A DNA stretch of 64,000 nt from Candidatus Omnitrophica bacterium UBA6249 (GCA_002441305.1 DJVT01000014.1:178791-242790); one strand, 5' to 3'. Numbered from the stretch's first letter, positions 1 through 64,000 are shown. The notes: generated by a model not told the origin, from the letters alone. Program-made: numbers and translations.

Positions 1-170
1 AAACATCCCGGGTTCCCGCAAGCCCCGCAATTCCCTCCCGGGAGGAGATGCTGCACCTGTTCCAGCTTGGGGTCCAGATGGACGCTGAACTTTTTTGAGG
101 CAAAAGCCAGGCCTATTCCAAAAACCAGCCCTAAAAAACCGAGAATCGCTACCGCAGATATAATTTCCAT
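1..170 (-). CDS. rnfB: Rnf complex subunit B, N-terminal fragment (gene continues beyond the left edge)
   Basis: Own translation of the reverse strand from ATG at 168-170 gives MEIISAVAILGFLGLVFGIGLAFASKKFSVHLDPKLEQVQHLLPGGNCGACGNPGC. This is a TM helix plus the NCGxCGxxGC motif typical of RnfB. It starts directly after the rnfA stop (171-173). It is absent from the ORF track because it is truncated. Confidence 0.8.
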   Translation of the reverse strand, partial: MEIISAVAILGFLGLVFGIGLAFASKKFSVHLDPKLEQVQHLLPGGNCGACGNPGC

Positions 171-779
171 TTAGAATTTAAACCCGTTAAACCCCATGAA
201 ACTCAGACTCAAAACCGATGCAATAATAAATGCGATCGGGAAATTATGCAGCGCGCGGGGCACCTTACAGAATTCCAGCCTTTCCCGTATGCCGGACATA
301 ATCAACATCGCCAGCGTATACCCCAGCCCCATGCAAACCCCCTGGAAGAGCGAATAATAAAAACTCCCAACCACGGGCTTTCCTTTTACGAAAAACATAT
401 CGATATTCAATACCGCCGCTCCCAGCACGGCGCAATTAGTGGTGATTAAAGTAAGGTAGATGCCGAAAGCCCGGTATAAAGCCGGGCTGACCTTACGGAT
501 TATCATTTCGATCAGCTGCACCAGGGCGGCGATTACCAGGACAAAAGAAAGCGTGCGCAGGTAAGCAAGATTGAAAGGCAGCAGAAGGAAACGGTAAATA
601 AACCAGGTCACCGCGGATGAAGCGGTAATCACGAAAGTCACCGCGGCACTCATCGCGAACGCCGGCTTGGTTTCCTTGGAGATCGCCACAAAAGGGCACA
701 ATCCCAAGAAACGCGAAAGGATGACGTTGTAAATAAAGACCGCCGAGATAAAAATGCTTAAGAATTCGTGAAGATTCAT
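171..779 (-). CDS. rnfA: Rnf complex subunit A
   Basis: 202 aa polytopic membrane protein. SRFLGLCPF and TTNCAVLG motifs match the RnfA/NqrE family. ATGA overlap with the rnfE stop. Confidence 0.9.
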   Translation of the reverse strand: MNLHEFLSIFISAVFIYNVILSRFLGLCPFVAISKETKPAFAMSAAVTFVITASSAVTWFIYRFLLLPFNLAYLRTLSFVLVIAALVQLIEMIIRKVSPALYRAFGIYLTLITTNCAVLGAAVLNIDMFFVKGKPVVGSFYYSLFQGVCMGLGYTLAMLIMSGIRERLEFCKVPRALHNFPIAFIIASVLSLSFMGFNGFKF

Positions 780-1369
780 CTCTTCCTGTCCTTTATCAGG
801 TTAAACAACCCGAGCAGCAAGCCGATCACCAAAAGCGCTCCCGAGGGCATGCCGAAGACAAAGGGCGGTTCAAACCCTTTGATCAAAGTATGCCCCAGCA
901 CCTGCCCCGTACCCAAAAACTCACGGATCGCGGAGATAATCACCAGCGCCAGGGTAAACCCTACCCCCATACCTAACCCGTCGAAAAACGAGCTGGCCAG
1001 GTTATTCTTGCAGGCGAATGCCTCAGCGCGCCCCAGCACGATACAGTTTACCACGATCAACGGTACGTAGATACCCAGGGCCCTGTCCAGTACCGGGCTG
1101 TAAGCTTTCAGGCAAAGCTCGGTAATCGTGACAAAAGTGGCGATAACCACGATAAAACATGGTATGCGTATCTTGTCAGGGATAAAATTCTTGACCAAAG
1201 ACACGATCATGCTGGAGCCAAGGAGCACGAATGTAGCCGCCACCCCCATCCCGATACCGTTAGCTACCGATACCGAAACCGCCAAAGTAGGGCATAACCC
1301 CAAAACCAGAACAAAGGTCGGATTTTCTCTAATAATACCCTTAGTGAATTCTTTAACCAGGCTTTTCAT
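776..1369 (-). CDS. rnfE: Rnf complex subunit E
   Basis: 197 aa. ENPTFVLVLGLCPTLAV and VVNCIVLGRAEAF motifs match the RnfE/NqrD family. ATGA overlaps on both sides. Confidence 0.9.
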   Translation of the reverse strand: MKSLVKEFTKGIIRENPTFVLVLGLCPTLAVSVSVANGIGMGVAATFVLLGSSMIVSLVKNFIPDKIRIPCFIVVIATFVTITELCLKAYSPVLDRALGIYVPLIVVNCIVLGRAEAFACKNNLASSFFDGLGMGVGFTLALVIISAIREFLGTGQVLGHTLIKGFEPPFVFGMPSGALLVIGLLLGLFNLIKDRKR

Positions 1370-2304
1370 TTGGAACCATAAATCCTGTTCTTGGTATACC
1401 GGTCAATAAAAGGCGTAGCGGCATTCATCATAAGAATAGCATAAGATACCCCTTCCGGGTATCCTCCCCAAATCCGGATCACCGCTGTCAGCACCCCGCA
1501 GCCTACGCCGAAGATAATCTGCCCTTTTGCGGTAAGGGGAGTAGCCACATAGTCCGTAGCCATAAAAAATGCCCCGAGGATCAACCCTCCGCTCAGGATA
1601 TGAAAAAGCCAATCTCCTTTAAAAAACCCGTTCCCCCCGAATACGTACATAAATAACCCGGTAGTAACGATATAGGTAACGGGTATCTGCCAGGAGATGT
1701 AGCCTTTGATAAAGAGTATTGCCGCCCCGATCAAGAGCGCCAAGATACATACCTCACCGATACAGCCCCCGTGGTTACCGATAAACAGATCCCAGTAAGG
1801 GATATGCTCCAGAACCTTGCCCTCCTTCAGCGCCGCCAACGGAGTGGCGCTGGCAACCGTATCGCAAAATGGCCTGGTGAAAGTAGTCATATATTTAGGC
1901 CATGAGGCCATCAAAAATACCCTCCCCACAAGCGCGGGGTTGAAAATATTCTGCCCCAGCCCACCAAAAAGCAATTTACCTACAACCATCGAAACTACCG
2001 CCCCGATTACCGGCAGCCAAAGCGGCACTCCGGCAGGCAGGTTAAAAGCCAGGAGTATCCCGGTGATCACCGCGGAACCATCCAATACCGTAATCTTCTT
2101 CCCCGCCGCGAGTTCGAAGATAAGCTCGGTGGAAACTGCCGCGCCTACCGCAGCCAGAGTAATCCACAAGGCATCCCAGCCAAAAATGATCACTCCCGCG
2201 ATCCCGGCCGGGATAAGGCTTACTACCACCGTCCACATAATCCGGCTGACCGATTCTCTGGTATAAATATGGGGTGACCCGGAAACAATAAGCCTATCTT
2301 TCAT
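1366..2304 (-). CDS. rnfD: Rnf complex subunit D
   Basis: 312 aa polytopic protein. NIFNPALVGRVFL and the ASATPLA region (FMN-threonine site context) are typical of RnfD/NqrB. Confidence 0.9.
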   Translation of the reverse strand: MKDRLIVSGSPHIYTRESVSRIMWTVVVSLIPAGIAGVIIFGWDALWITLAAVGAAVSTELIFELAAGKKITVLDGSAVITGILLAFNLPAGVPLWLPVIGAVVSMVVGKLLFGGLGQNIFNPALVGRVFLMASWPKYMTTFTRPFCDTVASATPLAALKEGKVLEHIPYWDLFIGNHGGCIGEVCILALLIGAAILFIKGYISWQIPVTYIVTTGLFMYVFGGNGFFKGDWLFHILSGGLILGAFFMATDYVATPLTAKGQIIFGVGCGVLTAVIRIWGGYPEGVSYAILMMNAATPFIDRYTKNRIYGSK

Positions 2305-2824
2305 ACTTTATTATACCCCTTATCTCCCGGGCCTTCTCTTGAACCGCCTCGATCACCGCCCGGCTTGATATTGTCGCTCCGGTAATCGCCTGCACCCCGG
2401 AGAGATCCCCGCTATCCCGCCCTTTGAACTGCGCGGTGAACTTATTCTCTTTTACCTGCATCCCCAGCCCGGGGGTTTCGTTCAAAGAAATTACCTTGAT
2501 CGCGCTAAGCGAACCGTCCGGGCGCATCCCGGCCAGGGTTTGAATCACGCTGGAATACCCCTTTCCGGAAGCCTTGAAGACAACCCCGATTGTTTTCCCC
2601 TCTTCATCCAAGGCCTTATAATATAAAAGCTCCTGCCCGTTATCCTCTTTTACTGCGGAGAACCCGGCGGCCTCAGGCATAACTTCCTTCAAAGAAGCTT
2701 CTTCTTCCGCCTGGGCGGCAGCAAGAATCCGGGGAGCGGTAAGCTTATTGACCGCCGCTAGCAGCCCCGCGGCAACCATGCAGATAAAAGCCAGGATCAA
2801 ACCGTAACGCATTACTTCTTTCAC
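2294..2824 (-). CDS. rnfG: Rnf complex subunit G (FMN-binding)
   Basis: 176 aa with an N-terminal TM anchor, an FMN_bind-type domain and a C-terminal TGATISS flavinylation motif. Confidence 0.85.
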   Translation of the reverse strand: MKEVMRYGLILAFICMVAAGLLAAVNKLTAPRILAAAQAEEEASLKEVMPEAAGFSAVKEDNGQELLYYKALDEEGKTIGVVFKASGKGYSSVIQTLAGMRPDGSLSAIKVISLNETPGLGMQVKENKFTAQFKGRDSGDLSGVQAITGATISSRAVIEAVQEKAREIRGIIKYER

Positions 2825-4083
2825 TTGCGCACCTCTAATTTAGCCCGCTTGATCGTCTGAAGCAGGCGGCGGTGGGAAGGACAAACGTAATTACAGACCC
2901 CGCACTCGATACAATCCATAACCCCCATATCTTTAGTCATGCCCCAGAACGACCTTTCCGAAGCCAGGTTGAGTTGACAGGGCATCAAGCCCACCGGACA
3001 ACCGCGCACACAGGCGGCACAACGGATACACGGGTCCTCTTCAAACGCCGCAGCCTCTTTTTCGTTCATCAGCAACAGGCCGTTACTGGACTTTATAAGC
3101 GGCACATCATCGGTATATTGGGCAATGCCCATCATCGGGCCGCCGATGATAATCTTAGCCGGTTCTTCCTTCAACCCGCAAAACTTAATGAGGTCCCTTA
3201 CGGGAGTACCGACCCGCACCAGAAGATTCACCGGCTCCTTGACGCAAGAACCGGTAACGGTAACAATCCTCTCGAATAACGGCTTACCTTTATATACCGC
3301 TTCGTAAATCGCGAATATCGTGCTCACGTTCTGGACAAGCACTCCGATATCAAAAGGATACTTGCCGCGGGGAAGATCTCTGCCCATAATGTTGCGGATC
3401 AGCTGCTTCTCCCCTCCCTGGGGATAATCCGAAGGAAGGACTTTGACTTTAATCCCGGGCATCCCGGAAAAGGCCTCGATCGCCTCCGGCTTGTTCCTCT
3501 CTATCCCGATACAAACCTCTTTTATCCCCAGGCACCCGGTAATCAAAGAAATGCCTGCGGCGATCTCCCGGGATTTTTCCACCATCAGGCGCGCATCGGC
3601 GGTCAGGTAAGGCTCGCATTCAGCGCCGTTTATAATCAAAGTACCTATGGGCTTTGGGGGGTTAAGCTTGATGTGGGTGGGGAAACTCGCTCCGCCCATA
3701 CCCACGATTCCCGCCTCCAGTATGATATCTCTTAGCTCCTGCGCCGTAAGGCTGTCGGACTCCTTACGGATAAAACGCGAAAAATCCGTATCCGTTTCCC
3801 CTTCGCCGCGGATCACCACCGCCTTGGCCCGGCCGAGAACCGGATGCGGGCAATCCTGTATCGCCTCCACCGTGCCCGAAATCGAGGCGTGGATCGGCGA
3901 GTAAACCCCGGAGGGCAAAGAAGCTATCTTCTGCCCGCAGGAAACTTTATCCCCGACTTTCACCTCCGGGACACAGATCTTTCCCAAATGCTGAATAAGG
4001 GAAAGATAGACTTTAGGCGGAAGCGGCATGCTCCGCGTTGGCTTATTCTCGGAATAATGTTTGTTTTCTGTTAACTTAACCAT
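2821..4083 (-). CDS. rnfC: Rnf complex subunit C
   Basis: 420 aa. GMGGASFPTHIK nucleotide/FMN-binding region and two ferredoxin-type motifs, CIRCAACVRGCP and CIECGVCNYVCP. Confidence 0.9.
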   Translation of the reverse strand: MVKLTENKHYSENKPTRSMPLPPKVYLSLIQHLGKICVPEVKVGDKVSCGQKIASLPSGVYSPIHASISGTVEAIQDCPHPVLGRAKAVVIRGEGETDTDFSRFIRKESDSLTAQELRDIILEAGIVGMGGASFPTHIKLNPPKPIGTLIINGAECEPYLTADARLMVEKSREIAAGISLITGCLGIKEVCIGIERNKPEAIEAFSGMPGIKVKVLPSDYPQGGEKQLIRNIMGRDLPRGKYPFDIGVLVQNVSTIFAIYEAVYKGKPLFERIVTVTGSCVKEPVNLLVRVGTPVRDLIKFCGLKEEPAKIIIGGPMMGIAQYTDDVPLIKSSNGLLLMNEKEAAAFEEDPCIRCAACVRGCPVGLMPCQLNLASERSFWGMTKDMGVMDCIECGVCNYVCPSHRRLLQTIKRAKLEVRK

Positions 4084-5324
4084 GCTTGTTTACGTGTAAA
4101 AAATAAATTAAATACCCCCAAAACAATCAATAACCCGCCCACTACGACCAGGATCAATAAGTGGGAAAATCTCTCCGCAAGCATGCTGCTGATGAACATA
4201 AAAAGCAAAAAACCCAGATGCATCACTATCTCCAGGGAACTGAATATTTTCCCCAGCATTTCATTATCGCTGACATTATGAATAATAGTATTGGAGGCAA
4301 TCATTATCGGGGCAACAATCAACCCCAGGAACAGGGCCAGCAAGGCGGCAAGAATAAAATTCGGATAATTATATATCCCTATGGCAAAAATATCCAGCAT
4401 TATTCCACTCAGCACAAGCGAAGCAAAGATTACCTTATAGTGCGCTATGCGCTGGCCGAACCTGCCATAAACCAGAGAACCCAAAAAGAGCCCTATCCCC
4501 AAAAACATCACAAGCAGCCCCAGGTCTTTTGTTGCCGAATGCAGCGTATCCTGGACGAAAACTATGATTACTACGTAAACCGCCCCCAGGGCCGACCAAA
4601 GGGCAAAGATTAACCCTGCGGTAAAGCGGATATCCTTCTTGCGCACAAAATAACACACCCCTTCTTTAATCTCCTGGAAAACGGATTTGCCGATTACCTC
4701 CATAATCTCCTTGCCCACCTTCTTAAAATCCATATCCACGACAAATTTCTTGGAGATCATGAATATAAGGGTCCCTGAAATCAGGAAGCTCAAGGCGTCA
4801 AGGAAAAACCCGCTTTTTGCCCCGAGCCACTCCACAAGCACCCCGCTTGCGCCGAATCCCAGGATCGCCGCGATCATGCCGGTAGTATTAACCAGGGAAT
4901 TGGCGATAAGCAGATCCTCTTTATCGACCAAATCCGGGATTATAGACAACTTGGCGGGCACGAAAAACCGGCCGATAGAAAAGGTTATGAAGATAATCAG
5001 GTATACGGGGGCCAGGTTTTTCGCGTAAAAAAGAAACAGGGGTATTGCCAGGACGAGCAGCGAACGCAGAAAATCGCAGGTGAACATCGTTCTCCGCCTG
5101 TCCCAACGGTCTACATATACTCCCGCCAGGGGACCTATAATAAAAACCGGGATAATAGTAAAAGAAAGCACTTTGGCGATCTGCATAGCGGAACCCGGCG
5201 CGCGCATATACACGAAACCGATAAGCGCCATCTGGCTCAGCCTGTCTCCAAGCTGGGAGATGATCTGCCCCATCCATAAAAGGAAAAAGTTGCGGTTTTT
5301 AAGAACTTCGCGGAATCTGGCCAT
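4071..5324 (-). CDS. MFS transporter
   Basis: 417 aa with about 12 hydrophobic segments. The N-terminus NFFLLWMGQIISQLGDRL is typical of MFS exporters. Its 3' end overlaps the rnfC start by 13 nt. Confidence 0.75.
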   Translation of the reverse strand: MARFREVLKNRNFFLLWMGQIISQLGDRLSQMALIGFVYMRAPGSAMQIAKVLSFTIIPVFIIGPLAGVYVDRWDRRRTMFTCDFLRSLLVLAIPLFLFYAKNLAPVYLIIFITFSIGRFFVPAKLSIIPDLVDKEDLLIANSLVNTTGMIAAILGFGASGVLVEWLGAKSGFFLDALSFLISGTLIFMISKKFVVDMDFKKVGKEIMEVIGKSVFQEIKEGVCYFVRKKDIRFTAGLIFALWSALGAVYVVIIVFVQDTLHSATKDLGLLVMFLGIGLFLGSLVYGRFGQRIAHYKVIFASLVLSGIMLDIFAIGIYNYPNFILAALLALFLGLIVAPIMIASNTIIHNVSDNEMLGKIFSSLEIVMHLGFLLFMFISSMLAERFSHLLILVVVGGLLIVLGVFNLFFTRKQAWLS

Positions 5325-5382
5325 AAATTTGTTGTTTTATATCAAAACCGGATGCCGGTAGGGATATCCGGTCGCAAAAATG

Positions 5383-5455
5383 AGCCGATGAGTGGAATCG
5401 AACCACCGACCTTGACTTTACGAAAGTCCTGCTCTACCAACTGAGCTACATCGGC
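5383..5455 (-). tRNA. tRNA-Thr (anticodon CGT)
   Basis: Reverse complement GCCGATGTAGCTCAGTTGGTAGAGCAGGACTTTCGTAAAGTCAAGGTCGGTGGTTCGATTCCACTCATCGGCT folds as a 73-nt cloverleaf. Anticodon loop is TTCGTAA and T-loop is TTCGATT. No encoded CCA. Confidence 0.9.
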
Positions 5456-5521
5456 AATTTGTCCAACATTATACCAATTCCTGGACAATAGTCAATTGTC
5501 CATTAATTTTTATAAAAAATG

Positions 5522-5549
5522 TTGACAAATAACATATTCATGGTATAGT
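5522..5549 (+). promoter_or_regulatory. sigma-70-type promoter of the cold-shock gene (TTGACA-N16-TATAGT)
   Basis: TTGACA at 5522-5527 and TATAGT at 5544-5549 with a 16-nt spacer, about 125 nt upstream of the csp ATG. Confidence 0.6.
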
Positions 5550-5607
5550 TATTTCGTCAAATATGTTCAGAGGAGAAGTAAAGAAATTGCTTAGTTTCAA
5601 GTACAAA

Positions 5608-5653
5608 CCGCAAAGCCGCTTCACAGAACAACGACGCTTTGCGGATTTTTTTT
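5608..5653 (+). promoter_or_regulatory. Terminator-like hairpin plus U-run inside the csp 5' leader (putative attenuator or thermosensor)
   Basis: CCGCAAAGC (5608-5616) pairs with GCTTTGCGG (5636-5644) and is followed by ATTTTTTTT. It lies 26 nt before the SD GAGGAGG and the ATG at 5680. Confidence 0.5.
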
Positions 5654-5679
5654 ATCTGTAGAGGAGGTGAGAATTAGAA

Positions 5680-5880
5680 ATGGCAAAAGGTAAAGTAAAG
5701 TGGTTCAGCAATCAAAAAGGTTACGGCTTTGTTACTTCCGAAGACGGCAAAGATGTGTTCGTACACTTCAGCGCTATCGTGGGAGAGGGCTATAAATCTT
5801 TAGCTGAGGGCGACGAAGTTGAATTCGAAGTCACTCAGGGTCCGAAAGGCGACCAAGCTACTAACGTAAAAAAGATATAA
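5680..5880 (+). CDS. Cold-shock protein, CspA family
   Basis: 66 aa with RNP1 KGYGFV and RNP2 VFVHFSAI. Strong SD GAGGAGG upstream. Confidence 0.95.
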
Positions 5881-5901
5881 GTTTACGTATAGAGACAAAA
5901 A

Positions 5902-5937
5902 CAGGGTCAGATCAAAAGATCTGGCCCTGTTTTTTTA
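5902..5937 (+). terminator. Rho-independent terminator after csp
   Basis: CAGGGTCAGATC / GATCTGGCCCTG stem with an AAAA loop, followed by TTTTTTT. Confidence 0.8.
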
Positions 5938-5943
5938 TTAAAA

Positions 5944-6015
5944 TGCCGAGAGAGGGAATCGGACCCCCCACGCCGGCCTTTTCAGGGCCGCGCTCTACCA
6001 CTGAGCTATCTCGGC
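5944..6015 (-). tRNA. tRNA-Phe (anticodon GAA)
   Basis: Reverse complement GCCGAGATAGCTCAGTGGTAGAGCGCGGCCCTGAAAAGGCCGGCGTGGGGGGTCCGATTCCCTCTCTCGGCA folds as a 72-nt cloverleaf with anticodon loop CTGAAAA. The T-loop reads TCCGATT, which is C at position 55 (see findings). Confidence 0.85.
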
Positions 6016-6070
6016 TTGAATTAAAGCGATTTTATATATTGTACACAATTTTCCCAAAAAGAAAAGAAGA

Positions 6071-6118
6071 AAATTGAGCACCTTAAAGCCTTATTTATGG
6101 CGCGAAATTGAGCACCTT
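6071..6118. repeat. Two copies of a 14-nt direct repeat, AAATTGAGCACCTT
   Basis: Perfect copies at 6071-6084 and 6105-6118 with 34-nt spacing, in the spacer upstream (minus sense) of tRNA-Phe. Confidence 0.7.
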
Positions 6119-6188
6119 TAAGATCCATCCAGCGAAATCCTTGCGTTTTTTCAAGGATCCTTGTGAGCATAGCGAACAGGGTGGCGCT

Positions 6189-6572
6189 TTATTTAACCCC
6201 GCTAATTATCTTTACGAATACGTCCTGCGCCAGCTTGATATCAGGAAAATGATGTTTGCGCGCTGATACCCTGACACGGGTGGTGGCCCGGGTAAGGCGG
6301 ACGAGCCTGATCCACAATTTGCTCGACTCAAAAGAAACTTCTATATGCCCCGTAGAGATATTCTCCGTATCCACATTGCCGTACCTCCTGGCGGTAGCCA
6401 GGGCGGAATCCCAAAGCATATCGAAATTCTTGTCGCTGTCCCCTTCCACCGTATCGTTACTGACGGCGTAAGCACCCAGCCCGCCTGCCGCCGCTCCGAT
6501 CAGGAGAGGAAAACATCCGCTCATGCAAGGCAAGAGACAGGCGGTTAATAAAACAAGCAGCGCCCGTTTCAT
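6189..6572 (-). CDS. Putative lipoprotein, function unknown
   Basis: The ORF-track ORF is trimmed to the internal ATG preceded by GAAGGAGG. The N-terminus MKRALLVLLTACLLPCMSGC carries a signal peptide and lipobox Cys. Confidence 0.6.
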   Translation of the reverse strand: MKRALLVLLTACLLPCMSGCFPLLIGAAAGGLGAYAVSNDTVEGDSDKNFDMLWDSALATARRYGNVDTENISTGHIEVSFESSKLWIRLVRLTRATTRVRVSARKHHFPDIKLAQDVFVKIISGVK

Positions 6573-6674
6573 TTTGCCTCCTTCTTCGTAAGTATCCTGG
6601 ACAAACAGGATACCAGGAGAAATATGATCACTCCCCAGGAAACGAACATGAACATCCACCCGGATAATTTCATC

Positions 6675-8237
6675 TTATTTGACCTCCGTATATTTTTTTC
6701 GGCGCCAGGCGATCTTGACCAAAACCGCCAGGGTTACCAGCAGAATAAACAAAACCACCCGCGTCCCCAGGACAAAAGGCTTGTCCGGGACAGGAACATT
6801 CTTCATCATTATTATAGGAAGCCATTCCTGCATAAGCCAGGTGCCTAATATGGTAAACAAGAATAACGGGGTGATATACTTGATAATAAATTTATAGATC
6901 CTCGGGACAGCCATATCGGCCCCTTTATGTATTTCGTCCCAGGCCCGGTCCATGCCGAATACCCAGACAAAAAGGACTGTTTCAATGGTGGCAAACAGCA
7001 CCAGAAAGAATGTGCCTCCCCAAAAATCAAGCTCGTTTACCACGCCTCTCCCAAGCAGGGATACAGCCGGCTGGCATAAAACGAAAGAAACTACGCCGAA
7101 TATGCAGACCGCGCGCCTGCGGCTGATGTTGAATTCATCCTCAAGAAAAGCAATCGCCGGCTGGGCCAGGGAGAGCGAAGAGGTTATCCCGGCAAGGAAC
7201 AACAAGAAAAACCAAAGAAACCCGAATACCGCCGGCAAAGGCAGCTTATTCAATACCATGGGCATGGTTACAAATCCCAGATTGAACACGCCCGACTGGG
7301 CAATCGCCTTGATATCCGCCGGCCCGAAGAAAACAAAAGCCGCGGGGATAATGATGCTTGCGCCGAATATAACCTCGGCGGCTTCATTGGTGGCGGCCGC
7401 AGTAAGCCCCGAAAGCACTACGTCATCGGCTTTTTTCAAGTAGCTGGCATAAGTAAGAATAACCCCGATGCCCACGCTTAAGGTGAAAAATGTCTGCCCG
7501 GCCGCTTCAAGCCATACCTTGGCCGAACGCAAGGAAGAAAAATCGGGATTCCATAAGAACCCAAAACCGGCCGCCACGTTCCATCCGGGCTTGCTTATAT
7601 CCGGCGTGCCCAAGGTCAAAACCCTGATTATCAATATGATCCCCAGGATAAACAAAAGAGGGATAGCGAATTTGCAAAGTTTTTCTATGCCTCCTTTTAT
7701 CCCCCGGTAAACTACCAGCATATTCAGGGAAAAGGTAACCAGGAAAAAAATGTAAGCCGTACCTATCCCGTTAAAATACTGGTTTTTCTCCAAACCCTGG
7801 AAACCCGAAAGGAAACTGCGCAAAGAATCCTGGTCCATAAGCGCGGTGTATTTCCCGGTAATGGCAAAAAAACTGTAAGCGAGTGTCCAGGACTCGATGA
7901 ATAGATAATAAATAAAGATTACCAGCGGGCCGAATATCCCGATTACCCCGAAATACTTGATAAAGCGGTTCTTCTGAAGCAAACTATGGAATATCCCCGG
8001 GGCGGTCCCGTGGCCGAACCCTCCCCCGTAACGCCCCAGCGTCCATTCTATCCACATAAGCGGGATCCCCAGGAGGAGCAGGGAAATAAAATAGGGGATC
8101 ATGAACGCCCCTCCCCCGTTTGCCGCGGCCTTGGCGGGGAAGCGCAGGAAATTACCCAATCCGATAGCGGAACCCGCAACGGCCATGATAATCCCTATAC
8201 GCGACCCCCAGTTTTCCCTCTTTTGCCCTTTGGCCAT
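6675..8237 (-). CDS. Sodium-dependent transporter, NSS (SNF/LeuT) family
   Basis: 520 aa. WGSRIGIIMAVAGSAIGLGNFLRFP and GGGAFMIPY are hallmark NSS motifs. About 12 TM helices. Confidence 0.9.
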   Translation of the reverse strand: MAKGQKRENWGSRIGIIMAVAGSAIGLGNFLRFPAKAAANGGGAFMIPYFISLLLLGIPLMWIEWTLGRYGGGFGHGTAPGIFHSLLQKNRFIKYFGVIGIFGPLVIFIYYLFIESWTLAYSFFAITGKYTALMDQDSLRSFLSGFQGLEKNQYFNGIGTAYIFFLVTFSLNMLVVYRGIKGGIEKLCKFAIPLLFILGIILIIRVLTLGTPDISKPGWNVAAGFGFLWNPDFSSLRSAKVWLEAAGQTFFTLSVGIGVILTYASYLKKADDVVLSGLTAAATNEAAEVIFGASIIIPAAFVFFGPADIKAIAQSGVFNLGFVTMPMVLNKLPLPAVFGFLWFFLLFLAGITSSLSLAQPAIAFLEDEFNISRRRAVCIFGVVSFVLCQPAVSLLGRGVVNELDFWGGTFFLVLFATIETVLFVWVFGMDRAWDEIHKGADMAVPRIYKFIIKYITPLFLFTILGTWLMQEWLPIIMMKNVPVPDKPFVLGTRVVLFILLVTLAVLVKIAWRRKKYTEVK

Positions 8238-8240
8238 ATT

Positions 8241-8477
8241 TTACTGCATATTCTGCAAAGCTTCCTGGATCAAAGGCAGCGCCCCTTCCGCCTCCTGTTT
8301 TGTCAACCTGCCCAATTTGGCGAACGCGTACTCACCGTTCCTGTCCTTAACCTCCCTGACGATCTGTATCTTATGCGGACCGTTATTATAAGAATAGACG
8401 CTCACCACTATTTTCCCGCTGTCATTTTCCCAAAAACGGCTGAATATCTGCGCGTCCAAACTGCTGTCATATGGCAT
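8241..8477 (-). CDS. Small PC4/YdbC-like putative ssDNA-binding protein
   Basis: 78 aa. The pattern KIVVSVYSYNNGPHKIQIVRE...FAKLGRLTKQEA resembles the bacterial PC4/YdbC fold (beta-sheet then helix). Assignment is from memory of the family pattern only. Confidence 0.4.
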   Translation of the reverse strand: MPYDSSLDAQIFSRFWENDSGKIVVSVYSYNNGPHKIQIVREVKDRNGEYAFAKLGRLTKQEAEGALPLIQEALQNMQ

Positions 8478-8495
8478 GATCCCCTCCTTTTGTCA

Positions 8496-8810
8496 TTAAA
8501 ACTTCTTGCCGTGCCTGTAAGGCCTGGTCTTGTTGTATTCGATCTTTTTCCGCAGGGCCTTATCCAAATCTATCTTCCGCGAACCGCAGTAATCGAATAT
8601 ACGTATACAGCAGTCCGCCAGCTCCTCGGCCAGATCGTCTTTTTTCCCCCTGTTACGCATCGCCTCCAGCGCTTCCGATAATTCCGAATGCATGAGCGCG
8701 ATAAGTTCTCCGTCATTGCGGGCTTCGTCCCACCAGCCCTTGCTTCTCGCCACACGGTGGCATTCCCGGATCAAATCCCTGATTGAAGACCCTTTACTCA
8801 GCATGCGCAT
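8496..8810 (-). CDS. MazG-like nucleotide pyrophosphohydrolase (small all-alpha NTP-PPase)
   Basis: Trimmed to MRMLSKG. HSELSEALEA...EELADCCIRIFD are EExxE/D-type metal-binding helices of the MazG-like superfamily. It overlaps the 3' end of the upstream lipoprotein gene. Confidence 0.6.
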   Translation of the reverse strand: MRMLSKGSSIRDLIRECHRVARSKGWWDEARNDGELIALMHSELSEALEAMRNRGKKDDLAEELADCCIRIFDYCGSRKIDLDKALRKKIEYNKTRPYRHGKKF

Positions 8811-9243
8811 CCCCCTCCCCGCGTTGTTTAAGCAATAAATCCATTCCCCCAAACACCCTATCGGCCATATACTCCCTGGCATAAGTGCTCGGACTCGAGA
8901 TTTCGATCAATGTATGGCCTTTACCGTCCTCGCTCAGGAATATGCCTGCCGGAGTGGTATCCGTCAAAGTCATATAAACGGCGATCATGCGCGTCTTCGT
9001 ATCTTCGGCATATATATAAGATTCCTTGTCTTTCTCCGCCAATATCTCCTTTATCATCCCGTAACAGGCGTCCGGGTCAACGGCAAAAGACTTTCTTATC
9101 GCGTTGCTGCGCCCTTCCTCCAGCACGCGGGTCGAAATACCGGCAAACCCCCTGGCCGCTTCTTTAAGCGTAGAACAGCCTGAAATAAGAACGGCGCACA
9201 GCAGGCACACCGCACCGCATATAGAATATTCCTTCTTGTTCAT
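8794..9243 (-). CDS. Putative lipoprotein, function unknown
   Basis: 149 aa with signal and lipobox CAVLISGCS. SD GGAGGGG upstream. Confidence 0.55.
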   Translation of the reverse strand: MNKKEYSICGAVCLLCAVLISGCSTLKEAARGFAGISTRVLEEGRSNAIRKSFAVDPDACYGMIKEILAEKDKESYIYAEDTKTRMIAVYMTLTDTTPAGIFLSEDGKGHTLIEISSPSTYAREYMADRVFGGMDLLLKQRGEGDAHAE

Positions 9244-9266
9244 ATCCCCTCCGTAGGCATATTATT

Positions 9267-11279
9267 TTATTCGTTTACCAGCTGCCAGATCTTGTCGAGT
9301 TTTTTTCTGGCCTCTTCCTCGCCGCGCCCGGCAAACTCGTCAGCACGGTGCAATTCCAACCAGAATAATCCCGAGGTATCAGGATGCAGCACTATATCCG
9401 CGAGCTCGCCCTCCCGCCTGGCGACCTCTGACTGCAGCACTTCTACGCTGCTGAATATAATATCGACAATATTGAGCTTAAAAAGGTTTTTGATGCCCCT
9501 GAGCCAGCCAAGCGGCTTCTTTTCCGATATGCTTGCCCTTTCTCCCGGGGCAATCCCTTCTTTAAGCTTAGCCACCTGCCTTAAGATATCTTCCCGGGAA
9601 GGAGTCACGTTTACGGCGATGATTTTCTTGACCCCCTCCTGAGCCAGTATCTCCGTAGGCAAAGGATTGGTCACTCCTCCGTCGAAAAGAACCTCCTCTT
9701 TGAATTTAAAGGGAGCGAAAACCCCCGGCATGGAACAGCTTGCCATTATCGCGTCAACCAGCGGCCCCTTGTCCAATATCCTCGGCTCTTTTCTGTGCAC
9801 ATCGCTGGCGATTATTTTGAGCGGGAGCCTGACGTCATAAAAGGTCTTATCCCCCAGGTGCTTTTTCAGGAAGCGGCGCAGCTTATTCCCTTTGATAAAA
9901 CCCAGGCGGGGAAAAGTTATGTCGATCAGACCCCATATGTGTTTCGGTTCCCTGAATTCCCGGGTGATCTCCAATATCTCCTGGCTGCTTTTACCGATCG
10001 CCCAAAGGCTGGCTATAAGCGAGCCTATGCTGGATCCCGCGATTATGTCTACCGGGATCTTTTCTTCCTCGATAACCTTCAATACTCCTATATGGCAAAA
10101 ACCGTAAGCCACCCCTACCCCTAAAACAAGACCGACCAAACAGTCCCCCAGCTGGCGGGATATCCTTCTGATCGCCTTGGAATATTCACAATCCGGCTTA
10201 TCGATAACCAGCCTCTCTCCCGCTCCGAATTCCACCCTCGGGATAGTGGCGAATATATCCTGGCCCAAAACATCGAGCTGCCCGCTATAATCCATCTTTG
10301 CTAATTTATACTCATTGACAATGACTTTTATCTTCTGCGGGTCAAAATCAAAATCGCCCTTCAACCTGCCGATAAGATTGTTCGTACGTTTTAAATCAAG
10401 AGGGTCAGGGCTGCTTAAAACATGGATCACGTCGGATTGGTTCAGGATGCTGATGATCGACCGGTCCATAACCGCCGGTAAATCCAGGATGATGTAATGA
10501 TAATCATTGACCATCAGGCTCAGTATCTCGACCAGCCTTTTCAAGCAGGAATCGTTGTTATCCTGGTAATAAAAACAGCACAGGTCTATGCCGAACCGGC
10601 TCTTTGAGATATATTCCTGCGGCAGGGTATATATTCCTTCCGAGGAGGCGAGGTCGAATATGCGCGGCTGGTCCAGATCCAGCTTGTGCGGCAGAGTAGG
10701 AATCTTATCCTGCGGCAAAATATCCAGTACGATAACTGATTTATGCGTTTCCTGCCGCAGGCTGAGGCCCATGTTCAAGGCGTAAACCGTCTTCCCGGCC
10801 TGGGAATAAGAACTGAATACGGAAACCACCGTACTTTCGAATATACTCTTCTGGTGCAGGTCTTTGCGTTTGAGCCTGCGGCTTAAGGTACGGCTCAAAT
10901 CTATGGCCAGACGGGGTATGCTTTTAAGCATAAAATCAAAATCTTCTTTGTCGATTACCAAAACCGCGCAGTCATTCAAAGCCCGGCTGGTTACTGAATG
11001 CGGTTCGTTGGTAAGCAGGGAGATTATCCCGAAGTATTTCCCGCGGTGCAAATACTCCAGTATCAAGCATTTCCCCGGGCTGCCTTCGGTATAAATCTCG
11101 ACTCTTCCGGAAACAATGCAGTAAAAAGCGCTCGGCCCCGACCCCTCCTCGTAAATTACCTGCCCTTTACGGTATTCAACAATACGCGATCTTCCGGATA
11201 TTGTCTTCAGCTCATCTGCGCTGAGCCCCAAGAAGAAAGGAAGGTCCTGGATAATTGATTCCTTATCTTTATTCCCCAT
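9267..11279 (-). CDS. Cyclic-nucleotide-binding / MinD-ParA-like / patatin-like phospholipase fusion protein
   Basis: The N-terminus has a CAP-type cNMP domain. The middle is a P-loop fold with a degenerate deviant Walker A (VFSSYSQAGKT) and YIILDLP. The C-terminus is patatin, with GVGVAYG, the GSSIG nucleophile and the FDGG Asp. The preferred start ATG at 11277-11279 overlaps the GH1 stop (TGATG). An alternative start lies at 11300. Confidence 0.8.
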   Translation of the reverse strand: MGNKDKESIIQDLPFFLGLSADELKTISGRSRIVEYRKGQVIYEEGSGPSAFYCIVSGRVEIYTEGSPGKCLILEYLHRGKYFGIISLLTNEPHSVTSRALNDCAVLVIDKEDFDFMLKSIPRLAIDLSRTLSRRLKRKDLHQKSIFESTVVSVFSSYSQAGKTVYALNMGLSLRQETHKSVIVLDILPQDKIPTLPHKLDLDQPRIFDLASSEGIYTLPQEYISKSRFGIDLCCFYYQDNNDSCLKRLVEILSLMVNDYHYIILDLPAVMDRSIISILNQSDVIHVLSSPDPLDLKRTNNLIGRLKGDFDFDPQKIKVIVNEYKLAKMDYSGQLDVLGQDIFATIPRVEFGAGERLVIDKPDCEYSKAIRRISRQLGDCLVGLVLGVGVAYGFCHIGVLKVIEEEKIPVDIIAGSSIGSLIASLWAIGKSSQEILEITREFREPKHIWGLIDITFPRLGFIKGNKLRRFLKKHLGDKTFYDVRLPLKIIASDVHRKEPRILDKGPLVDAIMASCSMPGVFAPFKFKEEVLFDGGVTNPLPTEILAQEGVKKIIAVNVTPSREDILRQVAKLKEGIAPGERASISEKKPLGWLRGIKNLFKLNIVDIIFSSVEVLQSEVARREGELADIVLHPDTSGLFWLELHRADEFAGRGEEEARKKLDKIWQLVNE

Positions 11280-12496
11280 CAAATCGAGCCATTCCTGCAA
11301 ACCTGTGCCATTTTCCTCGCGCTTTCCCTGACCGTACGCTTCTGGGTGTTGTAATCCACATGCACGAGGCCGAAACGCGGGCTGAACCCTTCAGCCCATT
11401 CAAAATTGTCTATCAGCGACCAATAAATATACCCGAGCAGTCCGGCGCCGTCATGCATTGCCCTGTGCGCCTGCAAAAGATGGCTGGATATATACTCCCA
11501 CCTCAAGCTGTCGTCTTCGGTGCATATCCCGTTTTCGGTAATCAAAAGCGGCAACTTGTACCTTTTAAGCGAAATAAGGAGCTTGTATAACCCCTCCGGG
11601 TATATGTCCCATCCCAGAGAATTCTTTTTCAAAGGGAGATGCCCGTTTTGACAGGTATCCAGCAGAAGATGCTGTATTCCCCAGCCTCCCGCGTCCGCCA
11701 GGTTCCTGCTGTAATAATTCACTCCTATATAATCCAGGGCCTTATCGCGAAGGAGCAATTCGATAAAATAAAGGTTGTACAGCTTATGCCTCAGGAAAAC
11801 CGATATCCTGTTCCTTAATGTATTCCGGCAATACTCGAAAGCCTGCAGGTTGGCGGCGATGCCCACCATGGGCCGGTCAAGCTTTTTCTCCTTATAAACC
11901 TTATGGATAGCGCGGTATAGATCCGAATGGGCGCGCGCCATATTGAAAGTTACCTGGAGGGTTTTCAAAACGGATTTTTCCTTGGGCGGCCAAACGCCAA
12001 GCAGGTAAGAATGAGAGGAGTATACCAGCGGCTCGTTTATAGTTATCCAGAATCTTACCAGAGGGGCAAATTCCGCCGCCATCTTTTCCGCAAAACGCAG
12101 GAAGTATTTCAAACAACTGCGCTTAGTCCACCCTCCCAACCGGCTGAACCAAAGCGGATTGGTAAAATGATGCAAAGTGACCACCGGTTCCATGCCCAGC
12201 TTTTTAAGCTCCAGGATAACGCTGCGGTAATGCTCTATCTCCTCTTCCCGGAAAATACCCTCTTCCGGCTCGATGCGGCTCCATTCTATGGAAAAACGGT
12301 GGCAATTATGGCCCAGTTCCCCGGCTATGGCAAAATCCCGGGGGTAAAGCTCATAGTGACGGCAGGCTTCTCCCGAAGGTTCTTTCAAGGCCCCCTTCTG
12401 TTCCGCAGACCACCAGTCATTATAGATATTCCCCCCTTCGACCTGATGGGCGGAAGTAGCGGCACCCCAAAGAAATTTTTTCGGGAATTCATTCAT
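11279..12496 (-). CDS. Glycoside hydrolase family 1 (beta-glucosidase-like)
   Basis: 405 aa. FLWGAATSAHQVEGG, the TINEP acid/base motif and the ITENG nucleophile motif. Confidence 0.9.
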   Translation of the reverse strand: MNEFPKKFLWGAATSAHQVEGGNIYNDWWSAEQKGALKEPSGEACRHYELYPRDFAIAGELGHNCHRFSIEWSRIEPEEGIFREEEIEHYRSVILELKKLGMEPVVTLHHFTNPLWFSRLGGWTKRSCLKYFLRFAEKMAAEFAPLVRFWITINEPLVYSSHSYLLGVWPPKEKSVLKTLQVTFNMARAHSDLYRAIHKVYKEKKLDRPMVGIAANLQAFEYCRNTLRNRISVFLRHKLYNLYFIELLLRDKALDYIGVNYYSRNLADAGGWGIQHLLLDTCQNGHLPLKKNSLGWDIYPEGLYKLLISLKRYKLPLLITENGICTEDDSLRWEYISSHLLQAHRAMHDGAGLLGYIYWSLIDNFEWAEGFSPRFGLVHVDYNTQKRTVRESARKMAQVCRNGSI

Positions 12497-12521
12497 ATCG
12501 CTTTATTATATCACTGCAAAA

Positions 12522-12558
12522 AAAGAATCCCAACATAAATTGTCGGGATTCTTTTTTA
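12522..12558. terminator. Bidirectional hairpin terminator
   Basis: AGAATCCCAACA / TGTCGGGATTCT stem with one mismatch, flanked by an A-run (left) and a T-run (right). It lies between the lipoprotein gene end and the GH1 start. Confidence 0.65.
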
Positions 12559-12574
12559 TTTTTCCGTCTTAAAG

Positions 12575-13015
12575 TTATCTCTTGTCGCTCGAAGAAGAAA
12601 TATTCAAATACCTGCCCAATGCCTCCCAGGTTTTAGACCCTACTTTGCCGTCGACCTTCAAACCGTTCGCGCTCTGGAAATCTTCGATAGCCTTTTTGCT
12701 TTTGGGCCCGATCTTGCCGTCGATAGATGCAGAATAATAACCGGCGTTCTTCAAAGCGGTCTGGATTTCCGTATTGGTAGGTTTATATGGGCCCTGGGGA
12801 GGCAGGGGGACCAGGTCTTTAGCCGAACCTGCGGGCTGAGAAACTGCCTGAGCTGCGCTTTCCTGGGGTACTGCCTGGTAAGAGTCATCAGCGGTAGTGG
12901 CGCTCAATGACTCCAAAGTTATCGGCTCCAGCTCCTCCACCTCCTGCTTCTTGGAACAACCGGACAGTGCCGCAAAAACAGCAACCAGCGCCGCAAAAAC
13001 GAATATCTTTTTCAT
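12575..13015 (-). CDS. Lipoprotein with a C-terminal peptidoglycan-binding domain
   Basis: Signal and lipobox FAALSGCS. The C-terminal GYYSASIDGKIGPKSKKAIEDFQSANGLKVDGKVGSKTWEAL matches the PG_binding_1 pattern. Confidence 0.75.
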   Translation of the reverse strand: MKKIFVFAALVAVFAALSGCSKKQEVEELEPITLESLSATTADDSYQAVPQESAAQAVSQPAGSAKDLVPLPPQGPYKPTNTEIQTALKNAGYYSASIDGKIGPKSKKAIEDFQSANGLKVDGKVGSKTWEALGRYLNISSSSDKR

Positions 13016-13143
13016 CTTATTTCTCCTCTCTAGGATTTATTTGATTTTATCATAACGCTTTCTTATGCCCCATTTTAACAAAACACGGCGAGAAATCAAA
13101 CAAAATCTGCCTTTCATAAAAAACCCTTACCGGATCCCCCCGC

Positions 13144-13596
13144 TCAAGGCGCGGCACTGAGCCTCTGCCTGACAAGCTCGCTGACCGTCTTCCCGTCCGC
13201 CCTCCCGGCAATCTTGACCGTAAGCTCCTTCATAACGCGCCCCATATCCTTCATGCCCGCGGCGCCTGTGGAGGCCACCGCCTCTTCGATTAAAGCCTTG
13301 ATCTGGTCAACCGGCATCTCCGGAGGAAGGTACGCTTCCAGGATTTTTAATTCACGGGACTCCTTATCCGCCATCTCGGCTCTCCCGCCCTTGGTAAACT
13401 GCTCGATAGAATCCTGGCGCTGTTTTATCTGTTTTTTAATAACCGCGGCGATTTCCTGGTCGTCAAGCTTATCCTTCTTTTTGGCGGTAGCCTGGTTAAG
13501 CATATCCGCCCTCAGGAAGCTCAATACAGAACTTTTTAAAGTATCCCTGGCCTTCATCGCCTGCTTATAATCCTCGTGGATCTTATCTCCCAGCAT
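13144..13596 (-). CDS. yqeY: GatB/YqeY domain protein
   Basis: 150 aa. The full-length pattern (KQAMKARD..., EILEAYLP, MGRVMKEL) is typical of YqeY. Confidence 0.85.
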   Translation of the reverse strand: MLGDKIHEDYKQAMKARDTLKSSVLSFLRADMLNQATAKKKDKLDDQEIAAVIKKQIKQRQDSIEQFTKGGRAEMADKESRELKILEAYLPPEMPVDQIKALIEEAVASTGAAGMKDMGRVMKELTVKIAGRADGKTVSELVRQRLSAAP

Positions 13597-13629
13597 CTCT
13601 ATCCTCCTCCCGTCGGTAAACGGTTTAAT

Positions 13630-14529
13630 TCATAATGAAAAACAGCTCTTGAATTTACCCAGGCGATTTTCCAAATCGGGAAGCCTCAAGGCGCTGCTCC
13701 TCTCCACCCCGAATCCTTCGATATTGAAAGACGCCGCTACCGTGCCGTAAGCCAGGGCCTTTTTTAAAACCGGCCGGCTGACCCTCCGCGCCCTGGACAG
13801 ATACCCCATAAAACCTCCCGCAAAAGTATCCCCGGCCCCGGTAGGATCAACCACTTTTTCTACTGGATAAGCGGGAAGCGAAAGAACAAAATCATCCCCC
13901 TGGAAAAACACCCCATTCTCCCCCTTCTTGATCAAAACCATTCTTGCCCCGTAGCCTCTTAAGGCTCTGGCTGCTTTAAAAAGGTTATTTTCTCCGCTTA
14001 ATTCACGCGCCTCCTGGTCATTGGCAACATATATATCCACGCGCTTGAGAAGTTTAAGCAGTTTGCCTTTTTTACAGTCAATCCAATAATTCATACTGTC
14101 CAAAGCAACCAGTTGCGGAGAACGCATTTTATCCAGAAGATACCCCTGGATATCCGGATCGACATTGGCCAAAAAAACATTTCTTGTTCTTGCCTGTCCG
14201 GAAGATAACGCCGGCTTGAATTCCGCCAACACTCCCAAATCCGTCCGCAGCGTAAGAGCTGTATTTAAATCCCCCTCATATTCCCCCCGCCACCTGAAAG
14301 TCTCCCCTTCCCCCACGGAAAGCGAAGCAAGATCCAGCCCTTTGCGTTTCAGAAAAGAGGTGTGCTGCGGCGGAAAATCCCTGCCTATCACGGCAACTAA
14401 TCCCACCCTGGTAAAAAGGCGGGCGGCCATCGAGAAATGCACTGCCGACCCCCCGAGCAGTTCATTGCGCCTGCCGGAAGGAGTGGTTACGCCATCTAAA
14501 GCTACGGTACCCAAGACGATTATGCTCAT
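13630..14529 (-). CDS. PfkB-family carbohydrate kinase
   Basis: Trimmed to MSIIVLGTVALD, with an ATGA overlap with the uppP stop. Carries the DPTGAGDTFAGGF motif. Confidence 0.85.
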   Translation of the reverse strand: MSIIVLGTVALDGVTTPSGRRNELLGGSAVHFSMAARLFTRVGLVAVIGRDFPPQHTSFLKRKGLDLASLSVGEGETFRWRGEYEGDLNTALTLRTDLGVLAEFKPALSSGQARTRNVFLANVDPDIQGYLLDKMRSPQLVALDSMNYWIDCKKGKLLKLLKRVDIYVANDQEARELSGENNLFKAARALRGYGARMVLIKKGENGVFFQGDDFVLSLPAYPVEKVVDPTGAGDTFAGGFMGYLSRARRVSRPVLKKALAYGTVAASFNIEGFGVERSSALRLPDLENRLGKFKSCFSL

Positions 14530-15269
14530 CGTATGAAAATTAAAGTCAATACAGAAACAAACAAACAATAATACCCAAAATAATGGAAGCGCGCCTTGTT
14601 TATAACCATGCGCAGGAACGATAAGGCAGCTAACCCGGTCAAAAGGCTAAAAAAGAAACCCGCGGTCAAATGCCCAAGATCCCCCGCATTCAGGCCGTTG
14701 ATCTTTCCCGCCTCCAGAGCCGCAGCAGCGAGTATTAAAGGTATGGAGACTAAGAACGAAAAGGTGAACGCCTCCTTAGGGTCTATTTTCCTCAGCAACA
14801 AAGCGGATATCGTTATCCCGGAACGGGAAACCCCGGGGATAATCGCAAGGCTCTGGACCAGCCCGAGAAAACAAGCGTCCTTTACTCCCGGGGTGCGCCT
14901 GCCGGAAGAACTCGCTTTCCCGGCAAAGATCAATATCAGCCCCGTAAAAAACCAGGCCGCCCCGACCACCCTTACCGAACAGAAGGCCCTCTCGAAGAAA
15001 TCTTTGGCAGATATGCCGATAATTCCGGTTATCGCCGAAGCAACAAGGACCAGCCCGAGCATGCGCGGGTTCCTGAACAACCCAAGGATATCTTTCCTGA
15101 AAAAAATCACTACCGCCAACAAAGTCCCCAGGTGCAAAACAACGGATACGGTTACCTTATCGGACGTAACCCCGAGGAGATTTTGCAGAATCACCAGGTG
15201 GCCTGAGGAACTGACCGGAAGGAACTCGGTCAATCCCTGAATTATACCCAGGAATATATATTCAATCAT
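14526..15269 (-). CDS. uppP: Undecaprenyl-diphosphate phosphatase
   Basis: 247 aa polytopic protein with the GLTEFLPVSSSGHL motif of the BacA/UppP family. Confidence 0.9.
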   Translation of the reverse strand: MIEYIFLGIIQGLTEFLPVSSSGHLVILQNLLGVTSDKVTVSVVLHLGTLLAVVIFFRKDILGLFRNPRMLGLVLVASAITGIIGISAKDFFERAFCSVRVVGAAWFFTGLILIFAGKASSSGRRTPGVKDACFLGLVQSLAIIPGVSRSGITISALLLRKIDPKEAFTFSFLVSIPLILAAAALEAGKINGLNAGDLGHLTAGFFFSLLTGLAALSFLRMVINKARFHYFGYYCLFVSVLTLIFIR

Positions 15270-15888
15270 GCTTGAAAAGAAAATCCTCGAGCCATCGTTC
15301 CAGGGAAATATCGAACTCCATATTCTTACCGGTTACCGGATGCCTGAAACAAAGAGCCTTTGCCTGCAGGCATAGGCGCTTGGAACGCAAGGCAAAATCC
15401 CTGCGAAAAATAAACCTGTCTTCCCCCACCAGGGGATGCCCGATGTTTTTAAAATGCAGGCGTATCTGGTTAGTCCTTCCGGTGAGAGGATAAGCCTCCA
15501 CAACGCTATAACTGCTTTTTTCCCGGATAACCTTATAACGCGTACAGGCGCGTTTGCCCCCGACTAAAGAATCGATCTCTCCATTATGATGCTTCAGGCT
15601 GCCGTGCACAAAGGCGATATATTTCTTATGCACCTTCCTGGCGCGAAACATATCCGCCATCTTGCGCTCGATGTCCCTGCCCTTGGCATAAATTATAAGC
15701 CCGCAAGTCTCCCTGTCCAATCTGTGGCAGGGGTAAAGCCTGCACCCTGTCCCGTTCTCCGCGGCATAGCGGTTCAATATTCCGGTCAAGGTCCTGGATT
15801 CCCTCCCCGGGGCGGGAACGCTTAAAAGCCCGGCTGGCTTATCCGCCACCAGCAACCAATCATCTTCATAAATAATCGGGATATTCAT
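15262..15888 (-). CDS. RluA-family pseudouridine synthase
   Basis: 208 aa with the HRLDRETCGLIIYAK catalytic-Asp motif. Confidence 0.85.
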   Translation of the reverse strand: MNIPIIYEDDWLLVADKPAGLLSVPAPGRESRTLTGILNRYAAENGTGCRLYPCHRLDRETCGLIIYAKGRDIERKMADMFRARKVHKKYIAFVHGSLKHHNGEIDSLVGGKRACTRYKVIREKSSYSVVEAYPLTGRTNQIRLHFKNIGHPLVGEDRFIFRRDFALRSKRLCLQAKALCFRHPVTGKNMEFDISLERWLEDFLFKHD

Positions 15889-15943
15889 CCGCGCACCCCT
15901 TCTGGCAGCCCTTCCCGTACGCAGAACCTGGCTTATTGCAGCC

Positions 15944-16861
15944 TTACACTATAGAGAGCATGCGTTCTATCGCCAGCCTGGCTTTTTCCCGGATTTCATC
16001 CGGGACCTTTACCTCGTCCTTAAGTTCCTCAAGCGCCCAAAGCACCTTTTCCTGGGTAGTGCGTTTCATATTGGGGCACACCGCGCGTTCGCTCGCAGGA
16101 TAAAATTCTTTATCCGGATTATCTTTTTTAAGACGGTATACCATGCCGGACTCGGTGCCTACGATAAACTCCTTAGCCGGGTTTTCCTTGGCATATTTTC
16201 CCATCTGGCTGGTAGAAAGCACCGCGTCCGCCAAAGAAACCACGCTCGACAGGCATTCGGGATGCACCATGACCTTGGCCTTAGGATGGAATTTCTTCTC
16301 TTTTTTCAAGTCCTCAGGCAGTATCTTCACATGCGTGGGACAGAATCCATGCCAGCTGATCAGCTTTTTCCCGCTTTTCTTCGATACATAATCCGCCAGG
16401 TATTTATCCGGAATAAAAATAATATCCTTCTTGTCCCCCAATGCGTTAATTACGGATACCGCATTGGTAGACGTACAGCAATAATCCAGCTCCGCCTTGA
16501 CCGCAGCCGAAGTATTCACATATCCTACCGCTACGGCATCGGGATATTTGCGCTTAAGCTGCTTCAAGTCCTCTGCGGTCATCATATTCGCCATAGGGCA
16601 TCCGGCAGAAGTATCCGGCATAATCACTTTCTTTTCGGGGGAAAGAATCGATGCCGTCTCCGCCATGAAATAAACCCCGCAAAAGACGATTACGTCGGCG
16701 TCCGTCTTGGCGGCAATACGCGAAAGCTCGAGAGAATCGCCGCGGAAATCAGCAATATCCTGCACCTCCGCAAGCTGATAATTATGCGCCAGGATTATGG
16801 CATTGCGCTTTTTCTTCAAATCCTTGATTTTCCTTACTAACTCCTTGTCTTCTTTAATCAT
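15944..16861 (-). CDS. nadA: Quinolinate synthase
   Basis: 305 aa. ILAHNYQ, VYFMAET and VHPEC motifs. Confidence 0.9.
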   Translation of the reverse strand: MIKEDKELVRKIKDLKKKRNAIILAHNYQLAEVQDIADFRGDSLELSRIAAKTDADVIVFCGVYFMAETASILSPEKKVIMPDTSAGCPMANMMTAEDLKQLKRKYPDAVAVGYVNTSAAVKAELDYCCTSTNAVSVINALGDKKDIIFIPDKYLADYVSKKSGKKLISWHGFCPTHVKILPEDLKKEKKFHPKAKVMVHPECLSSVVSLADAVLSTSQMGKYAKENPAKEFIVGTESGMVYRLKKDNPDKEFYPASERAVCPNMKRTTQEKVLWALEELKDEVKVPDEIREKARLAIERMLSIV

Positions 16862-16863
16862 TT

Positions 16864-17931
16864 TTACCCCAGAACTTTCTCTATAATTCCCCCGCCCAAA
16901 ACCTTATCCCCGCGGTAAAAAACGGCGGATTGGCCGGGAGTAACCGCAAACTGCGGGTTCTTAAAACGAATTTTCAGTTTACTTTTGACCGGATAAGCTT
17001 CGGCAAGGGATTCTTTATGATTATAGCGTATCTTGACGCCAATCTCAACCTTCTTTTTAAACGGCTGGCCCGGGAAACACGGGTCTTTCACGGTAAACTC
17101 CTTTTTCAGGGCTTCACGGCGAGGCCCGGCAACGACAATATTCCTTTTGGGATCTATGCGGGTGACATAAAGAGGATACCCCCTGGCTACACCCAAACCC
17201 TGACGCTGGCCTATGGTATAAAAAGCTACCCCCCGGTGCTCCCCCAGGACATTGCCATCTTTATCAACCAGATGGCCCGGGTTGACCCTGCCGGGATATC
17301 TTCCGTTTACCAGCCCGGCGTACCCTTCGGGAGGAAGAAAACATACCTCCTGGCTGTCCTGTTTATCGGCCACGCCAAGTCCCAGATCAACAGCCATCTT
17401 CCTTACCTGTTGTTTATTATAAATTCCCAGCGGGAAAATAATTTTTTTCAACTGCCACTGGCGCAGTCGGTAGAGAAAATATGACTGGTCCTTAAGATGG
17501 TCCCTGCCCTTGCCGAGAATAAGCCCCTGCGGAGTCTTTATGATCCTGGCGTAATGGCCGGTGGCCAAGAAATCCCCGCCCAGGCAAAATGCCCTCCTGA
17601 GAAGACTGTCGAATTTTATGAACTGGTTGCACCTTACGCAAGGATTGGGCGTCCTGCCCAGGATATACTCTTTAAAGAAATTATCCACTACTTTACGGGA
17701 AAATTCCCTGTCCAGGTTTATGACATAATGGGGAATCCCGAGTTTATGGGCTACGCGCCGGGCGTCCTCCAGCCCGGAAAGGCCGCAACAGGAAGGCTTG
17801 CCCCCCTCCTTTTCAGCCAGGTTAAAACACATGGTTAACCCGACCACCTCATGCCCTTCCTTCAGCAAGAGCGCGGCGGCTACGGATGAATCCACTCCTC
17901 CGCTCATGGCCACAAAAACTTTTTTACTCAT
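16864..17931 (-). CDS. mnmA: tRNA 2-thiouridine(34) synthase
   Basis: 355 aa. N-terminal PP-loop VAMSGGVDSSVAA and the RCNQFIKF region. Confidence 0.9.
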   Translation of the reverse strand: MSKKVFVAMSGGVDSSVAAALLLKEGHEVVGLTMCFNLAEKEGGKPSCCGLSGLEDARRVAHKLGIPHYVINLDREFSRKVVDNFFKEYILGRTPNPCVRCNQFIKFDSLLRRAFCLGGDFLATGHYARIIKTPQGLILGKGRDHLKDQSYFLYRLRQWQLKKIIFPLGIYNKQQVRKMAVDLGLGVADKQDSQEVCFLPPEGYAGLVNGRYPGRVNPGHLVDKDGNVLGEHRGVAFYTIGQRQGLGVARGYPLYVTRIDPKRNIVVAGPRREALKKEFTVKDPCFPGQPFKKKVEIGVKIRYNHKESLAEAYPVKSKLKIRFKNPQFAVTPGQSAVFYRGDKVLGGGIIEKVLG

Positions 17932-17937
17932 TTTTTT

Positions 17938-17946
17938 ATTATAGCA
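17938..17946 (-). promoter_or_regulatory. Extended -10 promoter (TGcTATAAT) 6 nt upstream of the mnmA ATG
   Basis: The minus strand reads AATGCTATAATAAAAAAATG. TATAAT is at 17938-17943 and the ATG at 17929-17931. No SD is present. Confidence 0.5.
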
Positions 17947-18002
17947 TTATTTAAGACCGCCGCGTTAAGAATCGCGCCAAAAATACCGCCTCCCCGCATA
18001 GC

Positions 18003-18037
18003 AAAGAAGCCCGGCATGGGAGTGCCGGGCTTCTTTT
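18003..18037. terminator. Hairpin terminator downstream of the second csp gene
   Basis: AGAAGCCCGGCA / TGCCGGGCTTCT stem flanked by A and T runs. Confidence 0.7.
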
Positions 18038-18051
18038 GTCGTATTGACGGT

Positions 18052-18252
18052 TTACAGCTTGACTACTTTAGTAGCCTGTTCGCCTTTTGGGCCTTTTTCG
18101 ATATCGAACTCTACTTCCTGGCCCTCCTCTAAAGTCTTATAGCCTTCACCCTGGATAGCCGTATGATGCACAAAGACATCAGCGCCATCCTCAGGAGTAA
18201 TAAACCCATAGCCTTTTTGATTGGAAAACCACTTTACTTTACCTTTTGCCAT
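18052..18252 (-). CDS. Cold-shock protein, CspA family (second paralog)
   Basis: 66 aa with KGYGFI and [11 protein letters not shown] motifs. SD AAGGAGGAAG upstream. Confidence 0.95.
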
Positions 18253-18303
18253 TTCCTTGCTTCCTCCTTTCCAGAAAATTATAACAACCGGCGGGGCAGA
18301 AAC

Positions 18304-18337
18304 AAAAAACCGTAAGGCATATCCTTCTCCTTACGGC
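18304..18337 (-). promoter_or_regulatory. Terminator-like hairpin plus U-run inside the leader of the second csp gene
   Basis: The minus strand reads CCGTAAGG-AGAAGGATATG-CCTTACGG followed by TTTTTTG, about 50 nt upstream of the ATG. Confidence 0.5.
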
Positions 18338-18368
18338 TAAAGATCCTTACCCCTGTTGCTATGGTATT

Positions 18369-18396
18369 ATTATACCCTGTTCCGCAGGGTTGTCAA
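18369..18396 (-). promoter_or_regulatory. Consensus promoter of the second csp gene (TTGACA-N16-TATAAT)
   Basis: On the minus strand, TTGACA is at 18396-18391 and TATAAT at 18374-18369. The spacer contains the inverted repeat ACCCTG-N5-CAGGGT. Confidence 0.65.
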
Positions 18397-18411
18397 CAGG
18401 AAATAGTTTTA

Positions 18412-18702
18412 TTAATCCGAGCTATCCACCAATTTCATATTATAATATCCCAGCGGCTTGACCTTGGCTTTGGACTTTCCTACCAGCCAATCATGGTATT
18501 TCCCCATAAAACGGTCATGATCGGATTTCTTTTCCCATTTGTACACGGAGGCATATTGGTTTTCAAACCCGTATCTGCGCATAGTCTTATATGACAGGAA
18601 ACCCCTGGACTTCCTGGTATGGGAAGCCCACATAAGGCTGTCCTTGCGGTATTTGGAAACCTCTTTCGGCTTTACCTCGAAAAGAACAACATGGACAAAC
18701 AT
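18412..18702 (-). CDS. Small ABM/Dabb-like (ferredoxin-like fold) protein, function unknown
   Basis: 96 aa. The beta-alpha-beta pattern MFVHVVLFEVKP...YASVYKWE resembles antibiotic-biosynthesis-monooxygenase-like domains. It has its own SD GGGGGAGG and a TGTATAAT element upstream. Confidence 0.35.
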   Translation of the reverse strand: MFVHVVLFEVKPKEVSKYRKDSLMWASHTRKSRGFLSYKTMRRYGFENQYASVYKWEKKSDHDRFMGKYHDWLVGKSKAKVKPLGYYNMKLVDSSD

Positions 18703-18771
18703 ATCCTCCCCCCTTTTTTCCGGACATAAATTGATTTATTATACACCAAGGCATGGCCAAAACAAACAGTT

Positions 18772-20568
18772 TTACCATTTAAGCTTTAAACCCGCCTCAA
18801 TATACCTGCCCGGTTGGGGAATCCCCTCGATATCCTGGTATTCCACGTTAAAAATATTCTCTCCGCGCAGGAACACCCTGGTATTTTCGTTCAAATCCCA
18901 GTTCAAACCGGAGTTAAACAACAGCCACCCCCTCCGGCCGGGCCTCTTTTTATAATTAAAACCGAACTCCTGCCGCCCAAAGAAAAGATCGAGGTTAAAA
19001 ACTGCATTGGCCAAATGCCTGGCGTAATTGGGGCCGTATTTATACATATACCCCTGGTTGTCTATTCTTTTATCGGCATAAGAATAATTGGCGTCAAGGC
19101 TGAGAAAGCTGTTAAATGCCTTATGCATGACATATTCGACCCCGAATACTTCATCCCGGGTGAAATTCTTCGCCTGCCATTTCTGAGATGAATCAGACCT
19201 GACCCAATCGATCATCTCCCTCTCTCTACGCATAAACAGGGAGAACCTGGAAACAAAACCTTCATTTTCATACTCCAGGCCTGTCTCATAGTTCCAGGCT
19301 GTCTCTGCGGCCAGGCTGCTGTTGCCTTCCGTGGTGGGATCGCTGTAATAAAGCTCCGTAAAGGAGGGCAATCGCATATTCCTCGCAATCCCGAAATTAA
19401 AGGATACTTCCGGGGTAAGCGTAAATTTCAAGTTCAATGACCCGGTAAAGACATCTCCGAACCCCGAGAATTTTTCCCAGCGCACGCAGGAACCGGCTTC
19501 CCATTTTTCCCCGAGAGGGATATTTTCATCTAAGAAAATGCCTGAGCGGGTTCGCGAATGCCTGCCCAGGTTCGTGGAAGTGATCTTTTCCATGGACCAC
19601 TCCGAACCGAAACCAAGCCTGCCCAGCGGGCCAAGGTCCCTTTGCAGGTAAATCCCCGGGGTGAATATGTCCGTGCGATGCTGGTTAACGGATGCCGAAC
19701 GCAATCCCGTCTTATCAAGGACGAATTTATTATAATGCCTACGCCAGAGGAAATCAGGCTTGACCCGGAGCGCGCCGCAATCCAAATCTAAGCCGCTGCT
19801 GAACAAATAAGTCCTGGTGTTCTCCCGGGAAGGGTAGCCTTGCCCCGGAGTATAAAAATCATAGGCGCCAAAATCCTTTTCCTGGTAACCGAAATTATTC
19901 TGCCATGAAAGGCGGTCCGATTGATAGCTGACGTTCAGGGAAGAAGTGAATTTTTCGTAATCGGTATCCTGGCGGAACCCCCTGGAACGGGATTCTTCCG
20001 CAGAGAAACGCAGGCCGAGGTTCTCCATCCTGCCCCCCGCGCTGAACAGAGTATACCCGTTACGCTCGCTTCCCATCCCCGATTCCCAGACAATCTTTTT
20101 CTCGCCCGGGCGACTCAAAGAAAAATTTACCGCGCCCCCCACGGAATCCGGCCCGAACAGGCTGGAGCAGGCCCCGGGTATTACTTCGACCTTCTCGATG
20201 TCCGCCCTGGTAAAAGGTATATCGGAATTGTAATAAGCGGTCTGGGGCTCGTTGATGCGCTGCCCGTTCAGCAGCACAAGGACCTGCTGGAAGGTCGAAG
20301 CGCGCAGGGAAAACCCCGCCTCCATTCCTCCCTGCAAAGCCCTGCTTTGTACATCTACCGGGAGGTTAACCAACCCTTCCAGCCCGCTTTGATAGTTAAA
20401 GGCGTCATCCTGTTCTTTTTCCGCAAAGTAACTCTTTAAGGATAGTTGTTTACGCTTGAGGATCACGAGAGGCTCTAATTCCCCGGGGAACCCCTGATAG
20501 GCAAATAATCCGCCCGGGGGGAAAGACGACAGCAGGATAAGTATAACGCAAGCCCTGAAAATGGACAT
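18772..20568 (-). CDS. TonB-dependent receptor (small, BtuB-sized)
   Basis: Plug motifs VLLNGQRIN and IEKVEVIPGACSSLFGPDSVGGAVNF. The C-terminal barrel ends in GLKLKW. The start is set at the ATG giving MSIFRACVILILLSS (signal peptide). The ORF-track TTG start at 20586 would lie inside the promoter spacer. Confidence 0.85.
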   Translation of the reverse strand: MSIFRACVILILLSSFPPGGLFAYQGFPGELEPLVILKRKQLSLKSYFAEKEQDDAFNYQSGLEGLVNLPVDVQSRALQGGMEAGFSLRASTFQQVLVLLNGQRINEPQTAYYNSDIPFTRADIEKVEVIPGACSSLFGPDSVGGAVNFSLSRPGEKKIVWESGMGSERNGYTLFSAGGRMENLGLRFSAEESRSRGFRQDTDYEKFTSSLNVSYQSDRLSWQNNFGYQEKDFGAYDFYTPGQGYPSRENTRTYLFSSGLDLDCGALRVKPDFLWRRHYNKFVLDKTGLRSASVNQHRTDIFTPGIYLQRDLGPLGRLGFGSEWSMEKITSTNLGRHSRTRSGIFLDENIPLGEKWEAGSCVRWEKFSGFGDVFTGSLNLKFTLTPEVSFNFGIARNMRLPSFTELYYSDPTTEGNSSLAAETAWNYETGLEYENEGFVSRFSLFMRREREMIDWVRSDSSQKWQAKNFTRDEVFGVEYVMHKAFNSFLSLDANYSYADKRIDNQGYMYKYGPNYARHLANAVFNLDLFFGRQEFGFNYKKRPGRRGWLLFNSGLNWDLNENTRVFLRGENIFNVEYQDIEGIPQPGRYIEAGLKLKW

Positions 20569-20574
20569 GCGGGT

Positions 20575-20626
20575 ATTATAAAACAACCCGGTTAATTGTC
20601 AACCAGTAATATTATATTGGTTTACA
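20575..20626 (-). promoter_or_regulatory. BirA-box-like palindrome overlapping a consensus promoter (TTGACA-N16-TATAAT)
   Basis: The minus strand reads TAA TGTAAACCA atataatattac TGGTTGACA attaaccgggttgttt TATAAT acccgc ATG. The half-sites at 20618-20626 and 20597-20605 form an 8/9 inverted repeat. The -35 is at 20597-20602 and the -10 at 20575-20580. Confidence 0.6.
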
Positions 20627-21583
20627 TTACCGCAGATGCGAAACATCCCCGGAGAATATCTTCTGCACCAGCCCCGAGTCTTTCCGGATAAGCAGGGATC
20701 CGTCATTGTCTATATCCAGGGCCTGGCCTTCGATATGGCTGTCCTGAAAATGCACTTTCACCCGGTTGCCGATAGTTATGTTGGAATTACGCCATTTTTC
20801 AATTACGGGCCCGGGGCCTCCTTCCTCAAAGAGAAAATAGTTCTCCTCCAGGACGCGCAGGAGCTCCTGGAAAACAACCAGGCGCGGCATGGCATGCCCC
20901 AGCTGTTCTTTCAAGGACGTGGCGTGGGGGACGAGGGATTTCCTGTCATTGTTCACATTCAGGCCTATGCCGATAACCACAAAATTAACCTTGTCCGTTT
21001 CGGCATTCATCTCGGTAAGTATGCCGGCCGCTTTTTTGCCGGAAATGAAGATATCATTCGGCCATTTGATGCGCGCTTCCAGGCCGGATGCCCTTTTAAT
21101 TGCCTCGCAAATGCTTACCGCGGTCAAAAGCGTCAATACCGGCGACGCCGAAGGAGGTATGCGCGGTCTCAGGATAAGGGAAAAATAAATCCCTTTGTAT
21201 TTCGGGGAAACCCAGCTTCTGCCCAGCCTCCCCCGGCCTTTTGTCTGCGATTCCGCCACCACAATCGACCCCGCAGGCTCGCAGCGCATACCGAGCTGCA
21301 TCGCAAAATCCATGGTGGAAGAAAGATAATCGAAATAATGCACTTTTCTGGCGATAAACTTGGTATCGAGGCCATGCGAGACTTCAAGCCCGGAAAGCCT
21401 GTCGGGGCTGGATTCCAGCCGGTAACCGAGATGAGGAACGGCCACGATATCGTAACCGGTATCTTTCAATTCCTGGATATGTTTCCACAACCCCTGCCTG
21501 CTGATCCCCAGGCGGGAAGATATGTCATCCCCGGACATATAATCATGTTTTCCTTTAAGATAAGCGAGTATTTTTTCTTTCAT
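20627..21583 (-). CDS. birA: Bifunctional biotin-protein ligase / biotin operon repressor
   Basis: 318 aa. N-terminal wHTH (ISSRLGISRQGLWKHIQELKDTGY) and the ligase loop KGRGRLGRSW. Confidence 0.9.
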   Translation of the reverse strand: MKEKILAYLKGKHDYMSGDDISSRLGISRQGLWKHIQELKDTGYDIVAVPHLGYRLESSPDRLSGLEVSHGLDTKFIARKVHYFDYLSSTMDFAMQLGMRCEPAGSIVVAESQTKGRGRLGRSWVSPKYKGIYFSLILRPRIPPSASPVLTLLTAVSICEAIKRASGLEARIKWPNDIFISGKKAAGILTEMNAETDKVNFVVIGIGLNVNNDRKSLVPHATSLKEQLGHAMPRLVVFQELLRVLEENYFLFEEGGPGPVIEKWRNSNITIGNRVKVHFQDSHIEGQALDIDNDGSLLIRKDSGLVQKIFSGDVSHLR

Positions 21584-22625
21584 TTCTCTTTAAAAGGTGC
21601 TCCTCGAATTTAGCCCAGAAAGGATCGACCCGGGGATGGTCCAGTTCATAACTGCTTCCGCCGGTAAAGACTTTTATTCCATCGCCGCGCCCGGCCACCT
21701 CCCCGGCGATACTGGCAGGTATCCCCTCCGACTCCAGGGCGGAAATTATCGCCCTTGCCTTTCGCCTATCCGCCGTTGCCAGCAAAGTACCCTCGCTGAT
21801 TGATTTATAAGGATCTATGCCGAAGCAGGAACAGACCAGGCGAGCTTCTTCCTGGATAATTATCTTATCCAGGTCGATACGCATGCCCACGCGGCTGTGC
21901 CGGGCAATCTCAAACAAGCCTCCCCAAACGCCGCATTCAGTGGCATCGTGCATGGAGGTCAATCCGCCGACGGATGCCGCGATAGCGGCATCTTTGACCG
22001 TAGACATCTGGTAAAAAATCCTCCGGGCTCGTTTCAAAAAGGCCGGCCCGTAAAAGGATTCGATAAAATCCGGGAAATAAGCAGCCATGAGCCCAGTAGT
22101 CTCTATGGCCGGACCCTTGGAAACGATGACAGCGTCACCTTCCTTTGCGGAAGGGATTATGAGCTTGGATCTCCTGCCCGTACCGAACATTGTCGCGCCC
22201 CCTACCATAGGATAATTACACCCGGCATAGCGCGCGGTATGGCCGGTTACCACGCTGATACCGAGCCTGCTGCATTCGGAATGCACGGTATCCCACAATT
22301 CCACCAGCTGGCCCTCCGTGATCCCGGGAGGTAAATTCAGGTCTACCGCCAGGTATTTGGGAGCTATCCCGCTTACCGCGACATCGCTGGCGATAATGTG
22401 AACGGCAAACCAGGCGGCCTTGCGCATCCCCAGTTCGCTGGCAATAAAAAAGGGGTCGGTAGAAACAACCATTACCCGCGGCCCGATAGCGATAACTCCG
22501 AAATCCACTCCGTTCTGCGGTTTTACCAGGACAGAAGGATCGGGCTTGCCTAATTTACGGTATATATGACGGTTAAAGAAATCGGGGTGGATCTTCCCCA
22601 AGCCGGGAAGTTTATCTTTCTTCAT
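21555..22625 (-). CDS. AIR-synthase-related (PurM/HypE/ThiL-fold) protein
   Basis: 356 aa. VVSTDPFF and HIIASDVAVSG match the PurM-like N-domain pattern, followed by a C-domain. The subfamily is not resolvable by eye. Confidence 0.6.
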   Translation of the reverse strand: MKKDKLPGLGKIHPDFFNRHIYRKLGKPDPSVLVKPQNGVDFGVIAIGPRVMVVSTDPFFIASELGMRKAAWFAVHIIASDVAVSGIAPKYLAVDLNLPPGITEGQLVELWDTVHSECSRLGISVVTGHTARYAGCNYPMVGGATMFGTGRRSKLIIPSAKEGDAVIVSKGPAIETTGLMAAYFPDFIESFYGPAFLKRARRIFYQMSTVKDAAIAASVGGLTSMHDATECGVWGGLFEIARHSRVGMRIDLDKIIIQEEARLVCSCFGIDPYKSISEGTLLATADRRKARAIISALESEGIPASIAGEVAGRGDGIKVFTGGSSYELDHPRVDPFWAKFEEHLLKRNERKNTRLS

Positions 22626-23775
22626 AAAGCGGGCTCATGGCGCGTAATTTTTGCACTACCTGGGGCAGCTTTTCCAGGAGATAATCTATATCTCCGCTCT
22701 TGGTCCACCTGCCCAGGGAAATCCTGAGCGAACCATGGGCATTCTCGTGATTAAGCCCGATGGCCAATAGGACATGCGAAGGCTCCAAGGAGCTCGAGGT
22801 GCAGGCGGATCCCGTAGAACAGGCTATCCCTAACAGGTCGAGGCTCAAAAGCATGGACTCCCCCTCTATATACTTAATGGAAAAATTCACGTTGTTCGGA
22901 AGCCGCCGCGCAGGATGCCCGTTCAATATCACTTCAGGGATACGCGCAGGGATTTCTTTAAGCAGTTTATCCCTGAGGGAAACCTGCAGCCCTGCCTCTT
23001 CATCCATTTTCTCCCGGCATATGCGTATCGCGCTGCCCAACCCGACTATACCCGGGGTATTATAAGTGGATCCCCGCCTCCCTCTTTCCTGGTCCCCGCC
23101 GCGCATAAATGTCTCAAGCCGCCTGCTCTTGCGTACATATAAAGCGCCTACCCCTTTCGGACCATAAAACTTGTGCGCGGAAAGCGAAAGCAGGTCGGCG
23201 TTCAATTCATCCACGTTCAGTGGTATGTGCCCAACGGTTTGAACCGCGTCGGTATGGAAACAAACCCCTCTCTCTCTGGCAATCTTCCCTAATTCGGGCA
23301 CGGGCTGGATAGTCCCGATCTCGTTATTGGCATGCATTATGCTTACCAGGATAGTCTTATCGGTAATCGCTTCTTCAAGATCGCGGGGAGAGACCAGGCC
23401 ATGCTTATCGACCTTGAGGTAAGTCACGCGAAAACCTCTTTTTTCCAGGAACTTCAAAGGCTCGGTAACCGCATGATGCTCGATGGCGGAAGTAATAATA
23501 TGGTCGCCTTTTTTTTCCAGAGCGTACGCCGTACCTAAAAGCGCGAAATTATCCGATTCCGTCCCTCCCGAAGTAAACACTATCTCCCCGGGGTCTGCCC
23601 CGATAAAAGAAGCGAGCTCCTGGCGGCTGTCTTCAATCGCCTTTTTCGCCTCCTGCCCGTAAGAATGCAGGCTCGAGGCGTTACCGAACTTCCCGTAGAA
23701 ATAAGGCTCCATTGCCCTCAGCACTTCCGGGTCGGTAGGCGCGGTTGCCGCATAATCCAAATATACTTTTTTCAT
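22612..23775 (-). CDS. nifS: Cysteine desulfurase (NifS/IscS type)
   Basis: 387 aa. The PLP-Lys context is SAHKFYGPKG and the active-site loop is STGSACTSS. Confidence 0.9.
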   Translation of the reverse strand: MKKVYLDYAATAPTDPEVLRAMEPYFYGKFGNASSLHSYGQEAKKAIEDSRQELASFIGADPGEIVFTSGGTESDNFALLGTAYALEKKGDHIITSAIEHHAVTEPLKFLEKRGFRVTYLKVDKHGLVSPRDLEEAITDKTILVSIMHANNEIGTIQPVPELGKIARERGVCFHTDAVQTVGHIPLNVDELNADLLSLSAHKFYGPKGVGALYVRKSRRLETFMRGGDQERGRRGSTYNTPGIVGLGSAIRICREKMDEEAGLQVSLRDKLLKEIPARIPEVILNGHPARRLPNNVNFSIKYIEGESMLLSLDLLGIACSTGSACTSSSLEPSHVLLAIGLNHENAHGSLRISLGRWTKSGDIDYLLEKLPQVVQKLRAMSPLYEER

Positions 23776-23776
23776 T

Positions 23777-24580
23777 TTATTTTATAACCTCATTCAAACT
23801 TCCTGTGCGGTACCCCTCCAGGTCCAACGTAACATAATTATACCCTAATTTCTTGAATTTATCGACTATCTTCGCGCGGTTGCGCATAAGGCGCGGGATG
23901 CCGAGGATATCCGTTTCTATGCGGCATAGGCTGCCATGGTGCCTTAGCCTGACCTGGCGCAACCCCAGGGAAGCCAAATATGACTCTGCTCTGCCGACAC
24001 GCTTGAGCACGGAAGGGGTGATCTTTATACCGTAAGCTATACGGGAAGCAAGGCATGCCGAAGAAGGCTTATCCCAATTAGGCAGCCCCAATAGCTTGCT
24101 GAATGCGCGCACTTCTTCTTTCGTGATTCCCGCGTCGCATAACGGCGATTTTATTCCCAGCTCTTTTTTAGCTTTCTCTCCCGGGCGATAGTCGCCTTTA
24201 TCCGAAAAATTTCCGGCGTCGAGCACGAACTTTAGCCCTTTTTCCTTGGCGGTCTTTAGCATCCGGGAGAACAATTCTTTCTTGCAAAAATAACACCGCT
24301 GCGCGGAATTGCCGGCAAAACCGGCTATCTCCAATTCAGATGTCCTGATAACTTCCAGTCTTACCCCTATCTTTTTTGCCAAGTCCCTGGCCTTAAAAAT
24401 CTCCCCTTCGGGGTATGTCGCGGATACGGCGGTAACCGCAAGCAGCTTTTCCTCCGGGATAACAAGAGAACATGCCTTAAGCAAAAAAGAACTGTCTACA
24501 CCTCCGGAAAACGCAACCAGGCATGATCCGTATTCGGAAAGGATACGCTTGAGACGAAGAAGCTTGGATTGAACAGGCAT
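23777..24580 (-). CDS. LarE-like PP-loop ATP-dependent sulfur transferase (TIGR00268-like)
   Basis: 267 aa with PP-loop AFSGGVDSS. Three conserved-position cysteines lie in RCYFCK and SACLASR. Confidence 0.7.
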   Translation of the reverse strand: MPVQSKLLRLKRILSEYGSCLVAFSGGVDSSFLLKACSLVIPEEKLLAVTAVSATYPEGEIFKARDLAKKIGVRLEVIRTSELEIAGFAGNSAQRCYFCKKELFSRMLKTAKEKGLKFVLDAGNFSDKGDYRPGEKAKKELGIKSPLCDAGITKEEVRAFSKLLGLPNWDKPSSACLASRIAYGIKITPSVLKRVGRAESYLASLGLRQVRLRHHGSLCRIETDILGIPRLMRNRAKIVDKFKKLGYNYVTLDLEGYRTGSLNEVIK

Positions 24581-24588
24581 CCTAAACC

Positions 24589-24810
24589 TTATAACGCGAT
24601 TACTTCCTTTACCTCGGGGACCTCTTCCTTGAGAATCCTCTCGATCCCCATTTTCAAAGTCATCGAGCTCATCGGACAGCAGCCGCAGCTTCCTTTAAGC
24701 CTTAATTTTACTATTCCGTCGTCTGTGACCTCGACCAGCTCGACATTACCGCCATCGGCGGCAAGCATCGGCCTTACCTTATCCAGAGCCTTTTCAATTT
24801 TTTCCTTCAT
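24589..24810 (-). CDS. NifU C-terminal domain (Nfu-type Fe-S carrier) protein
   Basis: 73 aa with the GSCGCCPMS motif. Confidence 0.85.
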
Positions 24811-25271
24811 TTATTACCTCCATTGTTAAAAGCTGCTTTTTTCTTTACGGTTAAGCCTCCAAAACGGGCATTCAACTTCTTTTTGCGTCTTTCCTCTGCC
24901 TTGATCCTGTTCCAATTAGTGATGATCTGACGGGTGGACTTCACTTTTGCCTTGCCGAAAACATGCGGGTGCCTGCGTTTCAGTTTGCATACCAGGCCGG
25001 AAATCACGTCTTCAATGTCAAAATTGCCGTTTTTGCGGGCAATCTGGGCGTTAAACATTACATGCAAAAGAATATCTCCCAGTTCTTCCTGCATATGGAG
25101 AGGATCTTTATCTTTTACTGCAGAAATGAATTCATCCACCTCTTCCTGCAAGTCGCCGATCAGGCTATTATGGGTTTGTTGTTTATCCCACATGCACCCG
25201 TTTTTCCCGTGAAGCACGGAAAAGACTCTTTTTAACTCTATAAAACCGGTCTCTTTTTCCATCCCTGTCAA
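24807..25271 (-). CDS. mazG: MazG-family nucleoside triphosphate pyrophosphohydrolase
   Basis: 154 aa. [10 protein letters not shown] and [11 protein letters not shown] motifs. Confidence 0.8.
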
Positions 25272-26179
25272 AATTGGTTCATAGAAAGGAACCTGAAAGC
25301 CCCCAGAGCGGCCTTCGCCCCTTCCCCTGCGGCAACGATAATCTGTTTTTCAGGCACGTCGGTCACATCTCCGGCTGCAAAGATCCCCGGTATATTGGTC
25401 TGGTTGCGCGCATCCACCATGATCTCGCCCGCGGCATTTTTTTCCACCTCCCGCGAAAAAGCGGAATTAGGAATAAGCCCTATTTCGACAAACACCCCCT
25501 GCGCCTGCAGCTCGCTTTCCCCTGCCGAATTCCTGATCTTGACTCTTTCGACAAATTTGCCGCCGGAGACGGATACGACCTGAGCAGCATTGAAAACTGT
25601 AACATTACCTGCTTCTCCGACCTTCTGCCGCATAACCGCATCCCCCGCCAGGGACGGAGCGCTGTTTACGACATAAATCTTCCTGGCGACCCCGGACATT
25701 TGCAATACCGCATCCAAAGCAGAGTTCCCGCCCCCTACGACAACCACGTCTTTATCCCTGAACAGCGGGCCATCGCATATAGCGCAATAAGTCAACCCCC
25801 GGTTCTTAAACTCTTTTTCGCCGGGCACTCCGAGTTCTTTAGGGCGTTTTCCGGAGGCAATCACTACGCTCCGGGCATAATAATTATCCTTGTCCGTCTT
25901 TACCAGGAAAGCGCCTTTATCCTTCAGGAGGGAAACCGCCTCCTCCCCCTCCTTGAGCACCGCTTCATAACTGCGTATATGCTCCTGGAATTTTACCGCC
26001 AGCTCCGGGCCGGTAATAAACTGGTAACCCGTATAATTTTCTATTCCGCCGCTCCAGGCAGCCTGCCCTCCCACGTCCGGGCTGATTATCAAAAAATCCA
26101 GCCTTCTCCTGGAAGCGTATACCCCTGCGGTTATCCCGGCAGGCCCGGCCCCGATGATAATCAGATCGTAAATCCGCAT
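25268..26179 (-). CDS. trxB: Thioredoxin-disulfide reductase-like flavoprotein
   Basis: 303 aa. GAGPAGITAG FAD motif, redox-active CAICDG and GGGNSALD NAD(P) motif. Confidence 0.85.
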   Translation of the reverse strand: MRIYDLIIIGAGPAGITAGVYASRRRLDFLIISPDVGGQAAWSGGIENYTGYQFITGPELAVKFQEHIRSYEAVLKEGEEAVSLLKDKGAFLVKTDKDNYYARSVVIASGKRPKELGVPGEKEFKNRGLTYCAICDGPLFRDKDVVVVGGGNSALDAVLQMSGVARKIYVVNSAPSLAGDAVMRQKVGEAGNVTVFNAAQVVSVSGGKFVERVKIRNSAGESELQAQGVFVEIGLIPNSAFSREVEKNAAGEIMVDARNQTNIPGIFAAGDVTDVPEKQIIVAAGEGAKAALGAFRFLSMNQF

Positions 26180-26199
26180 ATGTACACTTTATCCGGCGG

Positions 26200-26436
26200 C
26201 TATAAGCCCAGGGACTGCTTAATCTTTTCCTTGTTGAAACCTACGATAACATCCCCGTCTATTTCCAAAACGGGCACGCCCATCTGTCCGGTCTTCTGCA
26301 TAAGCTCATCCACAGCCTGCTGGCTGGAAGACACATCTACATCCTGAAAGGCAATACTGTTGTCTTTCAGGAACTGTTTGGCCATTACGCACCACGGACA
26401 GGTAGGACTGCTGTATATCTTTACGCTTTTAGCCAT
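26200..26436 (-). CDS. Glutaredoxin/NrdH-like small redoxin
   Basis: 78 aa with a CPWC active site in a thioredoxin-fold context. Confidence 0.8.
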   Translation of the reverse strand: MAKSVKIYSSPTCPWCVMAKQFLKDNSIAFQDVDVSSSQQAVDELMQKTGQMGVPVLEIDGDVIVGFNKEKIKQSLGL

Positions 26437-26437
26437 A

Positions 26438-26908
26438 TCAACCTTCCTTTCTTAAATAAAGGGGTGACAAATTCACTATCGCTTCCACTTCCACGCAAAT
26501 CAGATGCCTGGGGCGCGGCAGGCTTGCTTCAGGGTGATGGGCATTCGATTTTTCCTGGACCAGATTATGCAGGAGCCTTTTCGCCAGGCGGGATGTAATA
26601 TTATCCTCCCATAGTTTTATGAATTCTTCCGGGATATCCTCGCGAAGCACCACCCTGCCGTTCCCTTTAATGCAGTAACCGGAAAATTTGTGTTCATCGA
26701 CCGCGCTGACGCTTAATTTGGAGTTGGTTTTTATATTCTCGGCGGTAACCCCGTGGTACGCGTCAATCAAATAAAGCTGCCCTGCAGGATCAATCTTTAC
26801 TATATCCTTGCAGGAATTATGCGGAAACCCGTTCCTGTCTATCGAAGAAACAGTAACGTAGCTCTGCGTACGCAAGAAATCGATTACTGAAGGGGGTATC
26901 CTGATCAT
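26438..26908 (-). CDS. Pyridoxamine 5'-phosphate oxidase-like (FMN-binding split-barrel) protein
   Basis: 156 aa. The pattern YVTVSSIDRNGFPHNS...LYLIDAYH is consistent with the PNPOx-like family. Moderate confidence only. Confidence 0.5.
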   Translation of the reverse strand: MIRIPPSVIDFLRTQSYVTVSSIDRNGFPHNSCKDIVKIDPAGQLYLIDAYHGVTAENIKTNSKLSVSAVDEHKFSGYCIKGNGRVVLREDIPEEFIKLWEDNITSRLAKRLLHNLVQEKSNAHHPEASLPRPRHLICVEVEAIVNLSPLYLRKEG

Positions 26909-28095
26909 TTATTCAATATATTGGAAAATCTAACTCCGAAATCAAAACAATTCTTCAATTCTTCGCTGTTCGGGGCGTACTTTACGGATACCCCGGGAGT
27001 GTCAAGAACGGCCCCGCAATCCTTAAGCATCTCCCGCATCTCCTCAACCGCCCCGCCCGCCCATCCGTAGGACCCGAAAAACCCTATCTGCCTTCCTCTC
27101 GGCTTCAGCCCTTTCACTATTTCAAGCAAAGAGGCGATATTCGGAAGCATATCGTTGTCATGCGTAGAGGAGCCGAAGATAAATCCCTGCGCGGTAAGCA
27201 TGCGCGTAATAATCTCGGTACGGTCGCTTTTAGCCACATCGAATACAGAAACGGCGGTCCCGGAAGAAGCAATCCCGTCCGCTATTCTCCGGGCCATTAT
27301 TTCAGTTGCTCCCCACATGGTTTCGTAAGCGATTACCGCTCTTTTACTGGTCTGCCCTTTGGCCCAGGAAATATATGAATCTATGATCCGCGCAGGTTCG
27401 GTGCGCCATATCACCCCATGGCTCGGAGCTATCATCTTGATCGAAATGCCCAGCTTGCTTACTTCTTCAATCTTCTTCAGGATAATCGAACCGAGCGGCC
27501 AAAGGATATTCGCATAATATTTTTCCGCCTCCTCCATTAAACTACATTTATCCACCTGGTCGTCGAAACGCCCGGATGTAGCATAATGCTGCCCAAAGGC
27601 GTCGTTGGGCATGAGCAGGGAATCCTGCGGGCAATAAGTGAACATGCTGTCCGGCCAATGGACCATCGGCGCCTCCAGGAACATCAGAGTGCGCCTGCCC
27701 AGCTTCAACTCATCGCCTGTTTTAACTACCTGAAAATCCCAGTCGCCGTAGTAATTCTTATAAAGCCCGTCTTTGCATTTAGCCGTACCGACAAGTTTAG
27801 CCCGGGGGCATAATTTCATGAGCTCCGGCAAGGCCCCGGAGTGGTCCGTTTCCACGTGATTTACCACAATATAATCTATTCTGTCCACGGGGATCAGCTC
27901 CCGGATATTCTCGATCAGCTCCCGGGAAAAAGGACCATAAACGGTATCTATAAGGGCTACCTTTTCGTCCAGGATAAGATAAGAATTGTAGGTCGAACCC
28001 CTTGACGTCGTATATGTGTGGCCGTGGAAATTACGTACATTCCAATCGACCACCCCCACCGAGTATATATCCGGTAAAATTTTTACGGCAGGCAT
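26905..28095 (-). CDS. Flavodiiron protein (FprA / rubredoxin:oxygen oxidoreductase type)
   Basis: 396 aa. Metallo-beta-lactamase-like domain with the NHVETDHSGALP di-iron motif, plus a C-terminal flavodoxin domain. Confidence 0.9.
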   Translation of the reverse strand: MPAVKILPDIYSVGVVDWNVRNFHGHTYTTSRGSTYNSYLILDEKVALIDTVYGPFSRELIENIRELIPVDRIDYIVVNHVETDHSGALPELMKLCPRAKLVGTAKCKDGLYKNYYGDWDFQVVKTGDELKLGRRTLMFLEAPMVHWPDSMFTYCPQDSLLMPNDAFGQHYATSGRFDDQVDKCSLMEEAEKYYANILWPLGSIILKKIEEVSKLGISIKMIAPSHGVIWRTEPARIIDSYISWAKGQTSKRAVIAYETMWGATEIMARRIADGIASSGTAVSVFDVAKSDRTEIITRMLTAQGFIFGSSTHDNDMLPNIASLLEIVKGLKPRGRQIGFFGSYGWAGGAVEEMREMLKDCGAVLDTPGVSVKYAPNSEELKNCFDFGVRFSNILNK

Positions 28096-28122
28096 AAGCC
28101 CTCCTTCCTTCTCCAGGCAAAA

Positions 28123-28827
28123 TCAATACCCCTGGAAATTCTCCGTGACGATCAGCCCCTTATCCAGCCCAAGCTCTTTTTCCAGGATGGCGCGCATCGC
28201 AGCAACCATCTGGGGAGGCCCGCAGAGGTAAAATCTCCGGTCCATGTAATCCGGGACTTCCTTTCTTATCAGCCCGGCGTCAATCTGCCCGGTACTGCAT
28301 TTAAATCCCGGCTCTGCTTCGCATAATACATGGACGAGGCGTAAAAGGGGATAAGCGGCGCTCAGTGCGGAAAAATCATCCGCAAAGACTATATCCCGCA
28401 TAGAACGGTTGGCATATATGAGCACGATATCCTTGCCGATATTCTTATCCACGGCGTATTTGCACATACTCCTCACGGGAGTTATCCCGATTCCCCCGGA
28501 CAAAAAAGCTATCTTGTGCGGGGAATCCTGGAGAGTAAAACTGCCGAAAGGATACCTCACCTTCACGCTGTCGCCGGGTTTAAGGCGGTCCAGTGCGGAA
28601 GAAAAACCGCTCTGCGTAATCTTCTTAGTGAACTCCAAATAACCCTTCTCGGTAGGGGAGCTGGAAATGGAAAGGTATCTTTTTAACCCGGGGTCATCCC
28701 CCAAGGCAACCATAAGAAACTGGCCGGCGCTGAAATCAATCCATTCGGGGGCTGCCAGGCGGAAACTCTTTACATTATAGCTCCTGCGAATGACCTCTTT
28801 TATCTCGAGCAGCTTCTCTGCCTGCAT
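28123..28827 (-). CDS. FNR-type FAD/NAD(P)-binding oxidoreductase
   Basis: RYLSISS (RxYS FAD motif), GGIGITP and CGPPQM motifs. The start is set at the ATG preceded by GGGAGG. The ORF-track start at 28845 has no SD. Confidence 0.8.
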   Translation of the reverse strand: MQAEKLLEIKEVIRRSYNVKSFRLAAPEWIDFSAGQFLMVALGDDPGLKRYLSISSSPTEKGYLEFTKKITQSGFSSALDRLKPGDSVKVRYPFGSFTLQDSPHKIAFLSGGIGITPVRSMCKYAVDKNIGKDIVLIYANRSMRDIVFADDFSALSAAYPLLRLVHVLCEAEPGFKCSTGQIDAGLIRKEVPDYMDRRFYLCGPPQMVAAMRAILEKELGLDKGLIVTENFQGY

Positions 28828-28851
28828 GCCCCTGTCCCCTCCCATAGACGG

Positions 28852-29367
28852 CTATCCGTTCTTGAGGACTTCCTGAAGCGCGGAAAAAACTTCGTCAAAA
28901 TCCAGCGGATGCGTCACTTCTCCGGCGACCTGCATATACCTGATCTTGCCATTCCTGTCGATAACCAAAGATCCCCTGGCCAAAAGGTTAATCTCCCTGA
29001 TAAGCAACCCGTAATTCAAACCAAAAGAAGAGGATTTATAATCGGAAAGAATGACCTCGTTTTCTACCCCGTTAAGCGCACAGAATCTTGCCTGGGCGAA
29101 AGGAAGGTCCTTGCTTACCCCGATTACCACAACATCCGGGCTGATCCCCGCGGCCCTCTTGTTGAACTCCTTGACCTGTAAGTCGCACACCGGGGTATCC
29201 AGGGAAGGGAAAGAATTAATCACTAAAGTTTTTCCCTTGAAGTCGGAAAAAGAAACATCTTTAAAATCCCGGGATACCAGTTTAAAATCCGGGGCACGGC
29301 CTCCTATCCGGATACGCCTGCCGGCCAAAGCCATCTTTACGCCCTGAAATGTAACTATCCTGGACAT
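28852..29367 (-). CDS. tpx: Thiol peroxidase
   Basis: Trimmed to MSRIVTFQG, preceded by GAGGAGG. The PSLDTPVCDLQ peroxidatic-Cys motif is present. Confidence 0.85.
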   Translation of the reverse strand: MSRIVTFQGVKMALAGRRIRIGGRAPDFKLVSRDFKDVSFSDFKGKTLVINSFPSLDTPVCDLQVKEFNKRAAGISPDVVVIGVSKDLPFAQARFCALNGVENEVILSDYKSSSFGLNYGLLIREINLLARGSLVIDRNGKIRYMQVAGEVTHPLDFDEVFSALQEVLKNG

Positions 29368-29378
29368 ACAGGTCCTCC

Positions 29379-29540
29379 TCAGGCTACCTTCTCGAACTGG
29401 TCCTTGCCTACGCCGCATTCGGGGCAGACCCAGTTGTCAGGCAAAGATTCAAAGCTGGTGCCAGGAGCAATCCCGTTATCCGGATCCCCTGTCTTAGGGT
29501 CATAAATATATCCGCAAACCGTACATTTGTATTTATCCAT
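29379..29540 (-). CDS. Rubredoxin (53 aa; missing from the ORF track because it is under 60 aa)
   Basis: Own translation: [53 protein letters not shown], then TGA. Both CxxCG knuckles are present, with SD AAGGAGG upstream. Confidence 0.95.
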
Positions 29541-29572
29541 CAACGCCTCCTTTTACGAAAAACATCTCCCTA

Positions 29573-29968
29573 TCAGACAACATCCACTTCTTTCCCGCTT
29601 TTCCAGACGCCATGTATGTTGCAGTAAGAGACCGCCATAAGCGTACCTTTTTTCTCCGTCTTTAGACACCCGCCCGCCGAAGGTTCGGAAAAGACAGTGC
29701 TCGTATTCGGCCCCTGCACGGATTCCCCGTGCGCTCCAAACTCAAAACGCGCCACCTGGCAGGGAAACTTATCCCCTTCCGCCAGGAAATAAACCTCGAT
29801 GGACCTTATATGATGTTCGGTAGTATTAGGATGGGGAATCTGCTTGCCCACGCTTACATCGAACTTTAAAATCTGTCCCTTTTTCACCGTCTCCGGACAG
29901 TCGATAACCGGGACATGCTTTTCCGCCTTCCAATCCGCACTCTGCAGCAAATCCTTGAAATCAACCAT
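29573..29968 (-). CDS. sor: Superoxide reductase (1Fe-SOR / neelaredoxin type)
   Basis: 131 aa. EKHVPVI, HPNTTEHHI and YCNIHGVW ligand motifs. No N-terminal desulforedoxin domain. Confidence 0.9.
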   Translation of the reverse strand: MVDFKDLLQSADWKAEKHVPVIDCPETVKKGQILKFDVSVGKQIPHPNTTEHHIRSIEVYFLAEGDKFPCQVARFEFGAHGESVQGPNTSTVFSEPSAGGCLKTEKKGTLMAVSYCNIHGVWKSGKEVDVV

Positions 29969-30134
29969 AACACACCTCCCTGATTATTATCCGTTAAACA
30001 CGCTTTCCATGCCTCTGCCGTAAACGCCTGAGCCGCATAGGGGGTATCCGACTATCAAGATACAATAAAGCGGGCGCCATAGCAAATGCTTTTTACCCGC
30101 ACGCAAGGAATATCCTGCGGGGATACGCTGCTGC

Positions 30135-30542
30135 TTAAGCCCGCCCGGCTTTTATCAAAGAAGCTATGTTTATCTCCTTGAGCTGCCTGAAAACCCCTTT
30201 TTCTATCAAGCATAATTTCTTCCTCAGCGCGCAGTGGGGCCTTTCGGGGCAGACCTCTTTTTTCAAAAAACACGAACTGAGTTCCGGTTTACCCTGGAAG
30301 ATCCGCATTATACCGAACACGGAGACAGCCGCGGCGGGCCTCTTGAGCCTGAAACCTCCATGCTGGCCCTTAGTCGAACCCAGGATGCCGCTTTTGTTCA
30401 ACTTCTGCAGTATCTTACGCATGAACGGACGAGGCACCCCGAGGTTTGCGACAAGCTCATCCACCTTTACCACTTCCCTGTTACTTGCTATATAGCAAAG
30501 GGCGCGCAGGGCATAATCACTGTCGCGGGTTATAAATTTCAT
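30135..30542 (-). CDS. Rrf2-family transcriptional regulator with three C-terminal cysteines
   Basis: Trimmed to MKFITRDSDYALRALCYIA (wHTH), preceded by GGGAGG. The Cys triad in CFLKKEVCPERPHC fits the Fe-S-binding Rrf2 subgroup pattern. Confidence 0.85.
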   Translation of the reverse strand: MKFITRDSDYALRALCYIASNREVVKVDELVANLGVPRPFMRKILQKLNKSGILGSTKGQHGGFRLKRPAAAVSVFGIMRIFQGKPELSSCFLKKEVCPERPHCALRKKLCLIEKGVFRQLKEINIASLIKAGRA

Positions 30543-30579
30543 GTCTCTTCCGGCCTCCCGTATCCTTTTGCGCTTACAA

Positions 30580-30611
30580 ACAAATGATACTATATTAGTA
30601 TCATTTGTCAA
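30580..30611 (-). promoter_or_regulatory. Promoter (TTGACA-N16-TATCAT) overlapped by a perfect 13-3-13 palindrome (putative Rrf2 operator)
   Basis: ACAAATGATACTA-TAT-TAGTATCATTTGT spans 30580-30608. On the minus strand the -35 TTGACA is at 30611-30606 and the -10 TATCAT at 30589-30584. Confidence 0.65.
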
Positions 30612-30636
30612 GTAATTTCTTTAAGACATCGCGTAT

Positions 30637-30981
30637 TTACTGCACGGTTATGCGTTTTTTCAGCTTCCCTCCGATACTGCAGTACCCCTTCACGGATATC
30701 TCATCTCCTACCTTGGCATCTGGTATAAAATAAACCACGTGCTGGGAGGAGCCGTCATCCTGCCTGGAGATCTCCTGCTGGAGGATTTCCTTCCCGTTCA
30801 GGGAAATATCTACTTTTTTAATATAATGCGCGGAGGGGTTGCTTGTCCCGTGCTCGATAACCGCTCTCAGCATTTTCGTGGAAGGATCATAGGAAATCTT
30901 GATATCGCGCGGCGGATGGGCATAGGCAGAAGTTACGCAGATTGCACAGAAACAGATTAACACAAACAGGGTCCTTTTCAT
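30637..30981 (-). CDS. Exported SOR-like small beta-sandwich protein (His/His/His/Cys pattern)
   Basis: Trimmed to MKRTLFVLICFCAICVTSAYA|HPP, a Sec-type signal. EHGTSNPSAHYIKKVDISL and GYCSIGG align to HPNTTEHHIRSIEVYF and SYCNIHG of the SOR at 29573-29968. Confidence 0.55.
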   Translation of the reverse strand: MKRTLFVLICFCAICVTSAYAHPPRDIKISYDPSTKMLRAVIEHGTSNPSAHYIKKVDISLNGKEILQQEISRQDDGSSQHVVYFIPDAKVGDEISVKGYCSIGGKLKKRITVQ

Positions 30982-31727
30982 TTCTTCCTCCTTTCCGGAA
31001 TCATGTTTAAAAAAGGCACTGCCAGGTTCATCAACAGTAAGGCGGCCAGCTCTGCATCGAAACCGGCCCGCGCCTGGACAAAAATGAATATCCAGCATGC
31101 CGCCGCAGCACCGAAGAAGACTTTTGCAAAATTCTTGACGGGAGTGGTCTTCGGTTCAATAAGCATTATGAATATATAAAAATAACTGAAGTAGCCGAAT
31201 ATGCCGGAAGGCGCGGAGTTGTTTACGAGAGATTGCAGCCCGAAGAGCAGGAATGAAACCGCGAAATACCCCGCCAGCAGGCCGATCTTCCTTACTTGAT
31301 AAGCAAAATAAATCCCGGCAGGGACAAGAATCTGCCATAAGAACGTGCCGCTCCACTGCGTGTTGGCCTTAAACAGGATAAAGACAAAGAATATCCCGAA
31401 AGCGGCGGGATTAAATATGTGTTTTTTGCGGAAGCGGATCAGGTACTTCGACGATATGGCCGCCAGGGAAGAAAGAAATATTACCCACCACGGTTCGTCT
31501 CCGGCAATAACAAGCCCCACAATCAAAGCGGATATCGCGGAGCTGGAAGGGAAAGAAAATTTTTGTTTCTTTAGAAAGAAGAAAAGCGATTCCGCCGCAG
31601 CAGCCCCGCAAAAGGAGAAGAAAAGGGCCCTCGGGAGAAAACTCCCTTGCGCATACAGGAGCAGCGTGAATAAGGCAAGGAAGGCGATAAGTTTGCCTTT
31701 AACCGTAAAAGTTTTTATCATTTCCAC
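30978..31727 (-). CDS. Orphan RnfD/NqrB-like polytopic membrane protein
   Basis: 249 aa. HIFNPAAFGIFF resembles the NIFNPALVG motif of RnfD in this window. ATGA overlap with the downstream exported protein. Confidence 0.55.
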   Translation of the reverse strand: MEMIKTFTVKGKLIAFLALFTLLLYAQGSFLPRALFFSFCGAAAAESLFFFLKKQKFSFPSSSAISALIVGLVIAGDEPWWVIFLSSLAAISSKYLIRFRKKHIFNPAAFGIFFVFILFKANTQWSGTFLWQILVPAGIYFAYQVRKIGLLAGYFAVSFLLFGLQSLVNNSAPSGIFGYFSYFYIFIMLIEPKTTPVKNFAKVFFGAAAACWIFIFVQARAGFDAELAALLLMNLAVPFLNMIPERRKK

Positions 31728-32986
31728 ACAAACCAGACAAATAAATAGGCGGAAAGGACGGCGGCAAGAGTAAAAGGAACGCCTATCTTTACAAAATCTC
31801 CGAATCTGACAATATACCCCTCTTTTTTAAGCAATCCGCAGGATACGATATTCGCCGATGCCCCGATAGGAGTAATATTCCCCCCCAGGCTGGCTCCGAT
31901 AAGCAGGCCGAACAGGAATAAAGCGGGTTCAATATTAAGTCTTAAAGACATATTCATCGCCACGGGAAGCATGGCAGCCAAAAAAGGCACATTGTCGACA
32001 AAAGCCGAAACCATCACCGAAAAAAATACTATGGCGGTATAAGCGAGGAATATATTGCCCCCCACGAGCCCCGCAAGGCAATCTGCCAGCCTGTCTACCC
32101 ATCCGGTGAGGGAAAGCGCCCCTATTATGACAAAGATGCTCGCAAGAAAAAGAGTAGTATCCCAATCAAGCCCCTTGAGCGCGGGAAATACGGAGCGGCC
32201 CGTAGACAACCTGTCCCAAAACAACGAAACGGCTCCGCAGGCCATACAGATCATTCCAGCCGCATACTCACAACCCGTATCGATAAAAGAAGATAAAGCC
32301 AGCGTAACAATCAACCCCGTCAGAATCCAGGTGGGGACCCAGGAAGATACTTTTTCCACCGGGATAATGCGGGTTTTTTGCCTGTGCCGGGCGAATAGAA
32401 AGTAAAGGACAACAAGGGATGCCAGCGCGCCGAGTTCTACGGCAAAGAATATGCTCAACCTGCCTTTGTAAAGAAAAAAGTCTCCGAAATTCATCTTGGC
32501 CACCCCTCCCAGGAGCATGCTCGGAGGATCGCCGATTAAAGTCGCCGCCCCCTGTAAATTGCTGGAGACGGCTATGGCAATCATCATGCTCACCGGATTC
32601 ATCTTAAGCTTCCTGGCTAAAGAAAGGGCTATGGGGGCGACAATTAAGACAGTAGCTACATTTTCCACAAACGCGGAGATAAATCCGGTAAGGGCGCAGA
32701 TGAACAAAATAGCCCAAAGGGTGTTTTTTGCCTTGTCTACGATTATTTCTGCACAATAGGCAGGCACCCTGCTGCGCATAAAGACATCGGCGACAGCCAA
32801 GGTCCCTACAAAGATCCCCATGACATTCCAATTAACGGCGGAAAAAGCCTCCCCCCAGGACAGGACGCGTAAAAAGATAAGCAAAAACCCCCCGGCAAAT
32901 GCTGCCAAAGTACGTTTTTGAGGAAAGATTACGAACGAAAGGTAAGAAAAAATAAAAATAAATAATGCTATCCAGTCCCGCCCCAT
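31718..32986 (-). CDS. ArsB/NhaD-superfamily (CitMHS-like) permease
   Basis: 422 aa, polytopic. VNWNVMGIFVGTLAVAD and FISAFVENVATVLIVAPIAL are typical of this superfamily. Confidence 0.7.
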   Translation of the reverse strand: MGRDWIALFIFIFSYLSFVIFPQKRTLAAFAGGFLLIFLRVLSWGEAFSAVNWNVMGIFVGTLAVADVFMRSRVPAYCAEIIVDKAKNTLWAILFICALTGFISAFVENVATVLIVAPIALSLARKLKMNPVSMMIAIAVSSNLQGAATLIGDPPSMLLGGVAKMNFGDFFLYKGRLSIFFAVELGALASLVVLYFLFARHRQKTRIIPVEKVSSWVPTWILTGLIVTLALSSFIDTGCEYAAGMICMACGAVSLFWDRLSTGRSVFPALKGLDWDTTLFLASIFVIIGALSLTGWVDRLADCLAGLVGGNIFLAYTAIVFFSVMVSAFVDNVPFLAAMLPVAMNMSLRLNIEPALFLFGLLIGASLGGNITPIGASANIVSCGLLKKEGYIVRFGDFVKIGVPFTLAAVLSAYLFVWFVWK

Positions 32987-33016
32987 GCCGCTCCCCGTAA
33001 ACCGCCTTCCCGCGCC

Positions 33017-33412
33017 TCAGTTAAGGCTTATGAATACTATCCCGGCAACGATCAACCCTGTGCCCAGCCAACGCAAACCGGTAAATTTCTCCTTTAAAAT
33101 AAACCTGGAGGCAAAAGCTATGAATATGTAATGCATACTGTCGGCCGAAAAAGCAAAATTCAGGTCAGCCCGGCCGAGCACCAGGAGCCAGATACATAAT
33201 GATACCACGCTGAAGACAAAACTCAACCATACCCTTGGTTTGGCGAGAAGACGGAAAATGAAATTGAAAATCCCTGCAATATTCGCTTTCAGGGGAAACC
33301 CCAGGGAATCTATTGCCGATTTCAAAAAAAGCTGGTTTACGGTATCGCACATGCTGGTTAAGGCAATCATGGAAAGGGTAATCAGCAATCCGTCTTTCAT
33401 TTGTCCCGGCAA
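33017..33412 (-). CDS. Half-size EamA/DMT membrane protein (ArnE/ArnF-like)
   Basis: 131 aa with 4 TM helices. It overlaps the upstream paralog by 16 nt. Confidence 0.6.
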   Translation of the reverse strand: MPGQMKDGLLITLSMIALTSMCDTVNQLFLKSAIDSLGFPLKANIAGIFNFIFRLLAKPRVWLSFVFSVVSLCIWLLVLGRADLNFAFSADSMHYIFIAFASRFILKEKFTGLRWLGTGLIVAGIVFISLN

Positions 33413-33813
33413 AGCCTTTCTTTACTGCTCAACGATACAAGGATAACCCCGGAAAGAATCAGCAATATCCCTATCCATCTTAAGGCCGATATTTTTTCAT
33501 CCAGGAAAAACATCGACACCAAAGGCACCATAATATAACTGAAACTGGCTATGGGTACGGCGACACTTAAATCTATCTTTGAGAGCACCGTGGTCCAGAT
33601 GACAAAAACCAGCGCAACAATAAATAACCCCGCCCAGAGGAAAGGCGAAAGGAACACCCCTTTAAGAAAAATAGCCGCCGCGGACAGATCGCCTACGTGA
33701 AGCGCAGCCTCGGATAACGCCCCTTTCTTGAAAAAGAAATGTATTGCGGTCTCCAGTATGTCGCTGATAATAAGCAATAACAGTATTTTTAGAGTTACCT
33801 TTTTTGCGGGCAC
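33397..33813 (-). CDS. Half-size EamA/DMT membrane protein (ArnE/ArnF-like)
   Basis: 138 aa with 4 TM helices. It is paired with 33017-33412, as in heterodimeric small flippases. Confidence 0.6.
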   Translation of the reverse strand: MPAKKVTLKILLLLIISDILETAIHFFFKKGALSEAALHVGDLSAAAIFLKGVFLSPFLWAGLFIVALVFVIWTTVLSKIDLSVAVPIASFSYIMVPLVSMFFLDEKISALRWIGILLILSGVILVSLSSKERLCRDK

Positions 33814-34940
33814 GCTTTCCCCTTCCCGTTCTTCGGGCCAAAATTGCCCGGCTTCAAAAAAAGCGCCAGTAATTTGAACAACAAATCCAGGAATAAATTC
33901 CTGTGCCTAAAGTAGGCATAAAGCGGCACAAGTATCCCGCCAAGCCTGATCTTCGGTTCATAATCCGTCTGCCCTGGGTAATAAAGGCGTACGGAGTTGT
34001 CTATACACCAACGGATATTATAGGCCCAGCTCACAAAATACAGATTGTAATAATCGGATATATCATAATCGAAACCGATAAACTTATCAATGAGTAAATC
34101 TTTATAAAGGAAACAGAGATTAAAAGCCGAAAGGGAACCGTTCACGTAATAAAGGAAAAAACGGGAATGCTCGCCCATTTCGCTTGACGCCCGCAGGAAA
34201 AATTCCCTGGAAAGGTGTTCAAATTTCGTCGCCCCTCTCCTGTATGTAGACTCATAAAGAGATACTATGCGTTCTATGCAGGCGCTGATATCGCTGACCA
34301 CTTTAACCTCAATATCGCCCCTGCCGTAGGCCTGCTTCAGTTTCCTGTTCAAACCCTTACGCGTAGATCTGCCTAAGCTCTTCAGATAATCGTCAAAAGA
34401 GGGGAAATCCAGGTTCAGGCATACCGCTGGAAAGCTGGAAACCCTGGTAAAACCCGCCTTCTTCAGTTTGTCAAGAAATACCGTCTCCTCCTCTAAGAAG
34501 TCTTTGAATATTACTATAGGAGAACCTGTCTCTGCGGCCAACCCTTCAAGCTCCTTCAGAAAACGCAGGGCAAACTCACTTCCGGGCGCAAAACCTTCTT
34601 TTACGCCCAAGATGCCGTATTCCCCGAAAGGAGAACCGCAAAATAACACTTTGGAAATCAGGAAACGCGGGATAAATTTACGCACAAAAGCGATAATTGA
34701 AGAAAAGCTCGATTCGACGGCGATGCCCAGATTGAAATCCGAAGTAAACACGGGGACTATGAATACGGCCTCCTCTCCCTGGCGGGCAACCAGATAATAA
34801 AAAACAAAACCGGGAAGCCGTGAACGCTCGAGAGTCCTGTAAAAAAGGTAATTTTCCGGGATGTCTCCAAAAACCGAATCCCATTCCTCCTCCCCGATAT
34901 CTTCTATGCTGGAGTATATTTTATACTCAAAACCGCTCAT
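33795..34940 (-). CDS. FemAB-like / BioF2-like GNAT-fold acyltransferase
   Basis: 381 aa. The N-terminus EEWDSVFGDIPENYLFYRTLE and the overall length match the DUF482/Acetyltransf_6-like pattern. SD GGAGGAG upstream. Confidence 0.55.
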   Translation of the reverse strand: MSGFEYKIYSSIEDIGEEEWDSVFGDIPENYLFYRTLERSRLPGFVFYYLVARQGEEAVFIVPVFTSDFNLGIAVESSFSSIIAFVRKFIPRFLISKVLFCGSPFGEYGILGVKEGFAPGSEFALRFLKELEGLAAETGSPIVIFKDFLEEETVFLDKLKKAGFTRVSSFPAVCLNLDFPSFDDYLKSLGRSTRKGLNRKLKQAYGRGDIEVKVVSDISACIERIVSLYESTYRRGATKFEHLSREFFLRASSEMGEHSRFFLYYVNGSLSAFNLCFLYKDLLIDKFIGFDYDISDYYNLYFVSWAYNIRWCIDNSVRLYYPGQTDYEPKIRLGGILVPLYAYFRHRNLFLDLLFKLLALFLKPGNFGPKNGKGKACPQKR

Positions 34941-34994
34941 AAGCAGCTTTCTCCTCCGCGCTGCACGCTCTATGCCTCGATGCAGAGAGTTAAC

Positions 34995-35023
34995 TTGAAT
35001 TTCTGATTATTTTAGCATAGAAT
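34995..35023 (+). promoter_or_regulatory. Putative promoter (TTGAAT-N17-TAGAAT) for the DegT-hydrolase pair
   Basis: TTGAAT at 34995-35000 and TAGAAT at 35018-35023, about 27 nt before the TTG start, with AAGGA as the SD. Confidence 0.4.
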
Positions 35024-35049
35024 AAGAAGAGTGTAAAAAAGGATTACCA

Positions 35050-36303
35050 TTGAGCATAACAAGAGAAATTCCGCCAACCGCAGGATGGGCGATAAAAACC
35101 AAAGACCTGCTTGCCTGCCTTTTCAATAAACACCCGGAAGGATTGCTGGAAGAGGATTTTAAGAAATTCATCGGTTCCCCTTCCGCCCTGCTTACCTATT
35201 CCGGCACCGCGGCTTTTTATATAATATTAAAGAGCATAAGCAAGCTCTCTCCTAAAAAAACGGTGGTTATCCCGGCTTTTATCTGCCCGCTCGTTCCGCT
35301 GGCTATAGAAAGAGCCGGATTAAAGGTTAAGACATGCGACATAAACCCGTATAACTTCGACTATAACCCTGCAGAACTCGGGAATATCTGTTCCCAAGAC
35401 AAGGACATACTGGCGGTCCTGGCCGTACACCTTGCGGGAATCCCGCTTGAAATCGAGAAGATCAGGAATGCGACCGAAGGAAAAAACATATTCATTATCG
35501 AAGATTGCGCGCAAAGCCTGGGGGCGAAATACCGGGGTGAACAAACCGGCAGGTTCGGCGACTTTGCGTTCTTCAGTCTCTGCCGGGGAAAAGGGCTGAC
35601 TATCTATGAAGGGGGTATCGCCCTGGGCAAAGAAAGTAAAGATGCGCGGCTGCTTAAGGAAACGGCGGAAGAGATAATGCATCGCGAACCCGTTTCCGAA
35701 TTCCTGAAGATAGCCGAGTTATTCGCTTACAGTATTTTTTACCGCCCTTCCTTGTTCTGGTTTGCTTTCAGGATGCCGCAGGCCTTCTGGCAATTGAGAA
35801 AGAATCCAGTACGGGCCATGGGTGAATACTTCGATACCGGGTTTCCGGTACACAGGATCTCGGCCTTCCGGGCGTATTTCGGGCACAGCGCATTCCCGCG
35901 CCTGGATGAAGAAATAAACCGGCAGATAGAAAAAGCGGAATTTTACATCAAAGGCCTTGAAGACACCCCGGGGATAAAGCCGATAACGGGATCCTCTTCC
36001 AAAGAAGCGAGCTACCCCTATTTAACTATTATTTTCGACTCCCCGCAAAAAAGAAACCTGGCCCTGAAGGAGTTCTCCGCTACGGGGCTTGGCGTATCTC
36101 AGGTATACCTCAAAGCCATACAGGATTACGCTTATTTAAAAGGGGTCATTCCGGAGAACGAATGCCCGGGAGCCCGTCTTATAGCGGAAAGAACGATCAC
36201 CCTGAGCACAAGCTGTTTTCTCAAGGAAAAAGACCTGCTGGAGATCACCCGCAGGCTGAAGGAGATAGGAACAAATGATAACCTTTTCGTTGAAAGAAGA
36301 TAA
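35050..36303 (+). CDS. DegT/DnrJ/EryC1/StrS-family PLP aminotransferase (ArnB-like)
   Basis: 417 aa with a TTG start. IIEDCAQSLGA, and FFSLCRGKGLTIYEGG as the PLP-Lys context. Confidence 0.8.
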   Translation: MSITREIPPTAGWAIKTKDLLACLFNKHPEGLLEEDFKKFIGSPSALLTYSGTAAFYIILKSISKLSPKKTVVIPAFICPLVPLAIERAGLKVKTCDINPYNFDYNPAELGNICSQDKDILAVLAVHLAGIPLEIEKIRNATEGKNIFIIEDCAQSLGAKYRGEQTGRFGDFAFFSLCRGKGLTIYEGGIALGKESKDARLLKETAEEIMHREPVSEFLKIAELFAYSIFYRPSLFWFAFRMPQAFWQLRKNPVRAMGEYFDTGFPVHRISAFRAYFGHSAFPRLDEEINRQIEKAEFYIKGLEDTPGIKPITGSSSKEASYPYLTIIFDSPQKRNLALKEFSATGLGVSQVYLKAIQDYAYLKGVIPENECPGARLIAERTITLSTSCFLKEKDLLEITRRLKEIGTNDNLFVERR

Positions 36304-37138
36304 ACGTAAAGATAGCGGGATACCGGACAGCGGGTTTTATCTGCCCGGAGACAAAAATCTGTGTTTTTTAATACATGGGCTGACCGGTACGGCGAAAGAG
36401 ATGTGGACGATCGCCCAACGCCTGAATAAACGCGGGTTTTCCGTTGCCGCTCCCCTGCTCTTGAACCATAATAAGCCGATTTCCTGCCTGAAAAGGACAT
36501 CCTGGGAAAAAATATATGCTCACGCGCGTGATAAATTCATTGAATATTCTGCCGGGCATGACAACATATTTGTCGCCGGGCTTTCCTTTGGGGCCTTGAT
36601 CGGGATAATGCTGGCGCATGAATTCCCGGCTAAGGTCAAAGCGCTAAATTGTTTTTCCCCTACCCTATTTTACGACGGATGGGGAAATCCCAAATCCAGG
36701 GTGTTCCTACCCCTTATCTACCGGACCCCGCTTAAATACTGGTTGTATTTTAAAGAAGAATTTCCGTACGGGTTGAAAAATGAAAGGCTGAGGTCGAAGG
36801 TGGAAAACTTCTATAAGGAAGCCGACTTGTTCGATTACAGTAAAGTGCACCTATACGGATATCCGGTAATACCTGTATCCTGCATGCACCAAAACGCACT
36901 GCTTGCCAAAAAGGTAATCTCCCTGCTCAAGAATATTAAAACCCCCGTACAAATGCTGCAGGCCAAAGAGGACGATGTGACCAGCCCAAAGAATTCATAC
37001 TGTATTTATAATAATATCGGCTCTCAGGAAAAGGAAATCATCTTCCTGGAAAACTCCTACCATATCATTACCGCCGACCAGGAACGGGATAAAGTAGCCG
37101 AGAAAACAGTCTCTTTCTTTGAGAAATACAGGAGTTAA
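36275..37138 (+). CDS. Alpha/beta hydrolase (esterase/lipase type)
   Basis: 287 aa. HGLTGTAKEM and the nucleophile elbow GLSFGA. It overlaps the DegT gene by 29 nt. Confidence 0.75.
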   Translation: MITFSLKEDKRKDSGIPDSGFYLPGDKNLCFLIHGLTGTAKEMWTIAQRLNKRGFSVAAPLLLNHNKPISCLKRTSWEKIYAHARDKFIEYSAGHDNIFVAGLSFGALIGIMLAHEFPAKVKALNCFSPTLFYDGWGNPKSRVFLPLIYRTPLKYWLYFKEEFPYGLKNERLRSKVENFYKEADLFDYSKVHLYGYPVIPVSCMHQNALLAKKVISLLKNIKTPVQMLQAKEDDVTSPKNSYCIYNNIGSQEKEIIFLENSYHIITADQERDKVAEKTVSFFEKYRS

Positions 37139-38067
37139 GGGATCACCGCCCGGAGTATTTCAAGGTTGGTTTTTTCGTTGACTCTCAGGATAAAATCATC
37201 GCGGAGTCCGTCCACCGGCAGGGCGGCCGGATGGTCCAGGCGGGAAAGAAAATTCTTCAAGCGGCGGGGAACAAATGGAGCCGAATAATCCCCCGCTATA
37301 TCCAAACCCGCTATATCCAGATTCTCGCGCACAACCGAAAGCATGGAAATAAGCTGCCCGAGGCTAAAGAACCCTTCCTCCCAATTGGTAAGCGCGAATT
37401 CCTTCTTCAGGCAGTCTTTGTCTATCGAGATATAAGCCCTGCGCACGGGCAGACCGGCGATCACATCCAGAATAAACTTTTCCAGGTCTTCCTCTTTTTC
37501 CAGCTCATGCCATAAAATCCTGCTCGACAAAAAGCCCTTTTCGACGCGGAGAGAATGATTGCCGGATATGCGCCTGCAATATACCGTGGTCGGCTTATGC
37601 CTGAAAGGGTATATCTCCAGTCGGCCTCCGGACAAGGCCCCCAGATTGCCTGTTTGCAGGGCAGGCCAGGATAAGTCGTCCGAACCCATGCCGATAAGCA
37701 CGCATTTAAGCATATTCCTGTTTTCCAGCATCCGGCTTACCCATGAACCGCAGCCGAAACGCGGAGGCAGGATATCCCAGTCAGGATGAAAGTCAAAGAC
37801 TATCGCGCAGAAAGGCTCTTCAAGGGAAGCGGAGAGAATTTCACTGGCGTGATGGAAATCCCCCGAACCGATAAAAGTAGGCCGGGAGTTATCCGTACCC
37901 TTCAAAGCCTTTATTATCCTTTCACGCCCAAGCGCAGACATAAAAAGCCTGGCTTCTTCCGCCAGGCTTGTAAAATCCACGGTTTGTGCGGCATAACGGG
38001 CAATAAGCTCCTTTTGCCTCACAACGCTATTATCGAAATTAAGAATACGGATTCCCCTGTTCAGCAT
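37135..38067 (-). CDS. Ureohydrolase (arginase/agmatinase) superfamily protein, divergent
   Basis: 310 aa. GSGDFHH, FDFHPD and SIDKD align to the GGDHS, DAHxD and SxDxD metal-ligand motifs. Confidence 0.6.
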   Translation of the reverse strand: MLNRGIRILNFDNSVVRQKELIARYAAQTVDFTSLAEEARLFMSALGRERIIKALKGTDNSRPTFIGSGDFHHASEILSASLEEPFCAIVFDFHPDWDILPPRFGCGSWVSRMLENRNMLKCVLIGMGSDDLSWPALQTGNLGALSGGRLEIYPFRHKPTTVYCRRISGNHSLRVEKGFLSSRILWHELEKEEDLEKFILDVIAGLPVRRAYISIDKDCLKKEFALTNWEEGFFSLGQLISMLSVVRENLDIAGLDIAGDYSAPFVPRRLKNFLSRLDHPAALPVDGLRDDFILRVNEKTNLEILRAVIP

Positions 38068-38104
38068 AAGATAAACACCGCCCGGAAACTTTATCCAAGG
38101 CGCA

Positions 38105-39526
38105 TCATTGCTTCTTCAAAGCCTTGATCAAAGCCTCTTCAAACAGGTCTATGCCAAGATCGATCTCCTTTTCGGTAATATAAAAAGACGGGGCGATAGT
38201 AAAAACGTTCTTATAATAGCCTCCCACATCAAGAACCAGCCCTCTTTTCTTGCCTCCGGCGCTTAAAGAACCGCTTAACCCCAGGTTGACTATCCTGTCG
38301 GTTAACTCTTTGTCCGGAGTATAGCCATCCTTGGCGCACATCTCCACTCGCAGGGCGAGTCCAAGCCCGTCCACATCCCCGATTTGGGGATATTTCTTTT
38401 GCAGCCCCTTGAGCCTGGAAAGAAAATATCTTCCTTTCTTAGGGATAGAGACTGCGAAATCGGATTCCTCTATCAGCCTCATCACCTCCAGTCCCGCCGC
38501 AGTGCCGAGAGGGTTGCTTGAAAATGTGGAATGGGTGGATCCCGGGGGGAACACGTCGGGAGAAATAAGTTTTTCTTTAGCCCAAACCCCCGAAATAGGA
38601 TTCAAACCGTTGGTCAAGGCCTTGCCAAAAACAATTATATCCGGGGTAATATTGAAATGCTCGATCGCCCAGAATTTACCTGTACGGAAAAAGCCCATCT
38701 GTATCTCGTCATCGATAAAAAGAATCCCGTAACGGTCAAGGATATCCTTGAGCCCGAGAAAATAATCCTGCGGTGGTATTATATATCCTCCCGTGCCCTG
38801 TATTGCCTCTGCGTAAAAAGCTACAAATTCGCACTTGGCGTTCTTTTTATTGACTACTGAATGGTATTCCGTTTCAAAAAGCTTCTCGAACTGTTTGAGG
38901 CAATACAAATCGCAAAAATCTTTTTTCTTGTCATACGGGCATCTGAAACAGTAAGGAAACGGCACAAACATCGCCCTATCCCCAAAATGCCCGAACTTCT
39001 CCCGGTAGCGGAAACTGGATGTAATCGCGGAGGCGGCCAAAGTCCTGCCGTGATACCCCCCCATAAAAGCGAAAACTAGGCTTCTGCCGGAATAATTACG
39101 CACCAGCTTCAACGAATCCTCGAGCGCGCTGGATCCGCCAACGTTAAAATGGACCCTTCCTTTTTCTTCGAATGTCCGTTCGTTTTTCTGGGCGAGCTTG
39201 GCGGCAAGGGTGATTTTCTCTTCATGCAGATACTGGCAGGCAAGCTGGGGCAGCGCATCCACCTGCTTCTTCAGCGCTTTATTCAGGCGCTTGTTCCGGT
39301 ATCCGAAATTCGCGGCGGAATACCACATCTGCAAATCCAGGAATTCCACTCCATTGCGGTCATAGAGATAACACCCGTTGGACTCTTTGAAAATATTAAG
39401 CTTCTCCGCGTAATGCACGGTATCTCCCCACGAACAATATTTCGCTTCCAAATCCAAAAGGCGGTCTTCGCTTAAGACGGTCCCGTTCTTGCTGCCAACC
39501 CTAATCATTTGTTTATTGCTCATGCC
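38105..39526 (-). CDS. Class-III (omega) PLP aminotransferase
   Basis: Trimmed to MSNKQMI. AEAIQGTGG, FIDDEIQMGFFRTGKFWA and the VFGKALTNG PLP-Lys context. Confidence 0.85.
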   Translation of the reverse strand, partial: GMSNKQMIRVGSKNGTVLSEDRLLDLEAKYCSWGDTVHYAEKLNIFKESNGCYLYDRNGVEFLDLQMWYSAANFGYRNKRLNKALKKQVDALPQLACQYLHEEKITLAAKLAQKNERTFEEKGRVHFNVGGSSALEDSLKLVRNYSGRSLVFAFMGGYHGRTLAASAITSSFRYREKFGHFGDRAMFVPFPYCFRCPYDKKKDFCDLYCLKQFEKLFETEYHSVVNKKNAKCEFVAFYAEAIQGTGGYIIPPQDYFLGLKDILDRYGILFIDDEIQMGFFRTGKFWAIEHFNITPDIIVFGKALTNGLNPISGVWAKEKLISPDVFPPGSTHSTFSSNPLGTAAGLEVMRLIEESDFAVSIPKKGRYFLSRLKGLQKKYPQIGDVDGLGLALRVEMCAKDGYTPDKELTDRIVNLGLSGSLSAGGKKRGLVLDVGGYYKNVFTIAPSFYITEKEIDLGIDLFEEALIKALKKQ

Positions 39527-40194
39527 AATTTCCTCTTTAAATGGTTGAACACCTCTTTTAAATTGTGGAAAGCTACGCAATCCAGCTTATTCTCCCTGAA
39601 ATACCTGAGCAGCCCTTCTTTGGCAAACACCATATCGGCGCGCCTGGCCGGGCAGATATCCGAACTTCCGTCGCCCACATAAATCACCTTATAATCCTTG
39701 GGAGTGTTATCCAGGAGGTTCTTGGTCTTGCAATGCGCGCAGATCTGGCAATCCTTGTTCTTGAAGGGGTAGTCGGTAACGATCTTATCCCGGGAGAAAT
39801 GCAGCTTGTTGGCGATAACTTTGAACCCTTTTACCCCGTTGATCTTGAGTATATTATTAAGTACGTAATCGAAATTGTCGCTCAAGACCAAAGTCTTGAC
39901 TTTTTTAGCCCGCAGGAATCTGTATAGTATTTTAAAGTAGGGGTCAAGCTTGATTTTTGTCAGATAGGAATCCAGGGACTTCTTGCTCAGGCGCATGCCC
40001 CTGAGCTGCCCTTCCATACACGTTTTTGACCCTATGCGCCCGCTTTTCCAGCGCTTTTCCAGCTCCATCCAGCGGTCATCCCTGGAAAAAAGCAGCAGCA
40101 TATTATCGAAAACATCGCAGGTAGCTATGGTATTATCGAAATCAAAAAAGACAACACACTTCTTAGGATTAAATTTATTGTTTTTTTCCAGCAT
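39520..40194 (-). CDS. HAD-IB family phosphatase (MtnX/PSP-like)
   Basis: 224 aa. FFDFDNTI (DxDxT), YVGDGSSD and a CQICAHC cysteine cluster. Confidence 0.75.
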   Translation of the reverse strand: MLEKNNKFNPKKCVVFFDFDNTIATCDVFDNMLLLFSRDDRWMELEKRWKSGRIGSKTCMEGQLRGMRLSKKSLDSYLTKIKLDPYFKILYRFLRAKKVKTLVLSDNFDYVLNNILKINGVKGFKVIANKLHFSRDKIVTDYPFKNKDCQICAHCKTKNLLDNTPKDYKVIYVGDGSSDICPARRADMVFAKEGLLRYFRENKLDCVAFHNLKEVFNHLKRKLA

Positions 40195-40210
40195 AAAATT
40201 TAGGTAAAAT

Positions 40211-40238
40211 ATTACCCCTATTGCCTCATAGGGGTAAT
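40211..40238 (-). terminator. Perfect 11-bp hairpin between the radical SAM gene and the HAD gene
   Basis: ATTACCCCTAT-N6-ATAGGGGTAAT, followed on the minus strand by ATTTTACCTAAATTTT. Confidence 0.5.
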
Positions 40239-40288
40239 TTGGGGCGAGCTAAGTTAACGATATATTTTACTCCCTGGCAAAAAAACTG

Positions 40289-41311
40289 TCAATAGCCGTT
40301 TTTATTCCGGGCGAAAAAACCGGCTATCCCCCCTCCGCAAAAAGCGCATTGGCCCCCGTTTAAGAAGACTCCTCTCACGCCAAAACCTTCCCTGTGTATC
40401 ACGGTTTTCCCGCATGAAGGGCATAAAGTATCCTGGCCCCAGGAATGCGTGTTCCCGGCATATACATAACGTAACCCCTCCTCTTTCCCTGTCTCAAAAG
40501 CTGTTTTAAGCATGGTTTCCGGGGTATCCCGGCGGGAAACAAACTTGTAATCCGCATGGAAACGGCAGACGTGCCATGGTATATCCCTGTCCAGCCCGGC
40601 AATGAACCCGGCAATCCCGGAAAGCTCACCGGGAGAATCGTTTTCGCCCGGGATTACCAGAGTGGATATCTCCAGCCAAACCCCGCAATCCTTAAGCATA
40701 GCGATCGACTCCATAACCGGAGCCAGACGGGCAGAACAAATCCTTTTATAGGAGGAATCTTGGAAAAATTTAAGGTCAATATTGGCCGCATCGAGATACG
40801 GATAAAGCAGGCGGGCGGCTTCGCATGAAATATAACCGTTGCTCACGAATATATTGTATAACCCCGCCTCCCTGGCCAATCTTGCCGTATCCAGGACAAA
40901 CTCAAAATATACCGTTGGTTCCGTATAGGTATAGGCTATGCTTTTGCACCCGTATTCCAATGCCAATTTGACCACGCTTGCGGGAGGAATCTCCTGCCCC
41001 AGCTCCATAGAAGCGCTTCCGGCCTGCGATATGCTCCAGTTCTGGCAGAAGCCGCACCGGAAATTGCATCCTGCGGAAGCGATGGAAAATGCCGATGTGC
41101 CGGGGAGAAAATGGTAAAGAGGCTTTTTTTCCACGGGGTCCGCGTTCATGGCGACAAGCTTAGAATAGTTTAACGCATATAACGAACCGTCCGCATTCAA
41201 CCGGGCCCCGCAAAAGCCGGAAGCGCCTTTACGGATCAGGCAGCCGTGCGCGCACAGCCGGCAACGCACTTTCCCGGAATCCAATTTTGTATAAAACAAC
41301 GCCTCTTTCAT
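40289..41311 (-). CDS. AmmeMemoRadiSam-system-type radical SAM enzyme
   Basis: Trimmed to MKEALFYTKLDSGKVRCRLCAHGC. DPVEKKPLYHFLPG and CNFRCGFCQNW are hallmark motifs. ATGA overlap with the upstream PP-loop gene. Confidence 0.8.
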   Translation of the reverse strand: MKEALFYTKLDSGKVRCRLCAHGCLIRKGASGFCGARLNADGSLYALNYSKLVAMNADPVEKKPLYHFLPGTSAFSIASAGCNFRCGFCQNWSISQAGSASMELGQEIPPASVVKLALEYGCKSIAYTYTEPTVYFEFVLDTARLAREAGLYNIFVSNGYISCEAARLLYPYLDAANIDLKFFQDSSYKRICSARLAPVMESIAMLKDCGVWLEISTLVIPGENDSPGELSGIAGFIAGLDRDIPWHVCRFHADYKFVSRRDTPETMLKTAFETGKEEGLRYVYAGNTHSWGQDTLCPSCGKTVIHREGFGVRGVFLNGGQCAFCGGGIAGFFARNKNGY

Positions 41312-42285
41312 ATCAACAGGTGCGCGAAGTTTTCTTTGGGGAAACAGGTTGTTCTGCGTTCGATACGCTCGGCTCCCGGCATAAGCCGCGAGAACACGCT
41401 TATTTCTTCCAATCCCCCGGTATCGGAATAAGCGCATGTTATCCGGGAAGAAAGAACGGCGGAGTCCTCGCTCAAAACGCCCCTGGTCAAAGAAACCGGT
41501 CCCGCCAGCTCCTTGTGCGGGAAAAACAAACAGTCCCCGTCCCTGGCGAGGCTTAAAAGAATCCCGTTCTCATTTTTGTTCCTGCCTACGACAAGCTTTA
41601 ATTTATCCCCCAGGCGGAAATGCCTGCCCACCTTCAAAAGTTCCAGGTTATCCAAGCTTAACTCGTCATGCGAAAGCGCCTCCTCCAGCCTCCTGGAAAA
41701 ACAGGGATCGGTCAACAAGCACCCTCCGGCAGGCGTAAGATAATCCTCTATGCCCAGTTCACGCGCAAGTTTTATCTGAGGGGTGCGCACGCGGCCGTTA
41801 AAATCAAGAAGGAGGTCCCTGTTCACCCAGCCCTCTTTCTCCGGCAGGCTCGGTTCGAAGAAGCGCGCCGAAAGGGGGCGCAACAACAAATCCCCAAGGC
41901 CGCTTCTTTGCTGTATAATATTCAAAGCCTGTTTGTTTTGAGACATGGGGCGCTGCCCCAGCACTTCTCCGCTTATCACAAAATCCGCATTCAGTTCTTC
42001 AAGCAAGGCCTTGGCCCGCTTGAACATGAGGATTTTGCAATCTATGCACGGGTTCATCCGCGCACCGAAACCGTAACGCGGGTTTCCGATAAGGGACAAA
42101 AAATCCTCTCCCAGATCGAACTCAACCAGTTCTATCCCCATCCCGGATACCCCTTTTTTTATATCAAGCTTGCAAAAAGGGATCTTAAAATGCACCCCGA
42201 CGACTTCGATACCCTGGTTTTCTATCAATCTACACGCCAGCAGGCTGTCTAGCCCGCCGGAAATCAACGCTAAGGCTCTTATCAT
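41308..42285 (-). CDS. PP-loop ATP pyrophosphatase (ThiI/MnmA-like, no THUMP domain)
   Basis: MIRALALISGGLDS PP-loop and SGEVLGQRPMSQ (ThiI-like). The start at 42285 has no SD. The frame stays open to 42438, so the true N-terminus is uncertain. Confidence 0.65.
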   Translation of the reverse strand: MIRALALISGGLDSLLACRLIENQGIEVVGVHFKIPFCKLDIKKGVSGMGIELVEFDLGEDFLSLIGNPRYGFGARMNPCIDCKILMFKRAKALLEELNADFVISGEVLGQRPMSQNKQALNIIQQRSGLGDLLLRPLSARFFEPSLPEKEGWVNRDLLLDFNGRVRTPQIKLARELGIEDYLTPAGGCLLTDPCFSRRLEEALSHDELSLDNLELLKVGRHFRLGDKLKLVVGRNKNENGILLSLARDGDCLFFPHKELAGPVSLTRGVLSEDSAVLSSRITCAYSDTGGLEEISVFSRLMPGAERIERRTTCFPKENFAHLLI

Positions 42286-42581
42286 ATTAAGTTGTTCGCG
42301 CTCTGGCAGAGAGACGCCTGGCCCCCGGTCAATTCCGCGGATAGCGGAATAGAAGTTAAAAGAAACGCTTTCTCTTGGACAAAAATATATTGTTGGTTGT
42401 TCTCCGGGAGTTAAGGCAGGATACGCAAAAAACATCACCCGGTTGGCGAGCTTAGGAAACCCGGACAGGCAAAACTAATTTTACGGACAGGCCCTCTCTG
42501 GGGCAGAAAAAGAAACCCCGCCGGTGGAATGAAACCAACCAGAGTCGTACCGGTCAAATCCGGGATTGGACATACCCGGGA

Positions 42582-42662
42582 TTATCCCAAACAGGGTTTT
42601 CTGCCTTTATTAGCCTTCTTGGAACGCCAATTAAGCTTTCCTCTTCTTTTTCTCTTTCCCAT
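42582..42662 (-). CDS. 26-aa highly basic peptide, possible ribosomal protein bTHX homolog
   Basis: Own translation: MGKRKRRGKLNWRSKKANKGRKPCLG, then TAA. The ATG lies 2 nt after the CsgG-like stop. It resembles Thermus Thx ([25 protein letters not shown], recalled from memory). Confidence 0.4.
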   Translation of the reverse strand: MGKRKRRGKLNWRSKKANKGRKPCLG

Positions 42663-42664
42663 AT

Positions 42665-43309
42665 TTAATCCTTATAATAATTTTGAGGAACATTAGATAC
42701 TGTATAACGCGCCGCTTCAAGCAGGCATTCGTGAATAACCTTGCCCATCGGAGTACCGGCATATTCGCTCAACCCGGATTTAAACGCCTTGTCGCGGGGT
42801 GTATTTATTTTATTCTCCGGGTTTTCTACCGCCTGGCTTTGTATATCCCGGCTGCTTATTACGCTTGAAGTCGGACGATCCACTATACGCAGGTTGAGCT
42901 GCATAGTCGCCTTGTTTAAAGGAGTGCCTAACAGCCCGCCCATAAAGTTGCTTGCGGCGCTGCCTCCTCCCCCTACTCCGGATTTGCCGCCGGAATTCTC
43001 AGGGACAAATTCCACTACGCCTGCGCTTATAATCAAATCTGTTTCCGTTGGAGCAACTAAAATAAAATGATTTGTGCCCGCCAGGATGCTAACGAAATAC
43101 TCCTTCAGCGCCTGGCCGAGTTCCGTGGTAAGGCCGGATGTATTCAGCTCAAAATCACTTACCGCTATCCTGGCTTTTTGCCCGCGGTAGCTGCTCCATC
43201 CCTCGGAAGCAGGATGCAACGCCTTCCGGTTCCATCCTCCGGCAGAAAAACACCCGGAGGCGAATAAAGGTAAAACCAGACAACAAAACACCCTGAACTT
43301 CATATTCAT
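42665..43309 (-). CDS. CsgG/HfaB-family outer-membrane lipoprotein
   Basis: Trimmed to MNMKFRVFCCLVLPLFASGC (lipobox). IAVSDFELNTSG...LGQALKEYFVSILAGTNHFILV matches the CsgG-family N-domain pattern. Confidence 0.6.
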   Translation of the reverse strand: MNMKFRVFCCLVLPLFASGCFSAGGWNRKALHPASEGWSSYRGQKARIAVSDFELNTSGLTTELGQALKEYFVSILAGTNHFILVAPTETDLIISAGVVEFVPENSGGKSGVGGGGSAASNFMGGLLGTPLNKATMQLNLRIVDRPTSSVISSRDIQSQAVENPENKINTPRDKAFKSGLSEYAGTPMGKVIHECLLEAARYTVSNVPQNYYKD

Positions 43310-43344
43310 GATTTTTTTTACTATATTACCAATTGACATTACTG

Positions 43345-44010
43345 TCAAGGGGAAACCGGACCGGGTATTTTCCGGAACAGCTTCAGGAGCCGGTCGAGCC
43401 CGGAACACACCTTGAAAGGACGCTCCCGCTTCAATTCGGCTGCCGGACTGGAGCCGCCGGTTATGACAATCGTTTTAATCCCCGCCCGCCTTCCGGCCTG
43501 GGCATCAATAACCATATCCCCGACATATAAAGCATGGCATTTCCTTATTCCCAGCCGCTTGACTATTTCGTTCAAGATCTGCGGATCCGGTTTGCCGCGT
43601 TCCAACTGGTCGGCGCAAACAACACAATCGAAAAACCCGGCTATCCCGAGGTGCTTCAGGAGGATGAATGAAAACTTGCTCGGCCGGTTGCTCGCAACGG
43701 CTAATTTATATCCACGGGATTTAAGAAAATTCAAAAGCTTCCCGGCATACGGATAAAGGCGGGACAGAAGAACCAGGCTTTTCTTATGATGCCTTCGGTA
43801 CATCTTCAAAGCCATGCTCAATTTATCCGGCGGGGTATAGGGCTTAAGCAAATTGCTGTCTCCCCAGCCAACCGAACGGCGTATAGTCTCCGGCCCTCTG
43901 GGCTTAAGCCCTAATTTACACATAGTGTAATTAAAGCTCGAACGAATGGCCCTATAGGCATCAACCAGGGTGCCGTCAAGATCAAAAATTACCAGTTTTA
44001 TACCGGGCAT
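43345..44010 (-). CDS. HAD-IA hydrolase (phosphoglycolate phosphatase-like)
   Basis: 221 aa. VIFDLDGTLVD and YVGDMVIDAQAG motifs. Confidence 0.8.
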   Translation of the reverse strand: MPGIKLVIFDLDGTLVDAYRAIRSSFNYTMCKLGLKPRGPETIRRSVGWGDSNLLKPYTPPDKLSMALKMYRRHHKKSLVLLSRLYPYAGKLLNFLKSRGYKLAVASNRPSKFSFILLKHLGIAGFFDCVVCADQLERGKPDPQILNEIVKRLGIRKCHALYVGDMVIDAQAGRRAGIKTIVITGGSSPAAELKRERPFKVCSGLDRLLKLFRKIPGPVSP

Positions 44011-44127
44011 AATAAAATACAGGCAGGGTTTTATCCCTGCCTCATGGAAACAACCGTCTTTTATCCGCGGATACCGTCCGCCGCCCCGATAAACCTCCCG
44101 GGGACGAAAGCCTGCTTTTGATGAAGG

Positions 44128-44556
44128 CTATGCCGGATCCTCGGATGAGCCTTCGTAGGAATCCGGATTCTCAAGCCCTATGTTCCTGGCGATATTCTTA
44201 CCTTCCGGTCCGCTTATATAATCAATGCTGAGAGTATCCTTGTTTTTTATATCTGCCAGATTCTTTATATTCTCAAAAGAAGTCTTCTCGTCAACGGATA
44301 AGGTTATGTCTTTTTCCTGGTCCGTTTCGTAATCCAGATACTTCAGGGTAAGAGTATTCCCGGGTATATCAAGGCCGGCCACTTCCCCCCAAACCCATTG
44401 AATGTCATCTTCGCTCGGCTGAATTTCCTGGGATTGCCCGCCTGCCGTGGCCCCAGTTTCATCCGCCTTGCCGGAAACATCTGTTTCTGCGGCAAAAGCT
44501 GCAACCGTAAAGGTTAAAACAAGGATAAAAACGGATAAAAACTTTTTGGAACCCAC
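44128..44556 (-). CDS. Secreted acidic protein, function unknown
   Basis: 142 aa with a GTG start after AGGAGG. The signal peptide ends AAFA|AE. A TTGACA-N17-TATTTT promoter candidate lies upstream. Confidence 0.5.
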   Translation of the reverse strand: MGSKKFLSVFILVLTFTVAAFAAETDVSGKADETGATAGGQSQEIQPSEDDIQWVWGEVAGLDIPGNTLTLKYLDYETDQEKDITLSVDEKTSFENIKNLADIKNKDTLSIDYISGPEGKNIARNIGLENPDSYEGSSEDPA

Positions 44557-44609
44557 GAAGCCTCCTATTTAACGGCCATAAAATAACACAGTTTCCCGCT
44601 CTTGTCAAG

Positions 44610-46001
44610 CTATCTATAGAAAGGTATAAAAACCAGCGCCGCCATCACAATAACCGTAGTGACGGAACCCACGCTTAACCCCACCCAAAACCAGGTTAAA
44701 AAGTTTATCTTTATGCGTTTCTCTTTCTCCAGCATGCCTATAGCAACGATATTGGCGGTAGAGCCAATAAGGGTTATATTGCCCCCCAGGCAACCTCCAA
44801 AAAGCAAAGCCCACCATAAAGGCTGGATATTTATGCTTAAACTCTGAAAACCCTGGACTACGGGTATAAAAGCCGCCACCAGCACTACATTATCCAGTAT
44901 ACTCGAGCCTATCGCGCTTATCCAGAGTATCGCGGAAATCAACAGGTCCAAACTGTTCCCGCAGGCAAAAAGCAGGCGCTTGGCGATAAAAACGGTAGCC
45001 CCCGTATATTTCAAAGTCCCCGCCTGGACAAAAAGAAGAAGAAAGAAAAGAAGAGTCCACCATTCCACGTCTTTCTCGATATATTTTCTGGCTTTATTAT
45101 GCCTCCATATCATTACCAGTCCGCTTGCTACAAGAGGCACCACCAAAAGCACGGTATTAGCGGGCAGGCTCCAGAGCATTTCCATGCGCCTGTGGAGGGA
45201 TATAAAAAACAACATCGAGGCGAATATCGTCAGGTTGACTTTAAGGTTCTTGTCCGGGGGAACGGAAATCAGCCTGATCAATATATCATTGGCCCCCAGC
45301 TTCTTCATCTGCTCATCCAACAGCTTAATCGGTTTCCTATACCAGGAGAGCAGGATAAAAAGCGTAACCAGAAGGCAAATGGCCGCCAAAGGAAAAGCCT
45401 TGACGATAAAATCCTCAAAGCTTAACCCTGATTTCGAGGCGATGAGGATGCCGATCGGGTTCCCCAATACCGTAGCGGAGGAACCGATGTTCGTAGAGAG
45501 CACGGAAACAAGGATAAAAGGCACCGGGTTAACCTCAAAATAATCACAAATCTCCAATACCGCCACAACCATAAATATTATCGAGGTGACTTCATCGATG
45601 GCGCATGCGAGCAAAGCGGATACGATCCCTATGATAAGCACAAATTTTCTCCCGGTAAGCCCGGGAATACGCAGGATAATACTGACGATCCAGGCGAAAA
45701 CCCCGGAATCTTTAAGCAGTCCGATCACCACCATCATCCCTACCAGAAAGAGTATGACTTCAAGCGAGGAGAATTCGATAACATGCTCCAGATCTATAGT
45801 CTTGGTCATCAACAGGATGGAAGTGCCGATAAAAGCAAAGCTAAGGCGGAAATCCCAAAAGAAAAGCGTGCCTAATATAGAAGCGGAGAATATGCTGATG
45901 GAGAGAGCCTGATGCGCGCTCATCCCCGAAGAATTGGCGTAAAAACCAAGCCATAAAGAAAGGAAAAACAGCGAACAGAGTTTAAGCGCCAGGTTTTTCA
46001 T
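44610..46001 (-). CDS. ArsB/NhaD-superfamily (CitMHS-like) permease, second paralog
   Basis: 463 aa polytopic protein. The C-terminal GGCLGGNITLIGSTANIV parallels GASLGGNITPIGASANIV of 31718-32986. Confidence 0.7.
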   Translation of the reverse strand: MKNLALKLCSLFFLSLWLGFYANSSGMSAHQALSISIFSASILGTLFFWDFRLSFAFIGTSILLMTKTIDLEHVIEFSSLEVILFLVGMMVVIGLLKDSGVFAWIVSIILRIPGLTGRKFVLIIGIVSALLACAIDEVTSIIFMVVAVLEICDYFEVNPVPFILVSVLSTNIGSSATVLGNPIGILIASKSGLSFEDFIVKAFPLAAICLLVTLFILLSWYRKPIKLLDEQMKKLGANDILIRLISVPPDKNLKVNLTIFASMLFFISLHRRMEMLWSLPANTVLLVVPLVASGLVMIWRHNKARKYIEKDVEWWTLLFFLLLFVQAGTLKYTGATVFIAKRLLFACGNSLDLLISAILWISAIGSSILDNVVLVAAFIPVVQGFQSLSINIQPLWWALLFGGCLGGNITLIGSTANIVAIGMLEKEKRIKINFLTWFWVGLSVGSVTTVIVMAALVFIPFYR

Positions 46002-46032
46002 TAATCGAATAGAGGCTTTTTGCGACTACCGC

Positions 46033-46605
46033 TTAACAAATAAACTCTTTGACGCGGGAATGCGTCTTACAGAAAACGAATACTGCAAAAACTGCCTTCA
46101 GAATATCCCCGAAAACAAAAGGCAGAAATCCGGATAAAAACGCCTGCGCTAACGAACAACCCATATAAGCTTTCAGCCAGAGGGCGCCACTGCATAAAAG
46201 GATAAAATCTGCGCACAAGAATACAAAAAAGATGTATTTCCGGCTTAAATTCTTCCCCGTAAATAACTTGCCGGTGAAAAAAGAGGCCAGGATGAAACCA
46301 ACAAGATATCCTCCAGTCGGTCCCAGCAGATATAAAGAACCGCTTCCTGATCCCGTAAATACCTGAAGCCCGGTCAATCCCAAGACCATATACCCGGCCT
46401 GGGAAATCCCCCCCAGCTTTCTTCCCAGCAAAGCCCCCGATAAAAGGACAAAAAATGTCTGCAGGGTAAAAGGAACCGGAGTAAAAGGCAGGGGGATACG
46501 CACAAAAGCCGATAAAGCGGTCAACAGCACAAAAATTGAAACGGCCAGGAAACGGCATATCCTCTTATTATCGCAAACAATTTCTTTTTTAATCACAGAT
46601 TCCAT
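46033..46605 (-). CDS. bioY: Biotin transporter BioY
   Basis: 190 aa. PFTLQTFFVLLSGALLG and GPTGGYLVGF motifs. Confidence 0.85.
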   Translation of the reverse strand: MESVIKKEIVCDNKRICRFLAVSIFVLLTALSAFVRIPLPFTPVPFTLQTFFVLLSGALLGRKLGGISQAGYMVLGLTGLQVFTGSGSGSLYLLGPTGGYLVGFILASFFTGKLFTGKNLSRKYIFFVFLCADFILLCSGALWLKAYMGCSLAQAFLSGFLPFVFGDILKAVFAVFVFCKTHSRVKEFIC

Positions 46606-46622
46606 CTTTTTCTCCTTTTATC

Positions 46623-46832
46623 TCATTCTTTAGCCATGATCAGCACAACTGCGCCGATGAAAATGAAAAATAACCCCGCGCAGCCTTTAAAAACTACAAG
46701 GCAGGCATCCCACCACCCCAGGAAAGCCCACCCTCCCAACACAAGAAACAACAGGCCTAAAATAACCTTAAGTATGGCAAACAAGGTCTTCTGCGCCCTG
46801 CAACAGCATTTATCTTCCTCGCCTGGCATCAA
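46623..46832 (-). CDS. Small two-TM Cys-rich membrane protein, function unknown
   Basis: 69 aa with an N-terminal EEDKCCC and two hydrophobic helices. It is tightly packed between the lpxL-like gene and bioY. Confidence 0.4.
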   Translation of the reverse strand: MMPGEEDKCCCRAQKTLFAILKVILGLLFLVLGGWAFLGWWDACLVVFKGCAGLFFIFIGAVVLIMAKE

Positions 46833-46843
46833 ACTCCTCCCTT

Positions 46844-47758
46844 TTAACTATTGGGCCTGCTCTTCCACCGGCGGTGTATCCAGCCCCATTCCGCAGGATA
46901 TTTTCTTATGTAAGATTCGATGATATCGGTTAAATTCTGGATATTCATAGTTACCGTATCATGCGCGCCGGTTCCCTGGACAAGTTCCATCTCCGGTTCG
47001 AAAACAGCCTTATGGCAATCCCCGGGTTGACGGATAATAAAACAGGGTATTAGCGCCGCGCCCGTACGTTGAGCGAGGATAACCGGGCCTGTAGCCGTAG
47101 CTGCCTTCTGCCCGAAGAACTCGATAAAAACCCCTCCCGAACCGAAATTCTGGTCTATGGGAATAAAAATTATCTCGTTATTGCGCAAGGCCTGAATAGT
47201 TTCGTTAACACAAGTATTCCGGGGCTGGCTGTAAATCGTCCTTACGCCGTATTTATCCCTTTTCTTGCGGAAGACTTCTTCCATGCGGGTGTCGTGCATC
47301 GGTTTCATTATCCCCCCCGTCTTATATCCGGCTACCGCCAGCCTCCCGAGAAGCAAAGGGAAATTTCCGAAATGGGCGCTTACCAGGATAACTCCTTTGC
47401 CTTTAGCCAACGCCCTATCCAGATGCTCGACTCCAACAAACTCTACTTTATCCTTTAAAAGCCGGGGCTTGTCGAAAAAAAACATCAATTCAACCGCGCC
47501 CTTGGCGATATTGGAGAAACAATCCCGGGCGATGCGCTCCAGCTCCTCTTCGCCCTTTTCTTTCCCAAAAGCCACTCTTAAGCTGGACAAAGCGATATCC
47601 TTATGTTTCCTGGCAAAAATATAGGCTAAAACCGATATTCTTTGCGCGAACTTATAAAGACAGCCCGGCGGGATTGTCTTGACTATCAGGAAGCATATGT
47701 TCAGGCCAACCCAGGCCATAAACCTGCTGAAGATTTTCCGAATTTTCTTAAGATTCAT
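46844..47758 (-). CDS. Lipid A biosynthesis (LpxL/HtrB-type) lysophospholipid acyltransferase family protein
   Basis: 304 aa. N-terminal TM helix, the SAHFGNFPL motif and PIDQN motif contexts. Confidence 0.75.
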   Translation of the reverse strand: MNLKKIRKIFSRFMAWVGLNICFLIVKTIPPGCLYKFAQRISVLAYIFARKHKDIALSSLRVAFGKEKGEEELERIARDCFSNIAKGAVELMFFFDKPRLLKDKVEFVGVEHLDRALAKGKGVILVSAHFGNFPLLLGRLAVAGYKTGGIMKPMHDTRMEEVFRKKRDKYGVRTIYSQPRNTCVNETIQALRNNEIIFIPIDQNFGSGGVFIEFFGQKAATATGPVILAQRTGAALIPCFIIRQPGDCHKAVFEPEMELVQGTGAHDTVTMNIQNLTDIIESYIRKYPAEWGWIHRRWKSRPNS

Positions 47759-47812
47759 AACAGTATAAGTTAACCAATTATAACAATAAGGCCGCCGATT
47801 GCAATAATATTC

Positions 47813-48295
47813 TTAAAGCTTATAACCTATCTTGCGCAGGAGGTCTTTACGCCAGGCGATATCCCCGGGCGCCTCTATCCCCCGGGGGCTTGAACCGTCA
47901 ACCACCCCCATTATTCCCCTGCCGCTGCCGGTCTGGGCGATGATTACTTCCGTGGGGTTTGCGGTAGCGCAATATATGCCGCATACTTCCGGAACAGTCT
48001 TCACGGCATTGAGCACGCTTACGGGATAAGCCCCATCGATAAAAATGATAAAAATATGTCCGCAGGCAAGTTCGAGAACGTTTGCACAAGCCAGCTCCTT
48101 CAATTCCGCATCATTCCCCTCGCTTCTGACCTTGCATTCCCCGGAAGCCTCGCTAAAGGCTAAACCGAACTTAGCCCCGGGCACATTGACGAGGACCTCG
48201 TACAGATCTTCCACTGTTTTGATAAAATGGCTCTGTCCGAGTATGAAATTGAGGTCGGCGGGCTTCTTTATGGCTACCGTCTTGAATTCCAGCAT
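47813..48295 (-). CDS. Adenosine-specific kinase family (PF04008-like) protein
   Basis: 160 aa. GQSHFIKTVEDL, FGLAFSEASG, CATANP and GIMGVVDG resemble the family pattern as recalled. SD GGAGGGGAG upstream. Confidence 0.55.
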   Translation of the reverse strand: MLEFKTVAIKKPADLNFILGQSHFIKTVEDLYEVLVNVPGAKFGLAFSEASGECKVRSEGNDAELKELACANVLELACGHIFIIFIDGAYPVSVLNAVKTVPEVCGIYCATANPTEVIIAQTGSGRGIMGVVDGSSPRGIEAPGDIAWRKDLLRKIGYKL

Positions 48296-48317
48296 CTCCC
48301 CTCCTGTTAAAACCTGT

Positions 48318-49742
48318 TTACGGATTGTCCCTTCTGATCTTCACTTTACGGAAACCCACCGCATCGACGGGCAGGGTGCCATGAAACGCCCTGAGAGAAG
48401 TCAACACATAATCAGGGTCGCCTAACAGGCTGAGCGGTATTTTCAAAGACAAATGGCCTTTAGCGGATTCCAGCATAACCCCGGAATTAACCACTCTTTT
48501 CTGGGCGTCAAAAACCCTGCATTTGTTAGCCGCCGTGATAATGCGTATTTTTGGCATGGCGGAAAACACCGTATCCCTGCTGTATCCGAATATATACAAC
48601 AACACGCCGAACCTCCGGCCTGTTTTACGCGGCTTGTCTATTTTCACTACAAAATATCCGTCTTCCTCGGCATAACTGACCTTCCCATATGTCTTTCCCC
48701 GGTCATCCCGGGAATCGCCCCGCTCGGGAGAAACCTCTTCTTCAAACATCCTTGAAGCCCCGAAAAACGATACGGGCCTGCCCTCTGCGGATTCCTGCGG
48801 GAACAACTCCACGACAGGGTAATCGCCGAACAATTCGTTCTCCCTGGAAAAAGCCGACAGGTAAAAAGCGCTTGATTCCGTTTGACTTTTGTAAAAAAGG
48901 GTAGCCCGGTATTTCTTGTCAAGCTCCTCAAATCCCAAATCCAGACGGCGCCAGTCGATCTCGGAACCTGAGAACTTATCCGGAGGGTAAAGCTCCATTT
49001 CCGGATGATAGTGGCGCGGCTTGGGCCACCCTGCGCAGTGCACAAGATAAGGATAAACTCTGGGAGGAGGAATCTTGCCTTCCAGGTCACTCAAGGCCAC
49101 CTGGAGAAACAGGTATAATGATTTGTGATCCACGTTAACGTCCGCTGGATGCGAAACAAAAATTTTATCCGGCTTATAATCGAGTATCTGCTTGCTTAAA
49201 TCGCCCAGGATGTTCTCCCCGCAATAAGAAGAGCCGTAAGAAGGGGTATCTTCATAAGGCACGCTGGATATGCGGGTCAGGCGGTCACGGAAAGGTTTTT
49301 TGGTCCTCCAATACTTGCTGAATATGTTAAAGGTGCCATAGTCGGGATACCCGAGGAATACCAGATTGCTTTCCGGCAAACCAAGATACTCCATTGCCTT
49401 GATGGCTTCCTTACTGCGTACCCTGCCCATATGCACGAATTCACCCTGCCTTACGGTCAATCTCTTTTCATAGACGATAAATGCAAATTCATTATGGTCG
49501 CCGTTGGTTAAATAGACAATTTTCACTTCCGCGCCTGCCTTGAGCGCCTGCTGGATAACCCCGGCGCAGGCAATCGTTTCGTCATCCGGATGCGGGGCTA
49601 AAATCAACACACGTTCGCCTTTTTTAAATGGCTCCAAAGAGGGGATTTTTTTCCACGGGGAAGAACCGGGATGCCCTGCCCTGAGGCAGCCGGCAAGAAG
49701 AAAAGAAAGGATCAAGAAAAACAGTGTCTTTTGTCTGCACAT
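48318..49742 (-). CDS. Lipoprotein PIG-L/LmbE-family deacetylase with a C-terminal extension of about 200 aa
   Basis: Signal and lipobox FLLAGC. VLILAPHPDDETIACAG zinc-deacetylase motif. The C-terminal half has no motif I recognise. Confidence 0.7.
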   Translation of the reverse strand: MCRQKTLFFLILSFLLAGCLRAGHPGSSPWKKIPSLEPFKKGERVLILAPHPDDETIACAGVIQQALKAGAEVKIVYLTNGDHNEFAFIVYEKRLTVRQGEFVHMGRVRSKEAIKAMEYLGLPESNLVFLGYPDYGTFNIFSKYWRTKKPFRDRLTRISSVPYEDTPSYGSSYCGENILGDLSKQILDYKPDKIFVSHPADVNVDHKSLYLFLQVALSDLEGKIPPPRVYPYLVHCAGWPKPRHYHPEMELYPPDKFSGSEIDWRRLDLGFEELDKKYRATLFYKSQTESSAFYLSAFSRENELFGDYPVVELFPQESAEGRPVSFFGASRMFEEEVSPERGDSRDDRGKTYGKVSYAEEDGYFVVKIDKPRKTGRRFGVLLYIFGYSRDTVFSAMPKIRIITAANKCRVFDAQKRVVNSGVMLESAKGHLSLKIPLSLLGDPDYVLTSLRAFHGTLPVDAVGFRKVKIRRDNP

Positions 49743-49800
49743 GTGGATATTTTATCATGGGGGGTGTTTTAGTCAAGGAAATCGCTTGCGGTGAATATGT

Positions 49801-49828
49801 TTGCAAAAGGATACAGTTGTTATACAAT
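49801..49828 (+). promoter_or_regulatory. Promoter TTGCAA-N16-TACAAT ending 6 nt before the CDF ATG
   Basis: TTGCAA at 49801-49806 and TACAAT at 49823-49828, then ATTTCT and the ATG at 49835. No SD. Confidence 0.5.
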
Positions 49829-49834
49829 ATTTCT

Positions 49835-50722
49835 ATGAACGATAAAATGCAGGCGCACTACCGGCAGATAAAAAAGATTCTTCTTGCGATACTGGCGCTG
49901 AACTGGCTCGTGGCCCTGGCAAAAATAGCCTACGGGCTAAACAGCGCATCTTCCAGTATGACGGCAGACGGATTCCATTCTCTTTCCGACGGCACCTCTA
50001 ACCTTATCGGCTTGCTGGGCATCCATTTCGCCTGCCAGCCCGTGGACCGCGACCATCCGTACGGGCACAAAAAATACGAAACGCTGTTTTCCCTGGTCAT
50101 ATCCGCGATGCTCTTTATATTATCCTTCAACTTGCTTAAAAATGGATGGGAGCACCTGCACCAGCCTGTGCTCCCGCGCGTAAACACAGGAAGTTTCGCG
50201 GTTATGCTCTTTACTATAACGATAAACATCCTGGTGATGCGTTATGAACGCAGAAAAGGCAGGGAATTGGGCAGCGACATCCTGATTTCCGATTCCATGC
50301 ATACCCGGGCCGATATTTGCACGTCCCTTGCCGTAATCCTGTCCCTTGCCGCTTCATGGCTCGGTTTTACTATACTTGACCCTTTAATCACTATGTTGAT
50401 ATCGTTGTTTATCGGATTTTCCGCTTTTGAAATAGCCAAACAGGGATCCGATATCCTTTGTGACACGGCCGTATTCCTGGATGACAACAGGATAAAAGAA
50501 ATCGTATTGAAAGTAAAAGGGGTGCGCGCCTGCCATAAGATACGCAGCCGCGGAAGGATCGATGATGTGCATATCGACCTGCATGTGCAGGTCAACCCCG
50601 ATATGCACATAGATAATGCGCACCAAATAAGCTACCGTATTGAAGAAGCGATCAAAACATCAATCCCGGAAATAACCGACATCGTGGTGCATATGGAACC
50701 GCAAGAGAAACACCGGAAATAA
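49835..50722 (+). CDS. Cation diffusion facilitator (CDF) family transporter
   Basis: Trimmed to MNDKMQAHYRQ. The FHSLSDG and HTRADI metal-site motifs are present, with a C-terminal cytoplasmic domain. Confidence 0.85.
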   Translation: MNDKMQAHYRQIKKILLAILALNWLVALAKIAYGLNSASSSMTADGFHSLSDGTSNLIGLLGIHFACQPVDRDHPYGHKKYETLFSLVISAMLFILSFNLLKNGWEHLHQPVLPRVNTGSFAVMLFTITINILVMRYERRKGRELGSDILISDSMHTRADICTSLAVILSLAASWLGFTILDPLITMLISLFIGFSAFEIAKQGSDILCDTAVFLDDNRIKEIVLKVKGVRACHKIRSRGRIDDVHIDLHVQVNPDMHIDNAHQISYRIEEAIKTSIPEITDIVVHMEPQEKHRK

Positions 50723-50740
50723 CCAAATCCGGAAAGCTGT

Positions 50741-52234
50741 TTAGCGGCATTTCCTGACACAGGGTAATACAGAAAGCGCTACCGAAAACAAACAAAATAA
50801 TACAAAAAAATCTCCGTAACGGCTGTAGAGAGTTATCCCTCCTTTTTTTAAATCGATGCGCCTGCTCATGCATCCTCTCGCGAATATCTCTTTGCCTTTA
50901 TCCCCCCCGGATAAAGGCGATACCCTGCCTAAGGCGTCTATAAACCCTGAAACGCCGGTATTGGCGGAACGAACAACATATATGCGGTTCTCGACAGCCC
51001 TGAAGACAGACGCCGCCAGATGCTGGTACGGGGCGCTGCTTTCTTTATACCAGGCGTCATTGGTTATATTGACCAGAAAACCTGCCCCTCTCTTCACGAA
51101 CTCCCGGGACAGTTCCGGGAAAAGGTCTTCGAAACAAACAAGCACAGAAAAAGGCGCGGGACGGTCAAAAACCGTATATTCCCTCCCGGGCTCAATATCC
51201 CCGATAGGGGCAAACGATCTTAAAAAAGGAAAGGTGTCTTTAAGCGGGATATACTCGCCGAACGGGACGAGATGGATTTTATTGTATAAACCGGACACCT
51301 CCCCTGACTTGTCAACGAGGATGGCGCTGTTAAAATACCTCCCCCCCTGGAATGAGACGGCGCCTATCAAAATGTACCTTCCGGTATCCGAAGCCAAATC
51401 GAAAACCCGCGCAAACTGATAATCCGTACCCGGCTGGGCAAATACAAAAGGCATGGAGGCCTCCGGCCATACAATCAACTCTCCTCCGCCTTCTCCGGCC
51501 GCTTTGGCGGTTAAGCCCGCATAAGTCCCCAGGATGGCAGAAGCCGCCTTCTTTTCCCATTTCATCTCCTGCGCTATGTTTCCCTGAATCACAGAGATAT
51601 CAAGAGACCGTTCGCTGCGCGCAGGCTCCCCCGAGCGGGAGAAAATATTAAACACACCATACCCCAGGGTCAAAAACAGCACGCAGGCGCATAAAACAGC
51701 ATTTTTCATCCCCAGGCGTTTGCGCAAAACAAGATAACAGGCCGCATTCGACAGCAAAAGAATAAAAGAAACCCCCCAGGAACCGGTTATATCGGATATC
51801 TGGATAACCGGAATATTCTTATATTGCGACAACCCTGCCAGCGCCCAGGGAAAACCGGTGAGCAGATGGCTTCTGGCGTACTCCAGCAAAACCCACAAAC
51901 CCGGAACAAAGAACAAAAACCTGCCGGGAGGCAACGCGCGGAAATAACTGAGCGCACAAGAGAATATTCCGAAATAAAGAGCCAAATAAGTAATTAACGC
52001 GATCTGGCCTGCCAAAGTGACATGCACAAGCCAATAAATAGTCACTCCCCAGAATGCCACACCGCATAGCCATCCGTAAAAGAAAGACTTAAGGGGCTTC
52101 CTGCCTTCCAGGGAAACAAAAAGGGGAAGCATGCCCCACCAGGAAATAAACCATAAATCGGGATTGCAAAAAGGTATGGATAGCAGGATACCGGATAAAA
52201 CCGGAAGGAGGATTTTATTTATTTTCCGCAGCAT
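50741..52234 (-). CDS. lnt: Apolipoprotein N-acyltransferase
   Basis: 497 aa. N-terminal polytopic region plus a CN-hydrolase domain with the [11 protein letters not shown] catalytic Cys. Confidence 0.9.
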
Positions 52235-55128
52235 TTCTTATATTTCTTGCCTGAGCCGCAGGGGCAAGGGTCATTACGCCCGACTTTAGGCTGTCCCGAA
52301 TGCGCTGGATTTTCCTGGGGCGCCTGCCTGGAGACAATATCCTCCTCAGGGGAGGCCTGGAACTTAACCGATTCAGGATGCGAAAGCTCTTTCGGCAGCG
52401 AACTGAATACCCCATGGAAACTATCCCGGTTGTCCGCCGGGCGCAGTTTGAATATCGACTCTACGGCCTCTTCCTCTATGGATTTTATCATCTGCGTAAA
52501 CATCTCAAAGGCCTCACGTTTATATTCGATGAGCGGATCGCGCTGCCCGTAAGCGCGCAATCCTATGCCTTCACGCAGGCTGTCCATAGCATAAAGATGG
52601 TCTTTCCACTTGCTGTCTATAATCTGCAGGAAGACCATCCCTTCAAGGTTGCGCATCAATTCCGGGCTGATCGATTTTTCCTTTGCCTCGTAAAGCCCAA
52701 GCAAGCGCGCGGATATGCCCTCCTCGACATCCCGGAGGTCCTTGCCGCTAAACTCTCCGGGATCGATCTCCAGGCCGAATTTCAAAGCCAGGCGGCTGCT
52801 TAAACCGGCGGTATCCGGCTCCGGGGAATCCTGCGGCAGATAAACCCGCACATACTCCTCAACGAGTTTGCCGACGATCCCAAGGATGTTCTCCTTCAAA
52901 GAAAATCCCTCCAGGATCTGGCGCCGTTGCCCGTAAATAATCTCCCTCTGCTTATTCATTACGTTATCGTATTCCAGGAGCTGTTTCCTGATTTCGAAGT
53001 TATGCTGTTCCACCCTGCGCTGGGCAATTTCTATGGAACCGGTAACCCACGGATGCTCGATCACCTGCCCCTCTTCAAGGCCAAGCTTGTCCATCAAGCC
53101 TATTATCCTATCGGAGCCAAACAAGCGCATCAGGTCATCTTTCAAGGAAACATAAAAACGCGACGACCCGGGATCGCCCTGCCTTCCGCTCCTGCCCCTT
53201 AACTGGTTATCTATACGCCTGGCCTCGTGGCGCTCCGTACCCAACACATGCAGCCCGCCCAAGGCAACCACCTTGTCATGTTCGGATACCGCTTCTGACT
53301 TATACTTGCATAAAATATCCTGGTACTCCTTTTGATAATCCGGGCTTTGCGCGTCCAGTTTCTGTTTAGCCACATTCCTGGCAATAAACTCGGGGTTGCC
53401 GCCCAGAAGAATATCCGTACCGCGTCCGGCCATGTTCGTGGCTATGGTCACCCCTTTGTATCTGCCGGCCTGGGCTATAATCTGCGCCTCCATTTCATGG
53501 TACTTGGCATTCAACACCTGATGCGGGACCCCTTTGCGTTTAAGCATCTCGGAAAGGATTTCTGACTTATCTATGGTAACTGTACCTACCAATACGGGCT
53601 TGCCCGCTTCATACAATTCAGCGATTTCTTCAACCACCGCGGCGAATTTCTCTTTTTCGGTTTTATAAATACGGTCGGGATAGTTTTTACGCGCCAGGGG
53701 CCGGTTCGTAGGGAGCACGACTACATCCAACTGGTAGATATTCCTGAATTCCCCTGCTTCGGTAAAAGCGGTCCCGGTCATACCCGCGAGTTTTTCGTAC
53801 ATCCGGAAATAGTTCTGGAAGGTTATGGTCGCCAGGGTCTGATTCTCGCGCTCAATCTTCATCCCTTCTTTCGCCTCTATCGCCTGGTGCAAGCCGTCCG
53901 ACCAACGCCTGCCCGGCATAAGCCTTCCGGTAAATTCATCCACGATAATCACCTGGCCGTCTTTAATCACATAGTCGACATCGCGTTCGAAAAACTCCTT
54001 GGCCCGCAAAGCCTGGATACTATGATGCCTGTATTCTATGGTCTCCAGAGTGTGCAGGCTTTCCACCCCCCAAAGCCCGGCCGTCTTGATTTCGCCTTCT
54101 TCGGTCAAGGCGACTGTCTGCGCCTTTTCATCTGCCATGTAGTCAAAGCCCTGCCCCAAGTCCACGCCTTTGTATTTGGCATCTATCTCGTCCCTCTCGG
54201 TCACTCTCCTGCCCTTAAGCTGCACTGCTATATTCTTGGCTGTATAATATTTTTCCGTGGATTCCTCCGCCGGGCCCGAAATAATCAGGGGGGTGCGGGC
54301 TTCATCGATCAATATGGAATCCACTTCGTCAACGATGGCGTAATAAAACGGCCTTTGCACGAGATCCTGGAGGGAATACTTCATATTATCCCTCAAGTAG
54401 TCGAACCCGAATTCGTTATTCGTCCCGTATGTTATATCGCAGGCGTAGGCCGCTTTCCTGGCCTCGTCCGGCATATCGTGCTGGATCGTCCCCACGCTCA
54501 ATCCCAAAAACTCATAAATCGGCCCCATCCACTCGCGGTCGCGGCGGGCAAGATAATCATTGACCGTCACCACATGAACGCCCCTGCCCAACAAAGCATT
54601 CAAATAAGCGGCGAGGGTAGCAACCAGGGTCTTGCCTTCCCCGGTGGACATCTCCGCTATCCTTCCTTCATGCAGGATGATCCCCCCGGCGATTTGCACG
54701 TCGAAATGCCTGAGCCCTATAGTGCGCCGCGAAGCTTCCCGGACTACGGCGAATGCCTCGGGAAGGATCCCGGAAAAAAGCCTGTTTCGGCTTAGCTTGA
54801 TCTTCTCCTTGAGTTTTTCCTTTTCCTCCGGCATGACTACCGAAAGCATCGCCTGCTGCAACGACTCTATCTCCCGTTCGTATTTCCTGGATTCCTTTTC
54901 CAGATATGCCTTGAATTCACCGGTCTTGGCGCGCAGTTCGGAATCGCTAAGCCCCTTTACCCTGGCCTCCAGGGAATTCACCTGGTCCACCAGCCTGCTT
55001 AGCTCCACCATCTTATTCATAGACGGACTGGGCATCTCCGGATGCAGGGTAATACTGACACCCGGGAACCTGTTCCTGATCGCTTTCTGTTTATTATTGA
55101 GGATCATGCCTCTGATCAATTTGAGCAT
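52219..55128 (-). CDS. secA: Preprotein translocase ATPase SecA
   Basis: 969 aa. [32 protein letters not shown] and the C-terminal zinc motif [14 protein letters not shown]. Confidence 0.95.
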
Positions 55129-55130
55129 TT

Positions 55131-56235
55131 TTAATTCCGTTTATTGGCCTTTAATTTAAGAAAAGCCTCGATAAAGTCGTCCAGCCCCCCGTCCAGGACC
55201 TTGCCGCTGTCCCCTGTTTCAAAATCCGTACGGTGGTCCTTTACCAAGTTATAAGGATGCAATACATAAGAACGTATCTGGCTCCCCCATTCTATCTTTT
55301 TCTTATCCGCGCCCTGCTGTTTTAACTGCGCTTCTTTTTCTTCCTGTTGAACCTCGTAAATACGCGCTTTCAGGATCCTCAAAGCGGTTTGCTTATTTTG
55401 ATGCTGGGAACGTTCATTTTGGCACTGAACCACTATACCGGTGGGAATATGGGTGATCCTCACTGCCGAATCGGTAGTATTGACGCTCTGCCCGCCGGCG
55501 CCCTTAGAACGGTAAACATCTATACGCAGGTCCCTTTCTTCGATCGTTATGTCCAGGTCTTCTTCTATCTCCGGGATCACGTCTACCGAAGCAAAAGAAG
55601 TGTGCCGGCGCTTGTTCGCGTCAAAGGGGGAAATCCTCACCAGCCTGTGCACGCCGCGTTCCGCTTTCAAATACCCGTAAGCGTAATCCCCTTCGACCAA
55701 AACGGTAACATTCTTTATCCCCGCTTCTTCCCCTTCGAGTAAGTCTATGGTCTTAACGGTATAACCGTGGCTTTCGGCAAAACGGGCGTACATCCTGAAA
55801 AGCATGCCCGCCCAATCGCAGGATTCGGTCCCTCCTGCCCCGGCATTGATACTGACGATCGCGCTGTTCTTGTCCAGCTCCCCGCCAAGAAGAACCTGGA
55901 ACTCCAGCTTCTCCACCGCCGTAAAAAGATCTTCGGCATTACGTTTGAAATCAAGGAGCAGCTCGTCCTCATTTTCCTTCAGCAGCGGGAGCAGCTCTTG
56001 AAGCTCCTGATGCTTTCTGCAAGCCAAATCCCAGGGTTCGACGGTCGCTTTAAGGAATTTAAGCTCCTTCACTATTTTTTTAGGACGGTCTGAATTATCC
56101 CAGAAGTCCGCGGCGGACATTTGCGAGGAAAGAATATTTATCCTTTCTTTCTTGTGCGCAATGTCAAAGATAACCTCTTAAATTCTCCACCCTTAAACCG
56201 ATATCGCTCAATTTGTCCTTTAATTCTTCAAGCAT
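55131..56235 (-). CDS. prfB: Peptide chain release factor 2, with programmed +1 frameshift
   Basis: Frame 0 (56235-56167) encodes [23 protein letters not shown] and then reaches TGA at 56166-56164. After the +1 shift, 56165-55131 continues [22 protein letters not shown]..., with SPF and GGQ motifs. Total length is about 367 aa. Confidence 0.9.
56163..56178 (-). promoter_or_regulatory. prfB +1 frameshift site (AGAGGT TAT CTT TGA C)
   Basis: The slippery CTT-TGA-C sequence is preceded by an SD-like AGAGGT, matching the canonical RF2 autoregulatory site. Confidence 0.85.
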
Positions 56236-56266
56236 GGCTGTCTTATCCTCCGGGGTTATTTGAATT

Positions 56267-57337
56267 TTATTTCTTGATACCTCTAAAGGCAAGCATAAAT
56301 TCGTCGCGGTTATCCGCGGCAGAGGCGGCATCCTCTTCGCTGATTTTACCCTCCTGTACCAATTTAACCAAAGACTGGTTGAAGGATTGCATCCCGAATA
56401 CCGCGCCGTCATCGATGAACTGGGGAATCTCCCAAATCTTGCCTTCGCGGATCAGGCGGCTGATAGTAGGGGTAAGCAGCATTACCTCGTATGCGGGTAT
56501 CCTCCCGGAACCGTCTTTTGCCGGGACCAGGCGCAGGGAAATTATGCCTTTAAGCAGAGTGGCAAGCTGGTTCCTCGCCTCCTGGTGTTGATGCGGGGGA
56601 AAGAAATTTATCAGCCTCTCAACGCTCTGGGAGGCATTAATGGTATGCAGGGTGCTTAAAACCAACACTCCGGTTTCCGCCGCGGTTATGGCGCTGGAAA
56701 CGGTTTCATAATCGCATATATTCCCGATAAACATCACATCCGGGCTCTGCAGGGTAAACGAACGCAGCGCCACCGCATACGAAGAAACGTCTATCCCCAG
56801 CTCCCGCTGGTTGATGATCGACTGCTTGTCTTCAAAAGTAAACTCTATGGGCTCTTCGGCGGTCAGGATGTGTTTCTTGGCGTTATTGTTTATATACTCT
56901 ATCATGCTGGCGATAGTCGTGGATTTACCACTGCCCATGCTCCCTGTCAAGAGGACCAGGCCTCGCGTTTCAAGCGAAAGTTTCTTGAATATCTCCACCG
57001 GCAGGCTCAATTCTTCAAAGGTGGAAATATTATTGCGCACATTCCTGATCACGATGGAAGGCCAGTTCCTTTGCATGAATATACTGACCCTGAAACGGCG
57101 CCCGAATTCCTCCAGGTACACGGCAAAATCCACATCCATATTATTCCTGAAAATATCCAGCTGCTTGAAATTTGCCAGCTGCTGGGTAGCAAGCAAAACG
57201 TCCTCTACGCTCAAAACCTGCTCACCCATAGAAATAATCTTCCCGTCTATGCGCATCCGCGGCATGCCGCCCGCGCGGTAGAATAGATCCGACCCCCCCT
57301 TGGATACCATCTCCTGCATCAGTTTCTTAATATCCAT
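56267..57337 (-). CDS. pilT: PilT-family type IV pilus retraction ATPase-like protein
   Basis: 356 aa. Walker A GSMGSGKSTT and PilT-type N-terminus DLFYRAGGMPRMRIDG. No other pilus genes are in the window. Confidence 0.8.
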   Translation of the reverse strand: MDIKKLMQEMVSKGGSDLFYRAGGMPRMRIDGKIISMGEQVLSVEDVLLATQQLANFKQLDIFRNNMDVDFAVYLEEFGRRFRVSIFMQRNWPSIVIRNVRNNISTFEELSLPVEIFKKLSLETRGLVLLTGSMGSGKSTTIASMIEYINNNAKKHILTAEEPIEFTFEDKQSIINQRELGIDVSSYAVALRSFTLQSPDVMFIGNICDYETVSSAITAAETGVLVLSTLHTINASQSVERLINFFPPHQHQEARNQLATLLKGIISLRLVPAKDGSGRIPAYEVMLLTPTISRLIREGKIWEIPQFIDDGAVFGMQSFNQSLVKLVQEGKISEEDAASAADNRDEFMLAFRGIKK

Positions 57338-57431
57338 GCATTGCCCTCCGAAAGTATTTTCGGCCGCCGATTAAACGCATATTTAAATACGCCGGCCGGA
57401 TAAAACAGCTTGCGGGAATATATTTATTTGA

Positions 57432-58931
57432 TTATAGCACTTTATTGCCTTTTAATGTAGGATTAAATTCCATGTAGCGCGCAAGCATAAGCCTGCTCTG
57501 GGCATCCAGCGCAGGAAAAGACCCTACAACCAGTATTATGCCTGGGACAAAGAACCACTCCAGCACGAGTATTATATTCTTGAACCAGCCTATCCCCCTG
57601 GGCCGCGGGGGCAGGATCGTCCAGCTTAGGAAAATCCAGGTCAAGCTGGTAAACAGGGTAAATTGGAACAGTATGCCGGTAATCTTCGGCAGATTATAAG
57701 CGAGCGCCGTTTGGCTGAAGAATCTCCCTCCAAAAAATATGGGCAGCGGCCCGATAAGCACAAGGATAACCGCCCAAACTGCCCAGGTAACATGGCTTTC
57801 CAGGAGATGAAACAGGCGCCTTGTTTTCCTGAACAGGCCGATATTGCTGTTCTTTACCAGCCTGGTCGCTACAAACGGGAAGTTTTCCACTCCCCATGCC
57901 CATCTTCTCTTCTGCTTGTACTGTACGATTATAGTCTTGAATATATTACTGGAATAAGCCACATCCATAGAGACTGTTATGTAAAGCGGGATAACCCGGT
58001 AATCCCCGTTATAATGCAGGAATCCTTTCCAGTAAATAACCGAGTCATCCGAAACCATATTCCTCGGCCAGTAATCGACCTCGACTAAAGTCTTGAAGCT
58101 CATGCTATGGCTGGAAAAGGTGACAAATTTCTCCAGGCGCATACTTTCGATCATCTGGCAAAATGAACTGCTGATTTCGATCAGCCGGGCGAAAGACGGC
58201 GCCTGCCAGATATTATTATTGTAAACCGGCATAGGCTGATAGCTCGCCTGGTGAGGCTTATCGGAGACCAGAAAATGATAACTCAGGCATCCGAAATACT
58301 CGGGGTCGACGCAGGTATCGGCGTCAAAACAGGAAACTATGGCATGCTCATAACCTATTTTCCTGGAATCAAGCAGTTTTTTAGCCTCACGCGCCCCCCA
58401 GGTGGCATTCGCTCCTTTGGTGCGCCCCTCTCCGGGCAGCCCGTCTGGGTGAAAGGTGGAAAGATAGGAGCCGAAGCAGGACCCGAACTCCTTTTCAAGT
58501 AACGCGGCGTTCTCATGGGCATACGGGTTTCTTTCCTCGAAGGCCATGACCACGATAAATTTATCCTTGGGGTAACGGCTGGCCCTTAAGGCCTCCAGGG
58601 AAGGCCGCAGCACTTCCGGCCCTTCGTTGCATACCGGGAATATCACCAGCTGGCGTAAATCTGGCCACCCCCTCCGGGCATCCAGCCGTAAACAGAGCTC
58701 CAGCCAGTTGCGGCCTTTCTGGCGGAAGATCTGGTGATGGGCCATGATTAAAAGAGTAGTCAGATAAACAGTGCGGATAATCCAATAAAAATCGAAACTG
58801 ATAATGATTATGGCGCAGGCCACCGGGAACACTATCGACAGGAAAACAAGCGAAAAGATTATCCCCCAGGATAAAAACCCCGGCACGATCTCGAAAAACC
58901 TCCTGCAGTCTCTCTCTTTACTTTTACTCAT
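57432..58931 (-). CDS. Membrane-embedded family-2 glycosyltransferase (processive synthase type)
   Basis: 499 aa with TM helices at both ends. CFDADT (DxD), SDDS and QYKQKRRWAWG (QxxRW) motifs. Confidence 0.8.
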   Translation of the reverse strand: MSKSKERDCRRFFEIVPGFLSWGIIFSLVFLSIVFPVACAIIIISFDFYWIIRTVYLTTLLIMAHHQIFRQKGRNWLELCLRLDARRGWPDLRQLVIFPVCNEGPEVLRPSLEALRASRYPKDKFIVVMAFEERNPYAHENAALLEKEFGSCFGSYLSTFHPDGLPGEGRTKGANATWGAREAKKLLDSRKIGYEHAIVSCFDADTCVDPEYFGCLSYHFLVSDKPHQASYQPMPVYNNNIWQAPSFARLIEISSSFCQMIESMRLEKFVTFSSHSMSFKTLVEVDYWPRNMVSDDSVIYWKGFLHYNGDYRVIPLYITVSMDVAYSSNIFKTIIVQYKQKRRWAWGVENFPFVATRLVKNSNIGLFRKTRRLFHLLESHVTWAVWAVILVLIGPLPIFFGGRFFSQTALAYNLPKITGILFQFTLFTSLTWIFLSWTILPPRPRGIGWFKNIILVLEWFFVPGIILVVGSFPALDAQSRLMLARYMEFNPTLKGNKVL

Positions 58932-59913
58932 CCGTCTTCCTGATCAGCCTTTCCAATATATAAAGCTCCGGGCTCAATTCCAGTTTATAAAGATTTTTGC
59001 GGGGAGTGCCGTCCGCATACTTGGCGCTGTCGCTAAAATACAATGTCTGGCGCTTAACGTCATAGAATACTTCGACGGGCTCCTTATCCAATTCCACCAG
59101 GTTGACCGGTTTTGACAGCGCCCGGGACTCGACCACTGCCACATGCCTGTTGGTTACCGCTATGAGATGGTAACTGTCCGAATGCCAAAAGACTCTGATC
59201 ACCTTTTCGCGCGAATAATCCAGATTCACGAAAGAATCGGGATACTCATAATTGCTGCGGCTGTCCAAAGACACCACGCTGACCTGGTGCGGCCCATAAA
59301 CAAACAACCTGCCCCTGTCCGGAGAGATATCCCAGCCGGAAATCTGCCCGAATTTTTCCGGGAGGCTCGCAATATCCTCGAAATTTTCTCCCGCGGAATC
59401 CGACCTGTAAATAATCCTGCCCTCCCGGTCCATATAATAAACCTCTCCCTTCTCGGCATCCACGCGAAAGAGATCGAACCCTTCCTGGTTCAATCTCTGC
59501 AAATCCGGCTTCAGGGGGAATAATATGACCTTATCGACGCGGCTGACCTTGCCGGCTTCCACATCCACCTCCGACTTCCAGGGGTAATATTTTTCCATCG
59601 TCAACGCTATTCTATATACCCCCGGCAAAAGCTCCTCTATGCTTGCCGGGGTCTTCTCGGGGATAAGCCTGCCGTTGAGATAAACGCTCGCCCCTTCGGG
59701 CTGGGTTTTTATATAAATCAACCCTGTCTTGACAAAGGACATCGTGCGCACGTTGTATTTATATCCTAAAGCGAAGGCCAGGATAAAAGGCAATCCCCCG
59801 AAGAACAAAACCAGGCTCAAGAAAAAGAGGAAAAATCTGGCCCCCTGGAAAACCGGGTCAACGCGCACCCCCGCCGGAGTTTCTTTATGCTTCTTTCTTA
59901 GTCTCCCAAACAT
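58924..59913 (-). CDS. PEGA-domain membrane-anchored protein with a beta-rich C-terminal domain
   Basis: 329 aa with an N-terminal TM helix. IKTQPEGASVYLNGRLIPEKTPASIEELLPGVYRIAL is the PEGA motif. It overlaps the GT2 start by 8 nt. Confidence 0.7.
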   Translation of the reverse strand: MFGRLRKKHKETPAGVRVDPVFQGARFFLFFLSLVLFFGGLPFILAFALGYKYNVRTMSFVKTGLIYIKTQPEGASVYLNGRLIPEKTPASIEELLPGVYRIALTMEKYYPWKSEVDVEAGKVSRVDKVILFPLKPDLQRLNQEGFDLFRVDAEKGEVYYMDREGRIIYRSDSAGENFEDIASLPEKFGQISGWDISPDRGRLFVYGPHQVSVVSLDSRSNYEYPDSFVNLDYSREKVIRVFWHSDSYHLIAVTNRHVAVVESRALSKPVNLVELDKEPVEVFYDVKRQTLYFSDSAKYADGTPRKNLYKLELSPELYILERLIRKTDE

Positions 59914-60170
59914 TTCGCTATTTTTTTCTCCAAATCCAGCAACAGCCTCTTTTTATCCCCGCCCAACGCATAACCCCCCGCGCCTCCGCCGCTTTTTACC
60001 ACCCGGTGGCATGGTATAATCAACGGATACGGATTGCGTTTCAAAGCCTGCCCGACAGCCCGGCACGCCCCGGGGGACCCCGCTTTCCTGGCCACCCATT
60101 TATAGCTGCGCACCTGACCTATCGGTATCCCCAGGACAACTTTATATACCCTTACCGCAAACGGCGTCAT
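59898..60170 (-). CDS. Methylated-DNA-protein-cysteine methyltransferase (Ogt/MGMT) DNA-binding-domain protein
   Basis: 90 aa with the IPCHRVV active-site motif. ATGA overlap with the uvrC stop. Confidence 0.8.
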   Translation of the reverse strand: MTPFAVRVYKVVLGIPIGQVRSYKWVARKAGSPGACRAVGQALKRNPYPLIIPCHRVVKSGGGAGGYALGGDKKRLLLDLEKKIAKCLGD

Positions 60171-61408
60171 CTCCCTATCAGCTCCTTCCTGCGCAATAGC
60201 AGGTGATACCTTACGGCGAACCTATGCGCTTCATCCCTGACCCGGCGGATAAGATTCAAAGCCGGGGTATCCCGGGAAAAAGTCAATACTCTGTTGTTCC
60301 GGCTGTTATATATGCGCTCTTCTTTCTTGGCGATACTGACCACGGGAATATCCAGCCCCAGCTCTTTGATTTGCCTGACGGCAGAAGCGAGCTGCCCCTT
60401 ACCGCCATCAATAAGCAGGAGATCCGGCAAATCCCTTTTTTCCCTGATCAGCCTGCTGTAACGCCGGTATACCAACTCGGCAATCATCCTGCAATCATCA
60501 ATACCGCGCGTCCATTTGATGCGGAAACGGCGATAGTTATTCTTATCCGGATTGCCGCGGTAAAAACTTACCATGGAACCTACCGCCTGCTTCCCGGATA
60601 TATTGGAGATATCGAAACCCTCTATTCTCTCGGGGGACCTGTCCAGCCCCAGGTCTTTTCTCAAATCTTCAAGCTCCCCCTTACGGTTAACCCCGCTTAA
60701 CCCCGAGGACAATTCCGCAAGAGTGGATATCTGATCGCGTATCCTTGCCGCCTCCTCGAAGTCTTTCTCTCCGGCTTTATCCTGCATTGCCCGGCTGAGG
60801 CGGTTCACCAGCACATCAACCTCACCTTTCAATATCATAGTTATGTCTGCGATACGCCTGGAATATTCGATCTTGCCGATACTGCCGGCGCAGGGAGCCG
60901 GGCAAAGGCCAATCCTGCCGTATATGCATATCTTCCCGGGGAGCCTGGCACACGAACGGTAAGGAAAACTGTGCCGGATGATCTTTAGGGCGTCTTTCAA
61001 CAACTTTACGTTTGTATACGGCCCGATGTAACTGGCCCGCGGGTCATCTTTTTTGCGCGTAACACTCAAAAAAGGAAAATCCTCCGCCGATATTTTAACG
61101 AAGGGGAAGCTCTTGTCGTCGCGCAACGCTATATTGTATTTCGGGTTAAATCTATGGATAAACCCCGCCTCGGCCAGCAGGGCCATGGATTCATTCGGCA
61201 GCAGCACGAACTCCAGGCTGGAAACATTGTTCATCAAGGCAGCCGTCTTATCGCTCAATCCACCGCCCAAATAAGTGGCAAGCCTTTTCTTCAAAGAGCG
61301 CGCCTTGCCCACGTAAATAACCTTTCCGCGGGCATCGCGCATAAGATACACTCCCGGCAAGTCAGGGGCGGAAGCGATTTTTTCCTTAAGCATGCGGGGA
61401 TGCTCCAT
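60167..61408 (-). CDS. uvrC: Excinuclease ABC subunit C, compact form lacking the C-terminal (HhH)2 domain
   Basis: 413 aa. GIY-YIG (PGVYLMRDARGKVIYVGKA), a Cys-rich segment, the UVR motif FEEAARIRDQI and the RNase-H-like endonuclease region (IEGFDISN...LIDGGKGQ). It ends right after RDEAHRFAVRYH. Confidence 0.8.
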   Translation of the reverse strand: MEHPRMLKEKIASAPDLPGVYLMRDARGKVIYVGKARSLKKRLATYLGGGLSDKTAALMNNVSSLEFVLLPNESMALLAEAGFIHRFNPKYNIALRDDKSFPFVKISAEDFPFLSVTRKKDDPRASYIGPYTNVKLLKDALKIIRHSFPYRSCARLPGKICIYGRIGLCPAPCAGSIGKIEYSRRIADITMILKGEVDVLVNRLSRAMQDKAGEKDFEEAARIRDQISTLAELSSGLSGVNRKGELEDLRKDLGLDRSPERIEGFDISNISGKQAVGSMVSFYRGNPDKNNYRRFRIKWTRGIDDCRMIAELVYRRYSRLIREKRDLPDLLLIDGGKGQLASAVRQIKELGLDIPVVSIAKKEERIYNSRNNRVLTFSRDTPALNLIRRVRDEAHRFAVRYHLLLRRKELIGR

Positions 61409-61412
61409 AAAC

Positions 61413-62960
61413 TTATCCCCTCTCCTTAAAAATCAACCAGCGAACGATCATCCTGAATTCGCTGACCTTAAAAATAAAACAAAAAACCGCATAGGATAAC
61501 CCTCCGCAGAACAAGGCCCACCACACGTTTAAAGCGCGGTTTACCAAGAAACACACCGCCGCCATGCATAAGGAAGCCGAGAGGATGCGCAAAAAAGCGG
61601 ACAATATCGCGCGCTCGTCAATCCCCCCCAGGCGTTTTTTCAAATGCAAGAACAGAAGCGTGAAAGTCGCGAGCCCGGAAAGAGAAGTAGACAAGGCCAA
61701 TCCCCCTATTTTCATGGGAAACATCAGGGCCAGATTGAAAACTATATTCATTGCCAGGGCCAGAGCTGCCATTTTCGCCGGAGTAACAGTATCTTTAAGG
61801 GCGAAGAAACACGACTGCAGTATCTTGGTCCCCCCGTAGGCGCTCAATCCTATGCTATAGAAAAACAAAGCGTTGGCGGTCAACAGGCGCGAGTTGAAAT
61901 CAAACTTCCCCCCGCCAAAAAGCGCGGATATCAAAGGATATGCCAAAACCATAAAGACCGCGGTCGCAGGGAGCATTATGAAAAATACGGCACGCAACCC
62001 CCAGGAAAGAGTGAGCTTAAGATTGTCCCGGTTTTCCTCCAGGGCCTGAGTGGAAAGCGTCGGGAGCATCGCCTGAGACAAGGCGTTGCTGAACACCCCT
62101 ATAGGAAACTGTATAAGCCTGTAGGCAAAATAAAGCACGGCGACGCCTCCGTCCCCTACGACAGCTATCAGCGAACCGAATGCCGAATCCACGAAGTTAT
62201 TTAACTGGTAAATCCCGGAACTGGCGAGACGCGGCAGCATCAACCTTCCTATCTGCCGCAGGCCGGGATGCTTAAAATCAATAACCGGCCTGAAACGAAA
62301 ACCTTTTTTAAACAGGGCCGGCACCTGCACCGCCAGCTGCAATACCCCGCCCAGCAAGATACCTGACGCTAAACCCGTTGTTCCCTGCCCTAAAAACAAG
62401 GCGCAGGCAATTATGGAAATATTAAGCAGGCACGGGGCGAAAGCAGAAACGGCAAAATCCTTCAGGGAATTCAGGATAGCCGTGGCATAAACCGCCAGCC
62501 CGATAAGCAGTATGTAAGGAAAAATAATCCGGTTTAGGCGTATAGTGGCTTCCAATTGCTCCGGGAAAGCGATAAACCCGGGGGCGATAACGCGCACGAT
62601 AACGGGAGAAAAAATAATCCCGGTTATCGTTATGACGCTCAATATTATCATCAACACATTCAGGACAATATTGGAAAGCTCCCAGAATTCTTCTTTCTTA
62701 GCCCTTAGGCTGTATTCGCTTAAAGTCGGTACGATTGCCGCGTTAGAAGCCCCCTCTCCGACAAAATCACGGAATAAATTGGGGATACGGAAGGCGATCA
62801 CGAAGGCCTGCGCATTGAGATAAACGCCGAACAGCCTGGCAATAACCATATCTCTTATGAAACCAAGCAGGCGCGAAACGAGAGTGAAAACCCCGATCAC
62901 TCCCGCAGAACGCGTGACTGACCGGTTATGCTCAAAAGAGGAAGATTTGTTTATTGACAT
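61413..62960 (-). CDS. murJ: Lipid II flippase MurJ
   Basis: 515 aa with 14 TM helices. The N-terminus TLVSRLLGFIRDMVIARLFG is typical of MurJ/MviN. Confidence 0.9.
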   Translation of the reverse strand: MSINKSSSFEHNRSVTRSAGVIGVFTLVSRLLGFIRDMVIARLFGVYLNAQAFVIAFRIPNLFRDFVGEGASNAAIVPTLSEYSLRAKKEEFWELSNIVLNVLMIILSVITITGIIFSPVIVRVIAPGFIAFPEQLEATIRLNRIIFPYILLIGLAVYATAILNSLKDFAVSAFAPCLLNISIIACALFLGQGTTGLASGILLGGVLQLAVQVPALFKKGFRFRPVIDFKHPGLRQIGRLMLPRLASSGIYQLNNFVDSAFGSLIAVVGDGGVAVLYFAYRLIQFPIGVFSNALSQAMLPTLSTQALEENRDNLKLTLSWGLRAVFFIMLPATAVFMVLAYPLISALFGGGKFDFNSRLLTANALFFYSIGLSAYGGTKILQSCFFALKDTVTPAKMAALALAMNIVFNLALMFPMKIGGLALSTSLSGLATFTLLFLHLKKRLGGIDERAILSAFLRILSASLCMAAVCFLVNRALNVWWALFCGGLSYAVFCFIFKVSEFRMIVRWLIFKERG

Positions 62961-63062
62961 AAATAGTGAATTATGCTTTAATATAAAAATCCGATAAAAT
63001 TAACTTATACCCCGATAGTTTTACAAAACAAACGGGCATGCCCCTCTGGGCAAGGAGAATAA

Positions 63063-63326
63063 ATGCCAAGGCGCAGAACATCATTAAAGAGCAACCGCGT
63101 AAACAAAAGAAAACATACCCGCAACGTCAAGGTCAAAAATCAGCTGAAAAAGACGATCAAGAAGTTCCAGGAATTGCTTGCAAAAAAAGATTCCGCTGAA
63201 GCCAAGGCCTTTATTACCAAGGTATTTTCACAACTTGACAAGGCGGCGAAGAAAAATATCATCCACCCCGGCACGGCTAACCGCAAAAAGTCGCGTCTAA
63301 CGCTGCGCCTGAACAAGTCCGCATAA
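63063..63326 (+). CDS. rpsT: 30S ribosomal protein S20
   Basis: 87 aa, basic, with a helical pattern (KSNRVNKRKHTRNVKVKN...). SD AAGGAG upstream. Confidence 0.9.
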   Translation: MPRRRTSLKSNRVNKRKHTRNVKVKNQLKKTIKKFQELLAKKDSAEAKAFITKVFSQLDKAAKKNIIHPGTANRKKSRLTLRLNKSA

Positions 63327-63947
63327 GGCAACAACCAGTTTCTCCAGAGCAAAAACCGGCTTCAGCTTCCCTGTTTTTATCTCCAAATCGCAGCAAAGAA
63401 GGAGTTTTAATCTGCGCCTGGCTGGCAGGCTCCTGTCCGCCTGTTTTTCCCAGGCATAGCGCAGCCCTCCCAGGATGCGCTCGGGGGCTTCCCCGTTCTT
63501 CAAAAGCTGGTTCAGCAAGCGCAAGGCCTGATCTGCCCTTTTCATCTCGATTTGCCGGTTCAAGGTGAAAGTATCCGGAGTAACGGCTTCCTTGAAGCGG
63601 ATAACTTTAGCAATGCTCGATATATTCCTTACGAAATCTTCCTGGTAGGCATAATGCTCGAATACAAGAATCAGGATCATCCCCTTATCCGGTTTGGCGG
63701 CGTATTGCAGGATAAAATCCCGGCACTCTCCGTCAAGATGATCCGCATCCCTTACCACCAGGATCCTGCGGGGACTGCGCACAGGCATGGCCAACAGTTT
63801 TTCCTGGATATCTTTTAGCGCTGCTTCTTTCGCGTATAATGTGTCGAGGTTGAAATCGCGGGTTTCTTTAGGAAGGAATTCCTGTTTTATTCTGTTAAGT
63901 TGTTCTTCTCTAGCCTGGATATCCTGGCCGGCAAGTAAATAAACCAT
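63297..63947 (-). CDS. holA: DNA polymerase III delta subunit-like protein (short)
   Basis: Start set at MVYLLAGQD. RILVVRDADHL and the C-terminal helical domain fit HolA, but it is only about 216 aa. The ORF stays open to 63998, near the window edge. Its 3' end overlaps rpsT convergently by 30 nt. Confidence 0.5.
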   Translation of the reverse strand: MVYLLAGQDIQAREEQLNRIKQEFLPKETRDFNLDTLYAKEAALKDIQEKLLAMPVRSPRRILVVRDADHLDGECRDFILQYAAKPDKGMILILVFEHYAYQEDFVRNISSIAKVIRFKEAVTPDTFTLNRQIEMKRADQALRLLNQLLKNGEAPERILGGLRYAWEKQADRSLPARRRLKLLLCCDLEIKTGKLKPVFALEKLVVALCGLVQAQR

Positions 63948-64000
63948 ATTACCATTGTTCCACCGTGCGCTCCACAATCCGGCGGGCCAAATCGTCAACC

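Follow-up and report, generated by a model that had tools for sequence, protein, structure and literature searches.

We describe a candidate BirA operator superimposed on the promoter of a TonB-dependent receptor gene in a member of the Omnitrophota, and propose that the receptor is repressed by BirA and imports biotin or a close vitamer, a reading to which we give a probability of roughly 0.6. The window, the whole stretch of DNA analysed here, comprises 64,000 nt from Candidatus Omnitrophica bacterium UBA6249 (GCA_002441305.1 DJVT01000014.1:178791-242790). It was compared with a set of 80 orthologous receptor loci from the Omnitrophota, of which the 78 with upstream sequence form the base for the operator counts. 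The comparative analysis identifies the site and shows that it overlaps the promoter, is conserved across the phylum and is linked to the receptor, and that an adjoining hairpin covaries. Judged from sequence, binding and repression by BirA are very probable; the assignment of the ligand to the biotin family, which derives from the identity of the regulator, has somewhat better than even odds. The features, in coordinates of the window, are as follows.

18412..18702, minus strand: ABM-like open reading frame of 96 aa, 69 nt downstream of the receptor, with its own strong Shine-Dalgarno (SD) sequence
18772..20568, minus strand: TonB-dependent receptor of 598 aa, plug and beta-barrel (PF07715, PF00593)
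20455..20481, minus strand: TonB-box-like segment ELEPLVILK, residues 30-38, after the predicted signal peptide
20566..20568, minus strand: receptor start codon ATG, 6 nt past the -10 box, with ACCCGC intervening
20575..20602, minus strand: sigma-70-type promoter, -35 box TTGACA at 20602-20597, 16-nt spacer, -10 box TATAAT at 20580-20575
20578..20606, minus strand: terminator-like element from the terminator scan, an 8-bp hairpin CUGGUUGA-CAA-UUAACCGG (20606-20588) followed by GUUGUUUUAU
20597..20626, minus strand: candidate BirA operator TGTAAACC-N14-GGTTGACA, distal half-site 20626-20619, proximal half-site 20604-20597
20627..21583, minus strand: birA, class II biotin-protein ligase and repressor of 318 aa, TAA stop codon at 20629-20627
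46033..46605, minus strand: bioY, S-component of the inner-membrane biotin transporter (Pfam BioY, E = 3.3e-38)

The operator begins right after the birA stop codon, where the minus strand from 20626 to 20597 reads TGTAAACCAATATAATATTACTGGTTGACA. A preliminary description of this DNA had placed a palindrome at this position, which has stood, but its arms are better cast as 8-nt half-sites separated by 14 nt rather than by 12. The site agrees with TGTAAACC-N14-GGTTTACA at 15 of 16 positions and has no second copy in the 64 kb, the runner-up matches having three mismatches and other spacings. By chance, a site with at most one mismatch and any spacer of 8-21 nt is expected about 0.01 times per window (49/4^16 x 64,000 x 14). 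The palindrome is kept at 74 of the 78 orthologous loci; birA lies upstream in 72 receptor loci, all of which carry the operator. Over the 74 sites, positions G2, T3, A5, A6 and C7 of the distal half-site and T25, T26, A28 and C29 of the proximal half-site are invariant, and the AT-rich spacer between them varies freely in sequence. This invariance holds in the distal half-site despite its having no role in the promoter. When a degenerate form of the pattern, with spacers of 13-16 nt allowed, was scanned over 896 kb of receptor loci it returned 73 matches, each with N14 and each at a receptor promoter. At two loci (L064 and L066) the upstream gene is not birA and the operator is still there, which indicates that the site belongs to the receptor promoter; two further syntenic loci (L077 and L080) have neither birA nor operator. 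The phylum-wide conservation supports the conclusion that the putative operator is no chance match.

The published BirA consensus is TTGTAAACC-N14/15-GGTTTACAA (PMC545781), and the sites at bioB, bioF and bioW in Geobacter and Desulfuromonas read TTGTcAACC-N14-GGTTgACAA (PMC545781). Our site resembles these and E. coli bioO in half-site sequence, in overlapping a promoter and in the presence of a class II BirA with a winged helix-turn-helix (wHTH). It further shares with the Geobacter and Desulfuromonas sites the AT-rich N14 spacer and the T-to-G variant that creates TTGACA (GGTTgACA; PMC545781). Four features of a bioO-type site are found together in the window, namely an inverted repeat, an AT-rich spacer of 14 nt (range 14-16), overlap with the core promoter and an encoded BirA carrying a wHTH.

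The wHTH attributed to the adjacent BirA in the preliminary description was recovered as a Pfam HTH_11 domain (E = 1e-14, residues 3-55), together with BPL_LplA_LipB and BPL_C. The protein scores 221.6 bits with TIGR00121 (cut-off 83.1) and can be aligned from end to end with the class II enzymes of E. coli (1bia) and S. aureus. Its translation contains the biotin loop GRGRLGR and the KWPND motif with its lysine, in addition to the N-terminal wHTH and a C-terminal domain. With the repressor-domain model TIGR00122 it scores 54.8, under the cut-off of 70. Going by its domains and alignments, the encoded BirA is a full class II enzyme-repressor.

The promoter matches the sigma-70 consensus at 12 of 12 positions, with its -35 box inside the proximal half-site of the operator, and its layout is as first described: TTGACA within the half-site, 16 nt, TATAAT, 6 nt and the ATG at 20568. 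This arrangement recurs over the 74 loci: 52 have a promoter spacer of 16 nt and 18 have one of 17 nt, the -10 box reads exactly TATAAT in 66, and in 64 the ATG follows 6-7 nt beyond that box. A signal-peptide-like N-terminus begins at this ATG. As the start codon lies only 6 nt after the -10 box, transcription is predicted to begin on it or beside it, and the receptor mRNA is probably leaderless; an SD-like motif precedes the receptor in just 2 of 72 loci. A second promoter with 12 of 12 consensus positions, 2 kb away, drives a cspA-like gene, so a perfect promoter is not unique in the window.

Interleaved with the promoter is a hairpin followed by a U-tract. In the window it is weak, with a folding energy of -7.9 kcal/mol (z = -2.8). 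The orthologous hairpins with their U-tracts are stronger and cover the promoter spacer, the -10 box, the ATG and codons 4-8; their median folding energy is -17 kcal/mol, and z falls below -2 at 60 of 73 loci, its median being -3.7 against a median of 0 for controls. These statistics come from per-sequence folding and a covariance-model alignment, in which compensatory changes appear in 10 of the 11 pairs of the hairpin. Covariation scored 0.408, compared with 0.231 for shuffled alignments (0 of 500 reached 0.408) and 0.11-0.21 for slid controls. T-runs follow the orthologous hairpins, and their apical regions are large, at about 18-25 nt. A simple terminator scan did not call the hairpins at two loci examined (L017 and L045) because their loops exceed 8 nt, and we therefore word the terminator role as a putative one. 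An ungapped alignment of 31 promoter regions gave no structure with RNAalifold, which we attribute to stems that differ in register. The hairpin may serve as a terminator that insulates the receptor from read-through.

The receptor is TonB-dependent, as first proposed, with Pfam scores of 34.5 for the Plug domain PF07715 (cut-off 23.9) and 97.8 for the TonB_dep_Rec_b-barrel domain PF00593 (cut-off 27). Orthologs are found in Omnitrophota at 35-99% identity. The N-terminus, MSIFRACVILILLSSFPPGGLFA, is hydrophobic when read by eye, and the segment ELEPLVILK that follows may be a TonB box, going by the known TonB boxes of BtuB and FhuA. In an alignment of 17 sequences L31, V35 and I36 of this segment are invariant, with a consensus of ELEPLVIxKQK. 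A crude motif regex detected no TonB, ExbB or ExbD within the 64-kb window; proteins with a TonB C-terminal domain have been reported from the Omnitrophota (preprint). In the AlphaFold model the barrel is confident and the plug is poor (mean pLDDT 67), and the fold matches are Cir, PirA and BtuB (E about 1e-23, TM about 0.67-0.71, 16-18% identity). A PDB sequence search with the receptor gave local matches only (E about 1e-8). Two receptor relatives of 35-37% identity (L078 and L079) adjoin thiM, which could point to a family of vitamin receptors, but they belong to a single lineage and are without a riboswitch.

The preliminary description saw the receptor as feeding BioY, the identity of which is borne out at 46033-46605. 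The two genes do co-occur, being found on the same contigs. However, sites like the operator, which had been expected upstream of bioY, were absent from all 80 bioY loci searched in the Omnitrophota (484 kb in total), and the bioY of the window is equally without one; the sole match to the pattern in this set has N13 and two mismatches and lies inside a coding region. With no operator at bioY, the link to BioY rests on co-occurrence in the same genomes and not on co-regulation. A motif regex for BioB, run over the window and the 160 loci, gave no match. Since the bioY loci lack the site and the sample, about 1.4 Mb of Omnitrophota sequence in the two locus sets combined, offers no bio biosynthesis gene (bioB, bioF, bioA or bioD) for comparison, the receptor is the only regulon member detected. 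A BirA regulon of a single receptor is unusual for BirA. More widely, bio genes are patchy in Omnitrophota genomes, with bioB in 98 of 176, bioF in 79, bioA in 66 and bioD in 74 (preprint).

These observations bear on what the receptor carries. BirA could repress the receptor while the cargo is a precursor or conjugate of biotin (dethiobiotin, KAPA, pimelate, biocytin or biotinylated peptides) or a nutrient for which demand follows biotin-dependent carboxylation. The partial bio pathways of many Omnitrophota would fit the salvage of vitamers, the bioY gene is not co-regulated at any of the 80 loci, and the fold search is silent on the ligand. The regulons of BirA may also hold genes such as fabF, fabH and acpP, as in the Desulfovibrionales (PMC5343134). 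However, the transporters under BirA control in described regulons are the biotin transporters BioY and BioYMN (PMC5343134, PMC545781), and as BirA senses only biotinoyl-AMP, biotin is the most economical reading of the ligand. We consider a cargo other than biotin itself unlikely, though not negligibly so.

It is also conceivable that the receptor serves iron, heme or a corrinoid as part of a sulfur and Fe-S gene cluster (larE, nifS, mnmA, nadA), the palindrome being incidental, for example a leftover of birA-linked control with slight physiological consequence. The gene for the receptor is part of a conserved block of housekeeping genes, larE-nifS-(birA)-receptor-mnmA-nadA, and in L077 and L080, the two loci without birA and operator, it is translationally coupled to nifS. 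This block and these two loci mean that the adjacency could be partly inherited synteny, and given such surroundings the receptor could have a function other than vitamin uptake. Homologs carry the generic annotations 'iron complex outermembrane receptor' or 'vitamin B12 transporter'. The ABM-like reading frame, found in the same position at 42 of 80 loci, may be co-transcribed with the receptor, and the ABM fold includes IsdG-type heme oxygenases. However, its ABM match is weak (E = 3e-4, under the cut-off), it is without an obvious IsdG-type N-terminal motif by eye, and a PDB sequence search with it returned nothing meaningful. The receptor itself falls far under the cut-off of every substrate-specific NCBIfam model, including those for BtuB (the TonB-B12 model TIGR01779, 82.5 against 599.7; NF007926, 53.4 against 836) and those for siderophores and heme (TIGR01783, 58 against 223.5; the FepA and heme models likewise). 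Rfam identified no riboswitch in the window, where it found two tRNAs only, in six control loci or in the upstream region of L078, which rules out control of the receptor by a B12 or TPP riboswitch. The best matches to a Fur box had at least 6 and up to 10 mismatches over 19 positions, counted against an E. coli-type consensus that may not be that of the Omnitrophota. The models, the fold comparison and the missing B12 riboswitch and Fur box together set the receptor apart from characterised cobalamin and siderophore receptors, a grouping with which would have spoken against biotin. Moreover, the half-sites are invariant across receptors that are only 38-70% identical, which points to an operator still under strong selection. 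An iron, heme or corrinoid receptor with an incidental palindrome therefore appears quite improbable.

The palindrome might alternatively be an element of another kind. It follows directly on the birA stop codon (at 0-1 nt in 38 loci), a position that would suit a terminator, and its AT-rich spacer resembles an UP-element; a further option is the operator of a different transcription factor. A TyrR box, TGTAAA-N6-TTTACA, has a spacing unlike the N14 seen here. These possibilities are very improbable, as the palindrome folds weakly as RNA (-4.9 to -5.6 kcal/mol, z -0.8 to -1.4), its arms are conserved in sequence and not through covariation, a terminator-like role is already filled by the separate covarying hairpin and U-tract, the site is kept at L064 with no co-directional birA upstream, and both its sequence and its spacing are those of the published BirA consensus (PMC545781). 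An RNA hairpin or terminator formed by the palindrome itself was rejected on the first two of these grounds.

We therefore return to a BirA-repressed receptor for biotin or a close vitamer. With sufficient biotin, BirA carrying biotinoyl-5'-AMP would dimerise on TGTAAACC-N14-GGTTGACA, and as the proximal half-site contains the -35 hexamer we propose that RNA polymerase would be excluded and the receptor switched off. When biotin is scarce, apo-carboxylase would consume the biotinoyl-AMP, BirA would leave the operator and the strong promoter would fire, giving an mRNA without a leader, its 5' end at or beside the receptor ATG. Repression by biotin through BirA at the -35 element, as originally suggested, is strongly supported by the consensus match, the adjacent class II BirA and the conservation at 74 of 78 loci. 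The 5' arm of the hairpin lies upstream of the start point, so the hairpin would form only in RNA that reads through from birA, and we propose that it keeps transcription of the constitutive operon upstream from running into the receptor. Operator, consensus promoter, leaderless start and read-through-only terminator would be superimposed in a module of about 90 nt, which is unusually compact. Biotin, or a vitamer close to it such as dethiobiotin or biocytin, would most likely enter through the receptor at the outer membrane and then pass the inner membrane by way of a constitutive BioY. Biotin (244 Da) can pass general porins in model bacteria, and for this reason the need for an active receptor is not self-evident.

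The regulatory target distinguishes this system from those of E. coli, Geobacter and Desulfuromonas. In those bacteria BirA sites serve bio biosynthesis genes or bioY, whereas here the target is an outer-membrane TonB-dependent receptor, the only one detected in about 1.4 Mb, and the operator directly adjoins the birA stop codon. The mRNA is apparently leaderless, and the promoter is interleaved with a hairpin and U-tract, again unlike the known cases. Among receptors, the protein is similar to BtuB and Cir/PirA in its size of about 600 aa, its plug, its 22-strand-type barrel and its TonB-box-like N-terminus, and BtuB is itself an importer of a vitamin. It differs from BtuB in sharing just 16-18% identity, in having no B12 riboswitch and in having as regulator a protein repressor that senses biotin. 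Other TonB-dependent receptors for small cofactors have been predicted or proven from their regulation; those for thiamine sit behind THI-box riboswitches in Bacteroides and Shewanella. The present receptor is comparable to these and to PqqU, the receptor for PQQ (PDB 9c4o), in that a cofactor of low molecular weight, in principle small enough for porins, would have a dedicated high-affinity outer-membrane receptor under the control of the cofactor's own sensor; unlike the riboswitch-controlled receptors, the sensor here would be BirA. As with BioY and BioYMN in BirA or BioR regulons, an uptake component is placed under a biotin regulator. However, those proteins act at the inner membrane, and because the BioY of the Omnitrophota is itself without an operator, control seems to have shifted to transport across the outer membrane.

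To our knowledge, no specific protein has yet been linked to the passage of biotin across the Gram-negative outer membrane at environmental picomolar levels; diffusion through porins is the usual assumption. In the full-text literature, a body that largely excludes subscription journals, we found no description of a biotin-specific or BirA-regulated TonB-dependent receptor, and the phrase 'TonB-dependent biotin' is absent from about 8 million full texts. The comparative evidence makes this receptor the first candidate with good support as an active importer of biotin at the outer membrane. There is about an even chance that it represents the first dedicated TonB-energised transporter for biotin or a vitamer, with a biotin regulon reduced throughout the phylum to this outer-membrane step and controlled by the module of about 90 nt.

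A BirA-controlled receptor conserved across the Omnitrophota, a phylum of ultra-small and partly host-dependent bacteria, offers a concrete gene for work on outer-membrane biotin uptake. The module also provides a natural example of a promoter that would be shielded against transcription entering from upstream, by a hairpin that could not fold in the promoter's own leaderless transcript. If our proposal is correct, biotin would join B12, thiamine and PQQ as cofactors with dedicated TonB-dependent receptors, and a BirA regulon may consist of an uptake gene alone. B-vitamin auxotrophy and cross-feeding could then be annotated in metagenomes.

The candidate BirA site lies near the end of a run of genes, in the 58-nt gap that separates birA from the open reading frame of a TonB-dependent receptor.

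Features of the window
24580-23777, minus strand: larE-like gene, in the gene run
23775-22612, minus strand: nifS, in the gene run
22625-21555, minus strand: AIR-synthase-related gene, in the gene run, with weak similarity to HypE, ThiL and SelD
21583-20627, minus strand: birA, in the gene run
20568-18772, minus strand: receptor (598 aa), following birA after the 58-nt gap
46605-46033, minus strand: bioY (Pfam E = 3e-38), behind a lipid-A acyltransferase gene
5383-5455 and 5944-6015, minus strand: two tRNA genes

Nearly all window genes examined are on the minus strand and the GC skew is negative in all 4-kb bins of 1-64000 (-0.07 to -0.16), which fits a single replichore with strongly co-oriented genes.

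On re-reading, the gap runs from the TAA of birA through TGTAAACC-AATATAATATTACT-GGTTGACA-ATTAACCGGGTTGTTT-TATAAT-ACCCGC-ATG, and all coordinates and sequence statements made about it in the preliminary description were correct. The palindrome is best written TGTAAACC-N14-GGTTGACA (20626-20597, minus strand). It is identical to the BirA consensus form TGTAAACC-N14-GGTTTACA at 15 of 16 positions and overlies a promoter, TTGACA-16-TATAAT, with 12/12 consensus positions, confirming the proposal of a BirA box on the consensus promoter of a TonB-dependent receptor. No other site in the 64 kb is of such quality, the runners-up having three mismatches and odd spacings. The perfect promoter is by itself unremarkable in the window, since another with 12/12 positions lies 2 kb away and drives a cspA-like gene. 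This second TTGACA-16-TATAAT (18396-18369, minus strand) stands 5' of the cold-shock gene (18252-18052, minus strand; CSD, E = 8e-30), whose leader of about 110 nt, with a hairpin and U-run at ~18345-18305, resembles long cspA 5' UTRs.

The BirA consensus of Rodionov and colleagues is TTGTAAACC-[N14/15]-GGTTTACAA, and Geobacter and Desulfuromonas carry sites such as TTGTcAACC-[N14]-GGTTgACAA 5' of bioB, bioF and bioW (PMC545781). The Omnitrophota site is identical to these in half-sites, spacing and the T-to-G variant, and for this reason we take it, with high confidence, to be a BirA operator with predicted binding. Its sequence, its spacing and its overlap with the promoter place it in the same class as bioO, and it would work alike, although sites of that class usually lie 5' of bio or bioY genes and this one does not. 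The BirA of the window contains an HTH_11 domain (residues 3-55), a ligase core with GRGRLGR and KWPND, and BPL_C; it aligns end to end with the E. coli (1bia) and S. aureus proteins and, judged by these features, is a complete class II enzyme-repressor.

A scan for receptor relatives, with one genome for each GTDB species, found 80 Omnitrophota loci (identity 35-70%); in two of them the gene is truncated at its 5' end, and leaving these out gave 78 usable loci. The palindrome is found just 5' of the receptor in 74 of these. All but two of the 74 sites have at most one mismatch to TGTMAACY-N14-RGTTKACA (72/74; L018 and L046 have two), and in their profile G2, T3, A5, A6 and C7 and T25, T26, A28 and C29 are invariant, with a 14-nt spacer that is AT-rich and free to vary in sequence. 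The distal half-site has no role in the promoter, so selection acting on the -35 box does not account for its invariance. When the degenerate pattern was searched with spacers of 13-16 allowed, it gave 73 matches in 896 kb, all of them N14 and all at the receptor promoter. The palindrome is therefore kept in orthologous loci, as the preliminary description had required, and so is the adjacency to birA, which lies directly upstream in 72 loci, every one with the operator.

Operator and promoter are both kept at L064:1905-1934 and L066:4283-4312 without birA upstream, so the operator goes with the receptor promoter. Upstream, L064 has a divergent DUF7305 gene and L066 an unrelated 1393-aa ORF with no Pfam match. 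In L077 and L080 the larE-nifS-receptor-mnmA synteny is kept and both birA and operator are missing; here the start codon of the receptor overlaps the stop of nifS (L077:3100-3160, L080:5900-5960), an arrangement for translational coupling. These two loci are nested among deep operator-bearing branches in a rough NJ tree, which suggests secondary deletion. Elsewhere in the run, the AIR-synthase-related gene, which overlaps the birA start by 29 nt in the window, is present between nifS and birA in just 19/80 loci. Phylogenetic footprinting thus strongly supports BirA control of the receptor, and we put the probability that BirA represses it at roughly 0.85-0.9.

The promoter geometry is similarly uniform. 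Across the 74 loci TTGACA is followed by a spacer of 16 nt (52 loci) or 17 nt (18 loci), a perfect TATAAT forms the -10 box in 66, and the distance from this box to the ATG is 6-7 nt in 64 (20566-20580, minus strand, in the window). This short distance, together with an SD-like motif in just 2/72 loci, predicts a leaderless receptor mRNA. Unlike this outer-membrane protein gene, the neighbouring bioY and a 96-aa ORF (18412-18702, minus strand), 69 nt past the receptor, have clear SD sequences. The latter, with a strong SD sequence, occupies the same position in 42/80 loci; its match to the ABM fold is weak (E = 3e-4, below cut-off), and it has no PDB or NCBIfam match.

In most orthologs a terminator-like hairpin, distinct from the operator, and the T-run that follows it extend from the promoter spacer over the -10 box and ATG to codons 4-8.

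Hairpin and T-run, window and example loci
20535-20606, minus strand: window
L009:2178-2245: ortholog
L017:5967-6034: ortholog
L045:5879-5946: ortholog

Its folding energy has a median of -17 kcal/mol (median z -3.7), with z < -2 in 60/73 loci and a median z of 0 in random controls. In a covariance-model alignment of 64 loci, itself fitted to the model, 10/11 pairs show compensatory changes, and covariation in this fitted alignment is 0.408 against 0.231 in shuffles (0/500 reach it) and 0.11-0.21 in slid controls. Because the 5' arm lies 5' of the predicted transcription start, the structure is possible only in RNA coming from birA. We infer that it terminates or silences read-through, leaving the receptor to be made only from the BirA-controlled promoter. 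The hairpin is missing in both L064 (z -0.9) and L066 (z +0.1), the loci without birA upstream. The ortholog hairpins, with long apical regions, were not called in a simple terminator scan of L017 and L045; the window has a weaker variant, an 8-bp stem (20606-20588) then GUUGUUUUAU, which was called. The U-tract also serves as Phe/Ile codons in the receptor signal peptide.

The receptor has Plug and TonB-dependent beta-barrel domains behind a signal-peptide-like N-terminus and an ELEPLVIxK segment that is conserved in an alignment of 17 sequences. Its AlphaFold model has a confident barrel and can be superposed on Cir, PirA and BtuB, with identity no higher than 16-18%; domains and predicted fold identify it as a TonB-dependent transporter, and it is outside the BtuB, siderophore and heme families. 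Its homologs are from Candidatus Omnitrophota. In the most distant relatives (35-37% identity), L078:5980-8604 and L079, which come from 'Candidatus Undivivens industriae' and a relative, the receptor gene is followed immediately by thiM, encoding hydroxyethylthiazole kinase; a search for a TPP riboswitch found none.

Some observations count against a biotin importer. With no BirA site at bioY, the receptor is the sole BirA target detected, an atypical situation for BirA, and its conserved surroundings are a housekeeping block for sulfur and Fe-S metabolism. A role with iron or B12 is a less likely alternative. Against this, no box resembling that of E. coli Fur was present, Rfam detected no riboswitch in the entire window, and the receptor showed no affinity to characterised families: it scored far below the cut-offs of all substrate-specific NCBIfam models (for TonB-B12, 82.5 bits where 599.7 are required) and gave only local matches in a PDB sequence search (E ~1e-8). 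Grouping with characterised cobalamin or siderophore receptors, with matching regulation, was accordingly not seen. In function, the nearest parallels are cofactor receptors that were recognised via their regulators, such as BtuB with its B12 riboswitch and the thiamine receptors behind THI boxes. PqqU (PDB 9c4o) is a further one.

Returning to biotin import, the preliminary description had the receptor, repressed by biotin, feeding BioY. The regulation is strongly supported by the footprint in 74/78 loci; a similar operator 5' of bioY, also anticipated, was found neither in the window nor in 80 Omnitrophota bioY loci (L081-L160; metagenome scan, 484 kb), where the lone near-match (N13, two mismatches) is inside a coding region. 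For this reason bioY appears to be constitutive. No bioB was found in the window or the loci examined. In its region (46033-47758, minus strand) bioY stands as a lone S-component gene without bioMN in the vicinity, preceded by the acyltransferase gene and an ORF for a 69-aa membrane protein (46832-46623). The connection to BioY is one of shared contigs, with bioY and the receptor ~26-30 kb apart in the window and on a 646,801-bp contig (L067 and L142).

In the mechanism we propose, holo-BirA would dimerise on the operator and occlude the -35 box. When biotin runs short the strong promoter would fire, giving a leaderless mRNA for a receptor that may bring biotin, or a vitamer close to it, to the periplasm, where constitutive BioY would then complete uptake. 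The substrate assignment we infer is plausible, with somewhat better than even odds that the ligand belongs to the biotin family. Biotin biosynthesis is patchy or partial in Omnitrophota (PMC10066038; preprint bioRxiv 10.64898/2026.06.07.730766), which fits a need for scavenging. Neither a TonB-dependent biotin receptor nor a BirA-regulated TonB-dependent receptor was found in the full texts searched, a body with few subscription journals, which leaves absence unproven. The Omnitrophota system would be new in two respects: the target detected for BirA is a receptor of the outer membrane, and the cofactor predicted for this TonB-dependent receptor is a new one, an idea that is directly testable.
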